From the NCBI GenBank assembly GCA_963514005.1, contig OY740782.1, forward strand, positions 77,190,001-77,254,000: a stretch of 64,000 bases of DNA. The letters run 5' to 3'. A model generated the notes under the pieces. The model had not been told where the DNA came from and made no database searches. It saw only the letters and a program-made list of their open reading frames with translations. Position numbers and translations under genes: made by a program. The DNA is from Raja brachyura (Eukaryota). Shown one piece after another: positions 1 to 64,000 of this stretch. Position 1 is the stretch's first letter, and each line of letters begins with the position of its first letter.

Positions 1-26522: not shown

Positions 26523-27862
26523 AAAGAAAAGAAAATTTCGTCAAATGATTTTCAATTATATCTTAATAGTGGTAAAATGGACGTTATACCTGTGTTCATG
26601 TCATTGTGCCAAGAAATAGGTACAATATATAGGTATGATATCAACTATTAAAAATGCTACATTCCCCATTTATTTTACATTTTAACTTTTAATACAATGG
26701 CAATATTGTTTCATTTTTGTCTATACATTGGGTACATACTCGCATGGAATGGAAACAATAACATTTTGAACTATATCAAGGTTTAATCCGATTTCTGAAA
26801 TGGGGGATGATATGGTATTGTAATGAACCATGAGGGCTATTAATATGAAGATGGAATTAGTTTGAAATCTCTATGTTAATGGCATTGGATATATTTAAAC
26901 AATTGTCAAGAATCTTATGTACTTGGAGTAACACTGTCAGATTGATTTCACGTCATTCAATGGTCTTATAATTATTCGCTTTTAAGATGCTTGGTTAATA
27001 CCAACGCAGTTGGTTATTCGGAAAATGAAACATTCTCCTGCAATTATCGCAATATTCAATATTTGGTTTGCCCCGGTAAGCATGTCTCCCCCCCTGCTAT
27101 CATGTCCAAAGATTATGTTTTCAGTCCTATTTCTCGCCATGTTCCACATCAAACAAATCCTATCTTCATCCATGACAATATCCAATGAGATTAAGCGGAG
27201 TTTTTCGTTTAAGAAAATAACTTTAAATGCAACAGATCGAAATGTGTTCGTCGTCAATGTTTTAAGACTCTAGCCTCTTCAACTCCTCAATTTTCTCATT
27301 TGAACTAACTCACTCAAATATTTTCTTTGGAAGTTCGTTAGAGTTACAATTAAACTAATCGGAGGACATTTTAATCATTTTATTGTGGTGCTCTCATGTT
27401 GTTAACTAGATGGATTTCAAATACAGTAAAATAAAAACTAGGGAACCCCTAAAACTGTCTTTTAACATCTAAGTTTAAACAAAATCATATGCAAGAAATT
27501 GACATTGACCTAAAAGCACCAAATGTCTTAAAGTAAAATATGGCAGTGATATATTATATTATTTTGAAAACTTTTCTTATTTTCATTTCAATCATTTTTT
27601 TTCTGGAAAGATGCGTTAGATCATAAAACGTTCCTGGGTTCCTTTGAGTATTATTCATTGGCTGTCTTTTATTTACTTTGGACCCTGTGTGCAAATATGT
27701 CCTTCTATGCGGTACACTTACATAACTGCAATAAGGATTCGTGGTTTGTAACTTATCTGACAAGTTTAGAATGTGAGTACAATTGATTCCGGAGCGTGGG
27801 CTCATGCTATAAACTATAGTAGGCATTAATTTTTACAGCATAGCTCACGCCCAAAAATAAAA

Positions 27863-27876
27863 AGTTCACAAGGTCA
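27863..27876 (+). promoter_or_regulatory. Perfect DR2 nuclear-receptor (RAR/RXR-type) element in the HoxA10 intron
   Basis: AGTTCA-ca-AGGTCA. Confidence 0.6.
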
Positions 27877-27974
27877 AAATAAACCCCCCTTTGTTAGCCT
27901 TGTTGGCTGTACCTGCCACGTCTACTCTGATTGTTAGCTTCTGATTGTTCGCCCACTGTCTATTTTGTACCTAC

Positions 27975-28734
27975 CTTTTGTTTCTTTCTCAGGAGAGTTT
28001 TTGCTGCTTTCTGAATGGACTGGTGAAGATTCTTCGTTTGGTGAAGAAGCCGGAGCTTCTGCCTCTTCTCTTTCCGAGCCGCAGGTTAAATGGCCGGGGG
28101 ATGTCCCCTCGCTTCCTTTTCTCCCCAATTCACTCGGGGTCGAAGCTGAAGAAGGGGGTGTTCCAAATCGGATCTGGGACTGAGGCACGAACGGAGAGGC
28201 CCCAACCTGCCCAGTGTTGGTATAAAGTGTCTGTTTGGTTGTCGGATAGGCTTGGGACAGACGGAAATAGCCGGGCACAGGAACCCCGCCGCTAGTAGTA
28301 GTGTCACTATTGGAGCACGATTCTGATGTTAGCCTTGGAAACGTGGAAAGATCTGTTGCTGCCGCGCTTTTTGGACATTTCTCAGAATCATATAAGCAAT
28401 ATGCATTTTCTTCTTTGATATTCTGGGGAAAGGAACATGCTGCTACTTGCTGGGTTGCAGGTTGCTCCATGCGACAGGACCTGGGAGGATCTGACCAGAC
28501 CTCCATCCCGCTCATGTAGGGATGAGAAGTCAGGACCATACTCTGAGAGTTGTTCTCACTGCGTTTGCTCAGAGATGGGAAAAGTCCACAGTTTTGGATG
28601 CCGTATGATAGATCAGAGGCAGGCGGCAGGTATACGCTGTTGTTGGGGTAATAGGTCCCTTCCCCGCCACGGCCCACGCTGATCAGAGAATCTACTAAAA
28701 AGGAGTTTGCAGCCGGGCTGTCTGAGCATGACAT
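27975..28734 (-). CDS. hoxa10: HoxA10 exon 1
   Basis: MSCSDSPAANSFLVDSLIS, NIKEENAYCLYD and VPVPGYFRLSQAY motifs; donor AAAG|GTAGGT; 760 nt, phase 1. Confidence 0.95.
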
Positions 28735-28773
28735 TGTTGTGGGGTAATTTGGCGAAAGCAGAAGATATCCAGT

Positions 28774-28785
28774 TCAGGCTGACAT
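28774..28785 (-). promoter_or_regulatory. Minimal uORF ATG TCA GCC TGA, in frame with and 17 codons upstream of the HoxA10 ATG
   Basis: Read directly from the minus strand. Confidence 0.7.
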
Positions 28786-31700
28786 TTCTTGTGCAAACAC
28801 GTTGAATATGATTAGAGATACCTCCGCAGCACGACAGGCGGGACGAACCAATCAAATGGCATAGCTGGCCATAAGCCCCTCCTTCGTGGTGGGGCTACGT
28901 CACCAGAACGGCAATAAGGTCACCATATGTGTTCGGTAAACTGCAAAAACGTCTAAATGCATCTTTATTTATTCAGTTCTACTTTATTAGAATCACGTCC
29001 TTCAAATAAAATAAAAGAGGGGCAAAATTGTAATTCAATACTACAAATTTCAGCAAAATGTGAAGCTATCTAACTGTTTCAAAGTACCAATTATTTACAT
29101 ATTTCCAATTATTCGCACACGCGGTTGATAAAAAGAACAAAGTTGTAGTTCTATATTGTACACTTTTAATCACGCGTTAAGTTTCGCAGGCGGATACTTG
29201 CAAGAAAACAGAAGTAATCTTGACTTTCACGGGTCTGATTGTAATTACCCAGCCGCCTGCTGCAACAGTTTCACAGTGATCACTGTGATTCAGATCCACA
29301 ATGAGCCTTTCCTTATTGTTACTTCTGTTGCCATTCCTTGTATGTGCAGGGTTGAAGAATCACTCTTGAAATACAAGTCCGTGATTGTATATCTGTCCTT
29401 TTTTTTTGTAGTTTAGAGTTTAGTGGGTTAATGGGACATACTGCATCTCTGTACGTTAAGTGTAGAAGGTCGGGCACAACAAACTAATTCTACAGCCACT
29501 TCCTTTTATCCATTCATCTATTTCCCCGGCGAGGCTGACTGCATTATGGCAATTCTTGAAATTTCTTACCAAATAACAATTTCAAGAAATAGAAAACATT
29601 TGGTTCGAAATACTTTAGTATGTGTTCTTCAATTGGCTGGGCCAAGAACACACATCGTTTACCACATCTATAAAATCGACCTCATCATATCGTCTTAAAA
29701 ATAGAATACATTGCAGTTAAACAAAATTTACAAGTATCTCAACTACAATCGGGTCAAGTTTTTTTTTTAAAGCGCGCCATAGAAGCCTCCTCCAGAGTAT
29801 GCTACTCCATCCCATCCAAAGATAACTTAGAAATGAAACCAGAGGGGGTCAAAATGCTTTACCTTTTTCCATGGAAGAAAGCGGGGCCTTCGATTGGTGA
29901 ACTTTTTATCTCAAGAATTTAAGGTGGAAGATAATTATACTCAATCTACAGCTATTATCGTAATATCAGTGCAGAAAGAAAGTAATGCAACAACGATAAG
30001 AGCCCCCTCCAAATGCACGCAAGCACGCACACACACACATAAATCCCTTGTGATCCAAGGCAAGGGAGGCTTTTAACAGTGTATTTGTGGCATATTTGTT
30101 CAATATGTCTCAATGGGAATCTGAATACGAAACTATTCTATGTGTCGGTCATATTGTATGTATTTTGATCGGCCATCTCCGTAATAAAGTGCAGCAAGCA
30201 ATGCCGCCGTAAATGTCGTCTTTAGATTTGGATGTAATATTACATCTCTAACATTACTGTGTTTTTCTACGAGCCATCTTTTAGCCGCACTCAAAATGTT
30301 AACCGTGCCGCCCCACCCCCACCCTCTTCCCCACCGCCACCACCACCTCTGTACTATTATTCCATTTGCAGTTATTTTAACTTCTGGCGCTGGATTAAAG
30401 ATCAGAAAATGTTGTTAATCTAAAGCAGATTATTTAAAATATCGTTTCAGTTAAAGTCAGCGGGATATGAAGGCCGGCTTTACACGCACCGTGTTTGCTA
30501 AAGGGCCGTCTCGGAGGATTCCTTATGCATGCTTGTTTTTAAGCACAAACGACTGTTTAGAATTATCACGGCCGTCCAAAAATCATATAAAAACCTGAAT
30601 GTTCTTTATCGAAAATTTTGAAAATATTCCAGTTTGCAATCCCTCTGAGCCAATGACACGTATGATCATGGGAGCAGACAAAGATTTAATGGGTGAAAAT
30701 AACAATTACCATCTCTGCCAGAGTCTCATATATAAAGGTTCAGGCTACTGTACAGCAATGCTAACAAAGCGGCGCATTTATGTGTTGGAGGCATGATATT
30801 TATCTGGTTCTTTTTGCAAATGTTTCATTGCTTAATAAATTGATACCATATTTGGATAATTTTATTGGTGCATTTTTGGAAAGGTTTAAACGTCTATAAC
30901 CCAATTTCCCAGTAAAACTGTAATGGGATAGTGGATTGATTTCTCCTGTTTCTAAGATACTGCAGGCCTTTCTCAACTTTATGGATAGGAATGGAGCGAG
31001 GAGCTGTGAGTCTCATGTGAACATTTAAAAAGCCCACAACAGGAAGTAATTGAAGCAGCAAGGATTTGCGGGAAATAAGTTTATTTTCTAGCTTCTAGTG
31101 TGTACGTGACTGTTAATTGCGATATTGGTAACAGTTAAGAAATTTGTTTAATGCCGAGGAGGTTGGGGAGATGAAATAGCTTTATCGCCTATTTCAGGAA
31201 TATGGCTGGGGGGGAAATAAAATAAAATAAATAGCTTTAGAAAGTGCATAGTTATACAATACATTGTATGGCCATTAATGCGTTCCATTTGGCATAAGAA
31301 AGAATAATGAAGACACATTTCTTTGCGCCAAGCTATGTCGACCGTGGGTACTGCAAGATTTCTACATTTCTCCATCAACGCGTAAGCAATAAACACACGT
31401 CTTACAACGCTGCAACAAACGAGGTAAATAATAGATAGTCCAGTCTGTTATAAAAGGATGAGCATAGATTGCAGTGGAGCAAGTAGTGCTTCTTCAGTAA
31501 ATAAGCGATTTCAATGTCTAAACTGAGCAGGCTGTGCCCACTCAGAGCTCGGGCTCGTTGTTAGCCTAGATCGTGAACTTAAGACTGAAGGCCAGACTGA
31601 GTGCCTTTCACCCTGTTTTCCGGATAAAGTTCCAAGAAGAAGACTCGTATGCTCGCCACCTACACCATCGAGTGAGATTGTTTATAATTATGTAGTTCTT

Positions 31701-32716
31701 GTTTGCAGTCACAAAATCTATACCAACACTTCGTGAACTTCAAAAAAAAACTCCTCGCCCTTCAAGTGTATTGGCCATTGTATGTGCGCAGTGAAATCTT
31801 TTCGTAGAGGGGCCAGGGCAAATATTTGCAATCTACGGCGCTGATTTTATCCATCCATCCATACATAGCTTTTTCAAAAAGAAGTAATAACAATTCTCTG
31901 GAATTCGCTAAGATTGCTGGAGAAGTTGAAAGGAGATCATTATTTTATGCCTCCGAGATAAATCTGAAAGGAATGTCACGCTTTAACTGTATATGTATTC
32001 AATAATGTTGTAAGCAACCACTCCGGAATCACATTACTTTCAAAATTATTTCTATTTCTTGAAATTTTTAGGTAAAGATATTTTAAAATAAAATGCACCA
32101 ACTGTAAAAATTGATGGTAAATGGATAAAACTGAAAATTCGCTGCATTAAAGGGCTTGGTTTCTTTATATTGGACACTTAAAGAATAAAACACGTTGAAA
32201 CGGGAACACTGTTCGGTAATTTTAGAAAGCCATGCAACACTAACTTTTTGCACAGTGTACAATCAAAATGTAAACTAACGTCTATCAATCGCAGACAAGA
32301 AATCTAAAAATCAAGGATATCAAACCTCACCAAATTTTATCATCCTCTAAATCTACAAATTTAACTAATCTTGTTAATTGTCACCACGGAATTGCTATTG
32401 AAACACTGATATTTATTGCTGGATAGTTAGTGATATAATTCTTTATTTCTTTTTAAAAAAGATAGCGAGTCTAACACTTAAATTTAAAGACATCGTTTAC
32501 ACTCGCATTTGAATGGAAGAGAAACGGAAATCCAGCCAGAATGCAAAGGATGTCAGCAGTGAACAATAAGTTTGAATGAATTGCAGAGTAATAAGAGAAA
32601 TAAACGCATAACTGTTTAATGGTTTGGAATGACAAAAATATTAATAACCATATTTTTCAATTGCCTGCTTAAATAGACTTCCGTAAGCATGTCTCGAGCA
32701 ATTTAAAACATGAGAC

Positions 32717-32826
32717 AAAAGACTTGCATTGAAAAGAGCGTCTTTCACAACCTTGGGACGTCCCAAAGTGCTTTACAGCCAATGGAGTACTTTTTGATGT
32801 GCAGTCCATGTTGTAACGTGGGAGAC
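32717..32826 (-). mobile_element. Decayed 3' fragment of a DeuSINE-family element (AmnSINE1/SacSINE1-like)
   Basis: Minus strand AAAAGTACTCCATTGGCTGTAAAGCACTTTGGGACGTCCCAAGGTTGTGAAAGACGCT...AATGCAAGTCTTT resembles the DeuSINE 3' tail as I recall it. Confidence 0.65.
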
Positions 32827-34816
32827 CTAATTCGTTTGTTCTATTTTAATTTCATTTCAGTCAGCAATTTTACTGTTATATAAAATTATGTTCCAATATT
32901 CCCTTTAAAAAATGAAACAAAGAAAGCGCAATTGGATTATACGATTTCAAATGAATAATCGACTTTGAACGTGAACAATGAGCAATATTCCACAAGGTAA
33001 AGGGTTTCTACTAGTGAAATCAGGCGCTTTTATTTACAATGAAGATTATAGCGATGTACACTTCACTTTAGGTCTTATCAACAGTTTATATCGACAAGCT
33101 TGATCAATTATTAAAAAAAAAGCAGTCTAACAATTCAAAAGAAGTCCAGATAAAAATAGGATGGGTTATCTTAAATTTATTTTGTGGGTCGAATGGAGTA
33201 AATAGTTTATTGTGAATTGAGAGATTACTTTTAATATAAAGTGTCTTAAGTAATCCTAATGTAAATTTGGCTTTAAAGATTACAATAAAGAATGCTTAAT
33301 TTATGCGGAAACTACGGGTGCAAAATAATTGCAAATAATCACAGAATTGTGCAAAGTCATATTATGCTCTGTGTCTTTAAAATTAACGAGATATTTACGT
33401 TGAATAGATTTTGTTGAAATAAGGAGCCAGGTTTTATTCATATGAAATTGAGTTTTTGTTAACTTATATCGTTTTTCATAATCTGACGAACAGATTTTCA
33501 TTTTACTAATCGTGATTCTAAGAAAACGACTGAAGAGTTTTTGTTTTCACGCTGACAGAATAGCTCACTAGCTTTATAACAAAAAAGCGGCAATTCAGTT
33601 GCACAGGCCACGGTGAAGGTGACGCAGCGGGGGTCGAGTCACAAACCAAAATGGTCCATGTTATGTACCACGTTGAAAATAAAGAGTTGGCGTAAAATGT
33701 ACAATTACAACAAATTCCTCACATCAGTGCCATACTCTGACGAGAACGTTTCATTCAATAACTTGATACCTTTAAACAATGAAGGATTCGTGGTACTAAT
33801 GTTCAATTTAATGCCGTTCCATTGCCTAGCATTCATTTCATATTAAAACAAACACACTGTTCTTCAACTATGAAGTGCACACGCTAGTTCTGTTTTATGT
33901 ACAGCTTCCACGTTCCAGAATAAACCGGTAAATTTCATTACTGTACACCCACCCATCTTATCAAATTAAAAATTAAAAAAACTGGCTGCCCCAAATCTTT
34001 CGTATTTTACAATTTGCGCTCGCAGAAGTAAACTTTCTTTAGGTAATTTACTTTAAAATATGTTCGTATTTTGCTTGCAGCAGCTTCTTGGATACATTGC
34101 GAATGTTTTGATGCAAAAGGCTATGCAAAGGGATATTTGTGCCCTGGTTCAATTAAGCAGCGAACTGCACACAATGAACATTATCGGAAAGTTAGACATA
34201 TTGTTAGACATAGAAAAAATAGAGATTGGCATTTTTAAAACAATGATAAGCCCAACCGAGTTGTCTAGACTGTTTTATTGTTCGAAAAGTTGGGAAGTTG
34301 GAGTTCGAGCTCATGTTTATTTTTAGCTCATCCTAGCTTTATCTATTCACCCTTCACTGTCCCACATTATTGGCAATCTAACTCAGAAAGTGCCCACCTT
34401 TCCCAATGGTTATTTTTCAAGGTTTATCCGGTTACATATTATCAAATCATTAGATATTTAATCAAAGGGTTAATAGTTGATGATAATTGAAAGACATGTA
34501 TTTCAGTAATTAGAAACTGGTTGCACTAGTTTCTGAAGCACAAATCCTGCCAAGATTTAAAAAAGAGGTTGTTGAAATTGTCTCTTTTTAAAAGATATGC
34601 TCTTTAACAGATAGGCTACCGTTGACATTTTGCGTATATCGTTGCAGCAAATACTAAGATTTAAATTGCCATTAGAAATTAAGATTTATTTTTAGTTTTT
34701 TTAAAATCGGATTTGGCTATTAAATTTATTTAGTACTGCAATGCCCGAATACATTTTATACAGCAACCAAGAACAGAATGAATGACCGTTGTACTGTGGT
34801 GCAAGTGCCAATCCTA

Positions 34817-34832
34817 GACCCAGAGGGCGCTA
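34817..34832 (+). promoter_or_regulatory. CTCF-like motif between HoxA10 and HoxA11
   Basis: GACCCAGAGGGCGCTA. Confidence 0.55.
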
Positions 34833-35142
34833 TGGCCTAAGGTTGCTGGAGCTTTCAAATGGTATGCTTTAAATATTCAAGTTGTACTGATTCTTGATAG
34901 GGATGTATTTCATGACATTCTTCATAACACGCCATTAAATAATATGAAGATAATAATTGGGAGTAGCCATTTTAGTCAAATAATCTGAAACAAAGGAATG
35001 AAGTGAAAGGAATACTATTGATTGGCAGCATTATTCAAGTTATAGTAAGAAACATTTTCACGGAAAAATTCCATTGCTAACAATTAATGAATATTGACGT
35101 TTTAACGAAACCCCTTACTAACTTATCACAATCCCATAATGC

Positions 35143-35282
35143 NNNNNNNNNNNNNNNNNNNNNNNNNNNNNNNNNNNNNNNNNNNNNNNNNNNNNNNNNN
35201 NNNNNNNNNNNNNNNNNNNNNNNNNNNNNNNNNNNNNNNNNNNNNNNNNNNNNNNNNNNNNNNNNNNNNNNNNNNNNNNNNN
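35143..35282. other. Assembly gap (N run)
   Basis: Run of N. Confidence 1.
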
Positions 35283-36858
35283 ACTACACTACAGTATTTT
35301 CATCCAGCACGATAATTTAACGCAATAAAATTTGTCACAAATATCATGTTTATACATTGTTCAGTCAAACTAGTTTTATAGGACATCGTTACCGAACCGC
35401 AAGTCTGCACAAGACAATTTTAATCTCAGTATTCCCACAGGAAACGATCAGCAAGTATGAACTTCATGTGAAATTTACTTCAAAATGCACACAATCGCGT
35501 ACTTATTCTTAGTTTAGTTAATAAGCTCCGACATAAAAATAGGAATTGGCAAATGTTACATAACTTGGCACAGTTGCTAATTAGCTTCCTAACCTTAAAA
35601 AAAAAACTGGTCAACGGACATCAACAAATAAGATGTATAATCTGGAACAATAGGTTAATGTAATTTCTGCGTTAACTGTCAAAATTAAGTAATGCGAAAA
35701 AGAATCAATCGAATATACTTTCGAAAAAATGCACCAACGTTTCAAAATCTTTCGTCATAATTTAAAAACGAACAGTTAATTGAAATGACACTATCCCGCT
35801 AAAAAATATATAGGAAAGCGGGCAAATGATTAAATCTCGCCAGTTATACTTTTCGGTTGCACTGTTAATGTTCGATCAATATTTAAGAAATATAAACCCA
35901 CCATAATTTGATTGTTACATTTCAACGAACTGTTCGCTATTTCTGAAGCAGACATATATACGCATTATTTCGTTAAATATAGGAAACGCATACGAACAGA
36001 GAACAGGAAAACTGCAAAAGTGCTCTGAATCTTAAGTGCCAAACCAAAGATCCACGGTTCAGCACATTTAAACCATGTTAATGTTCAGAATAATACATAT
36101 GGTCATTGCGGGGATAGATTTCCAAAAGCTGCATTATGCGTCGGTTGTTGAGGAAACAAATCAAATTTGACATTGCCGATCAAACGTCAAGATAAAATCA
36201 CTTGGTGCCCCATGATAGTATTATGTTGATAAAAGAAACCATGCAATATCAAGCAAAAACAGAAGAGATAAATGAAAGAACGAATATGAGCAACCCAGTT
36301 CGAGGAATAAACCTTGTCTTCCTAACCAGCAAATCGAATAGTGCACATGTTGTATCTAAATATAAAATGTGGTCCGTGGGTCATTCAAGAAGCAAATACA
36401 TTGTATTTTCTAACCAATGTTCAATGACAATTAAAGTATACTGTTTCTGAAATGAATATCTTGCACTTTCCCTTTTCCGGAGGGTTTTTTTCCTTAATGA
36501 AACAAAAGCGGTTTAAAAAATAACTTTCACTCCATCTGAATTCAAATCTCACGTTAATTGTAACGTACACTGTCGAACCGCTCTTTGATAATTATGAAGC
36601 CACATTTCTCAATTCAAGAATCCATATCGTATATACATGGATCCCGATCACCTACCTTTTGTTAAAAAGATTGGTTTTTTGGAGCTCTTTATGATATTCA
36701 ATGAATATTGAATTTAAATTGCCAAACATAGAGGAACTATTTTATTTTGCCTCAAATAAATAACATACCTCTTTAACTCGTACTTTGGAAGAGCGACAAA
36801 GTATTTTTCATTGTAATTATTTTGCTGCCCAAAAGCGGCTTTGACATTGATCTAAATG

Positions 36859-36874
36859 GCGCCACCATGTGGAC
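36859..36874 (-). promoter_or_regulatory. CTCF motif (10|11 position) next to a TGACATTGAT TALE-type site
   Basis: Minus strand GTCCACATGGTGGCGC; TGACATTGAT at 36842-36851. Confidence 0.6.
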
Positions 36875-39810
36875 TGAGTGTCAAACTGAAGGAATTCATT
36901 GTCATAGCTCCCTAGTGCAGCAGTGCAGAAACATTGAACGAACGCAAAACGACATTAAGAGGGAGAAGAACTAAACTCAAAAATACGTTTACGTTCATAA
37001 CATTAGGACTATAAAATCTACTGCGGTAATATTCAAAAAACAGATAGCTACAATTATTTTTTTTTAATGACTTGTCCCGCTGTTAGTAACCACAGCAACA
37101 GAGACGATCCCATGTCATTTGCCTTGAATGCCACAGCCCCTTAATATGCTACTTCACTGGTCTCAACTCCCTCTTCTGCAGATATAAAAGCTTCCACATA
37201 TCTTTAACCACCTCCAGTATCACTCATTATTAAAACAACCTCACACGCAACATTAAACTTCCATGATACTAGAATATGTCTCGCTAGTTTCTCCGCCAAC
37301 GCAGTTGATCAACCTCTTATAATCTGTTTTGGTCTCCCGTCACCTCCGGCGGGAGTCTAACCAGAGAATGTAAGCTTCAGGGCTGATTATCCCTTCACCC
37401 CCAAGGTTAGAGGTGACGTCCACGGCGCAACAGAAGTTCAAAGCCAGGAAACAAACAGGAAAACAGAATGAAAATCGGCTTTAAAGATATTATAATACAA
37501 CTGCAATGCAAGACAATTGTTTCTAATGTACGCCCCTATGTATCCAAACAAACGTCGTCGATTATTTGCCAAACCGAGAGTTTTGATTCACAAAATACCC
37601 CAAAGAGAGTTATTTTTGCTGAATAAAGTACTAACCAATTTTTGACATCTCGGCTAATTGTTCCCATTTGAGCATGCGATTATCAATGTGAAATGACTAT
37701 AGCCCGTGCCAAGGGAAAGATAATTGTAATTGCATTGTCCGAAATTTGATATGGATGCTTCCAGAAAATAAACTAAAGAAAAACGTACCAATGTATGTAC
37801 ACAGATATGAATGTTATCCAGCTTTAATGGTTGCTTATTACGTACATGAAACGAACAATATTACAATACTTTGCAGGTGTTTTAGTTTTCGGCTTGAATA
37901 CCCAACGAAGTTCGCCCTCAAGAGAAAGCACCTTCATTACTTTTTCAACATGATTTCCAATTGTGCGCTTTCTCAACATGGACATGCACATTTACCCCAC
38001 TTCAGTCAAATTGATAAATATAAATTATATACAAATGTTAAGCAAATGTCGATTTCACATTTAATAAAACAGCATCCGATTGCTCTTAAAATAATTGGTG
38101 CTACATTTCAAAATCTAAATGCTTAATGTAAAAAAAAACACCACTTCTGTGGTGCATATTCCAGCCTTTTAATACATTTCAGTGTTTTGCAAAATAAACT
38201 AGAATTACAAAAAATAAAGATAACGGCGAGCAGCCAACCGCTGTCATCTGTCATTTTATGAGAATGAACAATAAAATAAGCTATTTTGATGATGTTAATG
38301 ACAAAGGCCACAACGAAACATTGAATTTAAACTGATAAAATAAACAAAAGTGATTTTGAAGGCTGGTATATGTTGTTAGGTAAAGTGTGGGTGATTTTTG
38401 TACAATACGGCCTATAGGTATATCGGCCTATAAAAAGCTTAAATGGTGAATGTACAGGAAATGTTACCATTGTGCAATAAACACACTTATGTGTTTAATG
38501 AAAATACTTTTCTGTCTTTGGTTCACACGGATAAAGATGGCTTCAAAATGGTGAATACTGCAGACTTGTCACCCTTTGGAGGAATCCGTGAAAAGGATAG
38601 ATGCATGAGCAGCAGCTTTCAAACCCAATTCCTATACACATTCACAATGTACCAAAAGAGCGACATATTTACAATACTTTGTGCTCAAGTATGCCATCAC
38701 GGGTAGCATCTCTTCCTTTTGAAAATTGAAAAGTAAAAACCGCATTTGAAAATTACGAAGCACAATGGGTCAAGTACAAATAAACACACACGGGTTGCTT
38801 CAGCGAGCATAAAATAGCTGGTTTTCAAATATCTTATTATTCCAAGCTATGTATTAAATGGTAAGGTGTTTATATATCGAGGCCAACAGCTAAAATATAC
38901 AGATTTGTACATGTTAAACATAATTTAACCACACTTCTTTATTTTAATGACTAATATAAATTCCACACTCATTAGAAACGGTGTTTCTTTTTGCTATGAA
39001 TTTCAAATTGGATATTTGCATGCATGTTATCTTTTGGGGTAATAATGGAGGTGGGGGTGGGGAGTACTGATTGATATGTGTGGAAATAAATGTGGATCTA
39101 TTGTGGAGATGGAAGTTGTCATCTGCCTTTCCTAGAGACGAGTTTTAGTATGCTGAACAGCGATAAGCAGGCATTATTTGTAGAACTGCTGCGCTACGTT
39201 CCCTCCTTTCAGGAGGCTCGGTTGCAAAAGAACGAGACTGCTTGCTACTAGTTGTAACCGAAGATAACAAATATATATCCAATGAGGGCCACTGTAATGT
39301 TCCTAATCTAAAGCATGCGCTTCTTATCGTCTTATTTTAAAAAATACGTTTATATTGCAGCTGGTCCACAACAGTCCACTCCTTCTCCCAGACCTTCAGT
39401 ACACGTGTCCGTTCATGGATAGAAGCTGCCTTATGCCTTGAATTTAAAAAAAATCGGTTTCGCTTAACTAAGTCCAAACGTTCACCTTGACATCTCAAAA
39501 CTTAATCTCAAGAGATACTCTGTGTATGAAATATATAGAAGACGCCTGTGTATTAATAAGTGTGTGCGTGCGTGTGTCTGTGTGTGGCTGTGTGTGAAGT
39601 CAACGATGAGCATTAATTCCAGTTACTTTTTAAAGTTGAAACTAGACGTCCCCATTAGTTTTGAAAAGTTGTCTGGCCCGTCAGAGTTGTATTAAAGTGT
39701 CTGCTCACAAACTCGAACTTGAGCTTTTTTTTACCTCTGCCTTCTGGCCTGGCCGATTTCATCGTAGAAGTTAGGAAGGTGGAATGCCTCTTTGTAAACT
39801 CAGTCTAATC

Positions 39811-40043
39811 TCAGAGCAATGGATTCGTAGTGTAATATTGAAGGCGGTCCCTGTTTAACTTCTTTTCCTTCATCCTCCTGTTCTGAAACCAAATTTTAAC
39901 TTGCCGGTCGGTTAAATTGAGCATGCGGGAAAGTTGTAGGCGCTTCTCCTTGTTGATGTAGACACTGAAAAAAAATTCTCTCTCCAGCTCCCTGATCTGG
40001 TACTTGGTATAGGGGCATCTTTTTTTACGTGTACGCTGGCCAC
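39811..40043 (-). CDS. hoxa11: HoxA11 exon 2 (homeodomain)
   Basis: Acceptor CCTGTTACAG|GT; [77 protein letters not shown] (hand translation). Confidence 0.96.
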
Positions 40044-41019
40044 CTGTAACAGGTAAACAGTACGTTAAAACATTGATAAGTAAGAGTAGCCAATGTTTTT
40101 CTAAGGAGCAACATATACTTTGCTGTAATTCGGAGCACCTCTACATAATTCATACTTTTTACACAGCAATATCTACCACCAATGACGATATACAGAAGAC
40201 TTCGCTGAAGCTTTAAAGCGCATTTTTACATGTTGAATGGGTCTTGAAACATAAGATGGCTGCCTCGGTTACCATAATGGTTGTGGAACTTCTTAAGTTA
40301 AAGCTGTGATACTCCCTTTCCAAAGAGTACTTGAAATTACAAAAGGGCTTTCCGTACCCAGAACTACCCACATTGGGAAGATAAATGATTTTTTCAGATG
40401 AAACGCCCGAGTATAAGAACATTAAAGACAGAAAATAAGCGAAGAGCACGACGTTTTATTTAATTTAGGGTGTTAAATCTAAAAGGATTTGAAGTATGAC
40501 ACAATCGCCCTGTCATTATAAAGGTGCTAGGAACAGGAATTGGTTTTCTTAAGGGAGGGGGCTTTAGTGTGTAGATATTCCGTGTTGTAAAAGTCGACAG
40601 AGGCATGCTCCAGAAGTACTACTGTAGCGTTAAAGCTGTGCTTATCGCACGTCCAGCTATAAAATGTGATTATTAAATAAAATATGGTCACTCAATCTGA
40701 AATAAGTTTTTATGATAGAAAACTCTGTGCTAAAGGTACTGTACTATTTATGTTGCTGTTAAAAATGTCATTTTGCCCTGTTATGTTTTAAAGCGGTTAC
40801 TTATGGAACTGAATACAACCTATAAATAGAGTTTTTGTGTCAACACGTGTTTTATAGAATTCGTGTGCTGTATTCATACACGCGTAGATCACAACGGCCA
40901 AATTGCTATTTTTTATGAATGCACACCTAATAATTTAAATGACCATATTTTTAATCCAAATTTCACATTTAGAGGTGCTAGTTGAGCTATTTTAATGCAG
41001 GGATTGGCTGGTGTTATTT

Positions 41020-41150
41020 CACGGCCAATTTCAGAGCGGAACACGTGATCCTGTCATTTATTTAAAAAAAAGTTTTGTTGGGAAATCTACAGGCCATCCA
41101 TAAACCCCCTTATATGCTTATAAAACAGCACATAAAAATTTTAACAGCAG
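41020..41150. promoter_or_regulatory. Cluster of posterior-Hox/Cdx-type sites at the 5' end of the HoxA11 intron
   Basis: CCATAAA at 41098, TTATAAAA at 41118, CATAAAA at 41131, CACGTG at 41042, CCAAT at ~41025. Confidence 0.5.
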
Positions 41151-41201
41151 CGCGCGAGATCGCAAAACTTTCCTTCATAAGTAGGCACTGATTCTACCTA
41201 C

Positions 41202-41811
41202 TAGAGTTGCTGCTTTTTTCCTCATTGTTGCCGGAAGAAGATTCCGGGCTGCTGCTCCCGGGACTCGTCTCCTTCTCCACCGACACCCTGGAAGTCTCCG
41301 AACTTGAAGTTGCCGCAGACGGCACTTTACCTGGGCTCTTCTCCCCGCAATACTCCGACTGCTGATTCTCACTAGAACCGTAGGCAGTCTCGAAGAATTG
41401 ATCAAATCCTTGCGGCAGGACACCGTTCCTACCAACCGGGTTGTAGAAGCTGGAAGTCGCGTTGGAACTGGGGTGGTAAACGCTGGCGCTATTTTTCATT
41501 AACATCTCGCCCATGGTGCTGGCAGGCAGGCATTCTCTGTGCATCAGCTCCTCTGCGGAATAGCAGTGGGGGAGATTACTTCTGTGATGCCACTTATTGG
41601 AAGGATCGATGGCATAGTCTCTGAAGGTAACTTCTCGCACAGGTTGAACCTGGGGGATATTAGACGAGTAAGAATATGTCATGGGACGAGAAGCCGGTGT
41701 TTGGGGTAAAAATGAAGGCAGGCTGGAGAAATCCGGACCGGAGACATAATAGGTACAGCTAGGCAAATAAAGATTAGAGCCACAAGAAACCCGCTCATCA
41801 AAATCCATCAT
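41202..41811 (-). CDS. hoxa11: HoxA11 exon 1
   Basis: [33 protein letters not shown] and [14 protein letters not shown] motifs; donor TCTA|GTAGGT, phase 1; 280 aa in total. Confidence 0.96.
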
Positions 41812-44800
41812 CGCTTTCTTGGGGTCCCCTAGCGCAAGAATAGCTTGCATTCGCACAGCTAAACATGGTCCTTAGATGCTGCTGCCTCTTTGAAGCTGAT
41901 CCGCGGAGTAAAAATTTGGAAACGTAAGCTGACGTGGAAATGTATCTCCATACATCGCAGGAACCAGCCGGTCATGTGACCAGATGCCTGGAGAAATTGA
42001 CATGCATCACTTTGGATTCCCCCCTCGCACCAGGAGCGCAAAGCTCTTTACAACTGAGCTCTGCACATTTCTAAACGGGGAAAGGAAAGCTCGAATAATA
42101 CTGTGAAGGTGTTCAAGCTTCACACCAGAGACGCATTTGGCACATTTACTCCATGCCGCTCCAACAAGCTGACTTGAATCAAGAGTAGACATGGAAAGAA
42201 CTTATAAGCAGCAAAAATGTCAAACACTGATTTTTTTTTTTTTAAGGGCGATTTTTGAATTATTACGCACACAGATCTATTCGCGGAAAACACCAGAAAA
42301 TTACATTATGTTGGAAAATACTCCCCTTATCTTTTTGTCTTGTCATTTTAATGCAAAATAGCGTACAAAATATATACTTCACCAGCAGAGAATGTGTGTA
42401 TCTATAGACGAATAATCACAAACTATGTAAGAATCTCCCCGAGACGTGAAATGGGAGCGGATTTTTTTTAATGAATAAATCATGATTTATCTACCTATAT
42501 CTTCTCTGTTTTCAACCCGAATACCCTCACTTCTACTTTCCCCACTCAACAGAAATAAACCACGGAAGCATACAGTCATTTGTAGAGCCCCATAAAAGCC
42601 GTGGGGACGATGAGTTAGACTGACTACAGGTCCGGAATTGAATATTGGCTTGTTTGTGTCTTAGCGAGTGTAGCCGAATAGCTTTTAGGTGATTTTCCTC
42701 ATAAAAATTGAATCCGCACGAAACTGCCACATTGTGTTTCATAAATGTGTGTTGGTGCTTCTAATGTGAGGACAAATGGGCATGGTCACGTTCAACACCA
42801 CATACAAAACCATCGCCCTCTCGATACAAGTCTCTAAGCTAGATGCCATTTAGCTGGATTTCAGGAAATATTTTCGAAAACAGTCTGTTGTTTAATCAGC
42901 TTTATATTTCAGGCGGAGTTCTTATGAACACGCTATTCACGACAGGACACTGGTAATTATATATTTGAAAATGTTTAAGTGAAACAGGCGTGAACAAAAA
43001 CGGAATAAAATCCATTTGACATTGGCCGTGGGCACATTGTTCTGTATTTCTATGAAATCTCAACAAAGTCCTATGAATATGAAGCGGACTTGTATTTACT
43101 GTGGTTAGGATTAAATAACAATAGTTTAGTTTGGCCAGGGAAAGATTAATTAAAGAACAACCAATAAAAGTGCATTTTATTTAGATATATTAGCGCCATC
43201 TAACAAACTATATGGTGTAAATGCACACTAGGAATTTGAAAGTCATGCAATGAATTCCGATGCTGTTGAAAAGAATGGTGCCATAGATAAGAGTTGAAGT
43301 TAAACTTTGCTTTAAGAATTTGTCACGTATTAGCTTATTGCTGTTCCAAAAACAATTGCGCAGTGCCAAAACAAACAGGTTTCCTGGGGATAAGGACCTT
43401 TGCCATAAACATTTGCCAGAAAGACCTTACTCTGAATTGTTTCACGTACAAAAATACTCTTAACGAGCAACCGTGTTAGTTGCAAGTTAATAAGTTAATA
43501 TTTTTTTCTAATTGTTTCTTTGCTATAAGCATACAGCAATGATATGAAAAGGTCTACAAAATACTCGAAATATGGATTTTATTTGTTTTTCTGGGCCGCG
43601 CAACCGAATAAATCACTCCTTGTAAAAATAAGGCCATCTTATAAATGAATAACAGTAGATTCCGGAAACACTAAGGATATTAATAGGGTTTTCGATGCCA
43701 TAATTTGCAATAAGGATCAGCAATACTCGGTGTAAATATTCTCTGTGGCATTCAACCGTTCGGCAATCCGGCTATCTTTATATTACACTATAGAACATAT
43801 CTATATTTTATTTAACGTATATATACATACAAATATTGAAAAAAAATATGCACCGAATGCAACGAAACTGCGAACCCATACTGTGAAATCGCAATTCTAA
43901 ATTAAGATCCAAATTAATTCCTGTTCAGTCGTTTAAAAAAAACGATTCACATTGGGACGTTTAGTAACTGTGGTCAAAACTGCAAATGTGAAATCTGAAA
44001 ATTTACAGTGTTAAAAGAAAAACAAAGTGAAGTCCAGGAGGATATTGACACGATTTGCCCCTGTACGGATGGACAAATTCCGATACAGCGCTTTTCATAA
44101 AATAATTAAATATAATACGCCTACGAGAACCGAGAGCGGTTTAGCTTGACCTGTGGTTTTAATAGCAGTTTTGACAACCAGCTTCACCAGACGCCCGTAT
44201 AGACATTGTAGCCGACCAGGGGTTAGCTAAAGACGCCACCTACATGGAATCCCTGACATTCCCAGCTAACGTGAGCAATCAGGCGTTCCCAAAAGCGACA
44301 AGGACGCGCTCTTTGTCTGATAAAAATCGGGCTGAAATTTGAAGGAGTAAGCTTTTTAGCCGGACATTGCACGTTTTAACCACCAGTGGCACAGAATCTA
44401 CTTTCTTGTCTTTTTTCTTTCTTACCGAAAGGTTGAATTATACGTGAATGAATTGCTATGCAATTTCCCAAGCAACGCAATCTGCTATAACAGTGTTAGA
44501 AGAATAAGATAAACAAAATTACAACTATTTAATATACCTCCAAATTAAAAAAAGGAAGCTGGCGATGGCATTTCCGTTTAAATAAAAGCCGAAAATGGTC
44601 TTAGATACAGTCACTATTTAATCGCTGCGCCATTTTCTAATCGTCTGTATTTCTCACCTATCATAATATCTTTGCAGTAAGTATCGCCCTTTCACATAAC
44701 TGATTTTCAATTATAGATTTAGGATCAATTTGACTTTTTAATTTCGTTTTAGTTGTATTGCAGCCTTTAGGAACACATTTAAATAATGCCCAAGAGTTGA

Positions 44801-47800
44801 TTCTAAAAAATAAAAGTACCTACCTTGTTTATCTTTTATTTAACGCAAACTCTGGCCATTTGGTGGATATTTGGTGCGAATGAAATCTAATGTAAATGCC
44901 GAAGTTTAAGAAGATCGGTGAATTATTGCGGCGCAGGCTATTTTCCTGCAGGAGTCCAACTCCGTGGGAGAGCTGAGACCCGGATGAAGTTAATTTTACT
45001 TCACACTGAGGTGTATTTTAAAGCTTTGTTGAAGATATTGTCAAAAACGAAATCGGGTTAAAACTGTTCATGTGAACGTTTGAACACAAAAAACAAGTGC
45101 CCAAATAAGACAAGGGTCAGGGAAGGTTTACATCTGAGTTTTGTGAGGAATTTGCGCTTAAGAGCTCGCAGCCGACTTAACATTGAACTTCAACTTTGGA
45201 AAAGGCTGCGCACGCGAAATGCATATATTTGACAAAAACAAGATTTGTATCATGCGAAGTTAAAGGTTTAATGAAAGGAAAATATCTTAAATCTATTGGT
45301 CATCTTGAAAAAAAAACGACCATGGCCTTCGCCACTTGCAGTGTCGACTGTGCCATTAAAAGAGACGGCTTGGAAAAGTAAAGGAAAATACACTGTGTCG
45401 CGCTTAGATTCATTCATTTTGATGTCTCACTATCCACGGGTTAAAAGCTGAAAATTGTAATTCCAGCTGGCATACTTATATTGTCACTGTAAACCAGTGT
45501 GGGATGAAAACGGCCAGCCATATTGTTCTTTGCAGGTTTTATAAGGGATAGTATCCGCATTACTTCTTAATTTCTCCCACGAATTACATTAGACCCCAAT
45601 TATCGTTGGCAAATGAAGCAACATAGGTTTTAATTGCGTGTAACAACAAAGTATGTTGCTATATTACGCCCCAAGCCATTTCTCTAACATGGAATGGTTC
45701 AGCTCATTTCTGAAATATCTCCCCTTGCCCTCCTCGATGACAAATGAAAATAGCATCTTCGTGCTTAAAGGGAAATGGACAGTTTCTGTTCTAATATGAA
45801 GTTACAATCAGGATTTTTTTTTTAAAGAACCACCGTCTTTAACGGCATTCCTCTATTTAATGCTATATCTGCCTTTATTAACTTGGTCAAAAATAAACTG
45901 ATTTTGGAATTAGTTCGATAAACTGTGAAACTTAAAAACTCCCCCCCCAAAAAACTACATTCTGGGCCAAATCAAATAAAAACAAATTCCTTCTTGGTAG
46001 TGGGGTTAGGGAGGCATGCAATGTCTTTATTTTCCTTTTTTTAACCACAGACATTACGGATCTCAAAATCTGGAGTGAAAATCACTGGTTTCAAATGAGT
46101 GCGTTACTTTTCAACGAAAATCATGTTGATTTTTTGTGTGCATGGGTTGTTTTGTCCTCTAGTTCAGTGGCACTGACAGTGACAAGACAACGGGAACCGG
46201 CGGCCATTTTTATGCCTGATGTCTTCGAAATTTTGTAAAGTTCAGTTAAATACTTGCAGAAAGTCGTACCGTAGTCGAACGAAGAGATGAATTGCTAAAA
46301 AGTCAGTATTTTAAGATGTGAAAATACGTCGAGAATTAATAGGGTTGAGATCCCAAGCGGATTGTTGTACTTGAATTTGAAAACAATGCTAGATCTGTAT
46401 CGATTTGGTTTATTTAGATTTTGTTGACCCGCAGTGGGGTTATTGAAATTAACTATCAAATATCATGCACATTGAATATTATGGCCCTAATTAAGCGAAA
46501 AATGTGCTCTTCTATTATACTTTTTTTTTGCCCTATGAAAATCAGTGAAAGACCGCAATGAACGTATATTTAGTCAAGTTCGGCAATAAAAGAAAAACGC
46601 ACTCCGCACCATTCGCCGAAAATGAACATTTTATATCTTTTAACCATTTCCGTTAAACTTTGGTTTATTCTCCGAAATCAATATTTTGTGTAATGATGGG
46701 GTTTTTTTAATGTTTCTGTCATATTTACTATTCGGAATATAATACTTCAATTTTCTAAATACTAGATTAGCTAGATTCCAATTTCTAACCTACCCATGGT
46801 CCCAATAAAATTACAGAAAATGAATGACAAGTATAATTGTGACAATGTTGTGCCTTTTTTAACACTAAATCCCACAACGTGGAGCTCAACGGTATGAAGT
46901 TGTTCAGTGATGCGGGGCAACAAAGCCCTCAGCGGTGGTTTTTCAGCACACCTCGGCAAAATAAATGACTCGTTAATTAATATTGAGGCTTCTCTTTTGC
47001 ACAATTAGACCTGACCATCGAAAAATTAGCATTCTATTTGCAAATAACCATTTCGCTTCGCTTCCGAGCATTTTTTAGTCTATTATATGCGGATTTATTT
47101 AGAACTAATCCATTATCGTTTTCAAAGACATGCGTATTTGAAATGTACTGCTGAGTTCACGGGATAGATTTAATCCTAGCACACACAATTTGACAAGTTG
47201 AAGAACTACCCTTTAGACACAATAGCGTTTCAGGTCTATGTTAAGGATTTCAAAGGCAAGAGTCATCGACTATAAAGATAAAGATAATTCAGCAAACCCA
47301 TCACTAGTTCTGCAGTGATTTTCGGTAATATATTTTTCACGAATTTACACAAAAAATGTGATGTTCCATGCTAATCCGCCCACTATTTGATTTCAATAAT
47401 TAAGCCGTTATATATTCTTATGTATTCATGAATACTGAAATATCTACAGGGTATGGGAAATTTTATCCGAACTGTCGAATTTGAACTTGAAAGCTTACGT
47501 TGAACTTGGCTTGTTGTCACAGACCGGAATTTCAGAATTTATTTCGTTAAATGCACTCCATTCGCCTGTAACTATTCCTTCTGTTTTAGGATAGATTCTT
47601 CCAGCTTTGTTATCCTCTGCCTTTCAATAAATAGCCGCCGCCTCAGTTATGCTGGTCTCAGAACATTTCCCGCAGTCTCATGCTATAAGTATGCCCATTT
47701 GGCATACTTAGATAAACAGAGACGAGGCAACAGTCTAATTACATCCAGTCTTTGGTAAATTAGAATATAGAAAGTCGCGATGCAATTGTCTCCCAGATGA

Positions 47801-48793
47801 ACATTCGGGACGCACACTTGTCTCGCATATGCCCACTAAACCTGCAGTACGGCAAAATGTCTTAATCCTTTCACCGTGGAGTAAATAAAATCAAAGTGAA
47901 ATGCTGAAAATACGTGTCAACAACAGGACAGGCCCGCGACTGCGTGCGTTAAGGATGGAGTCAACAATGTTATATCATGAAAGCTAAAATTAACGAATTT
48001 CAACTGCATTCATTGCTTTGTTGATTAGTTGTGTAAATTAATTTGAATGATTGTAGTTCTGAATGCATTTTATTTTCTACCCCCAATTGCAGAACGTAAT
48101 AAATGTTTGGAGCATAATGGGCAAAGTTCTAACCACTATATGCTATTTCAGTTTTTTGAAGAACACTTGCTCACAGAGCTGTGAACTCAGCGACCATTGG
48201 AACTTGTATTTGATCTGTTTACACCCAGCTATCTGTCCCATTTGGAGAAGGGAAGTGAATATTTCAATTCATGAATTATTTTAAAACAACGTACATTAGA
48301 ATGAAGACTTTCCACATTCCGAACCGAATTGAGATTAAAAAACATAACACTTCACAATAATAAATATGTGGACTAAGCTTCCAAGTTGAATACTAGGAGG
48401 CGCATTGCTATCTGTATTATATTTTGTAAAACATCACTACCCTACTAGACAGCTGATTTGCAAGACGATATATAAAAATGTATATTGTAAAAACATCCAA
48501 TATTTCATAATCATTACTGGAAATTAGATTTACTTTCAGAAACACTGTGCACGTATATTTTAATAAATTATGTTTCCTTAGGTATCATCCAACTTATTCA
48601 GGGCATGCATTTGGCGTTGGAATGAATAATAATGTAATTGAATATTAACTAACCATTATTGTTCAGCAAAGAAAATCTCGTACATTGGATAGTTAGGTTT
48701 AATTTCAAAGAAATTCTAAACTAGAATATAAAATACACTTTAAACATTGTGGCTGTGAGAATTTATATTGTTAATGCGATTACACTGGTATAA

Positions 48794-48887
48794 TTGAAGA
48801 AGGGTCTCGACCTGAAACGTCACTCTTTCCTTCTCTCCAGACGATGCCTGTCCCGCTGAGTTACTCCAGCATTTTGTGTCTATCTTC
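48794..48887 (+). mobile_element. Half-copy of the palindromic hammerhead-motif repeat family
   Basis: ttgaagaagggtctcgacctgaaacgtc...cccgctgagttactccagcattttgtgtctatcttc aligns to the right arm of 63332-63425. Confidence 0.85.
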
Positions 48888-51800
48888 CGTTTATATATAT
48901 AATTTGTTTTAATTTAATATCGGACACTATTTTAGTGAAGTGAAATATGATCATGAAGTGAAATTATATTTTGTATATAAATATTATATAGTATATACAA
49001 TATATTCCTCTGAATACCTCATAATATATAAGACGCGTGTTATCTTAATCGTTCCAAATGTTATTTGGAAATTGTACAAAATTGCACCAGTTGGTTGTAC
49101 AAGAACGAACACATTCGGCACACGAAATGCCCTTTGACCTTATTTGCCAAAAATAATAATGTAACCGTTATTAATTCAAATGCCGCAACTTTGTGGGTGC
49201 ATATGAATAAACAACTATTTTATGTTAATCTATAAAATGTTTGTTTACTTGTTGATATGTATCTAGTAAAATGCAGAGAGTAATTGTTTTCAACTATTAT
49301 GCTGTGGTACCTCATAAACCGCAAACTCAAATGTCTGGGTTTGTATGTGATATAATGTTCTGTTTTATGAAGATGTTTCGTTGTTTGCACCATATATTAG
49401 TTACGTAACTGACTTAACATTGGAATTCCATTACATATTATTTACAAAGAGTTCCATATTACGATCTATATTGTCAGCAATGTCAAACCAAATATATGTT
49501 ATCTTTGTACTTATATATAGTCCATTATAAATCCCTAACCTAGGCAGTCGCAGGCCTGCCCTGCTGTTGACATTCAACGTGATTTCAGCATTTCAGTTTG
49601 GTTTTATGTATTCTAAAACAACGAACAATTTGCTTATGTGCATTGAAGTACCGTTGATCCAATTATAGTATAAAACGACCACACAAAGGCTTTATTTCGT
49701 TGCCCATTGGAATAATACATTTAGTTTCAAATTGGAGTGGCGCAATAGTATTTAATAGTGTTTTTAAAGCATTCAACAATTTTGAAGTCAATTTGGCGTG
49801 TTTTGCAAAGAGCCACATAAGCAAGTTAGGTACAGCGTACATTTATTAAAAATCCAATTCAATTAATTCTGAGTTCATGTTTGAATTCGGTATGGATTTG
49901 ACATTACACATTCGATTGGAGTAATTCTCAATAAATATTAAAAATACATTATTGCGAAAAGTAATAGTTTTGTATACACATTAATTTCATGATGGTAAGT
50001 TATGCTTAACAGTGAGCGCAAAGAAAAACGGGTTTTGCAGGATTCATACAAATTTACGAAAGTGTAATACTTCCTGCAGTGCATATTGTTTTCCCTTCGA
50101 ATTGTTAATACGGCTTCAATCGATTGAAGAGAAGGAACAATTCAGATAAACAATTTTACCAAGACAAATGGGCATGCCGGCAGAAAATACAAAATCTATG
50201 ATGTGAATGGATACATACTTCTAAAAAGTGGAAATCAGCGAAATTAAATCCAAATCTCTGCCTTAATACGGCTTTGGTTTTCGGAAATGGCTTATAGATT
50301 TAATCGTGTGACGAGGGGCTCTCTTACAATTGTAGATTATACAGCGTATATATGTCTGTAAACATGATTCCTGGCGTTTAGCTTCGTGCATTAAATTATC
50401 ATTATATATTTTTACTGACAGTCTGCAGTAACGCATGCGAAATTATCCCTAAGAACTAACCCAAGGTTGCTGGCGTTATTCCTTAAGGTAATTTTAGGGG
50501 GGGGGGGGGGGGGGTGGGGGGGATGCATTATCGTTTTCCCAATACATTATTTTATTCGCTCGGAGCTGCGCTGGATACACTAGAAGTACATTAAGTTACG
50601 ATAATTTACGCAAAAGATGCACGGTTCACGGTGAATCATATGCACCAACAGAAGAGCGGAAGAGCCGAAGCATATTAACATTATGGAACGCCAATTCTAT
50701 ATGTAGCAATGTTTCATGTTTGGTTATGCTGATGTTAATGTTGACTGTATGGCAAATTTTGCTTGACTATACATTTTGCTATAAATAACAAGAAATGGCG
50801 AGTCACATCTGAGAATCTGACGAGATAAATCTGATTGTTTGAAGGGGTACGAAGCACTATTGTTCTTGCATTTGAGATACTTAAGACTGGAGCAAAACGG
50901 ATAATAACCGAAGTAAACATTTGCCCAGAATTTATTCATTTGGAGATACTGATAACTGTTAGTTATACCTGCTTTGTCTGGATCAATGATTACTGTTAGC
51001 TAATAAAACAGTGTTTGGTTCTCATTTCCTCGTAAACAAAAAAAATCGCCTTTTTTTACACAAGATGCAGTAGAAAAGTATAATCTAATAATTAGACCAG
51101 CCTTGATCAGAGACAATGTGGGTGGTTCTCCTCGAGTATTTCCCAACCAGCGCACGGATGAATGTTGCAATAGGATGCCGTGATTGGTTCGCTGCGTCAT
51201 GTGATGAATGTAGTATTTTATAATCCCACGACATTTTGACAAATCAACTTGCATGTTGCAAACAGCAGCCCCCGAGTTGTTGATTCGTGTGCATTAGGAA
51301 AAAGGCACTAGAAAAATAAAGTATGGTTTAAGGTTCACTATTAGAAGTTCAACATTATTTAGATGTAAATGCAACAAAATAGATCGGAGACTTCAATAAA
51401 TTTGCTTACCTCTCAAATAATAATTTCAAGGTAGACCACTTTCAAGAGACCACTTTCTGTAATATCCAAGATAAATCAGAGTACTCTGCATGACTGGAAT
51501 TTATCTGTAATTCTATATTTTGAAATTAAAAATTGAGGAAATTAATATTTTTAGTGCAGATCAAGTTTTAGCTTTACACGTCCACAGCCTTCAGTGACGG
51601 ATTATGCAATACCACACACAATTTCCAGTACTTCCTATTTATAACGTATGTAGACTATATGCTATAAAATTCTAAAAATGCAGCGTAAAATTCCTTACTC
51701 AAATATTGTGTAGAACAGCTCGGTAATTCCTTTAGTTTTGCAAGATTAGAAGCGAAATTCGGCAAATATTTGACCAGATACACTGTACAGAATATAAGTG

Positions 51801-52317
51801 AATAACCATTATATCCAGAACAGTTACATACAGCTGTAGACAAAAGTGAAATGATGTTTACATCATAACAAACACATAAGAGACCGGCTGATCATAGATA
51901 ACATAAAGTTGACTAAATGCCTTTTTTTACGGTTAATGAATGCTACAATTTATTTGATCAGCTTATCTACTCTATTTTTGGTTGCACAGGTTGAAATTTA
52001 GATGCAGCTAAAAGTTAAGTTACAAAAGTGCAGCCATATACCAATATTCATTTGAATTGTAAATTTAAACTTTGGTGATGTTAGTAAATTACTAAAGCTT
52101 GGCTGAGCAATACATAATTCATGATTAGCCATTGAAATTCAAACATTTAAAATAATTTAGCCAAACCTTTCCACAATTTCAACAATACATAATACTTGGT
52201 ACAGTTACTGACCTGTATTTGATAGTCTTTGTTCAACTTTACATGCTCATTATTGAAACAGCCACGTTCGGTTGGTTGTGTGTTCAAAGCCCTTATAAAT
52301 GATTCTCCGCAGATGTA

Positions 52318-52332
52318 ACAGTAGATGGCGTA
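52318..52332 (+). promoter_or_regulatory. CTCF-like motif downstream of HoxA13
   Basis: ACAGTAGATGGCGTA. Confidence 0.45.
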
Positions 52333-53911
52333 CTTGTTCTACATATACACCTCATGACTATTCATGAGCTGTTAATCGCCAAGGTCAAAGACTATCTGTT
52401 TTCGTCAAGGTCAAGGTTTAAACCTCCCCCACCCCCATCGCTCTGCAACCATAGCCAAGCAATGGCAGAGAATCTATTTTAATTCTGAATATTTAAACGC
52501 GTTTAGTTTACTACACTAAAACATTCAGTATTTTAATACATGCTTAGATATACCCTAAAATATTTCCATCAACATCCCGAATCTTTATCTGGCGGTGATG
52601 TTTTCCTTGAAAAAAGGCAGGACATATTTATTAAGACTTCTTATTTTTTTGTAAGTTCCTTGGTTGTTTCTTAGAATGAAAGCTCTGTTTTCACACATCT
52701 TGAATAACTTGCCACACAACAGGAAGAAATCTAATTAGCCCATTTACACAAACTTTTTTTTGTTTTGAAGTTCTTAGCCGGCCTCATGTTTCTTCATAAA
52801 AATATGCGACGCTGTAGTTTATGAAGACTTTTATTCGTGAAATAATTTGTTTTAATGCAAATAATTCAGAAGATGATAAAAAAAAAAGACAATAGGCTAT
52901 ACAGATTAAAAGCTGCATAATAGCAATGCAAGACATTTCTTAAATCTTTGATTATCATTCTTGATTTAACGTTGCAACTATAATTCGTTTATATATACCA
53001 AGCAAGAGGGGGGCATGCAGGTATAACAATGCGGTATTAAAAAAAATACAATTGCACGCAAATGCTGTCATCTTTAGGAAGGAGGCTGTATGTCTTAAGA
53101 CTGCATGGAGATTAATGCAATGTGTGATGTGTAATATAAGTAGCAAACAAAAAAAGGCTTCATATTGAGTTCATTTTCACGGAATTGGGTCTTCCACGTT
53201 TGCAATCAGATATTTTTTCCGCTCTGTAGAAACTGCATTTTAATTACGAAAGGCAAGGATGCTCCTAGGTATGTACATAAGACGAAACGTAGTGCTGAAA
53301 TTGTACGCATTCACGTTCCCATATACACTGCTATTTAGAATATATTCTCCTTTCTATCTGTACATGAATATCTTTAGAGATAGCTTATTCCTTCCAAAGA
53401 AACCTTAGTGCGTAAACATTCTTATTATACATTTGACGGTATATCCCATAGCTTACCTGAGGAAACAAATAGCATGCATTCTAGTAGCGTTTTTATTAAC
53501 TAAAACCCTTTCAGCAAGTTTTCTTTAGGTGCTTTGATGGCATTTATGCGAAGGAAGAGTATGAATCAAAGTGTTATGATTATTCTTTTTGAGTGTTTCT
53601 GTCTATATGCACTCGACAATGTTTTTGCCTCAATTGAAAATACGAACCCTTTAGATTTTTCCATAATGGGGTTGATTTATTTCTGGCGAATCTTAAACGA
53701 TGTTAACAAGATAGTTGCACCATATCTCTATTGAAATTTTATTTGTGAGTTGTTTTAGATTGTTTTAAGAAAAATAACGTGCAGGCAGAAATGTAAAAAA
53801 AAATCTAGCATCAAGAAAATGAGCTGAGATTGATTATTTTTTCTCCAGGCTGAGATTAAATATGTTCTAAACATTTGCAAAGTAAGTCCGAGTGTTTCTG
53901 GAATTGTCGCA

Positions 53912-54156
53912 CTAGCTGTTACTTTTCAGTTTGGTGATGACTTTCTTTTCTTTGACTCGTCTGTTTTGAAACCAAATAGTGACTTGTCTTTCTGAGAGGT
54001 TTGTTGAAGCCGATATCCTCCTTCGCTTGTCCTTGGTGATGAATTTATTGGTAGCATATTCCCGTTCAAGTTCTTTTAACTGCACCTTGGTATAAGGCAC
54101 CCTTTTCTTTCTTCCACGCCGAAAAGAGCTCGCATCCGAAGGATGTGAAACGACGT
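53912..54156 (-). CDS. hoxa13: HoxA13 exon 2 (homeodomain)
   Basis: Acceptor TTTCTTTATAG|AC; [81 protein letters not shown]. Confidence 0.96.
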
Positions 54157-54558
54157 CTATAAAGAAAGTAAAACACACCTTTACTATCCTTTGCAGTTTA
54201 ACGCCCGTCGCCAGAAAAAAAAAAACAGAGAATGTCGCTGGTGTCAAGTTCAACATCAGTGCGTGGAGAAACTACTGGGATTTATTTACTGAACTAAATG
54301 ACATACCAGCAAATGTAATTTTAATGCGTAATAAGTTGAATGAATGATATTTAAAAAAAAACAAATATGTTTAGGCAGTATATTAAAACGTGAAAGGCAT
54401 ATTTATGGTGGGCAATCCGGAATATCATTTCTTAACTGTGGTTTAATGTATATATCATTCAGTTACCCGTGCGCATTTGCAAGTCAGACAGAATGCTTTC
54501 CCCCTTCATTGGACGGGTTTCGGTTATGGGGACTACATTACGTTTTATCTATATTTAC

Positions 54559-55207
54559 CTGGCAGACTCGACTTCCAGAGGTGGGTGGCTTGAGGTTGCT
54601 CTTTTGAACAGCAGACTTGACCGTTCCACCCATTGGTAATTGCCCAGGGCTGGTAGCTCTCCATGGGTAATAATGTTTCGTGTCTCGGTTCTCCCGGGGC
54701 GCTGATCGTGGGGACAACAGGTACATCCAAATAGCTGGGCATTGGTTGGTATGGCCCCGCGTAGCCTTGGTAGAAAGCAAACTCCTTAGCTCGGGTGGTG
54801 AATTCCTCGCCGGCGGACGTGTCCATATACTTGTCGGCAGGATAGCCAGACAAGGTGGAGGGCTGCGCACAGGACTTAATGCTGCTATGGTGGCTCATTC
54901 GGCAAGGATAATAACTGCTCCCAAAGTATCCATAAGGAAGAGAAGCACTGGAGGAAGTTTGAGCAGCTGGACAAGGACTACATTGTTTGACAGGTTCAAC
55001 AATGCCAGAGGCTGGTAGTTCACTCGACGAGTACGCAGAACTGGGGGCTAAGGATGCTGGATGGGCCATCAAATTCCTGCATTGGTTTGCTGTGAAGTTC
55101 CCTCCTGAAAATCCATCCATGCTTTTATTAATTTCATCCAAATTATTGTCGTAGACGAACATCACCGTGTCGATCCAGCGGGGATGAAGTATCACTGACG
55201 CTGTCAT
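54559..55207 (-). CDS. hoxa13: HoxA13 exon 1
   Basis: ATG at 55207 gives [21 protein letters not shown] (the ORF track starts at an upstream TTG). [15 protein letters not shown] and [13 protein letters not shown] motifs; donor CCAG|GTAAAT; 297 aa in total. Confidence 0.96.
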
Positions 55208-55284
55208 ATCACGTCCAACATTGAGACTAGTGGCCGTTTTAAAAGCCCCCAAGACTGAAAAGAGATACTGAATCTCTCAGACTT

Positions 55285-55360
55285 ACCAGCATTGACGCGC
55301 CAGTGTCGCTGAAAGCCGCCTCCTCATTGGCTCCCACTTTTTCCACGTGATATGCAAAGT
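55285..55360 (-). promoter_or_regulatory. HoxA13 proximal promoter
   Basis: CCAAT (attgg at 55326-55330), E-box CACGTG at 55344-55349, GC-box-like ccgcctcc. Confidence 0.55.
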
Positions 55361-58300
55361 AGATGATAAACATCTGAAGAATTAAAAAGGTAGATGCTAC
55401 CATCGTCTAATATAGTAACGTTGGGGCATTTAGGTGAAACGGTAATTGGAATTAAATACGTATCTCAAAGTATTGAAATGCCATCGATGCACAAAATAAA
55501 CCAGTTTATGGGATTGAAAGAGGTGGGTTTACATTAAAATGCCTGATCATGCTGGAAAAAGCAATATTTTGCACACACATACAAATGCTCGATGTTAAAT
55601 ATGTTGTTGCTGCGTTTAGCAAAATTAATTAATCATATTTATTGGCTTTACGCCGTAAAATGTTTAAAATATCGGGGTTCTGTGTTGGCGCACGATTATC
55701 AGGCGAAGTTTAGTTGCTCTTTGGTTAGATGATTTTACGGTTCATCCTTGTTATCGAACGTATCTCCTATCAATTAAATGCGGCCTTCTTTGTCAAACAG
55801 GGTCTCAGTTAACCAAAGCGGGGCGTTAGGATGGGTTAGCGCCACACCTTACAATGTATAAATAAAATTACGAAGTGTTTTTAACTAATAGGAAAATAAC
55901 GTTTGGAGAAATAGGTAGCTGCAGCAATTTTATAGTGAAAAGGAAACATCTGTATGACCTTTATATTGCTTCATGACATAACTCGTTAAACCAAATGGTA
56001 ATAATGCCCAAGCAAAGTCCAAATTTATACTGAAGTGGATGTTTGCTAAAAAGTGATAATCATTTGAAAAAAAAATCTGATCACCCTCGCTATAATATTT
56101 GTGAATAAAATAAACACCAGAGCAGTGTATGTTGAAATCAATTATTTTCAATTTTTGAAATATTGCTGAATAAGTCACTTTGTATTTCCATTCGCCCGAA
56201 CAACTGAGATATTTACCCGGAGCAGTAATGGAGAAATTTCCAACAACCTTAAAAATACATTTAATATCAAAGGACATTTATAACAGATAGGAATATAGAC
56301 ACAATATTTTCTTGCCATTTTAATATAAATATCTGAATTCTTTCTTCCCCCGCTATTGCAATCTGTTGGTGGTAGCTCGCTTGCTACAAAATGTATATTC
56401 GCTGAACATTCTGAACAACAGCATTCGCATAATTGGATTTCACATTAAAATATAAATGAATGTATTTTACGAGTAACTGGCACATTCAAGTCCATGGTGA
56501 AGCGATGGAATTGCGAATTATATAATATCTGCCACATCTGTGAATTTACTAAAACTATAAATATTATTTATTTTATAACACCTATCGCGTTATTAAAAGC
56601 ATTATTGGATACGTATACGCCTAAATAGGCGATGCATTTAGAATTAACGGTGACATTTGGCGGAAAGCATGGCCATAATCCGTCACAGATATCACACGAT
56701 GAAGAAGAGCGGCTGGTAAAATGGAAACAACGGTAACCAATACTATTCGACTGTAATAGGTCATCGTAAAGAGTGATTTTAATTTCAATTTTAGCCATTT
56801 AATAGGACCTTACGGTAAGTGGTATCAAACCCATATCGTGATGAGCGACCTCATCAACCCTGTTTCAGAGTCGTTGGTCTTAGGTCTCTGGCTGAAGACC
56901 TAGTTCCTTAAGTGATGCAACTGGCTCGAGCAATCTTTTTACTATTTAAATGCTTTTTTATTCTTTATATTCACTACCTTACCCTCCCCTGCGGTCACTA
57001 TTTTTCTATCGCTCTCTTTCCTGTTTTACTTGCCCTTCTCTTTATTTTCTCGCTCTGTCTTTTTATCGTACTCTTCTTATACAGGGGCCAGGCAATCGCT
57101 AAAGGAGTAGTTAATGGCGTTCATTTAATCCTATTTTAGAAAGTGGAAGTAATACGAAGCCTAAATATTTGGGGACGATTTCAGATGCAGCCGATCGTTA
57201 TTTCGGCAGAGAAGCTGATATTCCAATTATAGCCAGTAAATACTCTCCGACGGTTCCCGTTGCATCAAATCGTATAATTAAAACATAGTCTTTCAACCGT
57301 CCAGAGATATTATGAATTAACTTTCCTTTCGGTATCCAAAGTGTTCAACAGTTTTCCAGTTTATAATTGCGGAAAATTGATTGAAATTAATTCAAACGAT
57401 ACAGTGCTGCAGCCAAGTTAAATTAGAGCTTTCTCACAAGATCTTGGGCGATTATTCTTTCACATCCTTGACCAGAGTACTCGGTGGGGGATCGTTTAAT
57501 TTATACCCCAGTGATTATTATGTGATAAGGCGATTGGTACTCGTGTGTATCTGTCATCGACTGACAAAGATTCGCTTCCTTCCATAATTATTACTCGGTC
57601 GATCTCATCACAATAAGCATTGATTACATTTTCCCATACATTGTCAACAAATGTTATTTTTAAACTTTGTTGTAATTTTGCAATATTTTTTAAAACATTG
57701 ATTCCACGTTAATTCTTAATAACGCCGTATCTGTTCAGTTAATCTCATCATTTATACCGAAGATGGATTACATTTAATTATGTAGTATTTGTTTCACTGG
57801 AATATACATTTATCTGATAAATAGGTATGTTTGGTTCAACCTGAATTCATTAAAAAAAAACACAGTTTTATACGGCGACAATTTTTTATTGAGCATTAAT
57901 TAATCGTGATGACTGCCCCCCCCCCCCCCCCCCAATGCACGTTGAATTCAACCACATTCTGCGCTCCTTGGTGTAGGTTGGATCTTCAGTGTCTTCCGCT
58001 TTCAAAGAGCATTATTTTAAGGAAAGGGTGCGATATAAATACATTCTGCACTATATACAAACTGGCACATTGCAGATTATGCTACAAAATGGCAGCAATC
58101 AAATGGGCAGCTCTTTTACATACGGGTTAGACACGGCTAAAGGCCAAGGTCAAGTTGAAAGTTGCCGTCTAGCCAAAGTGAGTGCTGTCATTCACGCGTT
58201 GACGACCATGTCTGAATTCTTATAAAGGCACGTCGTGAGAATTGACTTTTTCATTACCGTTTTGTTTGTTTTCTTTTGTTTTCACTCACAACCCTCTAAA

Positions 58301-59549
58301 TGAAAAAAAGTCCACTGACCATACCGTCATCATTTCCAGGCTGTTTCTGCATGGTTGGTAAAGGATGTGAAATGGATGCAGTCGCTTTGAGATATATTGC
58401 AAATTATACAACATTACATCCGGTTTTAATGCACTGTTTACGAAAGTTCTTGTTTTGAACTGAGTGCACTATAGGCACGTCTATGTTCCTTGGAAAGGTA
58501 GGGGCAATCGGAACACGCTTAACTATACTGATGAACACTGCGCCAAGTATTGAGGGCCATGCTGCGGTGCCAGGAGTTATCTCCGGGCACGGTTTCAAGC
58601 TATTATTGGATCCGTACATCAGCAATGAAAAGCTTACATTCTGACAATGTGCAATATCGACATGTCTAAAAGGTAACCGTGTCCAAGAGATAACTCTTAA
58701 GAAGTAAATGCCTACGTCTCGTAGGAAAGGTATCTTTAGCACCATGCAAAATATCAATTTAGTCGTATAATCGTTGTCTACGGTTTTGCTTTCAATTATT
58801 TTACAGTCTTTCATGCGTAAGCGCACGCACTCAATATTTGCAATGTGTTCTCAACCATTTTTTTGGTTTGTCTTTTCGGAATTATGTAGTGAATAATATC
58901 GCTTAATTGCACAGAATGCGTATCTGCAAACCAAACTATCGCAGAAGCAAAACTTGAAGTAACCAAATTTGTGAGAATGTAATACTAATTAATGGGTTAA
59001 TAAATCGCTACCGCTAAAACACGTAAACAACTGTTCTCCAATAAGAATATTAGTTTGAAGACTCAATTCATAGCATTAACTTGTCGGTTTCATTTCCAAC
59101 ATTTTTGGGGGGTGGTTGGGTTAATTGGTAAATTGATTTTCCATTTTCGAATAATAAAAATGTTTACGTGATCCAGCAATTATTAAATCTCCAAATTGCA
59201 TTAGTCAAATATCTCTGGGCACTTATCTGTCATAGTTCTTTGAATCAATACTACGTGGCTGTTAGAACTTAGTTTTCCTACATTTTAAACCATCTATCCA
59301 AAGTCTACAGAGTTAAAACTATTTCCAGCATGCCATAAAAATATGCTTAGACCATCTCAAAATTACTGTCTAGTTTGTTCTTTAGGAAAAACTGCCTGGT
59401 TTATGCCTTTAAAGGGGAAATATCACCCACTCTTTCTCGGGACTGAGTCTAAAGGGGTAATCAACATGCATGCTTTTTTCTCTCACCTTTATTGATAATT
59501 AATGCTGCAAATTACACATGCCAATCTAATAATTGTTTGATAAATAATT

Positions 59550-61210
59550 TACTGGGCAACAATTTGAAATCAGATTTTCTGTCATAAAGGTCATATGGTA
59601 AGATTCTATTTATAAAATACAATCACAATGTATTCACTGCTCCTAGAAATGTCTCATATCGTACTTTATACTCCTGTTTATAGAAGTAAGGCGATGTGTT
59701 AAATCCACCAGAAAAACGTGGTGCTGCTCAATTATGCATGTACTACATTTAATAAAGTCATTTCTCCATTTTGGCCGCATTCATTGCAGTGACATATGTG
59801 ATGGTATTTCCTAAATCAATTAACTTGCAATACTTTGCATATGTCTGTGTGTGCATCTTACGAGTCATATTTGGGATATTTATACGATTGTTTATTCAGC
59901 ACTGCACATTGATTACTCAAAAGACTCTGCACATGATTCCTTTCTGAAATATTGTGGAATGTCCAGGAGCCTAAGTGAGATTTTAAAAATGATTAATTTG
60001 TTTCGCTGCCCATGAACAATTTTTGCAAAATTGTAACATTTGTATCAATAATTGCATATACAATACAGATTGAACATGGTTCCCTTTTCATCGCTTAATA
60101 CTTATAGATATAAGAAACATGCATTCATCGTTATATTGAAACATGTCGTCAAGATAGACTTTATTGATATATTGGATATCACTGGAGAATCACCATCACT
60201 TGTGAGACTCAGATTTGGCAAGGAATACGTATATGTCATAATGTTTGCATTACTGGAATTGTCAATCTTATTGTACAGCAATACACCAAATATTTTACAT
60301 GGGAATTTGTATCGTATTGGTCACTGTGAAGCATTGACAAGTTTGAAACTAACAATTCCCATTTAATCCACATTTATTAATGTCAGTCCAATATTCAACA
60401 CAAAATGTCATTCACCTACATTTGCAAATATAGCTTAAGGATACAATTTATTGAATTAGAATGAATGTAATAATTACATTTGTATATGTACTTTACTTGG
60501 TTTTTCGCGCAGGTATGTGCGTGAGGAGGGGGTTGTTTACACATGGTATTACCTTATTTATGCTTAGTAAGTGTAAATGTATTTGCCAATGTTGCCATCT
60601 GAAATGGGTGAACATTTAGAAAAAAGGTAGCTGTTGCACACTGTCAACTGCTTCATAATAATCATTACCCATTGCTGTACTGTTATCATTGATATTATTA
60701 CATGCAAATTTGCCCTTTAATTAAACAACGCAATTTGCAAAGAAAACACATCGTCTTTTCGGCAAATGTATTCTAACGAAGTACAACTGGAATCTTATTT
60801 ATCAAACAACTTGCTATGCGTAATAAGAAACCCAATTGTGCACATGTTTTGTTTCATTCGAAATTTGCCACTAATTTAAATGTTTAGCCATCTGTTCATA
60901 CCTTTCGGGGGTGGGGGGGGGGGGGGGGGGGGTGCACCTTTTATACTTTAAACCTATCTACAATGTCATTTTTTTTTCGTCTTGAGGACGCTCTTCGTAA
61001 ACATTAATCAAAGGTAAATAAAAGGACATTTTCTGTGTAACGTTAGACACAAAAAGCTGGACTAACTCAGCGGGACAGGCAACATCTTTGTAGAGAAGGA
61101 ATGGTTGACGTTTCGAGTCGACACCCTTCTTCGGATTTTGTTTTGGTCAATAATAACTGCATTATTAGTTACAGTTAGTTGGAAGCTAACGATCCTTTTT
61201 TTCTCTGACG
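59550..61210 (-). pseudogene. Possible heavily decayed HoxA14 pseudogene (split homeobox remnants)
   Basis: Collinear minus-strand fragments RQRKK/RI..S.QLT....A (61210-61157), VTQKMSFYLPL (61041-61009) and CAG|KI*FQ...Q (59578-59552). Eye comparison to a recalled Hox14 homeodomain only. Confidence 0.35.
61045..61134 (-). mobile_element. Half-copy of the palindromic hammerhead-motif repeat family
   Basis: agacacaaaaagctggactaactcagcgggacaggc...gacgtttcgagtcgacacccttcttcgg aligns to the left arm of 63237-63330. Confidence 0.85.
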
Positions 61211-62511
61211 CAGATCTTCCAGAAATCGGAATTCGGTCCGCCATTACAATATTTTACTCCCATTAAAAAAAAAGGTTTGGACCCCTTTAAGATATTTTCG
61301 CTTTTGCTTCTTATTCTAATTGCAACCCTCTCTGGTTTGTTCGTCTGCTATCCTGCCCAAACGTCACCATTATCACTGCCACACCCTCGCCCATACCCCA
61401 GCAAACAGAAACAAACGCACCATAATCGCTACTAATTTTACATGTTCGTTTTGTCGTTGTACTTCAGGGGTCAGAAAGCAGGTTTCCTCGCCAGAACTGT
61501 TGGGTTTTGCCATCTGGAAATTGATATTATGGATTCCCTACTTTTAACTGAGTTCTTGGGTGGCCAGGCCAGGGAGAATCATTGCTTCGAGCTGCGAATG
61601 CAGCTAAAATCAACGCTAATTATTAATTATTTGATTTAATTGGTCTACTGTCTTATAGACTTTTTACTTTGCATGATTGTGCCTAATGCATAATAGGATC
61701 GTCACCGAATTGAATGGAAAAAAAATGCATTTCACCGTACTTAGGTGTACATGACAATAAAGTACAATTAAACCATTGTTTTATTCACTATGACTTTTGT
61801 AAAGCTTTATACTTACCTAAAAAATCATAACCAGCGATTAAAAGTACATGGTAGTATTTAATGCATTATTTTCAATAAACTATAAACTAATAGCTAAACC
61901 TCCTTAGGTAGTTTTACGTACATATATGTGGAGTTCTGTCTTCCTGTCGACACTCATAATAAACTCAAGGAAAACGATTCAAGTATTATGGAAATTTAAA
62001 AAATCATCCCTAGGTTAAGACCCATATTTTATAAATATGGAACATCAATAGATTTAAGTATATACGAATTACGATTAAAAAGGAAAATATGTTTTCTGTG
62101 ATGTAATGTAACTGGTACCCACACTATATTAAATCAACATTTTATGCATCGTATACATGTATTAAGTGTGAAGCTAGACTATATGCCAAAGGTACAATAG
62201 TAAATGTCTAGGACGATATTAGTACACGTCATTCATTTGGTACTGTTGCATTAGCGTTGATTTTAGTACAAAATGTAACTTAATTGCACATTTTAATATA
62301 TTGATATCTATGTTTCTTAACTGTAGTTACTGTCGCTTTTTTTCCTATACACTATATTGGTAAGCTGGATATATGAACTAGTTCTGGACATTAATATATC
62401 TTGAAAATGTCATATCTAATATTTAACTCCCGGTTATTGGAACGCATATTTGTGACTGCAAAATCCAGAATGGACATCTGCGATATATACATAGATATAT
62501 AAATTTTCCAA

Positions 62512-62577
62512 AGATGCTGTCTGTCCCGCTGATTTACTCCAGCCTTTTGTGTCTATCTTCGGTTTAGAGCAGTTCCT

Positions 62578-62580
<3 letters not shown>
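62512..62580 (+). mobile_element. Truncated copy of the same repeat family
   Basis: agatgctgtctgtcccgctgatttactccagccttttgtgtctatcttc...gcagttcctt. Confidence 0.8.

Positions 62581-62650
<70 letters not shown>
62578..62650. repeat. (TA)n-(TG)n compound microsatellite
   Basis: Directly visible; abuts the repeat fragment. Confidence 0.95.
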
Positions 62651-62653
<3 letters not shown>

Positions 62654-63234
62654 TATACACATCTATCTACATGATTCTTTTTATTTTGTTTTTCCGTGCT
62701 AATAAATCATTAATTCTTGAAGAATCGTCGCACTGTATACTATCCAGCAATTATTTACGGTGCACCTCTATTAGGTAATAGCTAAATGTATTCCCAAACG
62801 AATAATTATTCAAAACCAGTTCATCGTTGCTCTTGGAATTTGTACGGGCTTGGTCTTTGAATTTATGTGGAAACATTTCGAAACAAAATCTGCACATCCT
62901 TCTTTACAGTTGCCTCCGATAAAGTTTGCACGAAAGGAGGGTCCGATTATTTCCTCTTTCTCCAACAAAGGTGTTTCCTGGGTAGTAAGCTGTACCTAGT
63001 CAGCTTACCTGCAGGCTGTTGAAAAACTGTCACAATATAATGATAACATGTTACTATTACATTGTACGGTTGCTTTTAGACCCAATGCCTTCTTTATGTC
63101 AGTTTATGTACCCCAAATGTAAAACACGATCGACTTGGTACTAAACTCGGTCCTATAGTCGTAGATTGGCGCTCTTTCTGCTGCATGGAGGCAGCGTGAA
63201 ACTACAATAATCAGAAGATCTAAATGAAGTCTTC

Positions 63235-63455
63235 GGGGGTTACACAAAAAGCTGGAGAAACTCAGCGGGTGCAGCAGCATCTAAGGAGTGAAGGAGATAG
63301 GCGACGTTTCGGGTCGAGACCTTTCTTCAGACTGAAGAAGGGTCTCGACCCGAAACGTCGTCTATCTCCTTCACTCCTTAGATGCTGCTGCACCCGCTGA
63401 GTTTCTCCAGCTTTTTGTGTAACCCTCGATTCTCCAGCATCTGCAGTTCCTTCTT
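63235..63455. mobile_element. Palindromic non-autonomous element with a 14-bp target-site duplication (Penelope-like derivative inferred)
   Basis: 98-bp inverted arms around a single A at 63331 with 3 mismatches; direct repeat TAAATGAAGTCTTC at 63221-63234 and 63456-63469; CTGAAGA-stemloop-GAAAC core on each strand. Confidence 0.9.
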
Positions 63456-64000
63456 TAAATGAAGTCTTCCACGTGGAAAATTATTTGAGTATTTGCGCGA
63501 GGTAGTTGGTATCAGGCAGTGTAGTCCAATAGCATGTGAGGTATTCTATTTGATAATATTTAAGGGAAAGATGAGACTGCTATGTTTCGCAAATGTATTG
63601 CATATTTTCCGACTATTTAATAGATGGCAAATTATTTTAATTATCACAAAATACTGCATTTATACCTACAAAAACGCAACACAGGTGATTTTATTTTGCT
63701 TTTGCTTTTGGTTGATCGACAATTTACCGAATCTTTCTAAATTAATCTAGCCTGAAAATGTTTGATTGAAAATGTTTTAAATCGATCGTAAACTGTCTCC
63801 AGTGACTAACTCGTTCTCTGTGCATCCCCACCATACCGACAGAAGGCAGGTTATGAATTATTTTCCGTTGGATTAAAAAATCAGGGATGCCACCAGCATA
63901 TCGCCAGTCTGTTCATCGGGATATCTCTTAATCTGACCAGTCAGATGAGAAAACCGATGAGTCTCTATATCTCCACAGAAACCCTGTCTGACTCTTGCAT

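What the first reader, a model, noticed from the sequence alone, without database searches (positions are those of the whole stretch)
63221..63469. Young palindromic retro-insertion with back-to-back hammerhead-ribozyme-like cores and a 14-bp TSD
Seen: 63233-63429 is a ~197-bp hairpin (98-bp arms, 1-nt centre, only 3 mismatches, all G-T). A 26-nt unpaired tail follows, and the element is flanked by an exact TAAATGAAGTCTTC duplication. Reading outward from the centre on each strand gives CTGAAGA-A-(G/A)GGTCTCGACCC-GAAACGTC, i.e. the hammerhead core CUGANGA / helix II / GAAA with a self-complementary ACGU in place of helix III. Known: Penelope-like retroelements carry minimal, dimer-dependent hammerheads in their terminal repeats and often insert with inverted ends. 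The long TSD and asymmetric tail fit target-primed retrotransposition better than a DNA MITE. The arms share variants absent from the other three copies, implying one arm was copied from the other. I cannot find a helix I partner, so cis cleavage is doubtful. Inference: a non-autonomous ribozyme-derived hairpin family able to produce long dsRNA or cruciforms next to a Hox cluster.
Basis: partly seen in the sequence, partly recalled or inferred. Interest (0 to 1): 0.75.

Follow-up and report, generated by a model that had tools for sequence, protein, structure and literature searches.

The report
Palindromic Penelope retroelement stub near HoxA13
This is a real, fairly recent 221-base hairpin-shaped scrap most likely left by a Penelope-like jumping gene just outside a Hox cluster; it is of a kind already described, its two ribozyme-like cores are probably dead here, and its junctions hint at how such elements insert.

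Summary
The hairpin, tail and 14-bp duplication are real. The insert is 63235-63455: two 96-nt head-to-head arms and a 28-nt one-sided tail. Two related organisms carry the empty site with one target copy, so it is one insertion, younger than a 4-5% flank divergence. The family is very abundant (83,000-111,000 contigs laid per run). The same hammerhead core occurs in 122 loci of other animal DNA. In 28 it lies 78-165 nt behind a Penelope-type RT/GIY-YIG ORF end, and 5 distinct loci repeat this layout: hairpin, one-sided tail, 10-14-bp duplication. That matches published Penelope-like (PLE) insertions with an inverted pseudo-LTR and tail. An ORF of this very family was not found, so membership rests on layout and motif. 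Both cores are damaged, lie on opposite strands and are buried in the hairpin, so cleavage here is unlikely. No Hox role is shown. The scan noted the same kind on other DNA before (e1-9889456, e1-7858806). One lead remains: junction polarity and 1-3-nt target pairing at the short arm fit priming from both target nicks with two cDNAs joined at a micro-palindrome.

The parts
63221..63234 (+). Left copy of the 14-bp target-site duplication; its last 2 nt are complementary to the first 2 tail bases (possible primer-template pairing)
   Evidence: single copy at the empty site in organisms C and D (records 20 and 26)
63235..63330 (-). Short (tail-less) arm: inverted pseudo-LTR stub, 96 nt, reads in element sense on the minus strand
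63303..63330 (-). Minimal hammerhead-type core on the minus strand; first pair of helix II broken by the change at 63322; helix I only 2 bp
63327..63335 (.). Junction: 4+1+4 micro-palindrome that pre-exists in the parental family, overlapping the 5' edge of the hammerhead core; centre base 63331
   Evidence: table 7: 314-381 contigs per run match through 63335 and then go on with G-rich non-palindromic sequence
63332..63359 (+). Minimal hammerhead-type core on the plus strand (helix II 63340-63351, 4-nt self-complementary word in place of helix III, notional cut after 63359); no helix I pair
   Evidence: no Rfam hammerhead match
63332..63427 (+). Long arm: pseudo-LTR stub in sense orientation, 96 nt
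63428..63455 (+). 28-nt one-sided tail; element end lies 116 nt from the start of helix II; holds the 3' strand of a predicted 9-bp stem (63379-63387 with 63435-63443; monomer fold not significant, z -1.26)
63456..63469 (+). Right copy of the 14-bp target-site duplication
48794..48893 (+). Solo, one-directional family copy beginning at the core, no tail, no clear duplication; between HoxA13 and HoxA11
61044..61134 (-). Solo family copy beginning at the core, no tail, no duplication found
62507..62580 (+). Solo 3' fragment of the family with part of the tail, next to a TA microsatellite
   Evidence: junction contigs table 5

Best explanation
A single, heavily 5'-truncated insertion of an endonuclease-bearing Penelope-like retrotransposon (PLE): only the hammerhead-bearing end repeat was copied, twice, head to head, with the PLE tail on one side. 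Shown: one insertion event, 14-bp duplication, empty site in relatives, very abundant parent family, junction at a pre-existing micro-palindrome. Inferred: a PLE RT/GIY-YIG protein supplied in trans nicked both target strands 14 nt apart; reverse transcription began at two sites 28 nt apart (short end and tail end), stopped at the 5' edge of the hammerhead and switched template at the micro-palindrome, giving the mirror half. The cores are inherited cargo and most likely inactive at this locus. The insertion is probably neutral debris about 8 kb upstream of HoxA13.
For: Empty site: organisms C and D run contiguously from 63220 to 63456 (records 20 and 26; flanks 4.1% and 5.2% divergent). Organism A holds both junctions with no differences (records 4, 8). 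The core motif marks PLE ends elsewhere: 32 of 122 loci have a tblastn hit to the RT/GIY-YIG ORF of L005, and in 28 the ORF end lies 78-165 nt upstream on the same strand. L005 is a near-complete PLE with an inverted end repeat. 9 of 122 loci (8 distinct) are head-to-head hairpins and 5 of those 8 have a 10-14-bp duplication plus a 46-55-nt one-sided tail; their long ends lie 117-150 nt and short ends 73-101 nt from helix II, against 116 and 88 here. Published: inverted pLTR, palindromes at the inverted junction, 31-bp tail, 8-10-bp duplications (PMC3846280, passages); 30-40-bp tail often at one end only (PMC8557442, passages); two RT start sites bounding the tail, both strands cut and extended, AT-rich targets (PMC11167929, parts 1-2 of 4); minimal hammerheads in pLTRs, including opposite-strand pairs 100-700 bp apart (PMC4209133, parts 1-2 of 4).
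Against: No ORF of this family was found: no hit of the L005 ORF in the window, exact-core scans empty in viral, metagenome and prokaryote collections, peptide search empty. The 122 loci share only the core with the window and were selected by a pattern derived from it, so they are analogues. 90 of 122 loci had no PLE hit, and 3 of 8 distinct hairpins had no duplication or tail. Helix I is 0 and 2 bp here against a mean of 3.4 bp in the analogues; Rfam finds no hammerhead even at E 10. The tail (28 nt) is slightly shorter than the published 30-40 and the analogues' 46-55. No single contig bridges the centre in organism A, and that run may be the source of the window. Organism B had no cover at the site.
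Confidence: 0.87

Rival explanations
1. The palindrome is itself a non-autonomous mobile unit: a hairpin master copy is transcribed, or self-primes on an antisense template, and is moved whole by PLE enzymes (the first reader's 'hairpin family'; close to the antisense self-priming idea of PMC3846280). This is a sub-model of the best explanation.
For: The + strand is a continuous antisense copy of the parent from 63235 through 63335 and then sense through the tail (table 7), which antisense self-priming also predicts. About 29-31% of laid contigs fit two places of the stretch, as a palindrome or several copies would give.
Against: The other three window copies are one-directional; 314-381 contigs per run continue past the centre into non-palindromic sequence. 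In the analogues the centre polarity differs between loci, and most family members there are solo.
Confidence: 0.2
2. A DNA-transposon derivative (MITE or foldback element) with long terminal inverted repeats.
For: Near-perfect long inverted repeat of about 200 bp, high copy number, AT-rich target.
Against: The right arm ends 28 nt inside the duplication, so the ends are not symmetric; a 14-bp duplication is longer than those of the common cut-and-paste superfamilies (recalled); solo one-directional copies start at the core; the core marks PLE ends in 28 of 122 other loci.
Confidence: 0.03
3. A SINE-like unit moved by a LINE (L1, L2 or CR1), with the inversion made by twin priming or by two separate opposite insertions.
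For: A 14-bp duplication is in the L1 range (recalled); the family has SINE-like size and abundance.
Against: No poly(A) or simple-repeat 3' end; one duplication encloses both arms and the empty site lacks everything between, so it is one event; L1 twin priming inverts part of one copy and does not duplicate it (recalled).
Confidence: 0.05
4. The hairpin has been recruited as a functional RNA or DNA structure for HoxA regulation, or the cores are active ribozymes here.
For: About 8 kb upstream of HoxA13. PMC2746220 (section 8) predicts an unexplained stem-loop upstream of Hoxa13 in one skate only; whether it is this kind of hairpin could not be told.
Against: Absent in two close relatives. Each core has a defect; one transcript holds only one sense core; predicted helix II probability is 0.00 in transcripts across the element and under 0.01 in isolated arms. 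No RNA run was laid.
Confidence: 0.04
5. The mirror half is an assembly or library fold-back artefact.
For: The window is a gapped draft (983 N); no contig in organism A bridges the centre.
Against: The arms differ at 3 sites; both junction contigs in organism A match without differences and face in opposite directions; the duplication and the clean empty site in two relatives fit a real insertion.
Confidence: 0.01

Closest known systems
Insertions of endonuclease-bearing Penelope-like elements with inverted pLTR, junction palindrome and one-sided tail (PMC3846280; PMC8557442)
   Same: Head-to-head inverted end repeat, palindromic junction, tail on one arm only, variable-length target duplication, strong 5' truncation.
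   Different: No ORF remnant at all; arms meet directly at the hammerhead edge with a 1-nt centre; duplication 14 bp (8-10 in the rotifer cases read); tail 28 nt.
Minimal type I hammerheads of metazoan PLEs (PMC4209133; reviewed in PMC6765202)
   Same: Catalytic boxes, extra base before helix II, self-complementary word in place of helix III; opposite-strand pairs already reported in Schistosoma.
   Different: Published ones have helix I of 4-5 bp (2 bp in the Drosophila virilis variant); here 0 and 2 bp, one core lacks the first helix II pair, and both are locked in a long hairpin.
Poseidon of Anolis carolinensis (PMC11167929)
   Same: 3' end about 110-120 nt past the hammerhead's helix II, two end points bounding a tail, AT-rich target.
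   Different: There the ORF starts at helix II; no such ORF start was shown here. The ORF-linked analogue L005 has a cysteine-rich linker as described for Neptune and Nematis, so the clade of the window's family is open.
Non-LTR retrozymes of animals (10.64898/2026.07.22.740005; PMC7229834, search listing only)
   Same: Non-coding, hammerhead-bearing, derived from PLE end repeats, present in a cartilaginous fish.
   Different: Retrozymes are head-to-tail tandems with intact hammerheads in each unit; this is head-to-head, so no same-strand dimer can form.

Membership tests
Penelope-like element (EN+) | Autonomous partner with PLE-type RT and GIY-YIG endonuclease joined to this same repeat | tested here: inconclusive
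   Not found for this family (no eukaryote assembly was searchable). Met for other families with the same core in 28 of 122 loci.
Penelope-like element (EN+) | Pseudo-LTR that may be inverted at the 5' side, with palindrome at the junction | tested here: met
   Head-to-head 96-nt arms joined at a pre-existing micro-palindrome.
Penelope-like element (EN+) | Tail of about 30-40 bp on one end only | tested here: met
   28-nt one-sided tail; slightly short of the published range.
Penelope-like element (EN+) | Variable-length target-site duplication created on insertion | tested here: met
   14 bp, single copy at the empty site in 2 of 3 other organisms laid; the third had no cover. 10-14 bp in 5 analogues.
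Penelope-like element (EN+) | Hammerhead motif within the end repeat | tested here: met
   Core motif in both arms and in 2 of 3 solo copies; core 26 and 25 of 28 identical against 46 of 63 downstream in each.
Minimal type I hammerhead ribozyme | Catalytic boxes and self-complementary helix III word | tested here: met
   Both cores.
Minimal type I hammerhead ribozyme | Helix I of about 4-5 bp closing the core | tested here: not met
   0 bp (+ core) and 2 bp (- core); analogues average 3.4 bp in 86 distinct contexts against 1.55 with shuffled partners.
Minimal type I hammerhead ribozyme | Helix II with the conserved first G-C pair, able to fold | tested here: inconclusive
   Complementarity intact in the + core, first pair broken in the - core; predicted probability under 0.01 in every context folded.
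Minimal type I hammerhead ribozyme | Self-cleavage as dimer or with PLE protein | not testable with these tools
   Needs in vitro assay.
Non-LTR retrozyme | Head-to-tail tandem units each with an intact hammerhead | tested here: not met
   Units are head-to-head on opposite strands.
MITE / TIR DNA transposon | Terminal inverted repeats flush with the target duplication at both ends | tested here: not met
   28 nt separate the right arm from the duplication.
DIRS-like element | Inverted termini without target-site duplication | tested here: not met
   A 14-bp duplication is present and confirmed by the empty site; lack of duplications in DIRS per PMC8969392 passages.

The most novel reading that the evidence does not exclude
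These stubs record a two-ended insertion mechanism: a PLE dimer nicks both target strands, primes one cDNA at the short start site (helped by 1-3 nt of pairing between the target end and the template) and a second at the tail start site; both stop at the hammerhead's 5' edge and anneal through the micro-palindrome there, each then templating the other's extension. It explains the tail on one arm only, and why the parent-type centre goes with the tail-less arm here, in L100 (clear) and L081 (weak) but with the tailed arm in L037. A genome with tens of thousands of copies makes this countable.
Probability: 0.35. Interest if true: 0.55.

Novelty: new member of a known kind. Interest (0 to 1): 0.27.

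Why it matters
As a locus it matters little: it is one of very many scraps and is missing in close relatives. As a class it is a compact fossil of the PLE insertion reaction, whose inverted-repeat step the papers read here call unresolved (PMC8557442, PMC3846280). ORF-less stubs keep only the two start points, the stagger and the switch point, so counting centre polarity, tail side and target pairing over thousands of copies could separate fold-back, antisense self-priming and two-ended priming. Practically, such hairpins can be miscalled as MITEs or microRNA-like RNAs (one search gives sub-threshold microRNA hits), and the site is a clean presence/absence marker among related species.

Tried and rejected
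Whole-genome search: no genome held, so no family consensus, copy count or upstream ORF from this animal. Exact core scans: 0 in viral, metagenome and prokaryote genome contigs; degenerate scan 0 in viral contigs. The degenerate metagenome scan stopped after 9 of 64 parts, so its 122 loci are a sample, and 42 of them hold only short flanks. Rfam: only mir-196 at gathering level; at E 10 only generic hairpin matches below threshold, no hammerhead. Pfam on 74 of 74 long frames from the loci gave weak RT (L005, below cutoff) and GIY-YIG (L040) hits; tblastn was more informative. Peptide search with a 45-residue frame through the 48794 copy for fused ORFs: 3 candidates, none scored; weak evidence. 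Six runs listed as RNA or possibly RNA hold 0.05-0.26 of the words; none was laid, so they say nothing on expression. Summed contig depth is not a copy number and was not used as one. Organism B: no cover at 62957-63190, inconclusive. Bacterial promoter/terminator scan uninformative. Monomer folds not better than shuffles. A covariance model from the analogue cores was not built because they were selected by the window's own motif. PMC5785218 (dimer-cleaving PLE hammerheads) was not held; seen only as a citation. Supplements of PMC2746220 could not be read and its figures are not held; they may bear on whether this hairpin was predicted before. Seven paper searches surfaced no description of this family or of ORF-less head-to-head stubs as a class; most subscription papers and repeat databases are not covered.

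Full report
Observation. The feature is as described, with a small boundary correction. The arms pair at 95 of 98 positions and the 14-mer lies at 63221-63234 and 63456-63469 and nowhere else in the window. The outer two bases of the left arm are the last two of the duplication, so the insert is 63235-63455: two 96-nt arms, one centre base and a 28-nt tail. The hairpin is far beyond chance (z -27), and no direct repeat of 12 nt or more arose in 287 random placements of the same search. The window is a vertebrate HoxA cluster on the minus strand (homeobox frames, gene names assigned by me from recall; mir-196), and the insert lies about 7.9 kb upstream of the HoxA13 first-exon frame. That the animal is a cartilaginous fish, probably a skate or ray, is my recollection of this repeat and was not tested.

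One insertion, recent in relative terms. I laid contigs of four public runs from four organisms on 60500-64000. Organism A holds both junctions without differences (62665-63259 and 63431-64000); this run may be the window's source, and no single contig crosses the centre. Organisms C and D each have one contig that runs from 63220 straight into 63456, that is, without the insert and with one copy of the target; their flanks differ from the window by 4.1% and 5.2%. Organism B has no cover there. The arms differ by 3 of 96 (3.1%, 95% interval 0.6-8.9%), compatible with insertion after those splits. 'Young' is therefore relative.

The family. Between 82,695 and 110,980 contigs were laid per run, with depth piled on the bins that hold family copies; this shows great abundance but is not a copy number. 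Three more copies lie in the window, all one-directional; two begin at the hammerhead core. In each run 314-381 contigs match the left arm through 63335 and then continue with G-rich, non-palindromic sequence, so the parent unit is not a hairpin but has a 4+1+4 micro-palindrome at the 5' edge of the core, exactly where the two arms meet. 221-360 contigs in three runs break off after 62560, which by my alignment of the copies corresponds to the short arm's end within a base or so, suggesting a recurrent short end point besides the tail end. The arms' sequence variant appears in loose-end consensuses of all four runs, so sharing it does not prove arm-to-arm copying.

Link to Penelope-like elements. 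No assembly of this animal was available, and exact scans were empty. A degenerate core pattern found 123 stretches in a partial scan of metagenome contigs, 122 held as loci; their neighbouring frames include animal-type genes, and they share nothing with the window beyond the core. In these, bases outside the pattern form helix I: mean 3.4 bp in 86 distinct contexts against 1.55 with shuffled partners, maximum 2.0 in 2000 shuffles (related families are not independent). L005 carries a frame with RT and GIY-YIG motifs, a core 133 nt behind it and an inverted end repeat in front. 32 of 122 loci have a tblastn hit to it, and in 28 the ORF end lies 78-165 nt upstream of the core on the same strand; 90 have no hit. 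Nine loci, eight distinct, are head-to-head hairpins; five of the eight have a 10-14-bp duplication and a 46-55-nt tail on one side, three do not. In the matching null on these loci 5 of 300 placements gave repeats of 17 nt or more and none gave 10-16. So the motif marks PLE ends, and the whole layout of the finding recurs beside them. What is missing is an ORF joined to this family's own unit; the L005 ORF has no hit in the window and a peptide search found nothing.

Published picture. PMC3846280 (passages) describes inverted pLTRs, palindromes at the inverted junction, a 31-bp tail on one of them, 8-10-bp duplications and a verified empty site, and proposes self-priming on an antisense template. 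PMC8557442 (passages) shows the tail at one end and calls the inverted structures unexplained. PMC11167929 (parts 1-2 of 4) shows that a lizard PLE protein cuts and extends both strands at AT-rich DNA, starts reverse transcription at two internal sites that bound the tail, about 111-118 nt into an ORF that begins at hammerhead stem II, is predicted to be a dimer, and needs no ribozyme cleavage for insertion. The long end here is 116 nt from helix II. PMC4209133 (parts 1-2 of 4) defines the minimal hammerhead and reports opposite-strand pairs 100-700 bp apart. The retrozyme preprint (part 1 of 5 and passages) reports such tandems and their PLE origin, including in one cartilaginous fish. PMC2746220 (passages and section 8) predicts a stem-loop upstream of Hoxa13 in one skate only and suspects another is two opposed repeats; figures and supplements were not available, so overlap with this feature is unknown. 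PMC6765202 and PMC8969392 were seen as passages.

Ribozyme activity. Unlikely here. The plus core has no helix I pair, because the centre base is the complement of the parent's; the minus core has 2 bp of helix I and has lost the first helix II pair. A transcript holds only one core in sense, and the predicted probability of helix II is 0.00 in transcripts across the element and under 0.01 in isolated arms. Rfam finds no hammerhead. It looks like a PLE hammerhead but fails the helix I test, so I do not file it as a working ribozyme.

Mechanism. Inferred: nicks 14 nt apart, reverse transcription from two start points 28 nt apart, arrest at the hammerhead edge, template switch at the micro-palindrome. 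Two details constrain the route. First, the plus strand is a continuous antisense copy of the parent from the short end through the centre, then sense through the tail; a cDNA begun at the short end cannot copy the tail from itself, and one begun at the tail end would leave the other centre base, unless that base later mutated. Among analogues the parent-type centre goes with the tail-less arm in L100 (17 of 19 against 10 of 19) and weakly in L081 (15 against 13 of 18), with the tailed arm in L037 (17 against 14 of 18 for the best-fitting relative); L044 is symmetric and L114 was not scored. Second, in 6 of 6 duplicated elements the target end next to the short arm is complementary to the first 1-3 tail bases, 2 or more in five (no null was run). 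Two cDNAs primed from both nicks and annealed at the micro-palindrome explain both polarities; antisense self-priming explains the window's. The sample is small, so this stays a lead.

Earlier notes. Two AI notes from this scan describe the same kind in other genomes; none matched by sequence or place. I did not check their loci. One gave the wording that the mirror half is built anew at each insertion; my centre comparison was run after reading it and partly agrees.

Verdict. Real, and most likely a stub of a known class of retroelement insertion, without evidence of function at the Hox locus. New member of a known kind; interest 0.27.

Noticed in passing
window 48794-48893: A solo copy of the family sits between HoxA13 and HoxA11, inside the cluster, where complex repeats are said to be rare (PMC2746220).
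   Followed up: partly
window 63328-63364, organism C contigs (table 5c): Joints from about 63360 back to 63328 with 1-5 letters between suggest head-to-tail tandems of the bare 35-nt core, which could form dimers; the kind of joint was not printed, so this is tentative.
   Followed up: no
L005 1005-3663 and 4108-4740: Near-complete PLE with a frameshifted RT/GIY-YIG ORF, cysteine-rich linker and inverted end repeat, beside a DNA polymerase B fragment on the other strand.
   Followed up: partly
L068 67-116: A 50-nt head-to-head hairpin in another animal family, joined right at the core's 5' edge as in the window, without duplication or tail.
   Followed up: partly
window 63379-63387 with 63435-63443; L044 and L081 monomers: A long-range stem whose 3' strand lies in the tail is predicted in the window unit and in two analogues; folds are not significant against shuffles.
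   Followed up: no
window 61670-61786: A second, less abundant repeat signal (summed depth about 100 times the unique level in organism A), table 2.
   Followed up: no
window 23996-24069, minus strand: mir-196 precursor between HoxA10 and HoxA9, as expected.
   Followed up: no
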